63,038 nucleotides of DNA, filler included, from Pseudomonadota bacterium (GCA_043820105.1; 5 parts of 5 records of this genome joined end to end with filler, not necessarily neighbours in it), one strand, 5' to 3'. Positions 1 to 63,038 are shown, counted from the first letter of the whole stretch. A program made the numbers and translations. The notes: generated by a model not told the origin, from the letters alone.

Positions 1-67
1 TTATATCAAGAAAGAATAGCTTAAAGCCTTCAATTTCATTTTTTATAAATTCTTTGATCATTAGCAT
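1..67 (-). CDS. 5' fragment of a gene running off the window edge
   Basis: ATG at 67 preceded by AGGAGG; frame open to the edge (MLMIKEFIKNEIEGFKLFFLDI). Confidence 0.45.
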   Translation of the reverse strand, partial: MLMIKEFIKNEIEGFKLFFLDI

Positions 68-213
68 ACCTCCTCACAGGCTGTTTTAAAAGGACATTCT
101 TTGCATTGCCAGCCTTTGCGGGCATAGAAGATTTTAGAATCAATGGCTTGTGATATTTGGGAGATGAATTTATCTGTTTCCAGGATTTAAAATTGTGATT
201 GGAGGGTCAGAAA

Positions 214-1283
214 GGGGTCAGGCCTTGACATTCGACAATAAATCACCTAACAACTAATATTAAACTAATCAATTTAGGGGTAATTTATGCCTAGACCTAA
301 AAGAATTGAATATGAAGGTGCTTGGTATCACGTCATGAATAGAGGTGCTAGCAAGAAAAGCATCTTTCATTCATATGATGACAGGGACTATTTTTTAAAG
401 CTACTAGGGCAAGTCAATGATCAATGGAATCTTCAGGCACATGCCTATTGTTTGATGACAAATCATTATCATCTGCTTGTTCATACTCCAAATCTTGGCT
501 TATCAGAAAGCATGAGACATCTTTCATCAATGTATACAATGAGATATAATAAGAAATATAAAAGGGATGGAGCATTGTTTAGAGGTAGATTCAAATCAAT
601 ATTGCTAGATAGAGATGATTGTGCATCAGCGATATTAAGATACATTCACCAAAATCCTGTGAAAGCAGGTTTATGTAAAAAGGTAGAATCATACAGATGG
701 TCTAGTCACAGAGCATATTTAAATGAAAAAAATAAACCGTCATTTTTATATACAGATGAGATATTGAAAGATTTTGCAAAGAGTAGTTCTAAGGCAAGGC
801 GAAAATTGCATGAATTTGTGATTGGAAGAGAATCTAAATATTTTATTAACTCTATAGAAGGGCCAAGACCTCTATCTGTAATGGGATCACAGGGTTTTAG
901 AGATTGGATAAAAGATAATTATTTAGATAAAGTAAAGAAAGATAAGCTAATTTCAACAGCAAGAAGTAATAAACGCCCTGAGATTAAACCAAAGCAAATG
1001 TTGTCATATGTTAGCTCTGAATTCAGTGTCAGTAAAAAAAGCATTATGGAAAATAAGTCTGGATCCATTGCAAATATACCAAGACTGACATATTTATATT
1101 TATTGCATAAAATGGCAGGTTTTACACATAATGAAATCTCTGAAATTATCAAATCAGGAAACAAGGCCTCAGTAGCTCAAAACATTTATCGCTTTTCAAG
1201 AAGGTTAGAAGAGGACGAAGAGTTGGGTGAAAGGATTAAAGGTATGAAGGGGAATTTGTTGTCGAATGTCAAGGCCTGACCCC
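214..1283 (+). mobile_element. RAYT (Y1 HUH transposase) element bounded by 25-bp perfect terminal inverted repeats
   Basis: GGGGTCAGGCCTTGACATTCGACAA at 214-238; exact reverse complement at 1259-1283, overlapping the transposase stop codon. Confidence 0.75.
287..1279 (+). CDS. REP-associated tyrosine transposase (Y1_Tnp) with C-terminal DnaA-C/TrpR-like HTH
   Basis: MPRPKR..YHVMNRG, AYCLMTNHYHLL (HUH), LFRGRFKS, YIHQNPVKAG, YRWSS motifs; helical C-terminal domain. Confidence 0.9.
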   Translation: MPRPKRIEYEGAWYHVMNRGASKKSIFHSYDDRDYFLKLLGQVNDQWNLQAHAYCLMTNHYHLLVHTPNLGLSESMRHLSSMYTMRYNKKYKRDGALFRGRFKSILLDRDDCASAILRYIHQNPVKAGLCKKVESYRWSSHRAYLNEKNKPSFLYTDEILKDFAKSSSKARRKLHEFVIGRESKYFINSIEGPRPLSVMGSQGFRDWIKDNYLDKVKKDKLISTARSNKRPEIKPKQMLSYVSSEFSVSKKSIMENKSGSIANIPRLTYLYLLHKMAGFTHNEISEIIKSGNKASVAQNIYRFSRRLEEDEELGERIKGMKGNLLSNVKA

Positions 1284-1325
1284 TGTTCTTCGACCCCTGT
1301 TCTTCTTCAATTTTAAGAAGGACCT

Positions 1326-1814
1326 ATGAAAGATTGTATAACATTAAACGCTACAAGAAAAAGTATTGATATGATATTAGAGAGATTTAATGGCAATAAC
1401 TATGTTCAATGTATGAAATGTGGAAGCATTAAAGCGGATGCTAAAGAACTTTTAAAAACACTTGTTATTATTACAGAAGAAGCTTTTAAATATGAAGATG
1501 AATTGTTTTATATGGAAGATGCGGATGATTCAGAAATTGGGATATATGACAGCGATGGACAATTAAGTGCCTATTCAGATTATTTTAGTGATTTATTGTA
1601 TTCAATGGTTACAGTCGGATTTCCAGAAAAATGTTATGAAGGCTCAGTTTTGTATGATAGATTTATAAAAGAAAATCAGCAAAGGTTAATGCCAGAATTA
1701 AACAAGTTTTTTGAGGATGCTGTGCTCATTGATGCACACCAAGTTATACTAAAGGTTAATGATTTTTGTGGATGTCCAATGAGTTTGTTTAGGGATGAAG
1801 GGGAAGATGATTGA
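1326..1814 (+). CDS. hypothetical protein (acidic)
   Basis: 162-aa ORF with AGGA RBS; no recognisable motif. Confidence 0.6.
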   Translation: MKDCITLNATRKSIDMILERFNGNNYVQCMKCGSIKADAKELLKTLVIITEEAFKYEDELFYMEDADDSEIGIYDSDGQLSAYSDYFSDLLYSMVTVGFPEKCYEGSVLYDRFIKENQQRLMPELNKFFEDAVLIDAHQVILKVNDFCGCPMSLFRDEGEDD

Positions 1815-2217
1815 TTTTTCAAAAACCGCAATATAATTCAGCAAAGGTTATAATTAAGTACTGAAATAAGGAAAAGACAAAGCCAATATGGACTGGGGCC
1901 GGTCCAGGGCCGGTATTTTCGAGGCATCAAAAACACTTAACCTCATGTAATCACAGCCAAAATACAAATGGAGGCTAAGGGAAACAAGCCCTAAAATTGT
2001 TCTCCAATTTTCAAAAGAAGTCATCCGGTATTTTCCTGAGATATTAGCGGCTTAGGAAGCACATGAAATCCCATGAAATATAATATAGAAATTTTATAGA
2101 ACCGATTTGAGGTAATTTGAGACGGAGAACAATTTTTTGTATGAAATTGGGTGGAGAACAATCCTGCCTTGCTATGATCGGATGATGCAATATTAATGTT
2201 AAACCATCAAAAAGAAG

Positions 2218-2246
2218 TTGACATGTTGATGTTGATCGGATACCAT
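2218..2246 (+). promoter_or_regulatory. sigma-70 promoter of the Fic gene (probably leaderless transcript)
   Basis: TTGACA-N17-TACCAT, then ATG 2254 seven nt after the -10 box. Confidence 0.6.
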
Positions 2247-2253
2247 GAATATT

Positions 2254-3192
2254 ATGTTATCCAATCGTTTAAAAAAATTAATATTTAGAATTGAAAAAGG
2301 AATGGAACTTATAAATAATCATAGGCCTTTATCAAATTCAATTCTAAATAGGCTTCAGGAACAATTTATAATTGAGATGACCTATAATTCAAATGCAATT
2401 GAAGGTAATACTTTAACATTAAAAGAAACTAAACTAGTTTTGGAAAATGGAATAACAATTGGCGGCAAATCATTAAAAGAGCATTTAGAAACAATTAATC
2501 ACAGGGATGCAATAAAATTTATTGAAAAATTGGCAGCGTCAAAAGAAAAAATTACTGAAAGAGTTATAAGAGAAATTCATTCTTTGATATTAAAAGAAAT
2601 TGATCCTGATTATGCTGGAAGATATAGGGATGTAGCTGTAAGAATAGTAGGTTCTAGTCATAAACCACCTGAGCATATTAAAATTAATGAATTAATGGCA
2701 ACCTTTGAAAAAGAAGTATTAAGAAAAAGAAGTCTACACCCGATTATCAAAGCAAGTTTAGCACATTTTGAGTTGGTTTCAATACATCCATTCGTTGATG
2801 GGAATGGGAGGTGTGCAAGACTTTTAATGAATCTAATTTTAATAAAACATGGATTTCTTCCAGCAATTGTTTTGAATAATGACAGAAGGAAATACTATAA
2901 TACTCTTGAAAAGGCACACAAGAAAGATAAAGAAGAATTCATTATTTTTATATGCAGAGCAATTGAAAGAACTGTTTATTTATATCTTGAAGCGATTCCT
3001 AAAATAAATGAAAAAATGATAACATTAGCCCAGGCTTCTAAAATTTCTCCTTATTCTATAGACTATCTAAATGTTTTGGCCAGAAGAGGTGCTATTCCTG
3101 CCTTTAAAATAAAAAGAAATTGGGTAGTTTCACAAAAAGCCTTAGATGATTATATAAAAGAACATATGAATGCCAATGGGATTGAAAACTGA
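2254..3192 (+). CDS. Fic-family AMPylase (class II-like) with C-terminal HTH
   Basis: HPFVDGNGRCAR Fic motif; SNAIEGN inhibitory motif; C-terminal ITLAQAS..YLNVLARRG..KIKRNW HTH; last codons derive from the IS21 end. Confidence 0.9.
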   Translation: MLSNRLKKLIFRIEKGMELINNHRPLSNSILNRLQEQFIIEMTYNSNAIEGNTLTLKETKLVLENGITIGGKSLKEHLETINHRDAIKFIEKLAASKEKITERVIREIHSLILKEIDPDYAGRYRDVAVRIVGSSHKPPEHIKINELMATFEKEVLRKRSLHPIIKASLAHFELVSIHPFVDGNGRCARLLMNLILIKHGFLPAIVLNNDRRKYYNTLEKAHKKDKEEFIIFICRAIERTVYLYLEAIPKINEKMITLAQASKISPYSIDYLNVLARRGAIPAFKIKRNWVVSQKALDDYIKEHMNANGIEN

Positions 3193-3482
3193 CCCACCAA
3201 AGGGACGCAAAAGTGGACCACCTAGACAAAAAAAAATATCTTAAATTATTGTAAAAATAGCAATCCAATAATCTTCATTTCCCCCTTTTTTTTCTTATAA
3301 AAAATAATGGAATTAGCAATGAAGGTTATCCACATGAGCAAAAATGCTACAGGCAAATATATAACGCTTGGGGCTAGGGCCATTAATAGCCCATAAGCCC
3401 CATCTGCATTTGACTGGGGCATTTTTGATTTTGTGGATAACCTGGTCGTCATAGCTAGCTAATTCCTTTCAAAAAAATCATA

Positions 3483-4241
3483 TTACTTTAGTTTTTTATT
3501 AAATGCTTCTTTATGTTCTTTTGCCCTGTAACTTTCTCCTTTTATCGATATTATCTGGGAATGATGTATTAATCTGTCTATTATCGCTGAAGCCAGAACT
3601 TGGTCAAAAAGAATATTTCCCCAATCTTCAAAAGACTTGTTTGATGTTATTATTATTGATGAGTTTTCATATCTTTGATTTATTATTTCAAACAAGTCAT
3701 CTACCGCATTTTGCGTAAACTTTTTGAATCCTAATTCATCTATTATTAAAAGATCTGGCTTTATATAATCCTCGATTCTTTTATGATATGATCCATCTGC
3801 TCGTGATTGATATAGTTCTTTTATTAAATCATAGGCTGTTGTAAACAAAACTTTATGTCCTCTTAATAATGCTTTAAAGCCTATCGACGTTGCTAAATGT
3901 GTTTTACCTGTACCTGGTTTCCCTAAAAATATTATATTTTCTTTTTTATACATGAATGAACAAGTCGCTATATCTAAGATCTGTGATTGATTGATACTTG
4001 GCTGAAAATTAAAATCGAAACCTTCTATCCTTTTTTTTCCAAACTTACTCATTTTTGATTTTGAGATCCTTTTTTTTAACGAATTATTTTTTCTTGATAA
4101 TTCTTCTTCATCTAAAAGATTATTTAAAAACTCTAGATGCGCTAAACTACTTGATTTTGCATATTCTATTTTATCTTCCAATGCTTTTGAAATTCCTGCC
4201 AATTTAAAAGTTGTTAACTTTTTTTTCACTTCTTGTATCAT
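3483..4241 (-). CDS. istB: IS21 helper AAA+ ATPase IstB
   Basis: FDFNFQP, GKPGTGKT Walker A, LLIIDELG Walker B, IIITSN, AIIDRLIHH, GESYR. Confidence 0.95.
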   Translation of the reverse strand: MIQEVKKKLTTFKLAGISKALEDKIEYAKSSSLAHLEFLNNLLDEEELSRKNNSLKKRISKSKMSKFGKKRIEGFDFNFQPSINQSQILDIATCSFMYKKENIIFLGKPGTGKTHLATSIGFKALLRGHKVLFTTAYDLIKELYQSRADGSYHKRIEDYIKPDLLIIDELGFKKFTQNAVDDLFEIINQRYENSSIIITSNKSFEDWGNILFDQVLASAIIDRLIHHSQIISIKGESYRAKEHKEAFNKKLK

Positions 4242-4259
4242 TTTTTCGCCTCCTTATTT

Positions 4260-4950
4260 TTAATGAAGTTTATCGTATTTACTTAAATCACTTTTATAAA
4301 TTTCACTTTCTTTTCTCTTGCTTAGATCTTCCATATCAAAAAGTTCATTTTCTGGCATATATTTTTGCATTAAAATATTTTTTATACATTTGTAAGTATA
4401 GTTCTCATACTGAGCTGCTCTTAAACACGCATTTCCCAGCTTTTGAGCCCCATACTTTTTCCCTAATGTTAAAATTCCCTGGATCATTCTGTAAGCTTCA
4501 TGATCTTTTTCATGAAACATCTGATCACAATAATTATAAACAATATCTCCATATTTTTTTGCTCGATTCATATAATATTCATATGTATTGGAACTTATGA
4601 GCTCTATCCATTCAGGAAAATGGCTTTTATGATTTATTTTTTCACCAATAAAACTTGCCCTTTTATGTGTATGAATTGTTTCTAATTTCTTATTGTAAAT
4701 TTGAACAAAGTATTTTGATTTCTTAATATATAATTCTTCTCCGACATAAGAATATGGAGCTGAATATAATGATTTATCTACTCGTAAATAACAGTCCAAA
4801 TGAAGTTTATGAATTGTCCATTCACTTGAATCAAAAATTTCTAATGGAAGTTTCGCAAGTATTTTTTTCTCTTCATTTTCAAAAACGTCTTTTGGAATTC
4901 TTCTTGTTGTACCATGAATCCTTAATGATTTTTCTTCCATCCATTTTCTG
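4260..4950 (-). pseudogene. istA: IS21 transposase IstA, C-terminal part only
   Basis: RIHGTTRRIP, YSAPY motifs; 5' end replaced by heptamer repeats (ORF start MLWRLVT is repeat-derived). Confidence 0.85.
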
Positions 4951-5022
4951 GTCACCAGTCGCCAGAGCACCAGTCACCTGCTGAATACCGAATACTGAAT
5001 ACCAAATACCAATCTCACCACT
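4948..5022 (+). repeat. composite heptamer repeat cassette (CACCAGT-like, GAATACT-like, ACCACT)
   Basis: same blocks in the same order as at 25114-25192 and 45126-45297. Confidence 0.8.
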
Positions 5023-5078
5023 TTATATTTTCTCAATTATCTTGATTTGTATGTAGAAATTGATTAATAATTCAAGTT

Positions 5079-5585
5079 ATGGATAGACTAATCGAATTGT
5101 TAAATAAAATGAAAGTTTCTGGTATAATTAGTAATTATGCAATTGGAGGAGCTACTGCGCTTGTTTATTATTTTGAACCTATTAATACTCAGGATATAGA
5201 TGTTTTTACGGTTCTTAATTCAAAAAATGATGTTTTGGTTAATCTTTCTCCAATTTATGATTTTCTAAAAAAGGAAAAATGTAAATTTGAAAAGGAATTT
5301 GTACTTATTCAAAATATTCCTGTTCAGTTTCTTGTGCCTTATAATGAGCTGCTTACAGAGGCAGTTGAAAAGGGCAAATATGTTTCCTATGGTAGAAAAA
5401 AAATTAGAATATTTGACTTAGAGTATCTTATGGCAATTATGATACAGACTGGAAGACTTAAGGATAAGGCAAGGCTTTCAGACCTTGTTTTGCAGAAAAT
5501 TAAATTTGATGCAAAAAAGCTTAATACAATATTAAAAAAATTCAGTCTTTATGAAAAGTGGCTTGAGCTTAAGGAGACCTTCTAA
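5079..5585 (+). CDS. nucleotidyltransferase-family protein (possible TA component)
   Basis: AIGGATA..TQDIDVF Pol-beta-like motif; C-terminal GRLKDKAR. Confidence 0.7.
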   Translation: MDRLIELLNKMKVSGIISNYAIGGATALVYYFEPINTQDIDVFTVLNSKNDVLVNLSPIYDFLKKEKCKFEKEFVLIQNIPVQFLVPYNELLTEAVEKGKYVSYGRKKIRIFDLEYLMAIMIQTGRLKDKARLSDLVLQKIKFDAKKLNTILKKFSLYEKWLELKETF

Positions 5586-5586
5586 G

Positions 5587-5760
5587 ATGAATAAGGAAGA
5601 AGAAATTATAAGTGAAATCAAAGAATCAAAAAAAGCAGTAAAGAATTATCTCATTAACTTGTCATTTAGTGAAAAAATAAAACGTATAGTTGAAATGCAG
5701 AAACTTTCAGCCAAGCTAAAGAAAGGTTCTAAAAATAAAATTTATATATGGAATATTTAA
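5587..5760 (+). CDS. small protein coupled to the nucleotidyltransferase gene
   Basis: starts 1 nt after the upstream stop; LSFSEKIKRIVEMQ helix. Confidence 0.6.
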   Translation: MNKEEEIISEIKESKKAVKNYLINLSFSEKIKRIVEMQKLSAKLKKGSKNKIYIWNI

Positions 5761-5784
5761 GAAAAAAGAACTGCGTTACTAACG

Positions 5785-6295
5785 GTTGAAAAAACAATTA
5801 ATAGTCAAAATCAATTTTCAATAATCAATGAATACTAAATACTGAATACTGAATACCAAATACCAATCTTACCACTTACCACTTACCACTTACCACTTAC
5901 CACTTACCACTTGTTCCCTTGCGTTCTTGTTCCCTAAGAAATATACTACATCACCATCGTTGAAAATAATCAATAATCAACAATCAATTTTCAATAATCA
6001 ATGAATACTGAATACTAAATACTGAATACTGAATACTAAATACTGAATACTAAATACTGAATACCAAATATCAAATACCAATCTTACCACTTACCACTTA
6101 CCACTTACCACTTACCACTTGTTCCCTAAGAAATATACTACATCACCATCGTTGAAAATAATCAATAATCAACAATCAATTTTCAATAATCAATGAATAC
6201 TGAATACTAAATACTGAATACTGAATACTAAATACTGAATACCAAATACCAATCTTACCACTTACCACTTACCACTTGTTCCCATGTTCCCTTGT
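5785..6295 (+). repeat. three tandem composite microsatellite units
   Basis: each unit is (AATAATC)n-(GAATACT)n-(ACCACTT)n-TTGTTCCC; unit starts at 5785, 5959 and 6151; block copy numbers differ. Confidence 0.9.
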
Positions 6296-6649
6296 TTACG
6301 CAAAATTAAGCCCACAATCAGGACACTCAGTTTCTTTTGTCGAAAACACTGTTCCACAGGCAGGGCAGGTGGCTTTTTCTTTTTCTGGGTCAAATACCTC
6401 ATTAATTTGATCAATATTTATATCAAGACCATCAAATAGTTTTTCTTGTTCTTTTTTCATCATGTCTTGAAAGATGCTTATATGCTCTTTTTGGATCCAT
6501 ACTTCAACTGTTGTTTTGCAACCTTTTGTACATGTTTCTTCATTATGCCTGATTTCAAGATCAGCTTTTCTTTCCATCATATTATATTTAAGTCTCTTAG
6601 CTTCATTAATTTCAATGGTTCCAATCAACAATAATTCTTTCTCTTCCAT
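6296..6649 (-). CDS. small protein with C-terminal double zinc ribbon
   Basis: CPACG..CPDCG; CTKGC. Confidence 0.8.
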   Translation of the reverse strand: MEEKELLLIGTIEINEAKRLKYNMMERKADLEIRHNEETCTKGCKTTVEVWIQKEHISIFQDMMKKEQEKLFDGLDINIDQINEVFDPEKEKATCPACGTVFSTKETECPDCGLNFA

Positions 6650-6736
6650 CTTGTATCCTTTTTTTATTTATTTTAGTGTAATCCTAATTTTCTTATCTAT
6701 ATTGTCAACTATAGATCGATAATAATTGAGTGATAG

Positions 6737-6850
6737 AGCGCAAGGGAACAGGGGAACAGGAGAACAAGAGCTCAAGGGAATAAGAGATAATATATGATTG
6801 TGAACGATTCCTACTCGTTACTAGCTTTTTCTACCAGCAGCCAGCAACCA
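6737..6850 (+). repeat. octamer (GGGAACAG-like) and heptamer (CCAGCAA) intergenic repeats
   Basis: read directly; the octamer block is the reverse complement of the TTGTTCCC block. Confidence 0.7.
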
Positions 6851-6859
6851 ATTCCACTC

Positions 6860-8971
6860 CTAAAGCCCCCAATACTCAAAATATGCATCATTTGTAAAGG
6901 CTCTCCCCAGAAAGTCACTGACCATTTCTGAAGCCTCCTTTGAAGCTCCTGGTTCGTATATATATTGTCTTAACAAATCACCATTTGTAGTGTCATCCAA
7001 AATATTGTCTGTAAATTGGGATAATAAATCAGTTGCAATAACAGCTGACCAAAGATAGACATATGATCTTGATTCATAGCCTCCACCTGCTAAGGTTTCA
7101 GAAAAGGTATAAAGGTTTGTTTCTGGTCCATAATTTAAGGCTAAATAGGTTTCGCCTATATTTTGAGTGAATTCCTGAAGACCTTGGCTTCCTTCTGTAT
7201 TATAAGAGGAATGCAAGCTTAAATCCATTAAATCCCAATAATTTGAATCATTCATGAAAACATATTTTGAAGGTCCATAGTAATTGTTATTATACATATT
7301 ATCTACTATTGCATCTGTAATTACATCTCCGGTTAAATAGTGCTTTGCGAATGATTTTATTATATTCTTGTTATATGTAAGATATTCAAAAAACATTGAC
7401 GGAACTTCAACAAAATCCCACTCTACAAATAAGCTTGAGTGAAAATAATATTGATTTGTTCCTAGAGCTGAATGAAGAGCATGGCCCAGTTCGTGAAACA
7501 ATACTCTAACATCCTCAAAACTTAATAAAATATAATCTTCATCATATAAGTTCTTTTCCATTCCCATTTCAATAATACAAGCTGGGACTAATTTCGTGTT
7601 GTTTACATGTTTTGTTTCATAAAGATTAAGTGTTGCTCCATAGGCATCTTTATATTCTCTTGTAAAAAGATCTAAATAGATTCTACCCAGAAGTTCGCTG
7701 TTGTAACCGGAATATACGTTTAATAAGGAAACATCTTCATGCCATGCTTTTGGGGACGCACTTCTTTCAATATTTATATCAAACAAGGTATCTGCAATAT
7801 TTATTAAAGCATCCAAAACACTTTCATATTCAAAGTATTCATAACTGGTATCTACTACTCCATTATAATCATTTATTATTAAATTGGCTATTCCAATTGG
7901 CAAATCCTTGTGTTCTAAATCTTCATCTGTTTCCAGCGCATCTTGAAATGCATTTTCAATCTCATCTATATCTTCATGGGCTTTAACAAGAACTTGTTCA
8001 TTAATTGTTGTTATAAAAGCAAGTACAGTTTCAGCATCTCCTGCCATTGTTGTTGATAAAACAAAGTCAGAAAAATTTTCATAGCCATACATTGAGGCTA
8101 TTTCATTTCTTAATGAAAGCATTTCTTTTAATATTTCAATATTGTCATTAACAGCAACATTGTAAAAATCATTATAAACTGTTTCTCTTGTTTCAGGATT
8201 TGTGGCGGCATTTATTATGTAAGGATAATAATCTCTTGTGTAGGTATATGTTCCATCATCTGACTCTAGATATGATAGAATTGTATCAGATACGCCTGTA
8301 AGTTCGCCTTCTGTAAATTCAAGAGTACTTGAATGATTTGAAATGTAGTATTCATAGTAGGCTTCTTGTTCATAAAGGTCATCTCTTAAGTCAATATAAT
8401 TATCATGGTCATCACCTGAAAAATTAGCGCCAGCATTGCGTAGTTCCTGCAAGACTATTGTTAATAATCTTTCTTGGCTCCCTACTAGATCAAGAGCTTC
8501 ATCTGTGAGAGAATAGTTATATACAATGTTATAGGTTTCGTTGTCATTAAACTCAGTATCTGCCCAATCCGAAAGATCATACCAAGCATCTTCTGCTTCA
8601 AATACTATGCTGTCATTGGGATATAAATACATTAGTTGTTCTACAATGTAATATAATCTGAAATAAATATAAGCCATGTCATCAATAGCTAATAAGACTT
8701 TATCAAAACTATTATCTGCATTGATCTTAAAATCATCTAATAATAGATTAAGTATATCAAGGATCTCTTTTTTTGCATCTTCTATGTCATCATCTGTTAT
8801 ACTTGAAAAATCTATCTGTTCATTTAAGTCTATTGGAAAAAAGACATTTGTAAATTCAATTTCATCAAGATCTGATGTAGTGTTTTCTCCTTCAGTATCA
8901 GAAGAGCTAAGTGTGCATGATAATAAAAAGATGTAAACTAATGAAAAAATAAGATAAATAAGTTTTTTCAT
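6860..8971 (-). CDS. M3 family oligopeptidase (thimet/OpdA-like), acidic lipoprotein
   Basis: LLSC lipobox; AWHEDV, YLDLFTREYK, FHELGHALH, WDFVEVPS, YVYLWS, FLGR. Confidence 0.9.
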   Translation of the reverse strand: MKKLIYLIFSLVYIFLLSCTLSSSDTEGENTTSDLDEIEFTNVFFPIDLNEQIDFSSITDDDIEDAKKEILDILNLLLDDFKINADNSFDKVLLAIDDMAYIYFRLYYIVEQLMYLYPNDSIVFEAEDAWYDLSDWADTEFNDNETYNIVYNYSLTDEALDLVGSQERLLTIVLQELRNAGANFSGDDHDNYIDLRDDLYEQEAYYEYYISNHSSTLEFTEGELTGVSDTILSYLESDDGTYTYTRDYYPYIINAATNPETRETVYNDFYNVAVNDNIEILKEMLSLRNEIASMYGYENFSDFVLSTTMAGDAETVLAFITTINEQVLVKAHEDIDEIENAFQDALETDEDLEHKDLPIGIANLIINDYNGVVDTSYEYFEYESVLDALINIADTLFDINIERSASPKAWHEDVSLLNVYSGYNSELLGRIYLDLFTREYKDAYGATLNLYETKHVNNTKLVPACIIEMGMEKNLYDEDYILLSFEDVRVLFHELGHALHSALGTNQYYFHSSLFVEWDFVEVPSMFFEYLTYNKNIIKSFAKHYLTGDVITDAIVDNMYNNNYYGPSKYVFMNDSNYWDLMDLSLHSSYNTEGSQGLQEFTQNIGETYLALNYGPETNLYTFSETLAGGGYESRSYVYLWSAVIATDLLSQFTDNILDDTTNGDLLRQYIYEPGASKEASEMVSDFLGRAFTNDAYFEYWGL

Positions 8972-9047
8972 ATAATCACATAAAAATTGTTTTAATGAAA
9001 ATTATTTTAATAGATTTTTATGAAATTACAATTGTTTTTAAAATATT

Positions 9048-11327
9048 TTACCAAACCTTAAAAATCCCAATATTACTTGATTCATAAAAAACTGATAAGG
9101 TTCCATCATTAAAGAAATAAGGGCTAATGCTTGCTGACCAGCTTATTTCTGATTCAAGTTCCCATGGTGTTGTGCTTACTTCTGATCCATTTGCGATGCC
9201 TAAAATTATATTTGGCCTGGTTCCTGCTTCTTCTGTTAAAGTATTCCATAATTGATATCCAACTGCAAAGCGACCGTCCCTTGCGCCTTCAACTTGTATT
9301 TCCCAATATCCTCGTTCATTTCGTTGATATGAAGTAACATCTGTCAGAGTTGTAAGTGTTTGGGAAGCCCCGATTTGATTGCCCTCTGTATCAAAGATTT
9401 TTATTCTTATTTCGGCAGTTTCGTTTCCCATATCGTAGCAGTAGGCGAGAATAAAATATTTGTCATAGATAATTCCAAGATCATTACCTATTTTTACCAT
9501 AGAATTTGCTGATGACTCTACCTGTTGTGTAGTCCATGAAATGATTTCACCAGAATCATTTAGCTTGCCAATTGTGAGTGCCTGGTCCTCTGAATATTCC
9601 ACTGCTCCCCCGACAAAGGCAAAGGTCTTGTCATCTGTAAGTTCAATGGCTTCAACCCAAAGTGCATTTTCTCCCATTTCTATTGTTTTTGTATCATTTA
9701 TTACACCTGTTTGTGTATTAAAATACACATATTTTTTTTCGTGATCATTGGAAAGCATTAAGCCATCACCATTATTATTAACCGCGATCTTTTGAATAAA
9801 TTCAGTTGTAGTAAACTCTTTTTCATTTTTAAGGTCTAATGCATAGTCAGTGATTACCAGACGGTCATTTAGAGCTCCACCACTATCAACAATTATTGCT
9901 ATATTGCTTCCGTCTGAAGCAACATCTGCTGGGTATTCAGTATTATTTACTGGTGCTATAGGCACTGTTCCATTTGAAAGAAGTTGTCCTGCTTTTGAAA
10001 AGGCCATCATATAAATTGAGCCGGAAGTATCATTGCCATCGCCAGATTCATATATTAATCCTACACCCTGGGTACCATATTTAACAGACTTGGTTCTTGT
10101 AACATCTTCATAAATAAAATTATTTACATCCAATGAATCATAAGATAATGTTATAGATTCTTCTTCTTCAGGAAAATCAGCAATTAAATAAATCTCAGGT
10201 GTCCAGTATGAAGTATTTCCACTATTATCAACAACTACAATTGTTGGTCTTATTATTCCCGTCTGGCCTTGTGGATCGACCGTTATTGTTGCAAAGCCTT
10301 CTATTTCGCCTGTTTCAGCAACAGTTACGATTCCATAATCATCATTGATATCATAAAAACTTATGTCTGAGGCATTTGGATCATATGCAGAAACTTCAAG
10401 CTCGTAAGTATCATTACTTAAAACTGTTATTTTTGCATTATCTCTTCTGCAGGCTGTTGTAAAATCAGGACCAGCATCTGGATCAACGCCTTCGAAATCA
10501 GCTTCTTCGGAAAATTCTTCGGATGTAAAATACTTTTCTTCATCAGCAACTGTCAAGGTTCCAAAGTCAATGGTGGTGTTTTCTGATATATTATCACTAA
10601 CATTAAAAAAGCTTTCATACGAGTCAGAATTTATATAAGCAAAATCACCAAGGTGTATTTTTACCAGACTAGTATTTTCAATAGCATAGGCAAAAACTGA
10701 AAGAACAATGATGTTTCCCTGCACTTTTTCAAGGCTTGTTGTAATATCAAACTGCTCATTTGAATCAAGAAACATGGAATATTTGTAAATCACTTCATTT
10801 AAAGTATCAAATGCAAGGATATCTACTGAAATTAAAGTTGTAGTATCTATTGTTGAAAACTTGAAGCTAGAAGAGGCTTTTAAGTCAATTTCTGATAAAG
10901 TTTGATTAGTTGAGATACTAAATCCAGCACTTGTTGCATCATTTCTTGTTATTATGTCATTTCTTGAAATTATGTCAGATCTTACAATAATTGAAGCAAT
11001 GTCTATGCCTCCTGAAAAATAAACAGGATCTTCAATTGCTGTAGATGGAGTCTGACTTTCATCAATTATTGTTAAACTATTATTTGAGCTTTCACTTGTG
11101 TCAGGACTCGAAGATTCATTTCCTGACGTTTCTGATGATTCATCATTAGCCGTTTCTTCTGAAGAATCATCCTGTCCGCTTTCACTTGTTTCATCAGTAC
11201 CTGTTGAATTATTTCTTGGATTATCACCTGAATCATCAAAACATGAAAGAAAAGAAAAAAGGAAAAATATCAAAAGAATCTTAAATATTAAGCTCTTATC
11301 CAGGATGTTCAATTGATGTTCCCCCAC
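9048..11327 (-). CDS. large acidic beta-rich lipoprotein of unknown function
   Basis: FLSC lipobox, Ser/Glu linker, IIxRxD repeats, beta-strand-rich C-terminal half. Confidence 0.8.
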   Translation of the reverse strand: MGEHQLNILDKSLIFKILLIFFLFSFLSCFDDSGDNPRNNSTGTDETSESGQDDSSEETANDESSETSGNESSSPDTSESSNNSLTIIDESQTPSTAIEDPVYFSGGIDIASIIVRSDIISRNDIITRNDATSAGFSISTNQTLSEIDLKASSSFKFSTIDTTTLISVDILAFDTLNEVIYKYSMFLDSNEQFDITTSLEKVQGNIIVLSVFAYAIENTSLVKIHLGDFAYINSDSYESFFNVSDNISENTTIDFGTLTVADEEKYFTSEEFSEEADFEGVDPDAGPDFTTACRRDNAKITVLSNDTYELEVSAYDPNASDISFYDINDDYGIVTVAETGEIEGFATITVDPQGQTGIIRPTIVVVDNSGNTSYWTPEIYLIADFPEEEESITLSYDSLDVNNFIYEDVTRTKSVKYGTQGVGLIYESGDGNDTSGSIYMMAFSKAGQLLSNGTVPIAPVNNTEYPADVASDGSNIAIIVDSGGALNDRLVITDYALDLKNEKEFTTTEFIQKIAVNNNGDGLMLSNDHEKKYVYFNTQTGVINDTKTIEMGENALWVEAIELTDDKTFAFVGGAVEYSEDQALTIGKLNDSGEIISWTTQQVESSANSMVKIGNDLGIIYDKYFILAYCYDMGNETAEIRIKIFDTEGNQIGASQTLTTLTDVTSYQRNERGYWEIQVEGARDGRFAVGYQLWNTLTEEAGTRPNIILGIANGSEVSTTPWELESEISWSASISPYFFNDGTLSVFYESSNIGIFKVW

Positions 11328-11530
11328 CTTTTTAAGTTTATTACTTATTATAGCATATTAATACAATTAATTGAAGTGCTTTTTATCACTTGCTGCAATT
11401 CAGACAGCTATGTTTCTGATAATTTGAATAAATATATTGAATATGATATAATAAAAAAATCTGTCAAAGTAAGTAGAAAATCAATAAGTAAGGTTTTGTA
11501 AAACATAATCCCGTAAAGGGGGGGGGCAAA

Positions 11531-11797
11531 ATGAAAAAGAAACTAAAAATACCAGCACTTATAATAGCAATAGCTACATTATTAATGGCTTTATCATTAG
11601 GAATCGTTGGCTTTTGTGGTGGGAAAGATGAGGCAAGCCAGCCAGAAAACTCAAATTCACAAAATAATCTTTCTGAGATGATGATTAAAGCAAATATTAT
11701 TAATCCTGCACAAAGCCTTTCCCAAGAAGCTAAATATACTGTAATGAAGAGCATTTTATCGATAGTGCCTCAAAAGAGATTCGAGCTTAAAATATAG
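11531..11797 (+). CDS. small exported hypothetical protein
   Basis: G-rich RBS, basic N-terminus followed by a hydrophobic helix. Confidence 0.55.
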   Translation: MKKKLKIPALIIAIATLLMALSLGIVGFCGGKDEASQPENSNSQNNLSEMMIKANIINPAQSLSQEAKYTVMKSILSIVPQKRFELKI

Positions 11798-11883
11798 GCA
11801 AATGGCATTATCGATAAAATTTATTGAACTAAGCCGACTGAGGCAAGGGACATTGAATTATCTATTATATGGGGATAGTATTA

Positions 11884-11983
11884 NNNNNNNNNNNNNNNNN
11901 NNNNNNNNNNNNNNNNNNNNNNNNNNNTTAATTAATTAANNNNNNNNNNNNNNNNNNNNNNNNNNNNNNNNNNNNNNNNNNNN
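11884..11983. other. artificial contig linker
   Basis: N44-TTAATTAATTAA-N44 (stops in six frames). Confidence 0.98.
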
Positions 11984-12264
11984 TGAATTTGATGGCTAAT
12001 AAAGCCCTGACGTTCGACTTTTTTGCAATCTTCGACATAATGTCCAACTGCTGTTATACGACTTTTCTCGCCTAACCCTTCTCGTCGGTAAAATAGATTT
12101 TCTGGCAAATATAGCCTTGTTTTATGCGGAGTGAACTTGCGTAAGCGTGCTTTCCTCCGCCTTACTATATAAGTGGATGCACATATTTATATATCTTGTC
12201 CTTTTTTTACGACTTCTCTCGCCGATAATTTTGTATTTATTTGAGGGTGGTCAATTGGGGGAAC

Positions 12265-13110
12265 TCACAAAGATTTAATTTGTCTAATAAAGGAAGAATA
12301 ATCTTTTGTTATTCCATGAATTAACAGAGGTTGTACTGTATAAAAAGCTCCACCTCCAAAAAATCCTGTAAGTATAGCACCATAAATTAGGATATAAGGA
12401 ATATTATAGGGGTCAGTTGCACCAAAGGATATAATTCCAATAGTAGTCGAAAAAACATATGCACCAATCATTGCTATTCCTGCCATGTTTTTCGCTCCTT
12501 TTCTGGATATCTTAAAAATTCTCTTTTCCACTGCTTTTTGTTCAATTAATTCATTTTTAAATGATGATAGATAAGGTATAAGTGTTTCTGATGAAGGGTT
12601 TGCTAAAAATGAACTTTCTAGGTTTAATCTATTTTCAATGAGAGCATAATTATCATAGAATTTAACAACAACTTCTTTCCACATTTGATAAATATCAATG
12701 GAGTTTATCATTAAAGTTAGTGCTTCAGGATTTATAACCAAACTTCCCTTGGATGCTTTTGAAAATCTTGTTTCCTTGTAAGTTTTTTTTAATTCACTAC
12801 GGATTTCTTTAAGTTTTCTCTTATCAATTGAATTTAAAATATTTAGTGTTTCTTTTTTTGAGTCTTTTAAGACATTCATTAATCTTCTTTCATTACGATT
12901 ACAAAAGGACAAGACTTTATTTCCATCACTATTTAAGGCTAATTTTATGCTTTCTTCTGATATTTGTTTACTTCTAACTAAGGATATTAGTGAGTTAAGG
13001 GCAGATATTCTTTTTCTTAATAATTTTCTTCTAAGCTCTAAAGATTGCATAAGTTTTTTGTTTAAATTAGAAACTCTAGTTGCTTCTTCCTTTGCTTCAG
13101 TTTTATCCAT
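12265..13110 (-). CDS. hypothetical membrane protein (archaeal-like contig)
   Basis: coiled N-terminus, two C-terminal TM helices; AAAAAAC-TTATATA about 25 nt upstream of ATG. Confidence 0.75.
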   Translation of the reverse strand: MDKTEAKEEATRVSNLNKKLMQSLELRRKLLRKRISALNSLISLVRSKQISEESIKLALNSDGNKVLSFCNRNERRLMNVLKDSKKETLNILNSIDKRKLKEIRSELKKTYKETRFSKASKGSLVINPEALTLMINSIDIYQMWKEVVVKFYDNYALIENRLNLESSFLANPSSETLIPYLSSFKNELIEQKAVEKRIFKISRKGAKNMAGIAMIGAYVFSTTIGIISFGATDPYNIPYILIYGAILTGFFGGGAFYTVQPLLIHGITKDYSSFIRQIKSL

Positions 13111-13200
13111 AGGAAGTTATAGGAGAATATTATATATAAGTTTTTTGTTACCTTTTTTGTATCCAAACCATATTTTTATAATGGCAAACTCATAGCTGTT

Positions 13201-13386
13201 ATGAAGACACGGATGCTTACGGTGAAAATAACTCCAGAACAGGAGCAGATTCTGATTGCAAGGGCAAGATCTGCTGGATTCTTGAAAAAGTCTGATTATG
13301 TCAGGTTTAGCTTGTTTATGTCAATGCCCATGGAAGAAAGGATAAAGGAAATTCACAAAAGGATATGTGAAAATGGAAGAAACTGA
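13201..13386 (+). CDS. ribbon-helix-helix (CopG/MobC-like) protein
   Basis: TRMLTVKITPEQEQILIARARSAGF.KKSDYVR strand-helix-helix pattern. Confidence 0.7.
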   Translation: MKTRMLTVKITPEQEQILIARARSAGFLKKSDYVRFSLFMSMPMEERIKEIHKRICENGRN

Positions 13387-13567
13387 ATATGAAATTATGA
13401 GATCTGAAAGAAGGAGTTTTACCTGTCCTAATAAATTATGGAAGGAAATCAAGAAGCAGACTAATGAATGTTTTTCTGTGTCACATTACATAAGGATGGC
13501 TATAATTGAAAAATTGAAAAGGGAAAATCCAGGAAAGGATACTTATTTTGATGGGCTGGTTGAGTAA
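13373..13567 (+). CDS. ribbon-helix-helix protein
   Basis: RRSFTCPNKLWKEIK..SVSHYIRMAIIEKL; overlaps the preceding RHH gene. Confidence 0.7.
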   Translation: MEETEYEIMRSERRSFTCPNKLWKEIKKQTNECFSVSHYIRMAIIEKLKRENPGKDTYFDGLVE

Positions 13568-13635
13568 TTATATAGGTTATGGGGTTTTGTTATACTATTT
13601 TTTTGTCCGTTTCTGCGAAAATGGACTGTATTTTA

Positions 13636-14829
13636 CTAGAATAATCTATTGTATAGAGATTTTAAAAAATTAAAGGCTTGGTTCAGCCAAAATTCTTCTT
13701 CTTCATTTTCTTCTAATCCTTCCTCTTCTTCACAACCATAAATATTTCTTTCAATAATATCATCTTCACCAATAACATCAATAATACCAAATTGATCACA
13801 ATAGTATTCTTTCAATTCATCTTTTTCTATTTCAACTTGAACAATGAAGTCAATTGTTTTATTTATAATATCTGGATCTGCATTTTCTAGTTCTTCAAAA
13901 TACTCTTCGTTTTCACTAATGATTAGATTTATGTTATCACATATCCTTAAGCTGTTTTCATCAATTACACCATTAACAGCCTCTCCCGTCAATTGAGGAT
14001 AAACTCTTCCATAACAAGACTCTAAGAAATCCTCTAAAGGAACACCTTCAATATTTATTTCACTTTCATTTGAACATTCAATATACAATTCTTCTAATTC
14101 AGTTTCATTAAAATAAAGAGTTTCTCCTAAATATTCTTCCATTTCATCAATAAATTGTTCATAATTTAAGTCAGAATAGCTCACCCCACCAGCATCACCA
14201 TATTTCACAATATCATTACATTTTACATTAAATCCATTATGTTTAAAAAACAACCCTTCTGTATATTGGTAATATCCAAGAAAATATTCTTCATATACTC
14301 TTTCCTCTATGGATTTATTCATATCAGGACATCCATCTTCAGAACATTCACTAGGATAAACATTAAAATAAGCATTTAATACAAGATCAGGAAGATTGTT
14401 ATAATCATTAAAATAAATAAAAATTGCTATATTATCATTTCTCCACATTAAACCTTCTTCACCACTTCTTGCATATTTAAAAACATAATTACCATCAAGA
14501 TTTAAGAATTCATTTCCTCCATCATCTATCCTTTGTGTTATCCAATTAGTTTGATGATTTCTTCCATATTCTGTATCTTCAAATACTATAACTTGAACCT
14601 TAATTCGATCTTCTTCAGTTTTTTCATAAACAACATTATAAATCAAATGAGACAAATTTATATCACTTAACTCTGGTTCCCAATCTGTTACTCTCATTTC
14701 TGTATATTCATAGTCTCCATAATCACTTTCTAGTAAATTTAAATCCACAGAAGCAGATACAAAAACCATATAGCTCAAAATAACTACCAAACACATGATT
14801 AATAACTTTTTTGAAATTATTTTTCTCAT
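13636..14829 (-). CDS. acidic secreted hypothetical protein (archaeal-like contig)
   Basis: signal peptide; amphipathic C-terminus FWLNQAFNFLKSLYNRLF; upstream AAAG-TTTAAG box. Confidence 0.75.
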   Translation of the reverse strand: MRKIISKKLLIMCLVVILSYMVFVSASVDLNLLESDYGDYEYTEMRVTDWEPELSDINLSHLIYNVVYEKTEEDRIKVQVIVFEDTEYGRNHQTNWITQRIDDGGNEFLNLDGNYVFKYARSGEEGLMWRNDNIAIFIYFNDYNNLPDLVLNAYFNVYPSECSEDGCPDMNKSIEERVYEEYFLGYYQYTEGLFFKHNGFNVKCNDIVKYGDAGGVSYSDLNYEQFIDEMEEYLGETLYFNETELEELYIECSNESEINIEGVPLEDFLESCYGRVYPQLTGEAVNGVIDENSLRICDNINLIISENEEYFEELENADPDIINKTIDFIVQVEIEKDELKEYYCDQFGIIDVIGEDDIIERNIYGCEEEEGLEENEEEEFWLNQAFNFLKSLYNRLF

Positions 14830-14865
14830 ATTTATATTATAACATTAAAGATTACTTAAACTTTT

Positions 14866-15096
14866 CTATGGCTTCAATTCTCCAATCAACTCCCTACATC
14901 TTCTCCTCAAGGTAGCCTCAATCACGTGAGTTGCATTACTAACCTCTCTTTGAGGCCTGAAATCATTATTCAATTTAGTAGCCAAATAAATGATACATGA
15001 AGCAATTGTTCGAGCCTGCCATCCTGACACGACATGATTGCCTTCAAGTTTATTCAAAATCTCATAAGCCCTTGTTATCGTGCTCTGCTTCAGCAT
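14866..15096 (-). CDS. TFB/TFIIB C-terminal cyclin repeat plus HTH (fragment or stand-alone)
   Basis: SGWQARTIASCIIYLA..RPQREVSNATHVIEATLRRRCREL matches the archaeal TFB second repeat. Confidence 0.75.
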   Translation of the reverse strand: MLKQSTITRAYEILNKLEGNHVVSGWQARTIASCIIYLATKLNNDFRPQREVSNATHVIEATLRRRCRELIGELKP

Positions 15097-15166
15097 TGAA
15101 TTGATAGAATGGAGTCAAAGCTTCAACTTTCCCCTAATAATTTCTACTTCATCAGCACTAATCTTT

Positions 15167-15266
15167 NNNNNNNNNNNNNNNNNNNNNNNNNNNNNNNNNN
15201 NNNNNNNNNNTTAATTAATTAANNNNNNNNNNNNNNNNNNNNNNNNNNNNNNNNNNNNNNNNNNNN
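15167..15266. other. artificial contig linker
   Basis: N44-TTAATTAATTAA-N44. Confidence 0.98.
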
Positions 15267-15385
15267 TTATAGTGGGAATACAATAAGCCTTTAATAATAA
15301 AATATTTTTATTGCTTGAATAAGGAGTGTGGGCATTAGCTTTTTGAAAAAGAGGTTTTGTAATGTTTTTTATGTGCCCGATCTAT

Positions 15386-15544
15386 TGTTTAGGTATTCAA
15401 ATTGGAGATGATCCTTAAATAAAATTAAAAACTTTTTGCGACTGAATAGGGAGGCTCTAGCATTTGCTTTTTGAAAAATAGTTTTCGGAGGGCTTTTTTA
15501 TATACTTGGTTTAATGTTTAGGTATTCAAATTGGAGATGATCCT
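15386..15544 (+). repeat. two perfect 30-bp direct repeats
   Basis: TGTTTAGGTATTCAAATTGGAGATGATCCT at 15386-15415 and 15515-15544. Confidence 0.9.
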
Positions 15545-15583
15545 AATTTATACTAACTAAATAGTATAGAACTATGAAATCAC

Positions 15584-17398
15584 CTATTTCGGCTTTGCTT
15601 TTCCAATTTCTTCTGCTGTACGAACTTTTGCCCTTTCCAATCTTTTTCTAGCTAGTTCAGCAGGATCATAAGGATGTTCGCCAGAACGCTGCTCTGGCAT
15701 AACAAATCTTGTGGCATCTCGCGTACTTGCACTAATATCAACATCAGAAGGTCTTTCAGTATCTGGCAAACTTATTTCAGCTCTTTCGGGTCGCTCATGT
15801 TGCTCAGCTTCTTGTCTTAGTCTCAAAGCTGCTTCAGTTTTTAAATCCGCTTCCCTAGGTGCTTGCTCTGTCACCATCTCTACTGAAGGCAAATCCTCAG
15901 AACCAATAATTGACAAAACATTTTCCCTTGCACCTAGAATTGGATGAATATCTCTACTTGAAAGATCAAACCCAGTCATTCGAAATTTGGCTTCTCTCAT
16001 TGTCTGCAAATCCATCCACTGTCCAAGTGAAATTTCTCCGGTTTCCAAAGGAATCCTTAAAAGCTTTGCTTTTAAGGAAATCGTTTGATCAAGATCTTCA
16101 AAGTGTTTTAAAATTTCAATGATTTTTCTTTTTAATATATCCTTTTCTTCCCATTGTACTTCTATTACATCTGGATTTACTCTCAGAACTACTGTAATTT
16201 TTCCATCAAGTAAATAAGTTTCAATCAAATGCACTGCTTCACATTTCAATACTTGATCACCATATAAAGTAGCTGCTTCAAGTAAAAAAACAAAACTTTC
16301 ACTTAAACTATCCATTGTTTGCCTAAAATGCTCAGGAAATTCTCTTTGATAAACGGCCATTATGCTTGATAATTCTAACAAGTTAAAGTTTACAGTCGAG
16401 TAAGATATTTGCCCAATTCCTTTATAAGTTAACTCAAATTCTTCTGGAAGTGGAGGTGCTTCCTTACGAGCAATTCTCACAAGGTTTCTTTTTCTAGCCC
16501 CGTCTTGTCCTAGCTCGACTCTTTCTCTTTGGCCCTGAAGGCTAATAGCCAGTCTCCAATAAACATCAGCCTCCAAATAGCTAAACTCTGCTGCATAAAC
16601 CTTTTTCTTAAATTCAGGAACAGCAAGTTTAGGTTCAAGGGCTATCCTGATTCTTGCAGCTCCAACAGTTTCAGGATGTTTTAGTTTTAATTTGTTTTCA
16701 AGTGCTCTGGCACTAGCTATTTGGATTGCTTCAAACCGTGAGTCAAGGCTTTGAATTAAGGCATCAATAACAAAGGCCTCATCAAAATACCAAGCATATA
16801 AAAAATCAGCAGCTATTAACTTTGCTTTTAATTCATACTCATCAACATCAACAGCTTGTCTTGATTCAGGTAAAGACCAGACACCAGCTCTTTGAGCTAT
16901 ACCAGTCAAGGTATACCATGAAGCCTTGCCACTAACAAGGTCTTTAAAAACTAAAAGCTCAGCCTCAGTAGTTATCAATATCCGTGAAGCCACCTTAGCA
17001 GCTGACCTTGACAGAGAAAAACCATTTTCATTAAGAGCCCATAAAACTAAAGCTGATCTCCATAAATCTCCACTTTTACCTGATTTGCTTAAATATTCAG
17101 TAATCAACTTACTTTTGTCAATCCAAGTTCTATCAGTCAAAACCAATAAGCATTTTTTATAAAGCTCCATTTCAACTGGATTATAAATATCTAACCTTCC
17201 TGCTAAATCAATAATTGCACTAACTTCATATAGCTCAGGATCAGTTACAGTATCATAAGCAGCAATGGCAGCAAATTTTTCTTCAATCGTGCTATCAGGA
17301 TCAAGAAGATTTTCGTAGTGATCTATTGTATTTATTACAGCGCTGGCTAAAACTTGAAAAAATAAGAATAAACATAGGATTATCTTTATAGCTTTCAT
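15584..17398 (-). CDS. secreted alpha-helical (HEAT-like) hypothetical protein, paralog of the neighbour
   Basis: signal peptide MKAIKIILCLFLFFQVLASA, GAGG RBS; alignable end to end with 17409-19175. Confidence 0.8.
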   Translation of the reverse strand: MKAIKIILCLFLFFQVLASAVINTIDHYENLLDPDSTIEEKFAAIAAYDTVTDPELYEVSAIIDLAGRLDIYNPVEMELYKKCLLVLTDRTWIDKSKLITEYLSKSGKSGDLWRSALVLWALNENGFSLSRSAAKVASRILITTEAELLVFKDLVSGKASWYTLTGIAQRAGVWSLPESRQAVDVDEYELKAKLIAADFLYAWYFDEAFVIDALIQSLDSRFEAIQIASARALENKLKLKHPETVGAARIRIALEPKLAVPEFKKKVYAAEFSYLEADVYWRLAISLQGQRERVELGQDGARKRNLVRIARKEAPPLPEEFELTYKGIGQISYSTVNFNLLELSSIMAVYQREFPEHFRQTMDSLSESFVFLLEAATLYGDQVLKCEAVHLIETYLLDGKITVVLRVNPDVIEVQWEEKDILKRKIIEILKHFEDLDQTISLKAKLLRIPLETGEISLGQWMDLQTMREAKFRMTGFDLSSRDIHPILGARENVLSIIGSEDLPSVEMVTEQAPREADLKTEAALRLRQEAEQHERPERAEISLPDTERPSDVDISASTRDATRFVMPEQRSGEHPYDPAELARKRLERAKVRTAEEIGKAKPK

Positions 17399-17408
17399 TT
17401 TTTCCTCT

Positions 17409-19175
17409 CTATTTTTTTCTAACACTTTCTATTTCTTCTCCTACCCTTTTTTTTGCTTGAAGTCTTGCCCTACTTCTTGCAACAGGATCAAATGCAAAAT
17501 CACCTGGCTCTTTATTTAAATCCAGTCTTCTTGCTTCTTTTGTTGCATCACTTATATCAACCTCTGATGACCCGGGAGGCCTCGGAAGTTCAAGATCTTC
17601 AGTATCTATTCTTTCTGAAACAATATCAGCTTCTTCCACTACAATTTCAGTGGATTCATTTCCAGTCACTTCCATAACTCGTGGAATTTCCTGGTCAATA
17701 AAACTGGGTCTATTAACAGGAGAAGACCTTTGACTATTATGTAAATCCGTTTGCCATAGTAAAAATGACTCTCTTAAAGCTAAATACTGACTAAATTCTG
17801 TTATTGTAAGAAATTCAGCGGCAAGGGGCCAATGCATGAGTCTTGCTTTTGTACTTATAGTTTCATCGGAATGATGAGTTAATCTTTCTAATACTTCCAG
17901 TATTTTGCTTTTAATAGGTGTGCGCTCTTCCCAAATAAATCTAACTTTTAAAGAAGACGGCTTATTTGATCTCACTTCCGGAGATGAAGCCAAATCACCC
18001 TCAATTTTTAACTCAACAAGATCATAAAGAAAATAAAGATCAATTATATTTAAAACAGCAGAATTTACGTCCCGTCCTCCAAACTGGGTGGCAACATCAA
18101 AGACCACTGCCAGTGATTCAATAAAAGGCAAAGATAAGGTCTGTCTTAATATTTCAGGATTTAAATCATGAATATTTCCCATTAATCGATTTATTAAAGC
18201 AAGTTCTGATAAAATCGTTCTATTAGGATCTTTAAGAACTCTATCCATAGTTTCCAAAACAGAATTTCGCCAGAATTCTAAAACTTCACCTTCTGAATTT
18301 GGTCGAATTTTTTCAAGTTGACTTGCTAATTCATTTATAACTTTTTGGGAAACTTGCAAAGCGCAAGCTTCATAAACTCGCCTGGCAAAAACAGGATCAG
18401 CTAAAGCTTCATCTAAAGCCATTGCTGAAAAAGCTTCTAATCCAGAAGGCTCATATCTTCTTTCTAAGAGGGCAGCAGCAGAAGCCAGCCTGACAGAAGG
18501 ATAAGGGCTTTTCATAGTTTTAACCAGCAAAAATTGAACCCTCTGAGATTCAATGGTCTCATTTGAAAGATATTGAACAACATTTCTTAAAGCTCTTTCA
18601 TAATGATTTTTTAACCTCTCGTGATCCTGAATATTTAATTCCGTACTTTCTAAAACACTATATGCCAATGCTTTTATTCCTGCCCAGGAAAAATAAGATG
18701 GTCTCTCAACTAGAGCATCAGAAAATTCTTTCATAGCAACATCATCAGCTCTAATAATATCTTCTGCTCTTTGTAAAACGTCTTCTCGAAATCCAACATC
18801 TTTTGATAGTTTTACTAAAACGATAGAAGACCTATGTAGGTCAGCACTATTTAAATGCCTAACTAAATACTCAGAAACTAGTGCTTGCTCTAAGTATTTA
18901 GTAGTAACCATTAAGTTTAAAATTCTTTCATAAACATCTCTTTCCCAAGCCACATATATGTTCATTCGTTGAGCAGCAACTAATATTGCACTTACACCTT
19001 CATGAGTTGGTGAATCCTGAGCTTGAAAAAACTCTATTGCTTCAAAAAGCTCAGCTTGACCACTTAGAGGGTTAATTAGCCTTTCAATATGCTCACCTTC
19101 AGTTTTTTCAGCAAATAATGCAGAAATAGATAAAATATAAATAAACATAAAACACAACATGATCTTTTTCATCAC
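17409..19175 (-). CDS. secreted alpha-helical (HEAT-like) hypothetical protein, paralog of the neighbour
   Basis: signal peptide ending ALFA; KSPYPSVRLASAAAL HEAT-like motif; shared C-terminus. Confidence 0.8.
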   Translation of the reverse strand: MMKKIMLCFMFIYILSISALFAEKTEGEHIERLINPLSGQAELFEAIEFFQAQDSPTHEGVSAILVAAQRMNIYVAWERDVYERILNLMVTTKYLEQALVSEYLVRHLNSADLHRSSIVLVKLSKDVGFREDVLQRAEDIIRADDVAMKEFSDALVERPSYFSWAGIKALAYSVLESTELNIQDHERLKNHYERALRNVVQYLSNETIESQRVQFLLVKTMKSPYPSVRLASAAALLERRYEPSGLEAFSAMALDEALADPVFARRVYEACALQVSQKVINELASQLEKIRPNSEGEVLEFWRNSVLETMDRVLKDPNRTILSELALINRLMGNIHDLNPEILRQTLSLPFIESLAVVFDVATQFGGRDVNSAVLNIIDLYFLYDLVELKIEGDLASSPEVRSNKPSSLKVRFIWEERTPIKSKILEVLERLTHHSDETISTKARLMHWPLAAEFLTITEFSQYLALRESFLLWQTDLHNSQRSSPVNRPSFIDQEIPRVMEVTGNESTEIVVEEADIVSERIDTEDLELPRPPGSSEVDISDATKEARRLDLNKEPGDFAFDPVARSRARLQAKKRVGEEIESVRKK

Positions 19176-19289
19176 TCAAATCCCTATCATTTTTAGATAA
19201 AATATGTTTTTGATTGTTTTTCTATATGCTGGGATAAATTTGGTTTGAACTTATCACCTATATAATATGATACGTCATGTCAATGGAAA

Positions 19290-19445
19290 AAGGAACAAGA
19301 GCGCAGGGGAACAGGGTAACAAGGAAAGAGAAGCAGCATGTATCCAGCATCCAGCATCGAACATCGAAACTTACCACTTATCACTTATCACTTACCACTT
19401 ACCACTTACCACTTACCACTTACCACTTACCACTTACCACTTATT
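19290..19445 (+). repeat. composite octamer/heptamer repeats
   Basis: GGGAACAG-like, CCAGCAT-like, then about 10x ACCACTT. Confidence 0.85.
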
Positions 19446-20343
19446 ATGAGCTCAATATGCCCAAAACGATTGAATAGAACTTGGTTTCATGAGTGTCGGC
19501 TCGGCTTGTTAAAATAATTGGCGCCATAGCACCAGAAACAATAGCACCGATTTTAGCTTGAGCAAAGAAAGCCAAGGATTTATATAAGTAATTTCCTGAT
19601 TCAATTGAACCAGAAAGAATAATGTCAGCTTGACCTGCTACTTCTGAATCAATTTTTTTGATTCTTTTTGATTCTTCGCTGATTGCTATATCAAGACCAA
19701 AAGGACCCTCAACAATACAGCCTTCAATTTTTCCTTCTTTAGAAAGTTTTGTTAGTTCATCTGCATGAAGTGTTTCAATCATCTTTGGATTAACTTTTTC
19801 AACAGCACAGCAGGCAGCAACTAAAGGTAAGTCAATACCAAATTTATGAGCAACGGAAACAGTGTTATTAATAATTTTTACTTTATCTTCAACTTCTGGT
19901 CTAATATTAATCGCCGCGTCAGTTACAAAAAGAAGTTTAGGATATGCAGGAGCTTCAAAAACTGCAACATGAGAAATAAGGTTCCCAGTATTAAGTCCAT
20001 TTTCCTTATCAAGGATTGCCTTCATATAATCAGCAGTTCCCAGGGATCCTTTCATAATAGCAGAGGCTTCACCTTTTCTAATTAATTCACAGCAAAGCCT
20101 GGCTGCCTTTGAATGATCAGGCTCATGAATAATTTCAAAACCATCTAAAGAAATATTAGCACCTTCTGCTGCACTCTTAATATTATTTTCATCCCCTGTT
20201 AAAATACCAATAGCAAGTCCTTCATCTTGAGCTTGCCTGATAGCAGCTAAAACTTCAGCATCTTCAGCCACAGCTATAGCGACTTTCTTAGTCTCCATTT
20301 TTTTAACTTCATCTAACATTTCACAAAAATTCTTAATTGCCAT
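19444..20343 (-). CDS. ptb: phosphate butyryltransferase
   Basis: IMKG, LISHVAV, TDAAINI, EGPFGLDIAIS, IESGN, PIILTSRAD; adjacent to buk. Confidence 0.92.
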   Translation of the reverse strand: MAIKNFCEMLDEVKKMETKKVAIAVAEDAEVLAAIRQAQDEGLAIGILTGDENNIKSAAEGANISLDGFEIIHEPDHSKAARLCCELIRKGEASAIMKGSLGTADYMKAILDKENGLNTGNLISHVAVFEAPAYPKLLFVTDAAINIRPEVEDKVKIINNTVSVAHKFGIDLPLVAACCAVEKVNPKMIETLHADELTKLSKEGKIEGCIVEGPFGLDIAISEESKRIKKIDSEVAGQADIILSGSIESGNYLYKSLAFFAQAKIGAIVSGAMAPIILTSRADTHETKFYSIVLGILSS

Positions 20344-20382
20344 TACCAAACTCCTATTTACATATTATTCTTTTTAAAAAAA

Positions 20383-20452
20383 CCAGCAACTAGCAACTAG
20401 CAACCAGCAACCAGCAACAAAACGTACCACTTACCGCTTACCACTTAGCACT
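20383..20452 (+). repeat. heptamer repeats (CCAGCAA then ACCACTT) between buk and ptb
   Basis: read directly. Confidence 0.85.
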
Positions 20453-20454
20453 TT

Positions 20455-21525
20455 TTAATACTCTTTTGCTTCTTCTTCCCCCTTAAGCACTCTTAAAGCT
20501 CCATCCCGAAGTGGTTCCATTTCTTTTTCACCAGGATAAATCATTACATTTGCAATCCAGGATACTCTTTCAGTAATCATATCAGTAAAAGACTTTCCGT
20601 AAGCAAGGCCACCTGACAAAACTATTCCATCGACCTGGCCTTTAACAACTGTTGCTAAAAGGCCAATTTCCTTTGAAACCTGATATGCCATTGCTTTATA
20701 AACAAGCTTTGCCTTTTCATCACCTGCTTCAATCATCTCCTCTACTTTTCTGGCATCATTGGTTCCTAAATATGCTACAAGTCCGCCCTGGCCTTTAATT
20801 TGAGATTTTATTTCCTTTTCTGAATATTTACCTGAAAAACAAAGCTTTGCTAAACCCCCAGATGGCAAACCACCTGATCTTTCTGGTGTAAATGGACCTT
20901 CGCCATCAAGTGCATTATTAACATCAATTACTGAGCCCTTAGAATGGATTCCAATTGAAATTCCACCCCCCATATGCGCAATAATTAAATTTACTTCATT
21001 AAGTGATTTTCCCAAATCAGCTGCTGCTTTACGAGCCACTGATTTTTGATTTAAGGCGTGGAAAATTGAAAGTCTTGGAATATTTGGATTTCCTGAAAGT
21101 CTCGCTATTTCTTCCATCTCATCGACCACCACAGGATCAACAATAAAGGAAGGACAATCTGCAATTTTTGCTATTTCAAAGGCCAAAATTCCACCTAAGT
21201 TACTTGCATGTTCGCCTCTAATGCCTTCTTTTAGATCCTTAATCATTTCTTCATTAACTTTAAAAGTACCTGATGGAATTGGTCTTAAAAGACCACCTCT
21301 TCCAACAACTGCTGAAAGATTTTTGGGATCAAAATCAATTTCTTTTAGTGCATCTAAAATTATTTCTTCGCGAAAAGGATATTCTTCTGTTATTTTCTCA
21401 TATTTTGCCAAATCTTCGCTTGAATGCGATAAGTTCTTAGTTAAAATTTCTTCTTCATTTTTGAATAAGGCAATTTTTGTGGAAGTTGAACCTGGATTGA
21501 TTACTAGAATGTTTAAGTTGCTCAT
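20455..21525 (-). CDS. buk: butyrate kinase
   Basis: ILVINPGSTSTK, GRGGLL, HASNLG, IFHALNQK, HMGGGISIG, GEGPFTPERSG. Confidence 0.97.
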   Translation of the reverse strand: MSNLNILVINPGSTSTKIALFKNEEEILTKNLSHSSEDLAKYEKITEEYPFREEIILDALKEIDFDPKNLSAVVGRGGLLRPIPSGTFKVNEEMIKDLKEGIRGEHASNLGGILAFEIAKIADCPSFIVDPVVVDEMEEIARLSGNPNIPRLSIFHALNQKSVARKAAADLGKSLNEVNLIIAHMGGGISIGIHSKGSVIDVNNALDGEGPFTPERSGGLPSGGLAKLCFSGKYSEKEIKSQIKGQGGLVAYLGTNDARKVEEMIEAGDEKAKLVYKAMAYQVSKEIGLLATVVKGQVDGIVLSGGLAYGKSFTDMITERVSWIANVMIYPGEKEMEPLRDGALRVLKGEEEAKEY

Positions 21526-21698
21526 TTTAATACTCCGTTTAGGCTAGTAGCTGATTAAAATTGCTTTGTTTTATAACAAATAAGAATTCTATGGCAATGA
21601 AAAAATTATTTGAGAAGTATTTGTCACACTAAATGCAAAAACATTCCCTATTCAATAATATAAACTCTTAAAATCACTAAGAATTCTTAGCCGCAATG

Positions 21699-21714
21699 CG
21701 GCACGATAATTGCA
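21699..21714 (+). promoter_or_regulatory. sigma-54 promoter
   Basis: CGGCACGATAATTGCA, 85 nt upstream of the 21799 gene. Confidence 0.75.
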
Positions 21715-21798
21715 TATAATCTTAAGACATGAGTAGCATCCAAGTTTATTAGTCTATTATGAAATATAGGACTTATTAAATTTCCAGGGAATATAAAA

Positions 21799-23427
21799 AT
21801 GTATTTTAGCAAAATATTATATTTACTTTTAATTATATACATAATTCAGAGCACAATTATTCAAGCAGATCAAAGCTTTAATGATCCAAGCGGTTCTATT
21901 GAAAAATATGAATTTTTCTTTGATAAAGTAATTTATAAAATTGAGCAACATAATGATGCTGTATATATAAGGTTTTTAGCTCCAATAGATGGAATTGATA
22001 AGAATATCTTGCAAAGAATTATCAGAGAAAAACTTCCTTCAGAATTTTTTGATTATTTACCAGATTTCAACGAAATTAATACAACTTTTATTGAAGAAAT
22101 TTTATTTGCAGAAAATGAATCTGATGAGATTCCTGAGGTAAAAGAAGAAATAAATTTGGCCCCGCAAAATATAAACAATAAAATTATTGTCTATGGGAAA
22201 GAAGCTGTACTTAATACAAAAATCAAAGCAAGCACAATCCAATATTACTTTTTAGAAACACCAGATTATTATACATTATATGAAGATAATATACCTTACC
22301 CAAAAAGTTATATAGTAAGATATGGAATTCAAACGTTGTCACATGAAGAATTATTAAATAGCATTTTTAAAGCTGAGCAAAGAGGAACTATCAGAATTGA
22401 CCTAAATAATAGTGAAAATATAGCTTTTTCTTTATTAGAAAACTCATTAATTCCCCTGGTTCATAATGAATTTGAATCTAGGTATTCTCAAAAAAGATCA
22501 GCTCAATTATATTGTAAGTCAGAAGAAATAACAGTTGATCTCGCTCTGGCAGCCAGACAGGAAGAAATTGCCAATAAGTCAATTGAGCTTATCGCCTATT
22601 TTTCAGATGCTGATGAAGATGGCAATGTTGCTTTAACTAAAGATTCAATAAAGATAGCTGAGGCTGATATATATTATAATACAATATTTGTAATAAATAC
22701 CCTTGCCTTAGAAAATAAAAATTTTGGCTGGAACTTTAACAAGCATCCAAGAATGAAAATCTTTCGAAGCAATTATTTTAATTCTGTTTATTTAACAGAA
22801 GAAGCAAAAGAAAAACTCTTTTCAGATAAGCTATATAAAAACAAGGACTTTCTGGAGTTGGCTAAAAATTATTTTATTTCACACGAAGCTACCCATGCGT
22901 ATGATTTGACAAAATATCCAATTGCAGCAAGATATCTTTTTGTTTATAATGATATAATAGATTTTTTACCACCATCTGTCCGAAATATTGACCCCAATTT
23001 TGTTAGATTTAATTATAAAGAAATGAAAATGGATTTTGCAAATTACCAGAGCAATATTGAAGCCAGAGCTCTTTTAGAAACCTTTGCTGTAAATCCATTA
23101 ATAGCTTTTCTGGGATTTTCATATTACATTATGGAAAATGAAGCGTATTTAAAAGATTCAGTGGTATATTCAGATCATTTAAACAATGATTCATTAGAAT
23201 ACTCCGGAAGTTCACATTATTTAGCTGCCATGAGAATACTTAAATATTTTCTAGTTCATGGTAATTTATGGGACAAATATGCAGAAAATGGATTTAGTTC
23301 AATTCTATTTTTAGACCCAAATCAATTGATAAAGCTTTCCGGTGATTTGTATATTGAGATAGGTGATGAGCTTAAGTCACTTGATGAAAAATATAGAAAA
23401 TGGGAAACTGAACATCCTAAAAGTTAA
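21799..23427 (+). CDS. secreted protein with HExxH zincin-like motif
   Basis: signal peptide; FISHEATHAYD with downstream IEARA. Confidence 0.7.
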   Translation: MYFSKILYLLLIIYIIQSTIIQADQSFNDPSGSIEKYEFFFDKVIYKIEQHNDAVYIRFLAPIDGIDKNILQRIIREKLPSEFFDYLPDFNEINTTFIEEILFAENESDEIPEVKEEINLAPQNINNKIIVYGKEAVLNTKIKASTIQYYFLETPDYYTLYEDNIPYPKSYIVRYGIQTLSHEELLNSIFKAEQRGTIRIDLNNSENIAFSLLENSLIPLVHNEFESRYSQKRSAQLYCKSEEITVDLALAARQEEIANKSIELIAYFSDADEDGNVALTKDSIKIAEADIYYNTIFVINTLALENKNFGWNFNKHPRMKIFRSNYFNSVYLTEEAKEKLFSDKLYKNKDFLELAKNYFISHEATHAYDLTKYPIAARYLFVYNDIIDFLPPSVRNIDPNFVRFNYKEMKMDFANYQSNIEARALLETFAVNPLIAFLGFSYYIMENEAYLKDSVVYSDHLNNDSLEYSGSSHYLAAMRILKYFLVHGNLWDKYAENGFSSILFLDPNQLIKLSGDLYIEIGDELKSLDEKYRKWETEHPKS

Positions 23428-23471
23428 TAATAATAATAATTTTAATCCTAATCCTAATCCTAATCCCAATC

Positions 23472-24917
23472 TTAATTCCAAATATCTTCATCAAATAATT
23501 CAATCGCCTCTTCAACAATTCCAGTAGCATACCAAAACGCCTGATCAGAAAAATTCGAATATTCCCCTTGTAATTCATCAAAATCATGTTTTAAAGTCAT
23601 ATATGATTCAGCAGAAGACTCATTGCCTGCTAGAATTAAATTAAAATCATCTTCCATGCCATCAAAATATTCTGTAATAAGATCATGCTTTCTTACTATC
23701 TTTGCATATACATCAGGTTTAAAGCCTTTTTTTTCAATAAACTCACCATTTTCTAATTCAACAAATCTTGTCCCAACATAAATCCAAAATTTAGAATTCT
23801 TAAGCAAGGTGCTACCAATTCCCCCAAAATGAAAGGCTCCAGTAGTATTATCTCCAAAAACCTTAACATTTAAAACATCTTTTAGTTTTAGAAAACAATA
23901 TAAAAAATCCTCAGCCTCTGACCCAACAAAATTATCTGTTAAGATGATAATTTTGCCTTTATAATTTTCTTTAGCATTTCCTCTAATATTTAATTTATAA
24001 TAAGGCTCAGTAAATTTTAATTCTTCAAGACCATTTTGTGCAATCGCCTCTTCAAATTCAGCTTGCCTATCTTTAATTACTTCATAAACATTCTTATCAA
24101 AATCATTCTCTAAAAAACCATGTAATTTATATTGTGAAACTCTAAGGGCAAGTGCTTCAGGGCTTTGAAGATATCTTACTTTTAACAAATCACGACTCAC
24201 TTCTTTTGATAAAAAACTATTAATAAAGTCTTTAGGAAGACTAGATCCACCAGTTACTCCCCTGATGTCTATTACAAAAGCACCATATTTTCTAAGTTTT
24301 TTTGCTATTTTTGCAAGACCCTTCCATTTTTCATGTCCTGAAACTGGAAAATCATTGATACCAAGAACTGGAATGGTTCTTCCTTTATAAGTATAAGTGT
24401 CTAAATCTAACTTATAACATCTCTTTGTTTCATCTGCTGCTATATTTCGCCCAAGTTTCATCAATTCAACATCACTATCATTAGACCTTGAATCTAAAGT
24501 TTGACTTTCATCATCCCAAGCAAATTTAGCAATTGAAAAATGATTATCTGGAATTTTTACAGCAATTTTTGAAATAATGTTAAAAAAATCTCTTATAAAT
24601 ATAAACTCTTCACCATTTGCAAAGTTTGCTAAAACATCAGCTTGTACTTTTTGGAGCTGCTGATCAATATAATCTTTATTCTTGAAAAAATAGCCTGAAT
24701 ATCCTTTTTTTAAAATATATTCCAACATATCAAGATCATATTGCGCTTCTTGTTTTGTAAGCTTATTTGTTTTAGGTAAAAAGTCATAATTTGTTAGCTC
24801 ATCAAGACCTTTATCAATCAAAAGATCGTAAGGAGTAAAGTCAGTAGCAAATGTAGCAGTAAGAAAAAGAAGAAAAATAAAAATCACACTCATAGTCTTG
24901 AACTTCATAAGATACAC
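23472..24917 (-). CDS. secreted S41-family peptidase
   Basis: signal peptide; IDIRGVTGG, VGSEAEDF, FGDNTTGA, EKKGFKPD. Confidence 0.85.
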   Translation of the reverse strand: MYLMKFKTMSVIFIFLLFLTATFATDFTPYDLLIDKGLDELTNYDFLPKTNKLTKQEAQYDLDMLEYILKKGYSGYFFKNKDYIDQQLQKVQADVLANFANGEEFIFIRDFFNIISKIAVKIPDNHFSIAKFAWDDESQTLDSRSNDSDVELMKLGRNIAADETKRCYKLDLDTYTYKGRTIPVLGINDFPVSGHEKWKGLAKIAKKLRKYGAFVIDIRGVTGGSSLPKDFINSFLSKEVSRDLLKVRYLQSPEALALRVSQYKLHGFLENDFDKNVYEVIKDRQAEFEEAIAQNGLEELKFTEPYYKLNIRGNAKENYKGKIIILTDNFVGSEAEDFLYCFLKLKDVLNVKVFGDNTTGAFHFGGIGSTLLKNSKFWIYVGTRFVELENGEFIEKKGFKPDVYAKIVRKHDLITEYFDGMEDDFNLILAGNESSAESYMTLKHDFDELQGEYSNFSDQAFWYATGIVEEAIELFDEDIWN

Positions 24918-25035
24918 CTTTATTAAAAGAAAGATATACTCACATACAAAACTAGCCGCTATGCGTCAAGTTATTTTTAAATTAAGAATTAGAATTAGAT
25001 TAACATTGAAAAATATTGAATAGCAATTTATCCTA

Positions 25036-25226
25036 TTGTTCCCTTGTGATACAAGTGCCACATCAGAAAATAATCAATAATCAACAATCAATTTTCAATA
25101 ATTAATGAATGTTGGGCACCAGTCACCAGTGCACCAGTCGCCAGTAAGATACAAAATACCGAATACCGAATACTGAATACTAAATACCAATCCCCGTCGC
25201 CTTGTTCCCCTGTGCTCTTGTTCTCC
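25036..25226 (+). repeat. composite repeat cassette
   Basis: TTGTTCCC-TTGTGATACAAGTGCCAC-(AATAATC)n-(CACCAGT)n-(GAATACC/T)n-TTGTTCCC; near copy at 45054. Confidence 0.85.
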
Positions 25227-25261
25227 ATACTTAGAATCAATTGTGCAATACACATACCAGA

Positions 25262-25651
25262 TTAGTAAAAATGTTCTGAAATAACATCAATGCATGGTTG
25301 GATTAATCTATATATTTTATCAAACAATTGTATGTTCATTGCCTGTAAGTGATAAAGCACAATGAAATAATAAAGCATAAAAGCCCCAAATATGGCGATA
25401 ACTGCAAAGGGTCGTCTTCGAAGTCTCCATAGAAGAATTGAGCCAAGAACAACTAAAACCATTTTTACTGCAATAAATAAAATGGGGTGTTTAGTTATTA
25501 AAAAAGCCATAAATGGGTTTGCTTCAGTTGCTTTATAGGTTAATACCCAGTAAGTTGTAAGAATGCCATCAAGCACATTGAAGATATAGGTCCAGACAAT
25601 GATCCATTTTAGGTATTTGAAATGTATTCTTTTTCCGATTTTAAAGTTCAT
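25262..25651 (-). CDS. DUF5658-like membrane protein
   Basis: FNVLDGILT..EANPFM..FIAVK pattern. Confidence 0.7.
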   Translation of the reverse strand: MNFKIGKRIHFKYLKWIIVWTYIFNVLDGILTTYWVLTYKATEANPFMAFLITKHPILFIAVKMVLVVLGSILLWRLRRRPFAVIAIFGAFMLYYFIVLYHLQAMNIQLFDKIYRLIQPCIDVISEHFY

Positions 25652-25795
25652 ATTTGTATTTGAAGTTATCAAAGAAAAAAAATCAATTGAAATGAATATT
25701 ATTTTGAGATTATTAAATACTTGAAAATTGAATATGGCTATGATGTATTTTATTCTTTTTTCGTGCAAGTGCACGAGCACGAGGATGGATAAGAT

Positions 25796-27769
25796 ATGAG
25801 CAAACAGGATTTCAATAAATTAACTGAAGAAGAGCTTGCAAAACAAATAGACTTTCACAATTACAGATATTTTGTACTCAATGATCCTCAAATATCTGAT
25901 TATGATTTTGACAAGTTAGTTGAGCAGCTAAAGTCCTTAAATCCTTTGCACCCAATCTTAGACAAAATTGGTGCTGGTATTGAAACTATTGTATCAGGCT
26001 TTGACGTAATCCAACACAAAACACAGATGCTTTCACTTGATAAATGTTATGAAGATGACGATTTAATAAAATGGGCAAAGGACATTCATTCAGATTTTTT
26101 AGTTATGCCCAAAATTGATGGCCTAGCGATTTCATTAAGATATGATAAATTTGGAAAACTCTTTATCGGTGCTACTCGAGGTGATGGATTAAAAGGTGAA
26201 AACATTACAAAAAATGTTAAGCAAATCCAAGATATTCCAAATCAAGTAGATCTTTCTAAAATAGATAATTTCAAGATTTCATCAAGAGACATTGAAATTC
26301 GTGGTGAAGCTTTTATGCAGCTATCAACATTTGAAAAATATAAAGATAACTTTTCAAATCCACGCAACCTGGCAGCTGGTGCTATAAAGCAAAAAGACGA
26401 AACAAAAACAGGTGAATATGGATTATCATTTTATGCTTATGATATCCTTGGATTTGATTTCAAGGATGAAAAGGATAAATTCTCTGTCCTTGAGAAACTT
26501 GGCTTCCCAATTCTGCTTCATAAATTTTATATCAAAGATAATTTAAATCAAGCTTACGCCTTCTTTTTAAGTGAAAAAAATAAGCTGGATTATGAAATAG
26601 ACGGCCTTGTCTACAGAGTTTCTAAAATTTCAGAACAAATAAAACTTGGAAACACAGCTCATCATCCAAGATATGCTATTGCTTATAAGTTTGAAGGAGA
26701 AACTGGTGTAACAGTATTAAAAGATATTGAATGGTCTGTTGCTAGAACTCACGTTATAACGCCAGTTGCGTTAATTGAGCCAATAAAGCTTTCTGGAGCT
26801 ATGGTTTCAAGAGCTTCACTGCACAATATCGGAATATTTAAAAAGCTCAAGCTATCAAAAAACTGTCAAATCAGTGTTGTTCGAAGAGGTGGTGTTATAC
26901 CTCATGTTGAAAAAGTTGTAAATCAAGGCAATGAAAATATCGATCCACCAAGCAAATGCCCGTCATGTGGATCGGAAACTTATTTTTCAGATGACTTCCT
27001 TTATTGCTCAAATAAAACAACTTGCAAGCAGGCTAATATTTCTTATTTGGAATATTTTATTAAAGCTTTAGAAATAGATGGGCTCGGCAATAAACATATT
27101 GAACAGCTCTATGAAAATTCATTAGTAAGAAAGCCTGCTGATTTTTTTAGACTTACAAAACAAGATTTAATGCCACTAGATAGAATGGGCGAAAAACTAG
27201 CCTCTAAGATTATTCAAAACATATCATTAAAAAAAGAAATCACTCTTGATTCATTTCTTTATTCTCTTGGAATAAAAGATCTTGGAAAGCAAATTGCAAA
27301 AATAATAGCAAGCTTTGGGGATCTTGAAAAGATTAAGAATACCTCAAAAGAAGATCTTGGCTTGATTCACTCAATCGGTGAAAACATCGCGGAATCAATA
27401 GAACTTGGTTTAAAAGAAAAAGAAGAAATAATAAATGACCTTTTAAATTATATCATAATTGTTGAAAATCAAAGTGCAGCAGGAAAGGTTGATTCCATTT
27501 TTTACAAAAAATCCGTTTTATTCACAGGCAAAATGGAAAGCCTTGACAGACGTGCAGCTCAGGATATTGTCAAAATATTTGGCGGTAATATTTCCTCAAC
27601 AGTTACCAAGGATCTTGATTTTTTGGTTGTTGGAAATGAGGTTTTTGAGAATTATAAATCTGGAAAACTTCCTACTGGAAAACTCAAAAAAGCAACTAAT
27701 TATAACAAATCAGGAAGCCAGATTTATATAATCTCGGAAGGTAAGTTCCTGGAAAAAACAAGAGATTAA
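25796..27769 (+). CDS. ligA: NAD-dependent DNA ligase
   Basis: MLSLDK, PKIDGL, TRGDG..GEN, NPRNLAAG, PRYAIAYKF, Zn finger, HhH, BRCT. Confidence 0.98.
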   Translation: MSKQDFNKLTEEELAKQIDFHNYRYFVLNDPQISDYDFDKLVEQLKSLNPLHPILDKIGAGIETIVSGFDVIQHKTQMLSLDKCYEDDDLIKWAKDIHSDFLVMPKIDGLAISLRYDKFGKLFIGATRGDGLKGENITKNVKQIQDIPNQVDLSKIDNFKISSRDIEIRGEAFMQLSTFEKYKDNFSNPRNLAAGAIKQKDETKTGEYGLSFYAYDILGFDFKDEKDKFSVLEKLGFPILLHKFYIKDNLNQAYAFFLSEKNKLDYEIDGLVYRVSKISEQIKLGNTAHHPRYAIAYKFEGETGVTVLKDIEWSVARTHVITPVALIEPIKLSGAMVSRASLHNIGIFKKLKLSKNCQISVVRRGGVIPHVEKVVNQGNENIDPPSKCPSCGSETYFSDDFLYCSNKTTCKQANISYLEYFIKALEIDGLGNKHIEQLYENSLVRKPADFFRLTKQDLMPLDRMGEKLASKIIQNISLKKEITLDSFLYSLGIKDLGKQIAKIIASFGDLEKIKNTSKEDLGLIHSIGENIAESIELGLKEKEEIINDLLNYIIIVENQSAAGKVDSIFYKKSVLFTGKMESLDRRAAQDIVKIFGGNISSTVTKDLDFLVVGNEVFENYKSGKLPTGKLKKATNYNKSGSQIYIISEGKFLEKTRD

Positions 27770-27902
27770 TTATGTCTCATTTAAAGTATAGCAAACTATC
27801 CATGAAAATAGAAGTGATCTGTGTCAATTTTTCTTGTTTTATTAAATAAACATTATTACATAAATGAAATACTATTTTGATTAAAATTACTGGAGAAAAA
27901 AT

Positions 27903-28457
27903 ATGTTAAAAGGTAATAAAATTCGCTTTAAACCATTAGAAGATGATGATTGGGAAAATGTTTATAATAGCCTAGAAAACACTGATGAGTTTAATTTTTA
28001 CAATCCCAATTGCATGTATCCTGAAACCCTTAAAAACTTTAAAGATCATTTTGAAGATAAAATAAAAAATCATGAAATGCACCTTTGGAAAATTTTAGAT
28101 TTTGAAAATAATTATGTGGGCCATATCGTCATTGCAAGTATAAATCAGCAACTAAAAAGCTGTGAGTTTGGTATTATTATTAAAAAAGATCAAAGACACA
28201 AAGGTTACGCTCAAGATGCTATTATTACTCTATTCAAATTCATCTTTGGTCACATGGCAATGAATCGAGTTTCAGCCACAACTATTTGCCTTAATGAACC
28301 AGTAATTAAATTAAATAAAGAACTTGGAATGAAACAAGAAGGAAAAATCAGAAAAGCATGGAGATATGGCGATAAATTTTATGATCAACTCTTATTTGGA
28401 ATGCTTAAAGAAGAATTTTATAAAAAATATCCACAAGAATTAACTTTACCATATTAA
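27903..28457 (+). CDS. RimJ/RimL-type GNAT acetyltransferase
   Basis: QRHKGYA, N..VIKLNKELGMKQEG. Confidence 0.88.
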   Translation: MLKGNKIRFKPLEDDDWENVYNSLENTDEFNFYNPNCMYPETLKNFKDHFEDKIKNHEMHLWKILDFENNYVGHIVIASINQQLKSCEFGIIIKKDQRHKGYAQDAIITLFKFIFGHMAMNRVSATTICLNEPVIKLNKELGMKQEGKIRKAWRYGDKFYDQLLFGMLKEEFYKKYPQELTLPY

Positions 28458-28586
28458 ACACAACAAAATAACTAAAACCATTTTCATAAATTCTCAAAAA
28501 CAAATTGACACATTCGCATATTAATATTATGCATGTAGTCATCAAGGGATCATTGATTTAATTCTACTCGTGATGGGAGACCTAAT

Positions 28587-30056
28587 ATGTACGGTAAAAT
28601 CAACTCAATAATTTTATCTATTTTTCTATTTATCACAATAATTTTCAATCTATTTGGCCAAGAAAATGCTGTTCATAAAATCTCAACAAAAGAGCTAAGT
28701 CATCGAATGCTAGATTTCAACCAACACATCCTACAAGAAGGCTTAGATGCTTATATCTTATCAACTCAGCTTGGTATTTTTTATTTAACTGGAATAAACT
28801 ACTATCCGATGGAAAGACCTTTTTTATTAATCTTTGTGCCAAAAATTAAAAAGCAGATCTTGCTTGTTCCTTTGATGGAAAAATCACACTTTGAAAAAGA
28901 TCTTAAGGAAGTAGGTTTAAATATATTACCAAATGATATTATTACATATTTAGGCTATCCCGCGCCAAAAGGTGAAAGATGGAATGATAAGGTTTCTGAA
29001 ATAGTGACAAGTTTAAATCTAAAAAACATTGGAATTGAAGAAGAAATTAATAGCAAAATTCTTGATGAACTCATTGATCTTGGTCCAGATGTTAGTATTC
29101 AAAAAAACCCAATTATTAAGCAGATGAGACTTATTAAATCAGCTGAAGAAATTGAGCTTATGATAAGAGCAAATCTTCACTCAGCAATTTCTCTAAACAA
29201 TTTACTTTCTGAAGCATATGATGGAATTACTATTGCTCAACTATTTAAAGTTGGAAAAACTTATACTAATGAGAGATTATTTACTACTTTACATGACAAT
29301 AATATAAGGCCTAATGTATTAAGCACAAAAACACTGGCAGCTGCATGGCCAGCACCTCACAGTGCTCATCCTCATTATATTCCATACCTTGATGATGTCT
29401 TATCAAAGGGTCCACATATTGCTTTTTCATTTGTAACATATGAAAGCTATTATGGTGAGTGTGAAAGAACATTTTTTCTGGTTCCTCCTGATGAGCTAGA
29501 AATAGAAGCTTTTAATGCTATGATGGAATCAAGAAAAGCAGCCATTGCTCAATTAGATAGACTAAAAAACGGTGAATCCGTTTATACCCAGGAAGTCCAT
29601 GAAGCAGCTGATGCCATCTTAAGGCTAGCTGCAGCTGATTTTGGGGGAGAAGTCCTCCACAGAACTGGTCATGGAATTGGACTTGAACACCATGAAGCTC
29701 CATTTTTTGCAAAAGCTAATTCAAAAATTTATGAAGAAGACCAAAGCTTTATAGAAGAAAATGAAACATCAACTGGAAAACATGTTATTGGAATTGAAGG
29801 AAGAGAAATCATAGCAGTTAATGAAGGCTATGGCGTTACTTTAAAACCTGGCATGTTTTTAAGCATTGAACCAGGGCTTTATATTCCTGATATTGGCGGA
29901 TTTAGACATTCAGATATCTTCTTCATAACAAAAGATGGCTATAAAAACTTAACTGATCTGGCTCCCACAGATCTTGAGGATTTAGTAATCACTGAATCAA
30001 AATATACAAAAAAAGCAATGGGTGAAGTAATTAAACATTCATTGCATATTGATTAA
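28587..30056 (+). CDS. M24B Xaa-Pro peptidase with signal peptide
   Basis: RLIKSAEEI, HRTGHGIGLEHHEAP, SIEPGLY, GFRHSD. Confidence 0.9.
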   Translation: MYGKINSIILSIFLFITIIFNLFGQENAVHKISTKELSHRMLDFNQHILQEGLDAYILSTQLGIFYLTGINYYPMERPFLLIFVPKIKKQILLVPLMEKSHFEKDLKEVGLNILPNDIITYLGYPAPKGERWNDKVSEIVTSLNLKNIGIEEEINSKILDELIDLGPDVSIQKNPIIKQMRLIKSAEEIELMIRANLHSAISLNNLLSEAYDGITIAQLFKVGKTYTNERLFTTLHDNNIRPNVLSTKTLAAAWPAPHSAHPHYIPYLDDVLSKGPHIAFSFVTYESYYGECERTFFLVPPDELEIEAFNAMMESRKAAIAQLDRLKNGESVYTQEVHEAADAILRLAAADFGGEVLHRTGHGIGLEHHEAPFFAKANSKIYEEDQSFIEENETSTGKHVIGIEGREIIAVNEGYGVTLKPGMFLSIEPGLYIPDIGGFRHSDIFFITKDGYKNLTDLAPTDLEDLVITESKYTKKAMGEVIKHSLHID

Positions 30057-30387
30057 AATTTAAGTATTTAATATTTTACATTCGTTAACTATGGCTACTA
30101 AGTTTAGCTTCAACCTTCCCCTTTGAAATAATTTAAAAGTTAATACTTACTCCAAGGTTTTATGCACTGGAGAATTAGTTATTATTTATGGTATTTATGC
30201 CTATTCTTACCTACTAGATATTGACTCAAAATATCCTGAAGTACAAGAATTTATATTGCAAAATGGGAATGAAGTAGTTAGAAATAATGACTTTGTTTCT
30301 GAATTTGATAAAGATATCGCAAATTTTGCTTTAGCAACAAAATTCACAGGACAAGACAGTTGTACAAAATATATTTAGGAGCTAATC

Positions 30388-31005
30388 TTGGAAGCAAGCA
30401 TTCTAGAAATTATTAAAAAACGAAAAAGCATTCGTCGCTATCTTCCAGATAAAGTAGATCGAAAAATCATTGATGTTATTATAGATGCTGGAAGGCTGGC
30501 GCCCTCTTCTCAAAACACTCAAAGCTGGAGATATATTGTCATTGATGATGACAAGTTATTGATTGAATTTAATGACATTGCTTTTAGTGGCCTTGCCAAA
30601 CCAAACAACTGGATTAGAAAAGCACCATGCATTATCTTAGGTTGCTGCGATAAGAGAGTCTTTGCAAAACAAAGTGATGATAAGTTAAGAAAGTTCATTT
30701 CAAAAATTGCACCTTCAAAATATAATTTTCTTGAAATGGATGTGGCAATCAGCATGCAAAACATGGTCCTGCAAGCAACTGAGCTTGGTCTTGGAACTTG
30801 CTATGTTGGATGGTTTAATAAAAACAAAGTCAAAAAGTTTTTTAAATTACCCAAAGGCGTTGAACCTATTCTACTAACACCGATTGGCTACGAAGATAAC
30901 AAATCAGAAATGCTAAAGTTTGAAAAAAATGTAAAAAAGTTTGCAAAATCTGCAAACAGAAAAGAAGTGGAAGAAATAACATTTTATAATAAAACTATTT
31001 CCTAA
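30388..31005 (+). CDS. nitroreductase family protein
   Basis: RKSIRRY, APSSQNTQSW, LGLGTCYVG. Confidence 0.92.
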   Translation: MEASILEIIKKRKSIRRYLPDKVDRKIIDVIIDAGRLAPSSQNTQSWRYIVIDDDKLLIEFNDIAFSGLAKPNNWIRKAPCIILGCCDKRVFAKQSDDKLRKFISKIAPSKYNFLEMDVAISMQNMVLQATELGLGTCYVGWFNKNKVKKFFKLPKGVEPILLTPIGYEDNKSEMLKFEKNVKKFAKSANRKEVEEITFYNKTIS

Positions 31006-31397
31006 AACTGTCTTTCAATACTTTCTTTTGATTCAGCCCCATCTTTCATAGTTGTACCTTCTAATGTAAAAGCAGGAGTACAAAAGCAATAAAACTCAAG
31101 GTTTTCAATTTTATGATTTTTTATTAAATGCCATGAATCTTTTGGGATTAAAATATTATCACCTTGCTTAACTTCTTTTGTTTCATCATTTATCGTCATT
31201 AAGCCCTGACCCTTAATAATTATATACCATTCAATAAAATCATGTTTATGTTCATCTGTCTTTAATCCTTCTTCCATAATAGCATAGGCTACAGACCCTT
31301 CTTTTATTTTGGCTGTGGGAAGGCCAAAGGTTTCTGTTATTTGGCAGCCATCAGTTGCGGTAAAATAATCACTATTGAAAATATTTTTGATTTGCAT
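31002..31397 (-). CDS. cupin domain protein
   Basis: HKH..EWYIIIKG..G..IP..WH. Confidence 0.88.
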   Translation of the reverse strand: MQIKNIFNSDYFTATDGCQITETFGLPTAKIKEGSVAYAIMEEGLKTDEHKHDFIEWYIIIKGQGLMTINDETKEVKQGDNILIPKDSWHLIKNHKIENLEFYCFCTPAFTLEGTTMKDGAESKESIERQF

Positions 31398-31536
31398 GAA
31401 AACTCCTATAAGTTTTAGAATTAAGATTAAGAGATAAGATTAAGAATATAGAAAATAGAATATTGATCAATATAAAATTAGAATTGAGATTAAAAATGAG
31501 GACCATGCTCAGAGAACCAATATATAAATTTTAGTG

Positions 31537-33165
31537 TTAAATACATTCTTTTAGCTCAGAACCAAGCCTTTGCGGATTTTGAATTGTATCGATCTTTATA
31601 AGTTTATTTGCTTTATAATTATATCTATTTATTAGAGTCTTGGGTTGCATATGATCAGTACCAGATTCCATTATTAGTTTTGTATAAAGTGCAAATCCTT
31701 GCACAATTGGAGCTAAAGCTCTTCCTATAATTATATCTTTGAATGAAAGCTCTATTTCAACTTCTTTTCTTAATTTTCTGACCCATTTTTTTACTTCAAC
31801 TGATGTAGCATGTGAAATTGCAGCTGGAAATAAGGGTAAGGCTCGAATAAGAAGTTTTTTATACTTTTTAAACCTTGAAATAATAATAGGCTTATTGCTA
31901 TTTTTAAAATGCCTATATCCAAGCAAGGTTTTTTCTATAAATCTGAGAGCAGATGGACCAAGTTTTTCAAAGTCTTGCTTAAATGCGTCTAATTGGATTT
32001 TTTCTATTTCAACAGCTGTGAAATTAGGGTGCTTAAAAAGCAAATGGAATCCGTCCTGTTTTGCATATGGAACATTTGTTAAAGTCCCTGCTTCATCTAA
32101 CCTTTTATATAAAGGAGTTTCTGGGCACGGACTGAAGATTAGAAATTGAGTTAAGCTTGGTTTTAAGGATAAAGTGTAATCAATATCCTTTTGTATATTC
32201 TCACTATCATGATGGTCTACACCAAGAATCATAGATCCAAGAGTATTTATTCCAACTTCATGTAAAGAATCAAAAAGTTTTTTTAAGTCAATTCCAGCTG
32301 TTTTATCATAAGAATAATATTTTGATTCAACACCAAGCCAAATCGTGTCAACACCAAGCTCAACAAGCCATTCAGGATCGTATTGCATTATACTTTTTGC
32401 ACTTGCAAAACATGAAAAGGTCCTGGGATTATCCGTTTCTTTAGATGTATATTCGTAAAGCTCTTTTATTCTTGTTTTATCTTTTAAAAAATCCTCATCA
32501 ATTATTGAGTAGGATCTAGCTTTCATTATTGAGTCATATTTTTTCATAGCTTCAAAAATATCTTTGCCTGTTTTTAATAAGGGAATGTGCTTTTTCTTGA
32601 AAAAATGGCTAGTACAACAAAAGTCACAACCATTTGGACAGCCAAGACCGCCAAAAATCACTCCAGTCTGTCCTACCGGAAGAGACAGGCAGCTCATTTC
32701 ATTTATCATTGTTGGAGTGTTAAATTTGGTAACTTGTGGCTCGTTCAAAAGTTCTTTCATATAAGATAGCCCCTCACCCCTGCAAACAAAATCAGCATAT
32801 TCATCAACTTCAGATAAAACAGTTCCATATCCACCTAAAATAATTTTTGTATTTGGAGAGTTTAACCTTGTTAACTCTATTAGTCTTTTAGCCTTGTCCC
32901 AGGTAGGCAAAACAAAGCCAATGCCTAGATAATCATAATCTTTTTTTAACTCTTTAATAAACTCTTTCTCACTTGGATAATGTAAAACTGTGGTTGGAGC
33001 ATTTATATTCTTTGCCATAAACTCAAGATTCCATCCATGATAGACAGATCGCAGTGAAAAAATCCCCTGAGACCTTGTAACCTGGGCATGAAAAAGCTCT
33101 GCCTGCACATGCTCATTTTCAAGCCCAAAGGGCTTCTGTACTGTAGTAAATAATACTTTATTCAT
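31537..33165 (-). CDS. B12-binding-domain radical SAM protein
   Basis: GCPNGCDFC, IIDEDF, GVES. Confidence 0.88.
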   Translation of the reverse strand: MNKVLFTTVQKPFGLENEHVQAELFHAQVTRSQGIFSLRSVYHGWNLEFMAKNINAPTTVLHYPSEKEFIKELKKDYDYLGIGFVLPTWDKAKRLIELTRLNSPNTKIILGGYGTVLSEVDEYADFVCRGEGLSYMKELLNEPQVTKFNTPTMINEMSCLSLPVGQTGVIFGGLGCPNGCDFCCTSHFFKKKHIPLLKTGKDIFEAMKKYDSIMKARSYSIIDEDFLKDKTRIKELYEYTSKETDNPRTFSCFASAKSIMQYDPEWLVELGVDTIWLGVESKYYSYDKTAGIDLKKLFDSLHEVGINTLGSMILGVDHHDSENIQKDIDYTLSLKPSLTQFLIFSPCPETPLYKRLDEAGTLTNVPYAKQDGFHLLFKHPNFTAVEIEKIQLDAFKQDFEKLGPSALRFIEKTLLGYRHFKNSNKPIIISRFKKYKKLLIRALPLFPAAISHATSVEVKKWVRKLRKEVEIELSFKDIIIGRALAPIVQGFALYTKLIMESGTDHMQPKTLINRYNYKANKLIKIDTIQNPQRLGSELKECI

Positions 33166-33272
33166 CTATAATTCCCTTCAATTTAAAATCCAAAATCCAA
33201 AATTCAAAATTCAAAATCAGATAATAACATATTTTCATTGAATTGATTGTAAAAGAAATGTAAAAGCTTAGA

Positions 33273-34205
33273 ATGAAAAAACTGCTCCCAATAATTTTTC
33301 TAGTTATAACTTTACTTGCATCAAGTGCGATACTTACCCTCTGGATAGTTTGGTATATTAGTGTAAACAATCTCTTTGGAAACTTATTTGAAAAATATGG
33401 AATTGAACCCTCATATTACACAAGTGTGCTTTGGCTTTTACAGGGAATTTTCCTTGTAGTTTTTGTCATTGCTGGTGCAATTACCATATTTGTATATTGG
33501 ACTAGATCAAAGTCCCTTGATAACATGAGAATGGCTTTTATATCAGGAGTTTCCCATGAACTATTAACACCCCTGTCTTCATTAAAACTTTATATTGAAA
33601 CAATGCTTTTAAGAAATATAAATAAAGAAAGGCAACAAGAATTTCTAAATCTTATGCTAGAAGATACTGATATTCTAGCTGACCATATTTCAAAAATCCT
33701 GCTAGCTTCCAAACTTGAACGGAAAAAAGCTGTTTATACTTTTAAAACAGTTAATATGACAGATTACATTACTGATTATTTAAGTTCTAATAAAAACAAT
33801 TTCAAAAAATCGAAAATTACATTTAGAAGTAATAGTAAAAATATTTTTTCAAAAATTGATACGGCATTTTTTAATATAGTATTAAGGAACATTATTGATA
33901 ATGCTATAAAATATGGTCCCAATAAGACCACTATCAAAATTGAATTAAATAAAAAAAATAATAAAAACATACTATCAATATCAGATAATGGCCCAGGAAT
34001 TGAAGAAAAAAGACTTAAAAAAATCTTCTCACTTTTTTATAGAATTAATCACAATAAAAAAGGAACAGGTCTTGGATTATATATAGTTAAGACACTTGTA
34101 AAAGCGCATAAGGGAAATATTTGGGCTATTAATAATATAGACAATAAAGGTATAACGATAAATATTTCACTAAAGGATGAATATGCAAAAGATATTAATA
34201 GTTGA
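33273..34205 (+). CDS. sensor histidine kinase
   Basis: 2 TM helices; SHELLTPL H-box; NAIKY, DNGPGI, GTGLGL. Confidence 0.93.
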   Translation: MKKLLPIIFLVITLLASSAILTLWIVWYISVNNLFGNLFEKYGIEPSYYTSVLWLLQGIFLVVFVIAGAITIFVYWTRSKSLDNMRMAFISGVSHELLTPLSSLKLYIETMLLRNINKERQQEFLNLMLEDTDILADHISKILLASKLERKKAVYTFKTVNMTDYITDYLSSNKNNFKKSKITFRSNSKNIFSKIDTAFFNIVLRNIIDNAIKYGPNKTTIKIELNKKNNKNILSISDNGPGIEEKRLKKIFSLFYRINHNKKGTGLGLYIVKTLVKAHKGNIWAINNIDNKGITINISLKDEYAKDINS

Positions 34206-34869
34206 AGATGAAGCCAATCTGGCAAAGGGGCTTAAGTTTAACCTTGAAATGGAAAACTATGAAGCTCACACTATTGATACAGCTGAAGAAGCATTAGATA
34301 TTTTTATGAACTTTGACATGATGATACTAGATATAATGCTTCCCAAGATGGATGGAATCACTGCCTTAAAAGAAATCAGAAAGCAAAATCCAAAGTTTCC
34401 AATACTAATTTTATCTGCAAAAAAATCTGAAGAAAGTATAGTCTCAGGCTTACAGGAAGGAGCTGATGATTATATGACAAAACCATTTTCTCTCAAAGAA
34501 CTCTTATTGAGAATAAATAGAATTTTAAGTAGACAATCATGGTACAATGATTCCACAAAAAAATTATCAAGCTATAATTTTTCCAGATTTTCAATAGATT
34601 TTGAAGCATTTGAGGCAAAAACAGCCAGAGGCCATACAAAACTTACACAATATGAATGTTTTGTAATGAAGTATTTAATTGAAAACAAGAATCAAATTGT
34701 AAGCAGGCAAGAACTACTTGAAAATGTTTGGGGCTATGAAAGTAAAGAAATTGAAACCAGAACTGTTGATATTTTTATTGCAAGGCTAAGAAAACTTTTT
34801 GAAAATAATCCAAAAAATCCTCTTCATATTATAAGTATTCGAGGATTAGGATATAAATTTGTAGATTAA
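34183..34869 (+). CDS. OmpR-family response regulator
   Basis: LIVEDE, LDIMLP, GADDYMTKPF, winged-helix IRGLGY. Confidence 0.95.
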   Translation: MQKILIVEDEANLAKGLKFNLEMENYEAHTIDTAEEALDIFMNFDMMILDIMLPKMDGITALKEIRKQNPKFPILILSAKKSEESIVSGLQEGADDYMTKPFSLKELLLRINRILSRQSWYNDSTKKLSSYNFSRFSIDFEAFEAKTARGHTKLTQYECFVMKYLIENKNQIVSRQELLENVWGYESKEIETRTVDIFIARLRKLFENNPKNPLHIISIRGLGYKFVD

Positions 34870-34911
34870 TTTAACTTGACCCTTTCTACTTAAAATAATA
34901 TTAAGCAAATC

Positions 34912-35199
34912 ATGAATATAGAAGCATTAAAAGATCTTATAGAATCCGCGAAAAAAACAACCTGGCATAAAAGTATTAAATTTGACGAAAGATTTCTGCT
35001 TTCTTATTTGGAAAACCACCCACAAGTTAAATCTCTTGAAACTTATTTAGTTAAAAATGGACTTCCCAGAATTAGACTTGAGTTTAACGATAATTCAATT
35101 GGATATGTAGATATGCTAATTCATAACGGATCAATAATTACTGAATATGAAGCTATGATTTCTCCACTTTCTTCTGAAGACCTTAATATTGAGATTTAA
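34912..35199 (+). CDS. hypothetical protein
   Basis: 95-aa ORF with TTGACC-N17-TATTAA ending 7 nt before ATG. Confidence 0.6.
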   Translation: MNIEALKDLIESAKKTTWHKSIKFDERFLLSYLENHPQVKSLETYLVKNGLPRIRLEFNDNSIGYVDMLIHNGSIITEYEAMISPLSSEDLNIEI

Positions 35200-35273
35200 A
35201 AACTGCAAGTTCTTGACTTATTTTTCACGTGCTTTATATATATGAAAATTTTTTTAGATGTAGGTTTCCTAGT

Positions 35274-36347
35274 ATGAATCAAAAAAAATTGCTTAAAATA
35301 AGACCCGAAATTGTCACGTATCTACTTGGTGAACAAAGCAATATATGTCTTTTATCTCTAAAAGATATATTAGAGAAGTTAAAAAATCATCCTTGTATGA
35401 TTTTATCTGCAAACGTAAGAGTTCCTCACGTTATTCCTGGTATAATGAAGGCAGCAACAGAAAAAAAAGCAATTATTGGTTTTTCTCTAGCTAGAAGTGA
35501 ATGTGACTTATCTGGTGGCTACACTGGACAAACTCCTCAGATTTTTTCTGATACTCTCTTGGAACATGCTGAAATGCAGAACTTTAAAATGCCTTTTTTT
35601 ATTCATGGCGACCATATAACAGTTAAAGACAATGAACAAGATTCTATATATGCAGCTAAGGAATTAATTGATGTTGAAATAGAATCAGGTTTTACCAGCT
35701 TTGCAATAGATGCTTCTTGCAATGAACCTCATGAAAGCATAGAAATAGTTAAAAGACTATCCAGAAGAATCCAAGATGAAGGCTATGCTCTGGAAATTGA
35801 GATAGGACAAGCCCACAATAGCGATAACCATAACAACCTGACCCATCCTGGTGACGCTAAAACATATATCAATAAACTTATTACCCAAAATGTTTATCCG
35901 AGCTTTGTCTCTATACAGAATGGCTTAAAACATGGTGTTTTTATAGAAGGCGAAGAAATTTTTATAGACTTAAAAAGAACAAAAGATATCTATGATATTG
36001 TCAAAGAATATGGCGTTTTTATTTCACAACACGCGATTAGCGGCAAGCCAGATAACCTTATTCTTAAGTTCCCAAACTATGGCATAAAAAAAGGTAACAT
36101 TGGATCCCTTTGGCAAAACATCACATACAATAATCTTCCAAAAGATTTAATGGATGAGATAAAGGACTGGTCTATTACTCAAGGAAAACACATAAAATAT
36201 GCACTCAGGCATTTTAAATCAGAGATTGACACTCTCCCAAGAAACATTGTTGATAAAATAGAATTACAAGCATATGAAGAAACCCTTAGATACATCAATC
36301 TTTTCCACCTCGAAAATACAGCCAGTCTAATGAATGAGGATGATTAA
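35274..36347 (+). CDS. class II fructose-bisphosphate aldolase family protein
   Basis: ARSE..GYTG, IHGDH, FTSFAIDAS, KHG, QHAISG, KKGNIG. Confidence 0.85.
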   Translation: MNQKKLLKIRPEIVTYLLGEQSNICLLSLKDILEKLKNHPCMILSANVRVPHVIPGIMKAATEKKAIIGFSLARSECDLSGGYTGQTPQIFSDTLLEHAEMQNFKMPFFIHGDHITVKDNEQDSIYAAKELIDVEIESGFTSFAIDASCNEPHESIEIVKRLSRRIQDEGYALEIEIGQAHNSDNHNNLTHPGDAKTYINKLITQNVYPSFVSIQNGLKHGVFIEGEEIFIDLKRTKDIYDIVKEYGVFISQHAISGKPDNLILKFPNYGIKKGNIGSLWQNITYNNLPKDLMDEIKDWSITQGKHIKYALRHFKSEIDTLPRNIVDKIELQAYEETLRYINLFHLENTASLMNEDD

Positions 36348-36349
36348 AA

Positions 36350-36901
36350 TTGAGGGTCATTTCTGGCATTTACAAAAACAAAAAACTATCTTGCCCTAAG
36401 GGCCAAGAGGTTCGCCCTACTTCTGATAAAGTAAAAGAATCACTCTTCAATATACTTGGCACAAGAATCCAAGATAAAAATATTGCTGATTGCTTTGCAG
36501 GATCAGGTGCTTTAGGAATTGAAGCTTTATCAAGATCTGCAAGTAGCTGCTTATTTATTGAAAAGCAAACAGAGCATTTAAAATACTTAAAAGAAAATAT
36601 TGATAACTGCGATTTAAATGAAAAATCTATTATTGTTAGATTAGATATTATAAAAGAAGCAAAAACCTGCGCAGAGATTTTAAATAAAAACAATATCCAT
36701 ATTGTATTTGCAGATCCTCCATACATATTCACAGATTTTAAAAGATTTTTAAATATTTTTGAAAAAATCAAAACAGTTGAACTTATATGCTTTGAGCACA
36801 GTTCAAAATTAGAAATAATTCTTCCAGAATTTTTAGAGCTGGCTGATTATCGCAAATATGGAGATACAGCTATTTCATTTATTGAGCCGTGTAGAAGCTA
36901 A
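36350..36901 (+). CDS. rsmD: 16S rRNA m2G966 methyltransferase
   Basis: RVISG, RPTSDKVKESLFNIL, FAGSGALGIEALSR, DPPY, YGDT. Confidence 0.95.
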   Translation: MRVISGIYKNKKLSCPKGQEVRPTSDKVKESLFNILGTRIQDKNIADCFAGSGALGIEALSRSASSCLFIEKQTEHLKYLKENIDNCDLNEKSIIVRLDIIKEAKTCAEILNKNNIHIVFADPPYIFTDFKRFLNIFEKIKTVELICFEHSSKLEIILPEFLELADYRKYGDTAISFIEPCRS

Positions 36902-37549
36902 AACCAAACAATCAATGCTTTGCACGCAACCTTTTAATTTTAGAACATTTGCTAAAGCTTCCAAACTTGCTCCTGTTGTACAAACATCATCCACTAGCAA
37001 AACACGCTTATTTTTTAAAAGGTCTTTTAATTTTATCTTAAAATCATTTGAGGAGATATTATTCTTTCGACCACTAAAATCAAGGCTTGCTTGAGATTTT
37101 GTTTTTTTACATTTAACAATTATGTTTGCTAATAAACCAATTTGAGTCATTTTTGATAGTGCTTCACATATCAATAAGATGTGATCAAAACCCCTTGAGT
37201 AAATTGTCAGATAATGACTAGGAAAAGGAATAATAAAGTCATGAGATTTTTTTCCAAATTCCAGAAAATAAACTTCAGATAACAAAAAAGCAAAAGTCTT
37301 TGCCAGCGAAAAGTGCAGATTATATTTATATTCTTTAATTAGCTTTGACAGCAAATCTTCAAAAGCTCCATATGCAATCAAGGAATCAACAAATCTTGGA
37401 GAAGCCTCAAACCCCTTCATGACTTGTCTTTCGAGCTTAGAAAGACAGTTTTTACAAAGACCGGTATTGTCCTGAAGATACTGAGTGCAAACAAAACAGA
37501 ATTGGGGGAAGGTAATATTCAAAACTTTATTTAAAATTTGCTGCAACAT
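36875..37549 (-). CDS. comF: ComF family competence protein
   Basis: FPQFCFVC..LCKNC, RGFD, LLVDDVCTTGAS. Confidence 0.9.
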   Translation of the reverse strand: MLQQILNKVLNITFPQFCFVCTQYLQDNTGLCKNCLSKLERQVMKGFEASPRFVDSLIAYGAFEDLLSKLIKEYKYNLHFSLAKTFAFLLSEVYFLEFGKKSHDFIIPFPSHYLTIYSRGFDHILLICEALSKMTQIGLLANIIVKCKKTKSQASLDFSGRKNNISSNDFKIKLKDLLKNKRVLLVDDVCTTGASLEALANVLKLKGCVQSIDCLVLASTRLNK

Positions 37550-37563
37550 AGTGATAAGTAGTA

Positions 37564-37579
37564 TGCAAAGTTTAGGCCA
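37564..37579 (-). promoter_or_regulatory. sigma-54 promoter of comF
   Basis: TGGCCTAAACTTTGCA immediately upstream of the ATG. Confidence 0.65.
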
Positions 37580-37654
37580 AAGCTATGAATAGAATTTATA
37601 TTTCGATACACAAAAAAAGATATTTGCTATTTAAACTTATTGGATAAGGAGTAC

Positions 37655-37742
37655 GATTAGGATTGGGATTAGGATTAAGATTAAGATTAAGATTAAGATT
37701 AAGACATAAGAGCTAAGAGAATAAAGAAGCAAGAGACAAGAA
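37655..37742 (+). repeat. hexamer (GATTAA/GATTAG) and octamer intergenic repeats
   Basis: read directly. Confidence 0.75.
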
Positions 37743-37875
37743 CGATAAACTATTACAATTTTCAAGTTAAATGGCAATATACGGCGAATAAAAAATCATA
37801 TCTTGATTTTTGTTTCTTTGTATAATTTAGTGTTTTCAAATCTTTAAAATATTCTCACAAAAAGGAGATCTGTAT

Positions 37876-38859
37876 ATGAAAAAATATCTTTTATTGATTT
37901 TAATTCTGGCAGTTAGTTTTGTTTTAAATTCATGCTTTAAAATTAATATTCAACCATTTAGACAAGAGCCAAAGCCTGCTAGTGAATATATAATAAAACC
38001 TGCTACATTAATAAGCACAAATGATAAAGTTGCTGTTATTGACATAGAAGGCTCAATTGGAGGAGGAAAATGTAAACCTCTATCTATTTGTGCAGTTGGT
38101 ATGATGTCAGTGCTTGCTAAAATTGAACAAGATACTGATGTTAAGGCTCTTATTATAAATGTTAATTCTCCTGGTGGAGAGGTTACAATAACTGATATTA
38201 TTTATGATTCTATTATGAAATTAAAAAAGAAAAAGAATATCCCGGTTTATACCTTCGTCCAAAGAGCTTGTTTTTCAGGAGGTTATTATATAGGCTTAGC
38301 TGCTGATGAAATTTATGCCCTTCCAACCTCCTCAATTGGATCAATTGGCGTAATATGGCTGTCATTTGAGCTTGTGGATACTTTGAAAAAAATAGGGGTT
38401 AAACCTGTTGTAATCAAATCTGTAAAAAATAAAGACTTAGCTTCTCCTTTTAAAGAAATGCTTCCTGAAGAAAGAAAAGCTATACAAGATAATATTGACC
38501 ATCTTCATAATAAATTTACGAACATAGTTGTTGATAGACGTGCAAAAATTACAAAAGATAATATTGATAAAATAGCAACTGGGTTTGTATTTACAGCAGA
38601 CGATGCATTAGAAAAGGGTTTAATTGATGGGGTTATGTATTATGATGAATTTCTTGAAAAACTTAAAGAAAAGCTAGAGCTTAAAGATTTTAACCTTGTA
38701 AGATACTCACTTTATAAAAATGAAATTCAAACCTATTATACTCCTCACATGTCTAATGATTTTCCTTTTTCACAAGATATTGGAGCTTCTTTGCTGAATG
38801 CTTTTGAAGAGACTCTTGAAAATAGAAGTGGGTATTATTATATGAGTGGTAAGTGGTGA
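37876..38859 (+). CDS. sppA: signal peptide peptidase SppA (S49), lipoprotein
   Basis: LNSC lipobox; VNSPGG, SGGYY, GSIGV. Confidence 0.92.
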   Translation: MKKYLLLILILAVSFVLNSCFKINIQPFRQEPKPASEYIIKPATLISTNDKVAVIDIEGSIGGGKCKPLSICAVGMMSVLAKIEQDTDVKALIINVNSPGGEVTITDIIYDSIMKLKKKKNIPVYTFVQRACFSGGYYIGLAADEIYALPTSSIGSIGVIWLSFELVDTLKKIGVKPVVIKSVKNKDLASPFKEMLPEERKAIQDNIDHLHNKFTNIVVDRRAKITKDNIDKIATGFVFTADDALEKGLIDGVMYYDEFLEKLKEKLELKDFNLVRYSLYKNEIQTYYTPHMSNDFPFSQDIGASLLNAFEETLENRSGYYYMSGKW

Positions 38860-38957
38860 GCTTGATGCTCGATACTTGATGCTAGATACTCGATACCCGA
38901 AGCTAGTTAAGGCTAAATCTTAATCCTTGCAGCTTAATCCTAATTTTAATTTAAATT

Positions 38958-40232
38958 TTAAAATTCGGCCTGTTCTTCTTCACATCCTTCTTCACCTTCT
39001 AGGCATTCTTCTTCAACTAAAACTTCTTGAGTTAAAACATCGTGAAACTCAGCGTTTATTCCAATGCTTGAATGCTCACCATCTAAATAGCCTTGAAAAT
39101 ATATACCTGTTATAACACAATCAACTTCCTCGCAATCTCTAATATCTCTCCAAATAAGAAAATCAATATCTGGGTCATTTGCATGTTCAGCGTGAATCCA
39201 AGAAACATCAACATCATAGTTATCCCTATCTAGCCAACGCTCACCTTCTCTTTCACGAGATTCAAAAAATGGAGCCCTTATAATTTCTCCATTAATATCT
39301 GAATCTCCTGCCTGTAAATAAATACCAGTTAAAGCTTTTTGGGAAGAATTGGATTGATCAACACCTGTTTCGTAATTAGCTTCATTTTCCACAGCAGTAC
39401 CACCTTCACATTCTGATCCATGTCCAGAGCCAAATGGAATAGTATCATATTCTGAAAAAGAACCATCTTCATTAATAATTTTATATCTTATAGCCATACA
39501 TTGTATTCTATTATTCCAATCAGGGTGTCCATTACTATAGCCTCTTAATTTTAAGCCAACTATAACTGAATTATCATCACTTCGAGATTGTACTGGAGCA
39601 TCTTCGCGAGCGTGACTTTCACCTTCTTCGCTATTATCAGTGTCTTCATGAAAACTTTCAAGCCTTGTAATTGGACCTTGGAGATCAATTTTCAAAACAT
39701 ATTCAGGCTCATCAGGATCAACAGGTTCTTCGCAATAAAGCTCAACACATTCTTCAATGCTATAACCCTCTTCACCATATACAGCATCATACTGCTCTGA
39801 TGTTCCACAATAACAATTCATATCACATGTCAAATCAGTTCCTGCTTCTTCATCAAAATATTCTGACATTTCAAAGGCTTCTTCTGAACACTGATCAACT
39901 TCACCTTCTTCACAAAAGGTTGGAAAGAGTTCAGCGAATTCTGGATCAGCACAGTAATAATCATAGATATCACCCCAAACTGGATTCCAGCATTCTGTTG
40001 CAGCATCTAAAACACATTGAAAATCATCTTCGCAAAGTGCTTCAGCGTCAGCCATACATTCTTCTAATGTAGTTTGTAAAATAGGAATGCTTGGGCCATC
40101 AATATCTAATCCACCACCATCATCACCACCACCTTGTGTTTGTTCTCTTTTAGTGTTTTTTGCACATGAAAACATAAAAAGAGTTAAAACAGCCAGGATA
40201 ATCATTATCTCTTTTTTTCTTAAAAATTTCAT
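38958..40232 (-). CDS. Cys-rich acidic lipoprotein with possible beta-prism C-terminal domain
   Basis: FSC lipobox; three IVGLKLRG/LTGIYLQAG/ITGIYFQG repeats. Confidence 0.75.
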   Translation of the reverse strand: MKFLRKKEIMIILAVLTLFMFSCAKNTKREQTQGGGDDGGGLDIDGPSIPILQTTLEECMADAEALCEDDFQCVLDAATECWNPVWGDIYDYYCADPEFAELFPTFCEEGEVDQCSEEAFEMSEYFDEEAGTDLTCDMNCYCGTSEQYDAVYGEEGYSIEECVELYCEEPVDPDEPEYVLKIDLQGPITRLESFHEDTDNSEEGESHAREDAPVQSRSDDNSVIVGLKLRGYSNGHPDWNNRIQCMAIRYKIINEDGSFSEYDTIPFGSGHGSECEGGTAVENEANYETGVDQSNSSQKALTGIYLQAGDSDINGEIIRAPFFESREREGERWLDRDNYDVDVSWIHAEHANDPDIDFLIWRDIRDCEEVDCVITGIYFQGYLDGEHSSIGINAEFHDVLTQEVLVEEECLEGEEGCEEEQAEF

Positions 40233-40271
40233 ATATTCTCCCCATTATTTATTTAATCATTATATTTAATA

Positions 40272-40391
40272 TTATGCATTTTCTTCTTGGATTTGATTTC
40301 TCTGCCTATCTTCATTTTTAGCACAAGAAAATAAAGTTATTATGGAAATAAAAATTAGAAAGAATATTCTAATATAGTCTAGGTGTTTCAT
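40272..40391 (-). CDS. 39-aa mini-lipoprotein (not in ORF track)
   Basis: MKHLDYIRIFFLIFISIITLFSCAKNEDRQRNQIQEENA; GGGGAAG RBS; FSCAKN identical to the next gene. Confidence 0.6.
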   Translation of the reverse strand: MKHLDYIRIFFLIFISIITLFSCAKNEDRQRNQIQEENA

Positions 40392-40515
40392 GTCTTCCCC
40401 CAAGCTCGGTTGATTTGAGCTTATATCTTTTATTTAATACAATTAATTTTTTGCATCTTTGAGACTGCTTAGTTGGAATGATAAACAAATATGTTTTCAT
40501 TCATAGAATTATAGA

Positions 40516-40531
40516 TGCAAAGATCATGCCG
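40516..40531 (-). promoter_or_regulatory. sigma-54 promoter
   Basis: CGGCATGATCTTTGCA upstream of the two FSCAKN lipoprotein genes. Confidence 0.7.
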
Positions 40532-40613
40532 CGCCATAAGCCCATGTTTTCATTGCTTTTCATCTGTTTATGTAAAACAAAATGGCCTGAATCTTGCACC
40601 AAATAGCCGAATT

Positions 40614-43600
40614 TTAAGCATCCTTTTCCGAATTTCGGTGTTCTAGCAAAACAGAATAAATATCATTAATTTGCACACTAGATCCCTCAATCTTACCCTG
40701 AATACACAAACCATCCCTACATGATGGGCAAGAAGAAACTATATTTTCAGGATTAATTTGCTTAATATCTTTGAATAATTCCTGAGCTATTTTACCACCT
40801 ATTAATGGATGCTTATATCTGGAAATCCCAGCTAATCCACAGCATTTATCCAGAGTCTTAATTTTTCCAAAAAAACTTTCCAAAAACTTAATCTGATTAG
40901 TAGTTACTTCATCTTTATTATGACATGGAATTTTTATTCCTAAATTTTGAATTTTGAGTTTTGAATTTTGAATGAATTTTTCCCCCCTGTCCCCCTGTTC
41001 CCCTGTTCTCTTATACAAGTGGTCTATACTATCTTCTATTTTCAAATTCTTCTCTCCAATATCCTTCAACATTTCCAAACAAGTCGGACAACTGGTAACA
41101 ATAGTAAGGTCTTCTGATCCATTCCTTTCTTTTATAATTTTTATAGCTTTTTTTATTTCTTTTTCTAACTGCTCTTTCAGTTTTTCAGCTTTTGACAAAA
41201 AACCTTCTGCTTTATAAGGAAAACCACAGCAAATAGTATTTTTAAAATCCCAAAAAGGAATTTTCTCAAGCTCAGTATAATATTTTTCAAAAGACTCAGA
41301 AGCCTTTGGCTGAAAATAGCTTTCAGCACATCCTCTAAATCTTATTAGAGTAGACTCGTGACTATTTTCAATTTCATGGCCCTGCAATACTATATTATCA
41401 TTTTCATGTATTAGCTTGCCTTTTAATAAGGGATCATAGGATTGCGCTGGAATTTTCGGTGCATTTAAATATGTTCTTATTGCTGCTTGTTTAAAAGATA
41501 AAATACAAGCAAGTTTCATAAAAGGTAGCATGATTTTCTGAGAAACAGAAACTAAAGAGTGGAATAGTTTTTTAAATGACCAATCACCTAAAAGAGAATT
41601 TAAAATGATTTTTAACTTTTTATTCCCCCATTCACCTTGATCAATTAATTTGTAATAATGACTTTTTAAAACTTCAATATTTATATCACTGGGACAATTT
41701 ATATCACAGCGTTTGCAGTAAAAGCATTTTTGCAGTGAAGGTTCAAACTCTTTTAATATTTTTTTAATTTCCTTTGCTGAAAACATTTTGCTATGAATCA
41801 TAAAAACAAGCTTTTCTAATAAATACAGAATATCTTTTTTAGAAAACATTGTTTGCCAGGAAGATATTCCCCTAAATTCATAATTCAACCGGCTTTGAGA
41901 ATCTGTAACTGGACAAATATTACATGAAGTACATCTTGTGCATTTAGAAGCCAGTGACAATATTTCATTAATGTCATGATTTTCATTTCTTAATTTTTCT
42001 ATTTCTTCTGATGAAAAATTCAAAGCCCTAGCAGATATTTTTTGTGAAATCTCATTTTCTGCAAATAGCTTTCCTCTATTAAATATATCTTTGGGGTCTA
42101 AAAATTTTTTAATACAACTTATTCTTTGAAATTCATCCTTTGCCAAATAAGCATAAAAGTGTTTATTTGCTTTTCCTGAAATTCCGTGTTCACCAGAGAA
42201 AGCATACTTCATATTATCTTTACTATTTGCTGCTGCTAATTTTGCTATTGATTCATTTAAAAAAGACCAGGCTTTTTTTGAATCATCTTCATTATAAATA
42301 TCAAAACCCGCGACATTCCAATGCATTATTGCAGTATTTGGTAAAGACAAGTGCCCAAAAAACAAATCATTAATTTCTTTTTCATTAGCTTGGCAATGCT
42401 TTGTTTCATTCTTTATTATATTTACAGCTTCATTTAAATAGGAAAAAGATATTTCAGAATCTGTTTTACATTTTGACTTCATTTTTTTCGGCAAAAGCTC
42501 CCTTGGCTCAATCATTGCTGTAGCCTCAGAAGGAACATTTTCTAAAGAATAAATATCACTTATCCTAAAATCAATTTTAGCTGAAGGTAGGGATGCTATT
42601 ATTAATCCTAAATTCTTTTTAAGCTCATCTTTTTTATCTGCTTCACAAGAAAGCATTAAATAGGCTTCACAATCTTTATTAAATATATTTGGGAAATCAT
42701 TTTTCAAATGCATACTAATAGCTGGCTCAGTAATCATTTCAAAATAATGTGGGTTTAAATTTTGGCTTTTAATAGATTGGATAAAAGTAATAGCTTCACT
42801 AAGCTTTTCAAATAAAATAGATGAAGTAAAAGCATAGTCTAATTTTTTTTCAACTTGCAAAGAAGCTTCACTTATAATACCTGTGGTACCTTCAGCGCTT
42901 ACAAATAAAGAAGATGGATAAAAAGCTTGTGAACATAAATTCAAATTCACTTCACCTGATTTTATTCCATAGAATTTATTAAAAACTAAAAAGCCATTTT
43001 CTTTAACATATTTTTTTTCATATCCTGTTTGTGCAAAATATATTTCTTTTCCTGGGGAAACAATAGCACTTCCCGAAAGTAAAACCTCGTGAATTCTTTT
43101 TCCTCCATTACTGCCTGAAGCAATTATCCCGCCAAGACTAGCTCGAGGTGTGTTTGGCTGACATCTTAAAACAAAGCCTTCATCTTCAACAGATTTAATT
43201 ATATCCTTATATGAGGCTCCAGCTCCTGCTTTAACAGAAAATATTTGTCCTTCTTTGCTTGTTATATGATAATCAACTTTTTGTATTTCACCAAGGCCAG
43301 GAATTGCAATTGTAATGGATGGTGTATAAGGAATAATTCCCATATTATAACCGCCACCACCCCCAAAAGGAATGATAGGAATATTTTCTTTAAAACAAAA
43401 TTTGATAAATTTAAGTAAATGTTTTTTTGAATAAATTGAAGCAATTGCTTCTGTGGGAATTGTGCGAAATTCAGTTGAGTCTGTAGAATAAGCTTCGCGA
43501 GCGCCCCAAAGAGTATTAAAATTATTGCTTCCAATAATTGATTCTATTCTATATCTTTTTTTCTCAATAATGGATCTAATGCGAAGTGTTTCTTTTATGT

Positions 43601-43784
43601 TTCTTTCAATATAAGCAAAAAGATCTTTTGAGATAAGGTCCTTAAACTTATGTCTTAAGTCCTTTTCCCATGATTTATATGTACAGAAAAAAGGGAAATA
43701 TGTATATTCAGATATTCCTAAAATAATATTTTTATCTATAGGCAGGCAAAGTCCAAAAGGTTCAATTTTGTCATTATAATTCAT
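40614..43784 (-). CDS. FAD-linked oxidase / 4Fe-4S / CCG-domain fusion oxidoreductase (GlcD-GlcF-like)
   Basis: PFGGGGG, SAEGTTGII, SGEHGIS, CTRCTSCNICP, CFYCKRCDINCP, CCG x2. Confidence 0.88.
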   Translation of the reverse strand: MNYNDKIEPFGLCLPIDKNIILGISEYTYFPFFCTYKSWEKDLRHKFKDLISKDLFAYIERNIKETLRIRSIIEKKRYRIESIIGSNNFNTLWGAREAYSTDSTEFRTIPTEAIASIYSKKHLLKFIKFCFKENIPIIPFGGGGGYNMGIIPYTPSITIAIPGLGEIQKVDYHITSKEGQIFSVKAGAGASYKDIIKSVEDEGFVLRCQPNTPRASLGGIIASGSNGGKRIHEVLLSGSAIVSPGKEIYFAQTGYEKKYVKENGFLVFNKFYGIKSGEVNLNLCSQAFYPSSLFVSAEGTTGIISEASLQVEKKLDYAFTSSILFEKLSEAITFIQSIKSQNLNPHYFEMITEPAISMHLKNDFPNIFNKDCEAYLMLSCEADKKDELKKNLGLIIASLPSAKIDFRISDIYSLENVPSEATAMIEPRELLPKKMKSKCKTDSEISFSYLNEAVNIIKNETKHCQANEKEINDLFFGHLSLPNTAIMHWNVAGFDIYNEDDSKKAWSFLNESIAKLAAANSKDNMKYAFSGEHGISGKANKHFYAYLAKDEFQRISCIKKFLDPKDIFNRGKLFAENEISQKISARALNFSSEEIEKLRNENHDINEILSLASKCTRCTSCNICPVTDSQSRLNYEFRGISSWQTMFSKKDILYLLEKLVFMIHSKMFSAKEIKKILKEFEPSLQKCFYCKRCDINCPSDINIEVLKSHYYKLIDQGEWGNKKLKIILNSLLGDWSFKKLFHSLVSVSQKIMLPFMKLACILSFKQAAIRTYLNAPKIPAQSYDPLLKGKLIHENDNIVLQGHEIENSHESTLIRFRGCAESYFQPKASESFEKYYTELEKIPFWDFKNTICCGFPYKAEGFLSKAEKLKEQLEKEIKKAIKIIKERNGSEDLTIVTSCPTCLEMLKDIGEKNLKIEDSIDHLYKRTGEQGDRGEKFIQNSKLKIQNLGIKIPCHNKDEVTTNQIKFLESFFGKIKTLDKCCGLAGISRYKHPLIGGKIAQELFKDIKQINPENIVSSCPSCRDGLCIQGKIEGSSVQINDIYSVLLEHRNSEKDA

Positions 43785-43870
43785 AATATTTAAGTATATT
43801 TATTTTTTTCTTTATACTTTCAATATTTTATTCTAAAATTCAAGTGTTTTAAAATAAAAAGGATCTTTTA

Positions 43871-45046
43871 ATGAATAAGAATTATAAATGCAATTTTCTA
43901 TCTCTTATTATTATTATTTTCATGTTTTCAGCATCTTCTTACATCTTCTCCATTGAATCAAAAATTGATTATACGATAAAAAAAGGTGACACCTTATGGG
44001 CAATATCAAATGACTTACTGGGTGATCCCTATAAATGGAAAATACTATGGGATTTAATGCCAGAAAATGAAAGAGGAAATAATCCTAATGTAATAAATGT
44101 TGGTGATAAGATTACAATTGTTACAGACGAAAATAATAATCCCAAAAGAATACTTATAAATGCAAAGGAAGAAGTAATTACGGAAAATGATAAAATAGAT
44201 GAAAATATTAAGAAAATAAAAGAGGAAAAAATAATTCAAAAGAAAATCAACCCTATAAAGAAAAAAGAGCAAAAACCTATAAACACACTTGATGCAGAAG
44301 AAAAAGCATATAATGCTAAGCTTGAAGAAATAGAAAAAGAAAAACAAGCATCTAATAAGCAAGCCGAAATCACAGAAAAACCTCCTAGTTATCAATATAA
44401 CAATGTTTTAAAATCTTTTATTACTAAAGAAAAATATTTGGCAGCTGGAAAAATTATAAGTCTTGAAAAGCCAAGTATTATGATTTCTACAAATGACAAG
44501 CTATATGTAAATTTTATTGAGCCGGATAATGTCATTATTGGAGACCAATATTTTTTAGTTAGAAAAGAAGGGGACATTATACATCCAATTTCAAAGAAAT
44601 TTATGGGATATAAAATTGTTAAAACTGGAATAATTAAATTACTTAAAAAAAATAATGACCTTTTTACAGCTATTGTAGTTCAAGCATTTAAGGAAATAGA
44701 TACTCATGACCGTATTATTGATTTCAAAAAGCCTTCAAAAACAATAAATACTTCTTATATGAAAACAAAGGTAGAAGGTTATGTTATTGGGTCACCAGAG
44801 GACAAATTCCTTTCTGGATCCCATGATCTTGTTTACCTTGACCTTGGATCAGAAAATCAAGTTATTGAAGGAAATGTTTTTGATATTCTAAAAGACTATG
44901 CTGACCCAATATCCCAAGAAAGGCTTCAAAGAAAAATAGGGACATTAGCTGTATTTGAAGTTTTTGAAAAGTCTTCAATTGCAATGGTCTTAAATGCATC
45001 AGAATCAGTAATGAAAGGACAAGTAGTTAAATCCATTAATAAATAA
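43871..45046 (+). CDS. LysM peptidoglycan-binding protein (TsaP-like)
   Basis: signal peptide; YTIKKGDTLWAIS..NPNVINVG; C-terminal VYLDLG..G. Confidence 0.85.
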   Translation: MNKNYKCNFLSLIIIIFMFSASSYIFSIESKIDYTIKKGDTLWAISNDLLGDPYKWKILWDLMPENERGNNPNVINVGDKITIVTDENNNPKRILINAKEEVITENDKIDENIKKIKEEKIIQKKINPIKKKEQKPINTLDAEEKAYNAKLEEIEKEKQASNKQAEITEKPPSYQYNNVLKSFITKEKYLAAGKIISLEKPSIMISTNDKLYVNFIEPDNVIIGDQYFLVRKEGDIIHPISKKFMGYKIVKTGIIKLLKKNNDLFTAIVVQAFKEIDTHDRIIDFKKPSKTINTSYMKTKVEGYVIGSPEDKFLSGSHDLVYLDLGSENQVIEGNVFDILKDYADPISQERLQRKIGTLAVFEVFEKSSIAMVLNASESVMKGQVVKSINK

Positions 45047-45053
45047 ACCCGCA

Positions 45054-45297
45054 TTGTCCCCTTGTGAAACAAGTGCCACCTCATTAAATAATCAATAATC
45101 AACAATCAATTTTCAATAATCAATGGGGCACCTGTCACCAGAGCACCAGTCACCAGCAAGATACAGAATACCATATACCGAATACTGAATACTGAATACC
45201 GAATACTGAATACTGAATACCGAATACTGAATACTGAATACCGAATACTGAATACTGAATACCGAATACTGAATACTGAATACCGAATACTGAATAC
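45054..45297 (+). repeat. composite repeat cassette ending in a long GAATAC(T/C) array at the contig break
   Basis: same core and block order as 25036; 21-bp higher-order period (GAATACC GAATACT GAATACT). Confidence 0.9.
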
Positions 45298-45397
45298 NNN
45301 NNNNNNNNNNNNNNNNNNNNNNNNNNNNNNNNNNNNNNNNNTTAATTAATTAANNNNNNNNNNNNNNNNNNNNNNNNNNNNNNNNNNNNNNNNNNNN
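45298..45397. other. artificial contig linker
   Basis: N44-TTAATTAATTAA-N44. Confidence 0.98.
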
Positions 45398-45665
45398 TTT
45401 TGTTATATCTCATGGTGTACATTGAAGATAAATGTCGCATGCTTTCAGATAAACCAGAATTAGGAGTATGTATCAAAAGATGATAGTGATTGCTCATCAA
45501 GCAATAGCCGTGACACTGGAAATTCCATTGTTCTTTGACTTCTTCTAAAAGTTTTAGAAAATAATTTTTATCATTATCATCATGAAAAATATTTTTTCTA
45601 CTTCCCCCTCTGTTCATTAAATGGTACCAGGCACCATCATATTCAATTCTTGGAGGTCTTGGCAT
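45398..45665 (-). CDS. RAYT transposase, second copy, cut by the contig edge
   Basis: highly similar to the 287-1279 N-terminus; upstream IR GGGTCAGGCCTTGACA at 45724-45739. Confidence 0.9.
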
Positions 45666-45900
45666 TTATTTAGCTCTTTATTTAACTTGATAATGATATA
45701 TTTGTATATATTTTGTTGTAGATTGTCAAGGCCTGACCCTTCTTTTTTTTTTATTCGTGGATCCCAAAAGTTCAGCTATTTCAAAATGAGTCATTGCAGC
45801 TATTTTGTGCAATAAGTATAAATACGTCAACCCAGGGATATTGCTCGCTGACCCTGAATGAGCCTTTGTGATTTCTGATTTATTTACATTAAAACTTGTA

Positions 45901-46163
45901 CTAACAGCAAATAATGGTGTATTGAGCTGACAAATGACGCATACTTTTTGACAAACAACTATTGGGTGTATGCACCAATAGATGATAATGATTATTCATT
46001 AAACAGTAAGCATGAACTTGAAAACCCCATTGTTCTTGTATTTCTTTTAGCAAACGGAAAAAGTATAATTTATCTTTATCATCATGAAATATTTCCGAAG
46101 TGCACCCCGATTCATTAAATGGTACCATGCACCATCATATTCTATTCTTGGCGGTCTTGGCAT
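45901..46163 (-). pseudogene. RAYT transposase, third copy, frameshifted and truncated
   Basis: MPRPPRIEYDGAWYHLMNRG, then a frameshift to ..AYCLMNNHYHLLVHTP..; upstream IR variant at 46226-46255. Confidence 0.85.
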
Positions 46164-46303
46164 TTATTCTCACCTCTTCTGTTGGTTTAACAACTCACGA
46201 TAACAAGTATATCTTCGAAATATTTTTTTATTGCAGAATGTCAAATCCTGACACCTTTTTTATTAACAGCTGCTTTGTTTGTGTAGCGGGAACAATGAAG
46301 GGA

Positions 46304-47869
46304 TTATTTTATTTCTTTTATACTTCTAAATCTTAAAATTAATGATAATGATCCCAAGAGCAATAAGATTAAAAAGCCTTCGTCACCTATAACTTTGTTT
46401 GATGTACCAATAAATCCGCATCCTGATGAGTATACTTCCGTTTGACTTTCATTAAATTCTGAATTTGTATCGCCTGTATCGCCCGAGAAGTCCATATCAT
46501 CTAAACTACCTTCAAACAATGCTCCACCATATTCATAGGCACCTGTTGAATAACTACTTGTTCGTGAATAAGTTCTCTGATCGAGTGTCATGCTTGTTCC
46601 ATCAATTCTAGTTAAACTTCCACTCCACGCTTCTTTAGCTGTGGAACTGGAAGAAAGTTTAATAGTATAAGTTGATCCACCGTTATTGCACAACAAACAA
46701 TTTGTTGTGTCATCAGGACAAAGTGTTGGGCACTGATTACCTTCAGTTTCTCCATCTTCATCTGTTGCTTCGAATAAAGGGTCAGTACTATAGGTATTAC
46801 TACCTTCTGTGTTTGTAATACCACAATCTGAATTATCCTCGATAAAATTATAACCATATGAAGATAGGGTGCCATATTGATCGCAGCAATCAGGACCCTC
46901 CGTGCCATCATTATTTGCAATAATTGTTGATTTTAATTTTGTATCATTTCCCGAAGAAGATAAACCACCTCCTAAGATATCACTACCACCAGTATAGGTG
47001 TTTTCTGTTATAGTTGACGCTGTTATTTCAAGTGAATAGCTACAATTATATGAACTTATATCAATGCCTGCTCCAAAACCACCGCCAGTTAATAATTTGT
47101 TATTGTAAATTGTGGTATTATAAATTTTAGAAGTTGCACATGTTGTTGCTGAATTATTAAAACTAATACCTCCACCGGATCCCATGCGATTATATGTATT
47201 CGAAATATTATCGCTTATTGTTGAATTACTAATTGTTAAACTAGCTGTTGCTGAACTTGTATTAAATGAGATGCCTCCGCCTATGCATTTGGTTATACCT
47301 ACAGTACACAATGCTGTGTTATCATGAATATAACTATCTACAATTGTTAAAGTTCCTGAACTGTAAACTCCTCCACCGTAAGCCCAGTCTCCGCTAGTCA
47401 TTTCAACCTTATTCCCAGTTAAATTTATATGATCAAGAGTAAGAGTACCTGCATTTTTAATACCCCCACCATACTGATAGCCAGAGCCTTCAATATTTCC
47501 ATTTTGAATTGTCATATATCCCAAAACGACAGTGTAGCCACTTGTTATTTCAAATACTCTCCATGTCACGGTATCAGGGTATTCATGTGCTCGAATAATT
47601 GTGTCATCAGGGTCATCGCTATAGCCTGTTATAGTTAGATTTTTATTAATTGTTAATTGAGATGAAAGTGTAATTGTGTATGATGCATTAAAATTTATTG
47701 TGTCACCAGAGGTAGCAACTGCAATAGCTTCTCTTAATGAACAATCACTGTCACAAGTTCCATCATTGGTATCAGCTGCTTTTGTAACAATATATGTAGT
47801 TGCAAAAATCTGTGTTTGCATAAAAATAACAAAAAACATAACAGCACAACTTAAAATTATTTTTCTCAT
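46304..47869 (-). CDS. CSLREA-domain beta-helix surface protein with GCGF C-terminal anchor
   Basis: ADTNDGTCDSDCSLREAI, GGGI repeats, SYGYN, DQR..GAYE, SGCGF-TM-basic tail. Confidence 0.85.
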   Translation of the reverse strand: MRKIILSCAVMFFVIFMQTQIFATTYIVTKAADTNDGTCDSDCSLREAIAVATSGDTINFNASYTITLSSQLTINKNLTITGYSDDPDDTIIRAHEYPDTVTWRVFEITSGYTVVLGYMTIQNGNIEGSGYQYGGGIKNAGTLTLDHINLTGNKVEMTSGDWAYGGGVYSSGTLTIVDSYIHDNTALCTVGITKCIGGGISFNTSSATASLTISNSTISDNISNTYNRMGSGGGISFNNSATTCATSKIYNTTIYNNKLLTGGGFGAGIDISSYNCSYSLEITASTITENTYTGGSDILGGGLSSSGNDTKLKSTIIANNDGTEGPDCCDQYGTLSSYGYNFIEDNSDCGITNTEGSNTYSTDPLFEATDEDGETEGNQCPTLCPDDTTNCLLCNNGGSTYTIKLSSSSTAKEAWSGSLTRIDGTSMTLDQRTYSRTSSYSTGAYEYGGALFEGSLDDMDFSGDTGDTNSEFNESQTEVYSSGCGFIGTSNKVIGDEGFLILLLLGSLSLILRFRSIKEIK

Positions 47870-48064
47870 ACTATCCCTCAATAAATTATTACTGATTTTA
47901 AAAATTTATTATCTAATACTTTTGTCATTAATTTATTAAATTATTAAATATTTTACAATTAAAAAGAATAGGTGTCAGAGCAATAAAATTTATCTCTAAT
48001 AAAGTTAAATTGGTTTGTATTTGTTTTGATTTATTGAATATTATTTCCTTCGTACTGTATATTT

Positions 48065-48465
48065 TTATCTTTTTTTAAAGTTGAGGATAAAGAAAAAAGC
48101 TAAAAACATCATGGCAATCAATAATGGGGCAATAACTTCTTTATTATCGGATGCTGCTACAAATCCACAGCCATAGCTTGAAATTTCAATTGGCACATTT
48201 TGGGATGCTTCGCTTGACTCGTTTTCAAACATTGAGGGCTCAGTCAATATGCTTCCTCCATTGTTTTCAAAAAGAACAGAATCTGACAGCTTAAAAATGA
48301 CACCTAAATTTGAGGCACCCCCAAGAGAGGTCATTCCATAAAGGCATGGTCCTGTTAGGCTTGAATAGAGACAGGTTGATCCGTCCCCAGTTCCACCAGC
48401 AAATTCATGTAGAGGAGTAAATTCACTTCCATCAGTGTTTATCGAAAAAACAATTCCCAAGTCAA
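48065..48465 (-). pseudogene. 3' fragment of a GloVer-type tandem-repeat surface protein with GCGF anchor
   Basis: GIVFSINTDGSEFTPLHEF..LYGMTSLGG..GVIFKL; YGCGF-TM-KKR; 5' part replaced by a RAYT-type IR. Confidence 0.7.
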
Positions 48466-48513
48466 GGGAAACAGGTGTCAGGAATTGACAGGTTGTCCGA
48501 GAATAGAAACCGC

Positions 48514-48662
48514 AGGAATTAAAAAATAAATCCACATCCTGATGCAATTTCAAGAGTTGGATTATTTGAAGATGCGTTTTGGTGGTTATTGTTTTCGTTT
48601 ACAGTATTTGATTCTTCTGAATCTAAAAAGTTTCCTTCAAACAAAGGTTCATCGGAAGCTGC
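48514..48662 (-). pseudogene. third GCGF-anchor fragment
   Basis: minus-strand translation AASDEPLFEGNFLDSEESNTVNENNNHQNASSNNPTLEIASGCGFIF*. Confidence 0.6.
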
Positions 48663-49260
48663 AACAGAAAAACAAGCAAACAACTTATTATCTTGGAGGC
48701 ACTCTGGATTTCATGTACATGCTAGCGAACCATTTGACTTAAATGACAGAGAAGGACTTATATCAAGATTAAGCTATGCAGGGCGTCCACCTTTGGCTGT
48801 AAGCAGGCTTGAATATAAAAATAATATTGTATATTACAAAACAAAGAATGGACTTACATTATCATTTTCACCACTTGATTTCATAGGTTTAATAACATCA
48901 CACATACCTGATCATTACCAAAATGTGAGAAGATACTGTGGCTTTTACGCTTCAAATGTCCAAAGAACCTTACCAAAGTCTGAAAATAAAGAGGATTTAG
49001 TTTCAATAGATGAAGATAAAGCAGTAAGCATTGGCTGGGCTTCATTAATAGCAAGAATTTATGGAGAGCTTCCGACAATTTGCCCAAAATGCGGGAAGGA
49101 AATGAAACTTAAAAAGTTTATTCTTAAGGAGGAAGAAACAACTGCAATTGTACCTTGGTCAAAAAGAGCACCTCCTAAGATCAAGTTTCCCAAGTTTGAT
49201 GAAGTGTCAGATAAAATTGAATATGTTTACGAACAGCAAGAAGAAGTTTCAATGTTTTGA
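48663..49260 (+). pseudogene. IS91-family (Y2) transposase, C-terminal fragment
   Basis: WRHSGFHVH, YAGRPPLAVSRL, PLDFI..HIP..VRRYCGFYAS, WASLIARIY..CPKCG. Confidence 0.85.
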
Positions 49261-49323
49261 AAATTGGATTGTTGTTAATAGGAGAGGTTTGTTTAAAAAA
49301 CAGGAAAATTCTGTTATTTTTTC

Positions 49324-49464
49324 CATGAACATAACTTTTGCAAAGCACATATTGAGGATGATGAGTACATCCTCCTCAATATGTGCTTTATGTTGTAGTT
49401 TTTATATTTTTTGTGGCAATTGAACCTTTATACTTGAATATTATCCCAGAAAGTTCCTACGGAT
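49324..49464 (+). mobile_element. IS91-like element downstream (ori-like) end
   Basis: 17-bp-arm hairpin at 49342-49389; terminus AGTTCCTACGGAT; identical 141 bp in reverse at 62898-63038. Confidence 0.75.
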
Positions 49465-49564
49465 NNNNNNNNNNNNNNNNNNNNNNNNNNNNNNNNNNNN
49501 NNNNNNNNTTAATTAATTAANNNNNNNNNNNNNNNNNNNNNNNNNNNNNNNNNNNNNNNNNNNN
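49465..49564. other. artificial contig linker
   Basis: N44-TTAATTAATTAA-N44. Confidence 0.98.
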
Positions 49565-49621
49565 AAGATAAGTTCTGAAGCAACCTTTTAATCAACTATT
49601 GATATTCCAGAACCTGGAATG

Positions 49622-49674
49622 TGCCAATCGGATTGAAAACTGGTCCACGAATCGGACGCAAAAGTGGTCCACCT
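49622..49674 (+). mobile_element. isolated IS21-type terminal repeat
   Basis: TGCCAATCGGATTGAAAACTGGTCCAC..GCAAAAGTGGTCCACC, close variant of 3171-3223; no ist genes follow. Confidence 0.75.
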
Positions 49675-49855
49675 AGCCCAAAAATTTTTTAAATCATTAT
49701 CCTTATATAAGTTTTTTTCCTTTTTCAATAATATAATATACATTAGTCAATAATTGTCATAAAGCATCCAGAAAAAAAAATAACTACCTCTTGTTTAACA
49801 ATCCCTGATATGATATAATTATATAATAATATATATAATGGGTATGAGTTATTAC

Positions 49856-50160
49856 ATGAAACAACACTTTATCACATTTTTTTTCCTTTTAATTCTAATA
49901 GGATGCAACAATTCTACAACGCAAGATACTTCAGGACAAAATGGATCATCAGATTCTGAAAATACACCTAATTTTACAGCTTCAGGCTATATTGACACAC
50001 AAAGCATACTCCAAGGCCTTGATACAAATACAATTATTACAAGAACTGATATAATTACTAGAACTGATATTATATCACCAATAGGATCACCTGGAAGTTT
50101 TTTCTTTAAGGATAATGTATCTTTTAACAAAAATTATTTTAAAAATTCAAATTATGATAA
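49856..50160 (+). pseudogene. lipoprotein with IITRTD repeats, truncated at a junction
   Basis: LIGC lipobox; the frame continues into the antisense strand of the lyase gene. Confidence 0.65.
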
Positions 50161-50781
50161 TGATTTCATTTCAGGATTAATTGCTTTAACAATTTCACAT
50201 ATTTTTTTTATATCAGATACAACTAGCATTGGATTTGTTGGTGTTTCAAATAAAAGGCATTTTGCATTTGGATTGTTTTTTACAGTTTCTTCAACAGCTT
50301 CAAGGTTTGCTGTGTTTACTTCAACAGTGTTTATTCCATAACGATTTAAAACATTGAAAGCCAGATGTTCAGTTGCACCATAAATTACATCACCGATGAT
50401 TATTGTATCACCTTGGCTAGCTAAAGCAAGTAGGGTGGAGGCAACAGCGCTCATTCCAGAAGAAAAAGCGATGGTTGAAACTCTCAAATCTGGGTTTTGT
50501 TTTTTTACTTCAGCCCCTTCAAGAGCATTAATTTTTGCTTCAAGTAAAAGAACAGTTGGATTTCCAAGTCTTGTGTACATATAACCAGTCTTTTGACCAC
50601 CAAAAATATCAGCACCTTCTTGAACATCTTTAAAAACAAATGTTGAAGTTTGGTAAATTGCTCCAGTATGAGATGTTTGCTGCGGCTGACCAACGTGTTC
50701 ACCTGCGTGAACGGTTCTTGTTGTAAAACCACAATCTAAATAATATTTTTCTAGAAGTTCTAAGCTTTTTGAGTCTTCCAT
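50152..50781 (-). pseudogene. methionine gamma-lyase-like PLP enzyme, N-terminal half only
   Basis: IYQTSTFVF, YTRLGNPT, FSSGMSA, FETPTNP; stops just before the VDNTF motif. Confidence 0.85.
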
Positions 50782-50905
50782 TTTTTTCTCCATTTTGAAT
50801 AAAGTTATGGAAGCTTTTAGCATATTGGAAATGAATGACAATTAAAAAATATTGAATGTTTTTTTATAAATTTTTTGTTATGAAATAGATGTAAGTTTGA
50901 TATTA

Positions 50906-52165
50906 TTAGTTATCTACTAATCCGTCATTTTGAAATTCAGTAGGAAGCATGCTTTGAGCTCTTTCAGAAATTGCTTGTCCTGTTTCAAAAAGATGAGCAT
51001 ATTGTGCTTTAGTAACATATCCACTGTTTAAATGTTCATTTACTAGAATTTGTGCAAGTTCATCTCTTCTTTTGATTCCAGCATCACTTTGTGTGCTAAT
51101 TGTGTCATTTAGTGTTGTATATTCGGCTGCTAAAGCAATTACTTTTCTGCCAGCATCTGTTTTTTCAACAAATTCTAGGCACCCTTGTTTGTCAGCATGT
51201 GTTCTGTGAACCATACATGATGATACTATATCTCTGCATGAATAAATTTTTTGTCCTTTTGCGCAAGAGTCAAAAACTGTTAAACAAAAAGAGCGTTTGC
51301 CAGAACTTAATGAGTCATAGCTTGCTGTGCATTGTTCAGCTGTTGGCATTCTACCTGTTGAGGATTCTTGTGCCATTTCTAACAAAGACCTATGAGTATC
51401 AGATAGAGCTCCTGAAACACATGCAAATGGATTACCAAGTTCTCTGTTTTTTGCTTCTAGTTCTTCTGGTGTGATATAGCCAGGATTAGTACTTGATTTT
51501 GGTACATATCTTCCATCTGCAACAGCTTGTACTGTTTCTGCCATTTCCTGTTGAGCCTGTCTCTCGGCAAGCATTTGTTGATGGCGTGCTAAGAATTCAG
51601 ATGGAACACCTGGTTTTGGATCATTTTGTTTAAGTTCTTCAAGTTCAGCCATTGTAATAGCTTCTGTTCTGTCAGTGCGCCTGAGTTCCATGTCTTGCCT
51701 GTCTTGTTGCATTCTTTGGGCTTGTCTTTGTCTATCTTCTTCTTGCTCTTGTTCTATGATTCCTCTAGTTCCTTCTTCTATTATTGCTAAATAGTCTTCA
51801 GCAGCACTTCCCTTTTCACTTTCTTTTGCTTTTTTTGCATCTATTAGTGCTTGGCGTCTGGCTAAAAATGCTACTAAATCTGCGCTATCAGTTTCTGTTT
51901 TATTAGAACTAAAGCTAGCTACATCTTCAGCTGTTAAGGCATCTGAAAAACCGATTCTGCTAGCTTCTATATCACTAATGTCAGCTTGTTTTCTTTCTTC
52001 TTGTTTTGCTCTATATTCTTCAGAATCTTGTTGAGCGATTCCCGAAGCATCAATCCCATCTGGACTTTCTTCAGAAGTCACAACTTGTGATAATGAAGGA
52101 AGTAGAAACAATGAAATTAGTAAAATTTTTAAGCTGCTTTTTGAATGTTTAAATAACTTTTCCAT
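50906..52165 (-). CDS. secreted orphan protein with one six-Cys module
   Basis: signal peptide, AGGAG RBS, helical Q/E/R-rich body. Confidence 0.8.
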   Translation of the reverse strand: MEKLFKHSKSSLKILLISLFLLPSLSQVVTSEESPDGIDASGIAQQDSEEYRAKQEERKQADISDIEASRIGFSDALTAEDVASFSSNKTETDSADLVAFLARRQALIDAKKAKESEKGSAAEDYLAIIEEGTRGIIEQEQEEDRQRQAQRMQQDRQDMELRRTDRTEAITMAELEELKQNDPKPGVPSEFLARHQQMLAERQAQQEMAETVQAVADGRYVPKSSTNPGYITPEELEAKNRELGNPFACVSGALSDTHRSLLEMAQESSTGRMPTAEQCTASYDSLSSGKRSFCLTVFDSCAKGQKIYSCRDIVSSCMVHRTHADKQGCLEFVEKTDAGRKVIALAAEYTTLNDTISTQSDAGIKRRDELAQILVNEHLNSGYVTKAQYAHLFETGQAISERAQSMLPTEFQNDGLVDN

Positions 52166-52223
52166 AATTCTCTCCTTGATTAATAAAATTTTGCTATTTT
52201 ATTTTATATTGTTAAATTTATAA

Positions 52224-52312
52224 TTCAAGTATCGTGCCAGGATTGTGTTGAGTGAAAGGGGTAATAAAAACAAAAGGTTGTGTGTTTGGTAGAGACAATC
52301 TTTTTTTCAAAA
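52224..52312 (-). promoter_or_regulatory. sigma-54 promoter with IHF-like site and upstream motif
   Basis: TGGCACGATACTTGAA; + strand AAACAAAAGGTTG at 52268-52280; + strand TCT7CAAAA at 52299-52312. Confidence 0.75.
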
Positions 52313-52337
52313 AAGGGATCGGATGTTTTTGTGCATA

Positions 52338-52378
52338 AAAAAACTCGGTATTGAAAAAGTATCAATACCGAGTTTTTT
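52338..52378 (-). terminator. intrinsic terminator (symmetric)
   Basis: AAAAAACTCGGTATTGA-N7-TCAATACCGAGTTTTTT just after the 52399 stop. Confidence 0.9.
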
Positions 52379-52398
52379 AATTTCTATATATTATTTTA

Positions 52399-53892
52399 TT
52401 ATTTGGTTGAGCAGGTACTATCGTCTTGGTCATATTCCCAAGAAACTATCCAACATTCCATTTCCTTATCATTAGAAAGTCCATATTCTTTCATCCTTTC
52501 AGCGCCAGCTTTTGCTTTTGGATCATCCATAACCATAGTCACTCGATCTGAAAAATCAAGTTCAGGATGTTCTTCTTTTAGTTTCAAAAATTCTTCTTGT
52601 GATTTTGTTTTTGCTTCCTGCTTAATTGCCTGGCAACCTGCTTGTCCGGCATTAGCTTTGCAAGAATCTCTTAATCCTGTACATTGATCAGGAGTAGTTG
52701 GAGCTGAAAAACAACCTCGCATGGTATCTGTGCAACCTGCTGTCCTTGGGTTGGAAGCACATGAAGCAGGTTCTAATCTAGCATCTTTAGTATCTTCTGT
52801 TGAAGCTGTGCTTGCTTCATTGTCAGCTGGGGTTTCTGCTACGGCAGCTTCTGGTGCAGGAAGTATGCCATTTTCTGCCATGGCTGCATATATTTCATCT
52901 GATTTTGAATAAAGTTCCATTGGGTTTTTGCGATACATTACACAACCCAACTCATCACTTGAAGCACACTTTGATTCTAATGCACTACACGTTCCAAGTC
53001 CAATTCTTTTGCTTGGATCTTTTTGGCAATCAGCGATGTATCTACCACAGTATCCGCCCTTATCTTGCATAAAAGGATTTGCTATACAATCTGAAGGATA
53101 AATATATTTCTTTTTAGGTTTTGTTGGTTCTACAACTTCGATTGCAGCATCTTCAGCAACAGCTACAACAGTGTCTTCAATGATTGATGGAGTACAAGCT
53201 CTAGCTGAAACAACAGGAGCGTTTTCTTCTTCTTTTGCTACAACAACATCTTCTTCTTGTGCTGATATATCATCTTCTAATACACTATCAATATAAAAAC
53301 TAGATTCACTACTTGAAGCTCTTGCTGTTTTTGCAGCTTCTTGTCTTGCTTGTTTTCTGTCTTTTCTAGCTTGTTTTCTTGCGTCTTTTCTTTCTTTTCG
53401 TTTATCTTTTTCTGATTTAACTGTAATTGTCATAGTGCCATATTCCACTTCTTCAATTTCTGCAGTAGCAGCGTCAGCTTCAGCAACTTGAACTGGTTCT
53501 GGGTCAGGCATATCTGTAATTACATCTTGGGCAACTGCAACCATTTGGTCTGTCATAGATTCTGATATTCCGATTAGTTGACCTTGTTCTTTTGAAAAGA
53601 ATGGGAAGCTTTTTAATACCCATTTTGTGGCAGCATCGTTTATCTTAGTTCTGATTTGTTGCTCAGATAATTCTTTTGGATTATCAACTGTAGCTAAAAC
53701 TTGATCTGGAAGCTCTCTTAGTTCTTGTTTTTGAGCTTCTGTAAAAGTTACACCTGATTTAGTCTGGGCTGAAGCTATCATTTCCTCAATAGCTTGAGCA
53801 GTTTCTGCTTCATCTGCCACAGTATTTGTTGTGAATACTGATGTTAATGCAAAGACCACCATTAATAAAACTGTTAAACCTCTCTTTTTCAT
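52399..53892 (-). CDS. secreted orphan protein with two six-Cys modules
   Basis: signal peptide ending TVA, AGGAGG RBS, K/R-rich helix, Cys modules. Confidence 0.82.
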   Translation of the reverse strand: MKKRGLTVLLMVVFALTSVFTTNTVADEAETAQAIEEMIASAQTKSGVTFTEAQKQELRELPDQVLATVDNPKELSEQQIRTKINDAATKWVLKSFPFFSKEQGQLIGISESMTDQMVAVAQDVITDMPDPEPVQVAEADAATAEIEEVEYGTMTITVKSEKDKRKERKDARKQARKDRKQARQEAAKTARASSSESSFYIDSVLEDDISAQEEDVVVAKEEENAPVVSARACTPSIIEDTVVAVAEDAAIEVVEPTKPKKKYIYPSDCIANPFMQDKGGYCGRYIADCQKDPSKRIGLGTCSALESKCASSDELGCVMYRKNPMELYSKSDEIYAAMAENGILPAPEAAVAETPADNEASTASTEDTKDARLEPASCASNPRTAGCTDTMRGCFSAPTTPDQCTGLRDSCKANAGQAGCQAIKQEAKTKSQEEFLKLKEEHPELDFSDRVTMVMDDPKAKAGAERMKEYGLSNDKEMECWIVSWEYDQDDSTCSTK

Positions 53893-54022
53893 TTTCTCCT
53901 CCTTTAAATAACCTTTTTAAATTAACTTAAATAAATAATCGACCTTGTTATAATTGTGCTTTTCAACCTTTTATCCTTATAAAAAAAGTCTTTTTTTATA
54001 AGCAAAGTATGAAATCTTATAT

Positions 54023-54111
54023 CGCAAATCTTATGCCAAAAAGGGCAATGTTAAAAAACTGTGATATTATAGTGTCTTATGGTGTTTTTAGATGAAGTCT
54101 TTTTTTCAAAA
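54023..54111 (-). promoter_or_regulatory. sigma-54 promoter with IHF-like site and upstream motif
   Basis: TGGCATAAGATTTGCG; + strand TCT7CAAAA at 54098-54111. Confidence 0.8.
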
Positions 54112-54171
54112 ACAGGAATTTAAAGTGGGTGGCATATTTTTGATCAGAAGTTGGACACCATGTTTTACGTT

Positions 54172-57100
54172 TTAATTAATAAATGTAACTGCAATGTTTA
54201 AGTTGTCACCATGACCGTCAATATCCATTCTTCTTAGGGCTTCATCTCTTAATAGATTTGTTGCTTCTTCGGGAGTTCTTGCATCTTTGATAATTCTAGC
54301 TGCTTCTTCTGGTTTTACAAAATCCCATAAGCCATCTGAAGCTTGGATGATGCGAGTGCCTTGTAGTAAATTAATTTCATGAAAACCAAAACTATCAGCA
54401 GCTGCATTGGGTTTTAAAGCACGAGAAACAATGTGTCCCCACATTCTTTCTAATTCTGGCGTAATTTCATCACCTTGATCTCTAAAACCATTAAGCAAGG
54501 AGTGGTCTTTTGTTTCGTATATTTTAATACCATCTTGAGCAATAACGGTTTTTGAGTCACCAAACCAGAAAATTTCAGCCACAAATTGACCGGGTGTTTT
54601 TTCATAAATTCTAACTAAAGTTAAACAGACACCTGAACTTGGCCCTATTTCTCCTTTGTTTGACAAATTGTTGTATACTTCTATTACAGACTTAAATACT
54701 CTAGTAATTGATGCGTTATTAAAACCTTCTGGATTTTTTGATTCTTCCAGTATTCTTTTTGGTATAAGATCAAGGGCGATTTTCATCGCTCTGTCACCAC
54801 TTCCTCCACCTCCCATTCCATCAATTGATAGAATATAGTAATCAGAGCTTTGAGCATCTTTTCTTCTTAACTTAAATATACCTAAACCATCTTCATTGGG
54901 ACCAGGTTTTTTAGGTCTGGCGATATCTGATACAGCAAAACTTTGAATTTTTCCATTATTAGTTCCTTGAACGAACTCACCAAAGGCAGCAGTTACTTTT
55001 ATTCCAAAAGAACCAAGACTATCTTCAATTGCTTCTGCAGCATTTTTTGCTGGCTTGTTGCTTTGGCTTGGATCTGCAATTTTAACTCTTCTTTCATATA
55101 TTTGGCCATCAACATTCCTTTGAAATAGGCCAATACTATCACCATCTTTTAGATGAAAAGCAGGGTCACCCTTTTTTATAGTTCTTAAATCTCCTCTTGC
55201 TGTAATAATTGCCAGAGGTGTTTGAGTTAGATTTAGGACAAAAATTTCACCAGAATCACTTCTCTTTACCATAATACTGGCTGAATGATCATAGCCTTTG
55301 CTTTTATCAAGTGGAATGAGGTTCAGGTTTGAGTCATTGGTAAAATAAAGAGATTCACCGGGTTTGAGATTTTTTATTAATATTGAAGGATTTGTTGCAC
55401 CTTCAAAAGGTGGCTCAAAAAACGAAACTCTGAAGTATTTTATTGATCCAATATCACTTTCTGATCTATATACTCTATCTCCTTGGGAAAGAGCTTTTTC
55501 TTGTCCAATTGCAAGAAATATTTTTTTGCCATTGGCTTGGATTATAACTGCTGATTGTGTGATGCATTTTATTCTTAAGCCAGTTTCAGTTTGTCTGAGT
55601 CCATATGCTGGATTTTTTCTTGTTACTTTTAAATCTTTATCAAGATCATAATATTGTCCGACCTTTAAACCTTTGATTTTTTTTGGTGTTATTGCCCGAT
55701 ATCTCGGAGCAATTCGATCAATTAGTCTTACAAAAATATTTCCTGAATAAAGTCTATTAGGTCTTGCTTGATCTTTATTTTTCACAAAAACATGGTCATT
55801 CCAGAATAGAGTTTCTGGGGAATCAGCTTTAACGGTATCTATTTTTGTGATTCCATGGTCCACGATAACTGGAAAGTTTGGTGCATTGTTTCCTGGGAAT
55901 ATTGCCTCAACTTCTGGTTTTCCTGTTGCAGAGTTTTTTTCAATAATTATGGTCACTTTGTTTGTCTCACAAGCTTTTTGAAAAGAATGAGCATCTACAT
56001 AGGCAACTTGAGCATCTGGTTCAAATCGGAAATCTGGGTTTGCAGGTAAGCCTTGGTCATTTCTGATTACTTCCCATTGCCCAGTTCTTTCATTTAACTT
56101 CATTTCAGGATACCATGTTCCTTCTACTCCTTCAACTTCTGCTCTTCTCCCTCCTGCTTGCAATGGTTCAACCACTAAAACTGCATCTGGAAAATTTCTT
56201 TGAATGCTCTCTAAAGATACAACTTTAGATTTACCTATAACTATTCCCACAGGCAATTGAACTTCAAGTGTGATTTCTGCTCTTCCATGACTATCATATT
56301 GAATTGTCTCAGGGAGCCATCGCATTGCAAAATCAACAACTTCTTGAGAATCTGCAAATAACTCTCTATTGAATTGTAATTTATCTGTTTGTTTATCCAT
56401 GTGCTTAGATAATTCACCTTTTACATGAGTTGTGCTTAGATCTGATTTTATAAAAGCTTCAGGGACAAGAGTAAGAACACCGTCTCCTAGGGTGCTTTTT
56501 CTCGTTGGTTTTATGGATAATGTATCTTTTCTTAAGCGTTCTTTGTCTGATCTACTATCTTCTTTTGCTGGGCTTAAGGCTCCTCTTTCTTCATATTGAC
56601 CATCTAACCAAAAAGCAATCCTATCACTTTTTAGTATGCTTGTAGTGCTTTCAAGCAATCTAGCTTCACTTTCTGTTAGGGTTTTATAATGACTCTGTTT
56701 GGTCTTTAATTCTTCATGTATAGCAAGTGCTTCACTTAAAACACTTAACTCATCAGCTTTATGGATTTCTGGTTTCATTTCCCGTACAATGGCTTCAATT
56801 TGTTCCCATTGTCCAGATTTTTTAAAAACTGCTAGCAATGATTTTTGTCTAGCAAGAGGAAGGGATTCAAAAAATGCATGTTTTTGTTCATGATCAAATA
56901 TTTCAAGTTTTTCTTGATCAGGCAATTTTCTAAATTCTTCTGTAAAATAAACCTTGCCATCACGTCTATCATAATACGTCTTGGCTTCAAGTGAGGAATC
57001 TTCAATCATTCTATCCTGTCTTTGTTCTGATGATTCCCTGTACATTCTTGCCTCGCTTACAGGTGGTTCCATCATTTTTCTCATTGTAGCTGTTCCCATA

Positions 57101-59274
57101 TGAAGGGCATAAAAGCTAACGAAATTCATTAATAATTCATTCCAAAAACCTTTAAAACTAGTATCTCCATGCAGGATGCCTTCTTTTAATTCATCATATA
57201 GTGTAAAACCAAGTGCCTGAGATCCAATTTCAAGATTCATTTTTAGAAATTTTGACATTCTTGTTAACTCATTTACAACTTGTCTTTGCAATGCCCATTT
57301 TCCGGCTGTTTTAACTGCTGTTTCTCTTATTACAAGGTTTGAACCATTAGAAAAAAATGAAGACGTGTGCATCATTTTCCCAACAGTATTATTAAAGCCA
57401 AAGCCAATAGCTCCAGCTATAATGAACATTTCAAAATATCTTAAATATTCTTTTGGTAAACTTGTTATCATCTGTAAAAAAGATTTTTCATGAATCATGC
57501 CATCTACAGGTGCTTTAAAGGCAGTAAAAAATGCCGTAAATAATAAGGTTCTTCCAAAGCCTTTTATAGCTGTTGTTCTTAATAAAGATTGTCTTGCAAC
57601 GGTTGTTCCAAGTTGTGCTACTTTTGCTGCTTTATGTGCTTTTAATACAATGCTCACTCCTGCTTTTGCTACAACAGCACCGCAGTAAAATAATACTGCT
57701 TCAATTGCAATATCCTTTGTGAACTTTGAAACAGTTTGAAAAATTTTAAGTCCTTTTACAAGGCCAGCTAAATGTACAGCTGTTTGCAGATTGGTTTTTG
57801 AAAGTAGAATTGTATTTTTTATGTTGTCTGGAACTTTAAGGTCTTTTGCTGTTATTGAAAAGATTTCGTTTGAATAAAGGTCTTGCGCCATTGCTTCAAC
57901 ATGAGCATTAAACTCTTCATCACTTGAAAAAATTGATTTTTGCCTTATTAAATTCTTTTTTGCCTTATAGTGTGAGTCTAAATATATTTCATTTCTTTTT
58001 TCATAATCCAATCTTAATTCAGCCTCTATTAATAATGGATTTAGGATTTCTTTTAATATCATTAAACCAGCTTGCAAAGATCCAATTGAAAATCTTTGGG
58101 CTAATCTATCAAGCTTTGAAAATGAGCTATCAACTTCTTTGAGTCTTCCAAATCTATATTTTACTGCTTTTAATACGGCTTCCCCTGCAACACCTTTTTC
58201 TTTGTTTATTGTACTCCAGGCAACATTTTCTAAATTAATATCAGTGTGATTTTTATCAAAAAATTTCATCATATCTCTATAAGCATCTGGATCTTTCTTA
58301 GAATAATCAATAGCATGAATTACTCTTTTTATAGCTATTGGAGTTTCATCATCTGATACGCTGCCAAATAAAGTTTTTAATTCATCACGATCTGAGTTTA
58401 AATCATAAGCCACCTCATTTAGGGCTCTTTTTCTATTTATAGCTTCAATATCATAACCATCTGATGCAAAATTTGATTCGATATAATCCATTTTTATCAG
58501 GCTTGATAATACAAGATTTAAGCTTTCCCTTGTTTTTTCTAAAAAATATGTTTCAAGACCAGCGATTTGTTCATTTAAAAATTCCGCGAATTCATTTTCT
58601 TCACCGTCATTCAAATAGCCTTTTGCTTTTTTTAATGATTTGTAAGAAGCATAGTAGTCTCCACTTATATATTCTTGAACTCCTTGATAGTAGCTTGCAA
58701 ATAAAACTCTGCCTTCTTGTTTGTGTCTAGTTTTTAACCTTTGTGCAGTTTCAAGGTTTTTTTGTTTGGATTCTTCGATTGCTTGAATTGCTTCTTTTTG
58801 AATTTCCTGAGTTTCAACATACTTATCAATTAATTCATCTGCGTTACTAGCAGTAATCCACTCTGGAGAAAGTTCTTCTATGTTACTTGTTAAGCCAGTA
58901 AACCAGGATTGTGCTCTATCAACATTTTCAAAAAAACTTGCTTCATCTGAATTATCTATTTCCATGATTATCTTAGAAAGTGTTTCTTTGTGTGTTGTTC
59001 TGTGAATAGAAAAATATGCCTTTTTAGTGAAATCCCACTTATTTGTTTTTTCCAGGCGATTCCTAACTTTTTCATATCGTTTTTCATAATATTGAATTGA
59101 TTCAAGATCTCTTGTGATTCTTGATTCATCCAAACCAAGAGTTCTTGCCTTTAGTTGTAGCTCATCACTTATAGTTGTGAAATTTTTTGAATATAAGGTG
59201 TTAAATGGAATCAGAATATAAATTAGAACACAAAATAATATTATACTAATAGAATTAGATTTTCTGATAAACAT
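54172..59274 (-). CDS. giant secreted multidomain protein with C-terminal PP2C (PPM) phosphatase
   Basis: start MFIRKS with AAGGAG RBS; signal peptide; hydrophobic central helices; HEQKH; FHA-like beta domains; NED, IDGMGG, GDS, DHS, ASDGLWD, GDN motifs. Confidence 0.85.
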   Translation of the reverse strand: MFIRKSNSISIILFCVLIYILIPFNTLYSKNFTTISDELQLKARTLGLDESRITRDLESIQYYEKRYEKVRNRLEKTNKWDFTKKAYFSIHRTTHKETLSKIIMEIDNSDEASFFENVDRAQSWFTGLTSNIEELSPEWITASNADELIDKYVETQEIQKEAIQAIEESKQKNLETAQRLKTRHKQEGRVLFASYYQGVQEYISGDYYASYKSLKKAKGYLNDGEENEFAEFLNEQIAGLETYFLEKTRESLNLVLSSLIKMDYIESNFASDGYDIEAINRKRALNEVAYDLNSDRDELKTLFGSVSDDETPIAIKRVIHAIDYSKKDPDAYRDMMKFFDKNHTDINLENVAWSTINKEKGVAGEAVLKAVKYRFGRLKEVDSSFSKLDRLAQRFSIGSLQAGLMILKEILNPLLIEAELRLDYEKRNEIYLDSHYKAKKNLIRQKSIFSSDEEFNAHVEAMAQDLYSNEIFSITAKDLKVPDNIKNTILLSKTNLQTAVHLAGLVKGLKIFQTVSKFTKDIAIEAVLFYCGAVVAKAGVSIVLKAHKAAKVAQLGTTVARQSLLRTTAIKGFGRTLLFTAFFTAFKAPVDGMIHEKSFLQMITSLPKEYLRYFEMFIIAGAIGFGFNNTVGKMMHTSSFFSNGSNLVIRETAVKTAGKWALQRQVVNELTRMSKFLKMNLEIGSQALGFTLYDELKEGILHGDTSFKGFWNELLMNFVSFYALHMGTATMRKMMEPPVSEARMYRESSEQRQDRMIEDSSLEAKTYYDRRDGKVYFTEEFRKLPDQEKLEIFDHEQKHAFFESLPLARQKSLLAVFKKSGQWEQIEAIVREMKPEIHKADELSVLSEALAIHEELKTKQSHYKTLTESEARLLESTTSILKSDRIAFWLDGQYEERGALSPAKEDSRSDKERLRKDTLSIKPTRKSTLGDGVLTLVPEAFIKSDLSTTHVKGELSKHMDKQTDKLQFNRELFADSQEVVDFAMRWLPETIQYDSHGRAEITLEVQLPVGIVIGKSKVVSLESIQRNFPDAVLVVEPLQAGGRRAEVEGVEGTWYPEMKLNERTGQWEVIRNDQGLPANPDFRFEPDAQVAYVDAHSFQKACETNKVTIIIEKNSATGKPEVEAIFPGNNAPNFPVIVDHGITKIDTVKADSPETLFWNDHVFVKNKDQARPNRLYSGNIFVRLIDRIAPRYRAITPKKIKGLKVGQYYDLDKDLKVTRKNPAYGLRQTETGLRIKCITQSAVIIQANGKKIFLAIGQEKALSQGDRVYRSESDIGSIKYFRVSFFEPPFEGATNPSILIKNLKPGESLYFTNDSNLNLIPLDKSKGYDHSASIMVKRSDSGEIFVLNLTQTPLAIITARGDLRTIKKGDPAFHLKDGDSIGLFQRNVDGQIYERRVKIADPSQSNKPAKNAAEAIEDSLGSFGIKVTAAFGEFVQGTNNGKIQSFAVSDIARPKKPGPNEDGLGIFKLRRKDAQSSDYYILSIDGMGGGGSGDRAMKIALDLIPKRILEESKNPEGFNNASITRVFKSVIEVYNNLSNKGEIGPSSGVCLTLVRIYEKTPGQFVAEIFWFGDSKTVIAQDGIKIYETKDHSLLNGFRDQGDEITPELERMWGHIVSRALKPNAAADSFGFHEINLLQGTRIIQASDGLWDFVKPEEAARIIKDARTPEEATNLLRDEALRRMDIDGHGDNLNIAVTFIN

Positions 59275-59320
59275 AATTTCTCCTTGATTTGAAACTATTT
59301 TTTCATTTTCAAGGATTATA

Positions 59321-59409
59321 TTCAAATTCCATGCCATAGGTTGAAAATGGATAAATATGTAATAAATCAATATGATACTGAGTTGAAAGAGGCAGTCTTT
59401 TTTTCAAAA
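59321..59409 (-). promoter_or_regulatory. sigma-54 promoter with IHF-like site and upstream motif
   Basis: TGGCATGGAATTTGAA; + strand AATCAATATGATA at 59365-59377; + strand TCT7CAAAA at 59396-59409. Confidence 0.75.
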
Positions 59410-59461
59410 GTGGGAGTTAAAGTGGGTGGCATATTTTTGATCAGAAGTTGGACGCCATGTT

Positions 59462-60565
59462 TTACTTTAATTTATCTTTAACATAATCTTTTGTTTGATA
59501 GTCTATTGTATTTTCAGCGGTGAAATCCACTATAGATGTATAGGTTGGACCAATGATTAAGCTGATTTTTTCCTGAGCTTTTGTTAAAACTCTTTGGACT
59601 AGGGCCTGCTGCCTTTGGGATAGTTTTTTAAAAGCCTTGTCTCCAAAATGTAAGACTCCATTTTTGACGACCGGTTTACCTGCTGAATATGCTTTTCCAA
59701 CTCCCATGCCTAAAGCCTGTAAGACCATGTAGGAAGCTATATCCCAGGTCTTCTTAATCATGTTTTCTTTTTTTCTTCTTACATCAGCCCCAGTGGCAAG
59801 ACCGGTTTCAGCTAGCCTTTTAGTGGTTTTATATTCATCATAGGTTCTTTCAAGGGCTGTAGTTAAATAAGTCAGATCAGCAGCAATGGTTACCCCCGCA
59901 CCATATGGTAAAAAGGCTGCAATAGTTGAGGCCTTTAAATAGATCTTTTTCATTTCAGGTGAGATAACATCTTCAGCTATTACATTGCTTTGTTTTAATC
60001 TGCAAAAAGATGCTGCGTGTTTTTGTCTGTTTAAGGAGTCTTTAAAAAAATTGGCCGCTATTGTATCATTCAGCATATACACATATGTGGACCTGCTGCT
60101 ATCGAGTTCCAGATTTTCATCTACATAAGATTGCAGTTCTGTGCCCGAAAAACCCTGATTCTTCCCTTCTTTTAGTACATGTCCCTCTAGATACGTTTTA
60201 AGATCATTTTTATAGGATTTTAATGCGGCACTTTTCTCAGATCTGCTAGCTGTTTTATTATAATATTCTACTTTTGCTTTTATTTCAGGATCATTGCAAA
60301 CTGCCAAAACAGCATCATCCACTGATTCAACTCCTCTAAGTTCAAAATAAAGTTCATCAACACAAATCTGATCATAATCAAAAGCAGGAGGATAATACCC
60401 GGAATCGGAAATGGCTTTAAAACAGCATGGATCATTTATAGAGCCATTATTTCTGCATAGACTGCACATCTGATGTATTGCGCTAGGATAAATTTCTCCA
60501 ATAGCCAGTAATATAATTAGTATATTTAAGGCCGCAAAGTAAATTGATTTCACTGAAAATCTCAA
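59462..60565 (-). CDS. secreted orphan protein with C-terminal amphipathic/hydrophobic hairpin
   Basis: TTG start with AGGAGG; Cys-rich N-terminus; IAAFLPYGAGVTIAA..VLQALGMGVGKA. Confidence 0.78.
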   Translation of the reverse strand: MRFSVKSIYFAALNILIILLAIGEIYPSAIHQMCSLCRNNGSINDPCCFKAISDSGYYPPAFDYDQICVDELYFELRGVESVDDAVLAVCNDPEIKAKVEYYNKTASRSEKSAALKSYKNDLKTYLEGHVLKEGKNQGFSGTELQSYVDENLELDSSRSTYVYMLNDTIAANFFKDSLNRQKHAASFCRLKQSNVIAEDVISPEMKKIYLKASTIAAFLPYGAGVTIAADLTYLTTALERTYDEYKTTKRLAETGLATGADVRRKKENMIKKTWDIASYMVLQALGMGVGKAYSAGKPVVKNGVLHFGDKAFKKLSQRQQALVQRVLTKAQEKISLIIGPTYTSIVDFTAENTIDYQTKDYVKDKLK

Positions 60566-60611
60566 TAGATGCTCCTCCTTGAATATACTTTGCTAATTAA
60601 ATTGTTTTTGT

Positions 60612-60699
60612 TTCAATAATTGTGCCAGACATGCTATGGTCGATTGAGCCTTATATAACAAAATGTTACATGGACAATGTGGAATTCTTTTTTTCAAAA
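60612..60699 (-). promoter_or_regulatory. sigma-54 promoter with IHF-like site and upstream motif
   Basis: TGGCACAATTATTGAA; + strand TAACAAAATGTTA at 60656-60668; + strand TCT7CAAAA at 60686-60699. Confidence 0.75.
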
Positions 60700-60741
60700 C
60701 CAGGAATTAATATATTTTTAATTATGGGAATTGTTTAAAAT

Positions 60742-62897
60742 TTATAATTCTAAAATAGCTATTTGTGCACTAACTTCTTCCAAATCACTTTGAGCCTGAG
60801 CTAGTTCACTTTGTTTTTGTCCTAATTGGTTATTTACACTATTCAACTGACCTTGCAATGTTGCTAAGCTTGCTTCATATGAAGAAAGTTGGTTTTGTCT
60901 TTGTGTTAAGGCTGCGTTTGCTGTGCTAATTTCTGAGTTTCTAGCACTTAAGGTAGTATTTAGTGTAGATATTTCACTCTGTTTATTCGTGATTTCAGTT
61001 TGCGATAGGGTTCTTGAGGCTATAGCTGCATTGTAGTTTTCTTGGGCTGTATTATAATCAGATTGAGCGTTCGCTTTATTTATTTGAGCAAGAGATAGTG
61101 ATGTCTCATGGCTTGATTTTGTGGAATTTGCTAAACTTTTTTCATCTTGTGCTGCTGACCTTTGGGTTTCATAGTTTGCTCTTGTGCTTTCCTTGTCACT
61201 TAATTCTGTGAGATTATTTGTACGATTTGATTCAAGTGTTTCAAGTGAGGATTCTAAAGAGCTTCTTTGAGAGATTGCTAGACTTTTTAAATTTTGAGCT
61301 TCATCAAGATCTGATTGTTTTTCGGTTTTAGAATTATTTAAATTACTTATTGTTGTTTGAAGTGCATTCCTATCACTTACAGATGTGCTATAAAGAGCTG
61401 AAGCAGTATCATATGATGATTGAACACTTGTTAGTGATGCTTGAGCGCTTGTTTTGTTTTGAGCTGCTAGGTTATAATTATCTTGAGCTGAATTTAAATC
61501 GTTTTGAGCATTTGCAAGTAAATTTTCAATTGAGATAACACTTGCTTGAATTGTTGTTAATGTGCTTTGAGCATTGTTAAAAGTATCAGTAGCATTTTCT
61601 AAGTTTGTCTGAATTGTTGTTACCTGAGCTATGGCTGTATTTAATGATCTTGTTGTATTATAAAGTGTTGTGTTTGCTAAATTATATGTGCTTTGTTTTG
61701 AACTAAGGATAGCTTCAGCGCTTTCGAGTGCTGCCAGAGCTTGGGCTGGAGTGATTGCACTAAAACTAGGAGATCCTTTTACAAATAAAGAGCTAGGGAC
61801 AACAGAATTATAAGTTGATAATGCACTATTATATTGGCTTAGACTTAAGTTAAGATCAGCTTGAGCAGAGTCATAATTTGTTTGAGCAATATCATAAGCG
61901 GACTGAGCTGCATTTAAACTTGTGTTAGCACTTGCAAGATCTGTTTCATATTGAGTTTTAACATTAGTAGCATTGTTTACAGCTAAGCTAGCGGCATCTA
62001 GTTCACTTTCAGCACTTGTTAGATCACTTGTATATTGAGTAATATTATTATTGGCTATATTCATTTCACTTGCACTAGATGTCATTTGTGAGTTAGCTGC
62101 ATTAATAGCACTTGAATATGAAGTGATTTGAGAGCTATAAGCATTCTTATCAATTGTAGCTTGTGAAATTATATTGTTTTTAAGACTTAGTGAAGCTTCA
62201 TTATTCGCAATATTAATGTTTAAGGTTTCAATTTCAGCTGTTTTTGTTGTAATTGTATTGGTGTGCGTGTCTATTGTAAGGCTTAGAGCTTCAATTTCAT
62301 TTCCAGTATTAGTGATTGATGTGCTTAAACCTTCAATTTCTGAATTTAAAGAAACAATTTCATTGGTTTTTGTATCTATTAAAGTCGTGTAGTAATTTAT
62401 ATCAGAATCTGTATTGTTGATAATTAAGTCTTGCTCATCAATTAATAAACCTATGTTAATAATTTCTGTATCATATAGATTAATATCATTTTGTAGGGTT
62501 CCAAGCACATCATTCAATCCATCTAGTTGTAACTGATAGTCACTGTTTGAAAGGTTTACTGCATCAAGTTCAGTTGTTAAAATGTTGATGTTTGAATTTA
62601 TCTGATCTATCTGAGTTTGAAGATTGTTAACATTATTTGTATAGTCATTTATCTCTACAGTAATAGTTGAGATTGGATTGTTTAGGTTTGAGATTTGAAT
62701 TCCTAAATTATCTATGTTTGAATTAATGTCAAAAAGATCTAAGTTAATATTAGCTATCAAATTTTCTAAAGAGCTTTGTTGTACATATAGGCTTTGCAGA
62801 AGATCTCTATTATAAAATTTTGCTATTACTTCAAAGCTTGATTCTGAGTTAATAATTGCTGTTGCTTCACTGATTTCACTTACAGCATAATTGTCTT
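60742..62897 (-). pseudogene. long S/T/N/A-rich coiled-coil protein, 5' end cut by an IS91-like insertion
   Basis: frame stays open upstream of 62760 to the element junction; continuous heptads with a central Pro-containing turn. Confidence 0.75.
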
Positions 62898-63038
62898 ATC
62901 CGTAGGAACTTTCTGGGATAATATTCAAGTATAAAGGTTCAATTGCCACAAAAAATATAAAAACTACAACATAAAGCACATATTGAGGAGGATGTACTCA
63001 TCATCCTCAATATGTGCTTTGCAAAAGTTATGTTCATG
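62898..63038 (-). mobile_element. IS91-like element end (second copy)
   Basis: exact reverse complement of 49324-49464. Confidence 0.8.

Follow-up and report, generated by a model that had tools for sequence, protein, structure and literature searches.

Sigma-54 activation is the textbook form of enhancer-dependent transcription in bacteria. The canonical site of a sigma-54 activator (bEBP) is a dyad, usually present in two or more copies, which is bound by HTH dimers at a variable distance and in either orientation, and transcription, which depends on rpoN, begins about 12 nt beyond the -12 element. To our knowledge, every well-studied sigma-54 activator locates its enhancer with a small HTH domain that recognises such distance-tolerant dyad sites. 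The PknK/MalT-like STAND kinases joined to a sigma-54 AAA+ module, proteins of about 1650-1700 aa, have been annotated (under names given by the sources) in Polyangia, other Deltaproteobacteria and Planctomycetes, and we know of no such homologue with a characterised DNA site, nor was one found in literature searches. The dif site bound by XerD is composed of two inverted arms around a 6 bp spacer and is present once per replicon, at the replication terminus. Tyrosine-recombinase scaffolds have also been reused without catalysis for DNA recognition, with the excerpted text of the sources describing an inactivated tyrosine-recombinase domain as the sequence-specific target selector TnsF of Tn6022-like transposons (PMC10293859) and deriving the plant ALOG domain from a Xer-type N-terminal DNA-binding domain (PMC3537659).

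The window analysed here is a stretch of 63,038 nt, filler included, from a Pseudomonadota bacterium, and contains four genes on the minus strand whose promoters share features with those of the NtrC/NifA/XylR type (Table 1). The shared features are a GG/GC-type box with 10 nt between the GG and the -12 dinucleotide and an upstream site approximately 90-100 nt from the predicted start with an IHF-like element between them. A sequence search places four exact copies of TTTTGAAAAAAAGA, termed the class A motif, in the window, all on the minus strand, and each is followed by a box of the form TGGCA-N6-TTG, which bears out the original prediction of four alike sigma-54 promoters sharing an exact motif. 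With up to one mismatch allowed there are 4 matches to the motif compared with 1.14 ± 1.00 in 100 shuffles, a number reached by 1 of the 100. The box alone, present five times in the window with four of these upstream of the four genes, is not significant because shuffles give 2.88 ± 1.73, and sigma-70-like promoters show no enrichment in the region (27 versus 35.2 ± 6.4 in shuffles). Counted from the motif's final base to the first G of the GG, the spacing is 61, 61, 61 and 60 nt, the same pattern as the predicted 70, 70, 70 and 69 counted from other reference points. A difference from the NtrC/NifA/XylR-type promoters occurs at the -12 element, where TTGC is present in one box and TTGA in three (TTGAA, as had been noticed), and therefore the -12 C of the sigma-54 consensus is replaced in three of the four, giving GA and not GC.

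Table 1. Features of the four-gene region, with positions counted from the first letter of the window
Feature	Position	Strand	Basis
Gene, 419 aa protein, N-terminal hydrophobic leader	50906..52165	-	ORF
Sigma-54 -24/-12 box TGGCACGATACTTGAA, 419 aa gene promoter	52224..52239	-	pattern search
IHF-like core CAA-N4-TTG, 419 aa gene promoter, 27-41 nt upstream of TGG	52266..52280	-	consensus over 79 promoters
Class A motif TTTTGAAAAAAAGA, promoter of 419 aa gene	52299..52312	-	exact match; 61 nt from GG
Strong hairpin and T-run, 497 aa gene to next promoter, 17-pair stem	52337..52378	-	hairpin scan
Gene, 497 aa protein, signal-like leader	52399..53892	-	ORF
Sigma-54 box TGGCATAAGATTTGCG, 497 aa gene promoter; sole box of the four with canonical GC at -12	54023..54038	-	
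IHF-like core TAA-N4-CTA, 497 aa gene promoter	54065..54079	-	consensus position
Class A motif, promoter of 497 aa gene	54098..54111	-	exact match; 61 nt
31 nt repeat TCCAAC...GCCACCCAC, directly upstream of 497 aa gene's motif	54125..54155	-	
Gene, 1700 aa protein	54172..59274	-	ORF
Sigma-54 box TGGCATGGAATTTGAA, 1700 aa gene promoter	59321..59336	-	pattern search
IHF-like core TAT-N4-TTG, 1700 aa gene promoter	59363..59377	-	consensus position
Class A motif, promoter of 1700 aa gene	59396..59409	-	exact match; 61 nt
31 nt repeat, second window copy, directly upstream of 1700 aa gene's motif	59422..59452	-	
Gene, 367 aa Cys-containing protein, hydrophobic leader, TTG start	59462..60565	-	ORF
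Sigma-54 box TGGCACAATTATTGAA, 367 aa gene promoter	60612..60627	-	pattern search
IHF-like core TAA-N4-TTG, 367 aa gene promoter	60654..60668	-	consensus position
Class A motif, promoter of 367 aa gene	60686..60699	-	exact match; 60 nt

All four window proteins begin with a hydrophobic leader, in line with the secretion suggested from the sequence, and three of them have no Pfam family above the curated cut-off. The earlier description of the set as secreted orphan genes is in keeping with these features and has to be qualified for the 1700 aa protein, which has a C-terminal PP2C fragment. This protein has hydrophobic segments at its N terminus and near residue 530 and a single paralogue, on contig C29 (62% identity). 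The label of a toxin-like giant is unsupported, since the PP2C phosphatase fragment and the paralogue are all that was found, and a toxin identity was rejected with no toxin family among its matches. The 419 aa protein, for which there is no Pfam family and no usable Atlas match, has a paralogue with a similar N terminus on C29, and a longer relative of the 367 aa protein is present on C1. The hairpin following the 497 aa gene is predicted to separate transcription units. The 31 nt repeat occurs in seven copies in the genome, and four motif sites are preceded by one.

The 3.81 Mb genome contains 21 exact class A copies, 17 of which have a sigma-54-like box at 59-62 nt, and the spacing proposed for a genome-wide scan is thus fixed and not random. 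The pattern motif-N56-61-TGG-N8-TTG has 15 matches compared with 0 for a backwards-read control, and a stricter box score leaves 13 copies at this gap, all sharing one orientation, with 0 reversed. A relaxed search extends the class to approximately 26 promoters, with the motif start placed 70-72 nt from TGG in 26 of 26. The motif itself is invariant at 14 of 14 bases over 17 promoters and the 58-59 nt spacer between motif and box is not conserved, for which reason an origin of the promoters as a repeat or mobile cassette was rejected. The gene clusters on C63, C29, C1 and C10 contain paralogues, the genes downstream of motif-bearing promoters are mostly unrelated, and 8 of the 26 promoters lie within approximately 23 kb of a giant activator gene on C10. 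The class A regulon comprises predicted exported proteins and small RNAs (an Rfam search of the small-RNA locus returned only a tRNA above threshold). This distribution supports a regulon defined by the shared motif and made up mostly of exported, putatively lineage-specific proteins, and the four genes singled out at first belong to a larger class A set of about 26 promoters, which is accompanied by a sister class of about 53. A scan of the wider collection with the same pattern gave at least 113 stretches, and the 80 matches listed are single and from unrelated taxa, with one genome found twice; the pattern is too loose for this use, and no conclusion on distribution is drawn from it.

The sister class, class B, is defined by the 12-mer TTTAACATAAAA, which emerged from a blind search for k-mers enriched at 196 intergenic sigma-54 boxes. 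Its 52 genome copies include 38 at a fixed offset, in the same place as the class A motif, and in 48 of the approximately 53 class B promoters the motif start is 70-71 nt from TGG. Over the approximately 80 promoters of both classes the motif distance varies by about 1-2 nt and the orientation never, and the aligned flanks contain no second motif copy, leaving a single, non-palindromic site of 14 nt (class A) or 12 nt (class B). The variable distance and either orientation of bEBP sites are therefore not found in the natural promoter distribution of either class, and the paired dyads of NtrC/NifA/XylR-type promoters are replaced by one asymmetric site. Ordinary TGTCA/TGACA dyads are present at other sigma-54 promoters of the genome. 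The architecture had been called canonical, which does not hold for a single asymmetric site with fixed distance and orientation in place of a movable dyad.

The IHF-like element between motif and box is present where it had been described and is looser than described, the strict WATCAA-N4-TTR pattern being found in 4 of 79 promoters (1 of the 26 in class A and 3 of the 53 in class B). Both classes have a T-A-A-N4-Y-T-R core at a fixed place 27-41 nt upstream of TGG; on a numbering that begins at the T of TGG, 67 of the 79 promoters have A at -39 and 57 have T at -33. The machinery that such promoters call for is encoded in the genome as in those with NtrC/NifA/XylR-type promoters. An rpoN gene is indicated by a DNA-binding domain match (1.7e-62) in a 481 aa frame, strong Sigma54_activat matches identify 31 bEBP genes, and TGGCAC-N5-TTGC sites lie outside long ORFs in 61 of 73 cases genome-wide. 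The suggested check for rpoN, ihfAB and bEBP genes is answered in full for rpoN and bEBPs and in part for ihfAB, with five HU/IHF-family genes whose family match does not separate IHF from HU.

Class B is closely related to the XerD-binding arm of dif, which is given as TTATGTTAAAT in the excerpted text of two papers (PMC10132070, PMC3089051). The reverse complement of TTTAACATAAAA, TTTTATGTTAAA, holds 10 of the 11 bases of the arm as given there, in the form of TTATGTTAAA. Class A shares only part of the arm, with 8 of 12 aligned positions common with class B. Differences from dif are also apparent, as the aligned class B flanks contain no conserved partner XerC arm and no 6 bp spacer, and dozens of sites (52 copies of the class B 12-mer) occur at promoters in one genome whereas dif is one site at the terminus. 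In a search for a canonical dif the best palindrome-like match (C92:14359) is itself a class B promoter.

The candidate readers are eight giant sigma-54 activators of 1661-1986 aa. Phage_int_SAM_1 (PF02899) is matched at residues ~6-82 in all eight, and seven of the eight continue with Pkinase, AAA_16, TPR, GAF, Sigma54_activat and HTH_8 in this order, giving a STAND NTPase type of protein; the 1661 aa giant has no Pkinase match in Pfam. This order is shared with the PknK/MalT-like homologues, which are 41-46% identical to the giants over the last 510 residues, whereas the N-terminal module of approximately 260 residues is absent from them. Among the best 120 homologues listed, PF02899 is present only in this genome's own proteins and in the metagenome protein P0155. 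A Foldseek search with a model of the first 260 residues (pLDDT 87) gives matches of probability 1.00, spanning 224-275 columns, to XerA, lambda Int, XerD, Cre and XerH, and the module has the two-domain tyrosine recombinase fold composed of core-binding and catalytic domains, as in XerD. The Pfam catalytic-domain match ends at position 119-121 of 172. Catalytic residues were compared by alignment with three Xer proteins of the same genome, with four giants displayed. Arg I is replaced by Ser, Asn or Lys in the four aligned giants, and likewise at this column in all eight, the HxxR arginine (Arg II) is a proline and the region of the tyrosine is replaced by the start of the kinase. The N-terminal module is thus a derivative of the recombinase fold and not a recombinase, and is predicted to be catalytically dead. 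The original prediction had implied an ordinary bEBP, and the activator is likely one of these eight giants instead. Reuse of the scaffold resembles that in TnsF and ALOG as far as the excerpted sources describe them, with the differences that TnsF guides transposition and ALOG proteins are eukaryotic regulators, whereas the giants would regulate transcription, here with the scaffold fused to an AAA+ activator as a candidate enhancer reader in eight paralogues.

Motif copies without a promoter box connect the classes to the giants. Four class A copies lie away from sigma-54 boxes, and two of these belong to the giant gene on C10 (G000:C10:95034-100931), at positions -149 and +34. The +34 copy falls inside the reading frame (LLKKRK) and may simply result from the encoded protein, so one clean copy remains at this gene. 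Class B has 14 copies off the fixed offset, two of which are in tandem 21-47 nt upstream of a different giant gene (C90:167680-173559). Smaller classes C, D and E were matched post hoc to three further giant genes, which leaves three of the eight giants without a motif. A support test with 10-mers and 11-mers shared between the 5' regions of the giants and the promoters gave too much background with A-rich words (a support of at least 20 was reached by 8.3% of random windows), and exact 14-mer and 12-mer counts were therefore used. In the three other genomes of the same bacterial class, bEBPs are present with none near 1950 aa, and class A/class B motif-promoter matches number 0/0 compared with 15/30 in this genome (G000), a comparison confined to three distant relatives, with kin not independent. 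Metagenome scans gave, with P0155, 194 pattern matches of which 0 were confirmed by tblastn and, for the class B motif with a sigma-54 box, eight single matches, about the estimated chance level. One of the eight, L211 (30% GC), is the only one resembling a real sigma-54 promoter.

Motif copies at a different giant activator gene for each class favour the giants as readers. We infer that a giant would be the binder, its Xer-like module the domain used, and that IHF bending and sigma-54 would be required in vivo. A class A promoter would form one rigid module, numbered from the T of TGG, in which one asymmetric site of 14 nt occupies -73 to -60, an IHF-like element for bending occupies -41 to -27, and the -24/-12 box follows. 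The 14 nt site would serve as the docking site for one of the eight giants, with the C10 gene product as best candidate, and the N-terminal Xer-like clamp, devoid of catalytic residues and of the C-terminal third, would read its dif-half-site-like sequence. An IHF-type protein would fold the intervening ~60 bp, bringing the AAA+ ring into contact with sigma-54 and opening the promoter. These promoters probably work in this way, with the Xer-like module anchoring a giant activator at one asymmetric half-site, IHF bending the DNA and sigma-54 firing. Each paralogue would have its own half-site variant and regulon, class B corresponding to the XerD arm itself. The broader proposal, in which at least 79 predicted promoters (26 class A and 53 class B) are run by the eight giants through a half-site code read by a dead XerD-like clamp, each paralogue with its own variant, regulon and site copy at its own gene, is put forward more tentatively. 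Two points count against the clamp as reader: the predicted class A site is less like the XerD arm than the class B site is, and hexamers are not usually nucleated at one half-site.

All giants keep HTH_8 and homologues without the Xer-like module are widespread, and therefore the motif could instead be read by HTH_8. An ordinary or giant bEBP would then bind a canonical enhancer through its C-terminal Fis-type HTH_8, with the spacing set by phasing with the IHF bend and the Xer-like module having another job or none. Hundreds of kinase-TPR-GAF-sigma-54 homologues of ~1550-1750 aa without the module presumably bind through HTH_8, and this genome contains 22 other HTH-bearing bEBPs in addition to the promoters with ordinary dyads. 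However, bEBPs use their Fis-type HTH domains as dimers that bind inverted repeats, and the motifs are single and strictly oriented. The match of class B to the XerD arm would become a coincidence, with an estimated chance below ~1e-3, and among the four genomes of the bacterial class, motif promoters occur only where Xer-fused activators occur. Reading by HTH_8 is consequently considered rather unlikely.

A separate DNA-binding protein, stand-alone Xer-type or architectural, might alternatively occupy the motif and recruit or position an activator that does not itself read DNA. At least three intact Xer-type recombinases of ~300 aa and several short bEBPs without a sensory N terminus (308 and 340 aa) are encoded in the genome, and the class B arm is a possible target for a true XerD. 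Three Xer-type proteins are nevertheless few for two firm and three tentative motif classes, the class copies at different giant activator genes implicate the giants, and the XerC arm and 6 bp spacer are absent beside the sites, making this arrangement very unlikely. Barely credible is the absence of any specific binder, with a curved A-tract or UP-like looping element or the remnant of a duplicated promoter cassette in its place, as the A7 tract of class A, the clustered paralogues and the 31 nt repeat before four sites might suggest, given that the motif is invariant beside an unconserved spacer, that class B occupies the same place without a long A-tract, that the downstream genes are mostly unrelated and that copies at activator genes have no sigma-54 box.

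With the giants as the preferred readers, the enhancer in this organism consists of one half-site with constant orientation and distance, and its likely reader is a recombinase-derived clamp on a sensor of approximately 2000 residues with kinase, STAND NTPase and GAF domains. Literature searches found no description of such a Xer-fused sigma-54 activator. If the reading is true, the clamp would be a new DNA-reading and enhancer-binding module for bEBPs, and the paralogues would provide natural orthogonal activator-site pairs within one cell, useful for synthetic circuits. It would also mean that a chromosome-resolution Xer/dif system has been domesticated into a transcription factor and its operator. 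For this uncultured organism, the approximately 26 class A and 53 class B promoters offer a way into the regulons of a bacterial class that has hardly been sampled.

The four exact copies of TTTTGAAAAAAAGA and the four TGGCA-N6-TTG boxes upstream of the genes for the 419-, 497-, 1700- and 367-residue proteins are all present on the minus strand of the window, and three of the four boxes carry the TTGAA ending. The distance from the last motif base to the first G of the GG is 61, 61, 61 and 60 nt, which equals the 70/70/70/69 pattern of the original prediction under other reference points. With at most one mismatch the motif has 4 matches in the window compared with 1.14 ± 1.00 in shuffled sequence (4 being reached in 1 of 100 shuffles). 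Taken by itself the sigma-54 box shows no enrichment in the window (5 matches against 2.88 ± 1.73 in shuffles), nor do sigma-70-like matches in the region (27 against 35.2 ± 6.4). A hairpin of 17 pairs with a T-run divides two transcription units. The source genome (G000) is a draft of 3.81 Mb in 113 contigs with 32% G+C, and as the window is five contigs joined by N runs (352 N in all) at 11884-11983, 15167-15266, 45298-45397 and 49465-49564, gene neighbourhoods across these joins are not real. A Y2_Tnp-type transposase fragment lies at a contig end and has a 442-bp copy, 90.7% identical, on contig C47. A 672-residue protein rich in Ser, Asn, Thr and Leu, without a hydrophobic leader, shows weak coiled-coil matches to intermediate-filament and crescentin-rod families, and the region upstream of its gene extends past the contig end.

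The genome encodes rpoN together with 31 strong Sigma54_activat matches, and 61 of 73 TGGCAC-N5-TTGC sites fall outside long ORFs (200 of 322 for a looser sigma-54 pattern). Across G000 the motif is tied to sigma-54 boxes at fixed spacing, with a box 59-62 nt downstream of 17 of the 21 exact 14-mer copies and of 8 of the 52 one-mismatch copies. The combined pattern of motif and box gives 15 matches compared with 0 for the backwards-read control, and under a stricter box score 13 copies at this gap face the same way, with no reversed copy. Relaxing the motif to TT[GA][AT]A[AT]AAAAGA yields 26 promoters termed class A, with 70-72 nt from the first T to TGG, concentrated on contigs C1, C10, C29 and C63. 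Only 19 of the 200 intergenic sites have the class A motif, which therefore singles out a sub-regulon instead of being common to the sigma-54 promoters of this genome. The TTGA form of the -12 element is over-represented with it (8 of 23 intergenic TTGA boxes compared with 11 of 172 TTGC boxes). The motif very probably acts as a regulatory element for this sigma-54 sub-regulon. At most class A sites TCCC or TCCT stands 2-3 nt 5′ of the 14-mer (4-7 nt upstream) and may extend the site or make a second contact; nothing comparable is found at the sister set of promoters, class B. A 31-nt element, TCCAAC...ATGCCACCCAC, occurs in seven copies, four of which immediately precede a class A motif and come just past the stop codon of the gene before. 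Ahead of the element stands (A/G)TGG(C/T)(G/T), a sequence capable of pairing with GCCAC; the element may be a small repeat, an RNA element or a site for a second protein.

Class B emerged from a blind 8-mer count over 196 intergenic boxes at least 200 nt from a contig end, which returned two word families both peaking ~70 nt upstream of TGG. One consists of the class A words and the other (AACATAAA/TTAACATA) is found at 20-22 promoters compared with ~2-3 expected. In G000, 38 of 52 copies of TTTAACATAAAA and 9 of 24 copies of TTAAACATAAAA stand at a fixed offset from a sigma-54 box, and the relaxed class B set comprises 53 promoters, 48 with a spacing of 70-71 nt and none reversed. When aligned by position, classes A and B have 8 of 12 bases in common. 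The reverse complement of class B is TTTTATGTTAAA, which includes TTATGTTAAA, and judged by base identity class B is the XerD arm of dif; two papers give TTATGTTAAAT as the arm that XerD binds in dif and pdif sites (PMC10132070; PMC3089051). No conserved partner arm lies alongside the class B sites. A metagenome contig with 30% G+C (L211) has TTTAACATAAAA 56-60 nt upstream of TGGCACATTATTTGCT, with TTTGAAAAAAAG immediately 5′ of the motif and a gene with a strong Shine-Dalgarno sequence, and may be a distant relative of the class B architecture or a chance occurrence.

Both classes have a further element 27-41 nt upstream of TGG (T at -41 in 46, A at -39 in 67 and T at -33 in 57 of 79 promoters), and the two also have in common an A/T-only stretch from -31 to -24. 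We take the -41/-27 element to be the CAA-N4-TTR core of the IHF consensus. Of the IHF-like site proposed originally, the core is thus conserved at a fixed place, and the full WATCAA-N4-TTR form is present in only 4 of 79 promoters. Five HU/IHF-family genes are found in G000. The promoter is a rigid three-part module.

First downstream genes were assigned by our own start-codon and Shine-Dalgarno rule, not by a gene caller. A hydrophobic leader, judged by eye, begins 22 of the 23 class A proteins, with a lipobox-like cysteine in seven and a prepilin motif in one; the 23rd gene, RecA-like and behind a two-mismatch site, is probably a false match. No Pfam family at E ≤ 1e-4 is found in 11 of 19 scanned proteins, and the remainder contain FG-GAP, MopE-type, TSP_3, N_methyl, FHA or PP2C pieces. 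Three of the four window proteins have no Pfam family above the curated cut-off, and the 419-residue protein has no usable match in the Atlas. At this sensitivity the description of the genes as exported and lineage-specific holds. The 1700-residue protein does not bear out the label toxin-like: it has only a PP2C fragment (residues 1674-1714 of the scanned 1732-residue frame), and its sole relative among proteins of 935-2975 residues is a C29 paralogue with 62% identity. Three regulon members are giant membrane-anchored proteins, two with a C-terminal PP2C fragment and one with an FHA domain. Together with the Ser/Thr kinase of the candidate activators, the PP2C and FHA domains of the regulon make a phospho-signalling feedback loop conceivable. 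Four near-identical units of ~75-90 nt, beginning ATAGTATCTTAATAGTTTCATAAT... and continuing with a C-rich stretch and a hairpin with a T-run, directly follow sigma-54 boxes (two class A, two class B). They have no Rfam family and are probably small RNAs; the C49 giant activator gene has a similar unit upstream.

G000 has nine very long genes for sigma-54 activators (bEBPs). Pfam places Phage_int_SAM_1 at residues ~6-82 of eight of them, the giants (1661-1986 residues), followed in seven by Pkinase (~260-505), AAA_16/STAND, MalT-like TPR, GAF, Sigma54_activat, AAA_lid_14 and HTH_8; the 1661-residue giant has no kinase match. The ninth (1119 residues) has TPR, GAF, AAA+ and HTH only. The first 260 residues, folded with the eight-sequence alignment (pLDDT 87), match XerA (5hxy, 4a8e), lambda integrase (1z19, 1p7d), XerD (1a0p), Cre and XerH with probability 1.00 over 224-275 columns; TM-scores are 0.35-0.57, reduced by the interdomain angle of the model. 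A sequence search of the PDB returns archaeal XerC-like 4a8e (E = 2e-4). Comparison of four giants with three intact Xer proteins of G000 shows the first catalytic arginine replaced by Ser, Asn or Lys, as in the same column of all eight, and the HxxR arginine by Pro. The segment of the nucleophilic tyrosine is missing because the kinase glycine loop begins there. With these residues lost and the Pfam catalytic-domain match ending at position 119-121 of 172, the module is a recombinase clamp that is both truncated and dead.

The definition of classes A and B preceded the inspection of the activator genes, and copies of both lie at giant genes. Of the four exact class A copies that lack a sigma-54 box, two are at -149 and +34 from the start of the C10 giant gene; the +34 copy codes for LLKKRK and may be a consequence of the protein sequence. 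Two of 14 box-free class B copies stand in tandem and reverse orientation 21-47 nt upstream of the C90 giant start. By our own arithmetic (a target of 9 genes × 310 bp in 3.81 Mb, each pair one event) the chance of such placement is ~2e-3 for the class A pair and ~1e-2 for the class B pair. Eight of the 26 class A promoters are within ~23 kb of the C10 giant gene. Some 500 bp upstream of the C90 giant gene lies a class B promoter that points away from that gene. Counting classes C, D and E, which were paired with giant genes only after looking at the genes, all but three of the eight giants have a matched motif class. Activators and motifs occur together, and the presence of motif copies at the giants' own genes suggests autoregulation.

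Features, motif classes and their locations
Feature	Location	Strand	Remarks
Flagged region	window 49565-63038		contig C63
TCCC/TCCT, example	window 52315-52319		
Hairpin	window 52338-52378		
Transposase fragment	window 48589-49260	+	
672-residue protein	window 60742-62760	-	
31-nt element	window 54125-54155, 59422-59452	-	
31-nt element	C1:40816, C29:40458, C65:42557, C79:816, C80:20736		
Short units	C10:114438, C1:16559, C105:213	-	
Short unit	C98:6198	+	
Membrane-anchored giant proteins	C1:16705-21315, C29:41708-46819, window 54172-59274		
C10 giant activator	C10:95034-100931		
C90 giant activator	C90:167680-173559		
Class C, TTTAAT.TATA[GC]T	-79 of C27 giant		10 copies in G000, 5 at sigma-54 boxes
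Class D, TTTAACTTAA	-86 and -219 of C88 giant		36 copies, 8 at sigma-54 boxes
Class E, TTTAACAAAA	-29 of C49 giant		111 copies, 7 at sigma-54 boxes; class E promoter just upstream
~1017-residue proteins	G001:C44:16123-19182, G002:C23:2934-5981		same-order relatives
L211	OGZM01000439.1:32264-35346		

The fusion is rare. A profile of the N-terminal module run against 1.84 billion representatives finds five proteins at E < 1e-30, all assigned to the giants of G000 from their lengths (1661-1965 residues) and, where they recur in the C-terminal search below, from contig size; the next match has E = 9e-22 and the other proteins among the 150 listed have 92-818 residues. A word-indexed search of proteins of 1077-3429 residues gives only two matches, both from G000. 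Kinase-TPR-GAF-sigma-54-HTH proteins of ~1550-1750 residues are common in a search with the C-terminal 510 residues; these homologues lack PF02899 and are named by their sources as Polyangia, Deltaproteobacteria and Planctomycetes, some being called PknK. The sole foreign PF02899 carrier among 120 listed is P0155 (1957 residues, from one JGI metagenome contig of 7125 bp), whose N terminus gives an ungapped alignment with the C10 giant (26% identity) and is likewise without Arg I. The only three other species-level genomes from the taxonomic class of G000 in the collection (completeness 81-96%) have 9-32 bEBP matches with a longest frame of 1416 residues, none near 1950, and 0/0 class A/class B motif-promoter matches compared with 15/30 in G000. 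Two of these three, the same-order relatives, encode ~1017-residue proteins with the same truncated Xer-like N terminus (Phage_integrase positions ~6-135 of 172) followed by ~770 residues without a Pfam family; here the dead recombinase module has been fused differently.

With the T of TGG set at -26, the Xer-like clamp of the C10 giant would hold the half-site at ~-99 to -86 from the start at the window's promoters, an IHF-type protein would bend the DNA at ~-67 to -53, and the AAA+ ring would meet sigma-54 at the -12 element. Assembly of the ring would presumably proceed through the STAND/TPR part once the kinase and GAF sensors permit. In Cre and Xer structures a recombinase monomer spans a half-site of about this length, and a single oriented site of 12-14 nt therefore suits a recombinase clamp better than a dimeric Fis-type HTH. 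Full-text literature searches, in a library without most subscription journals, returned no account of a bEBP with a recombinase-derived domain or of fixed-distance half-site enhancers; the one matching paper that mentions XerD does so only in its reference list. TnsF (PMC10293859) and ALOG (PMC3537659) offer precedents for the reuse of a dead recombinase scaffold. The observation is real and larger than originally stated. On balance we lean towards the full reading, that the motif is read by the Xer-fused giant activators. We regard the system as a new form of enhancer-dependent sigma-54 control, for which a specific candidate activator can be named.
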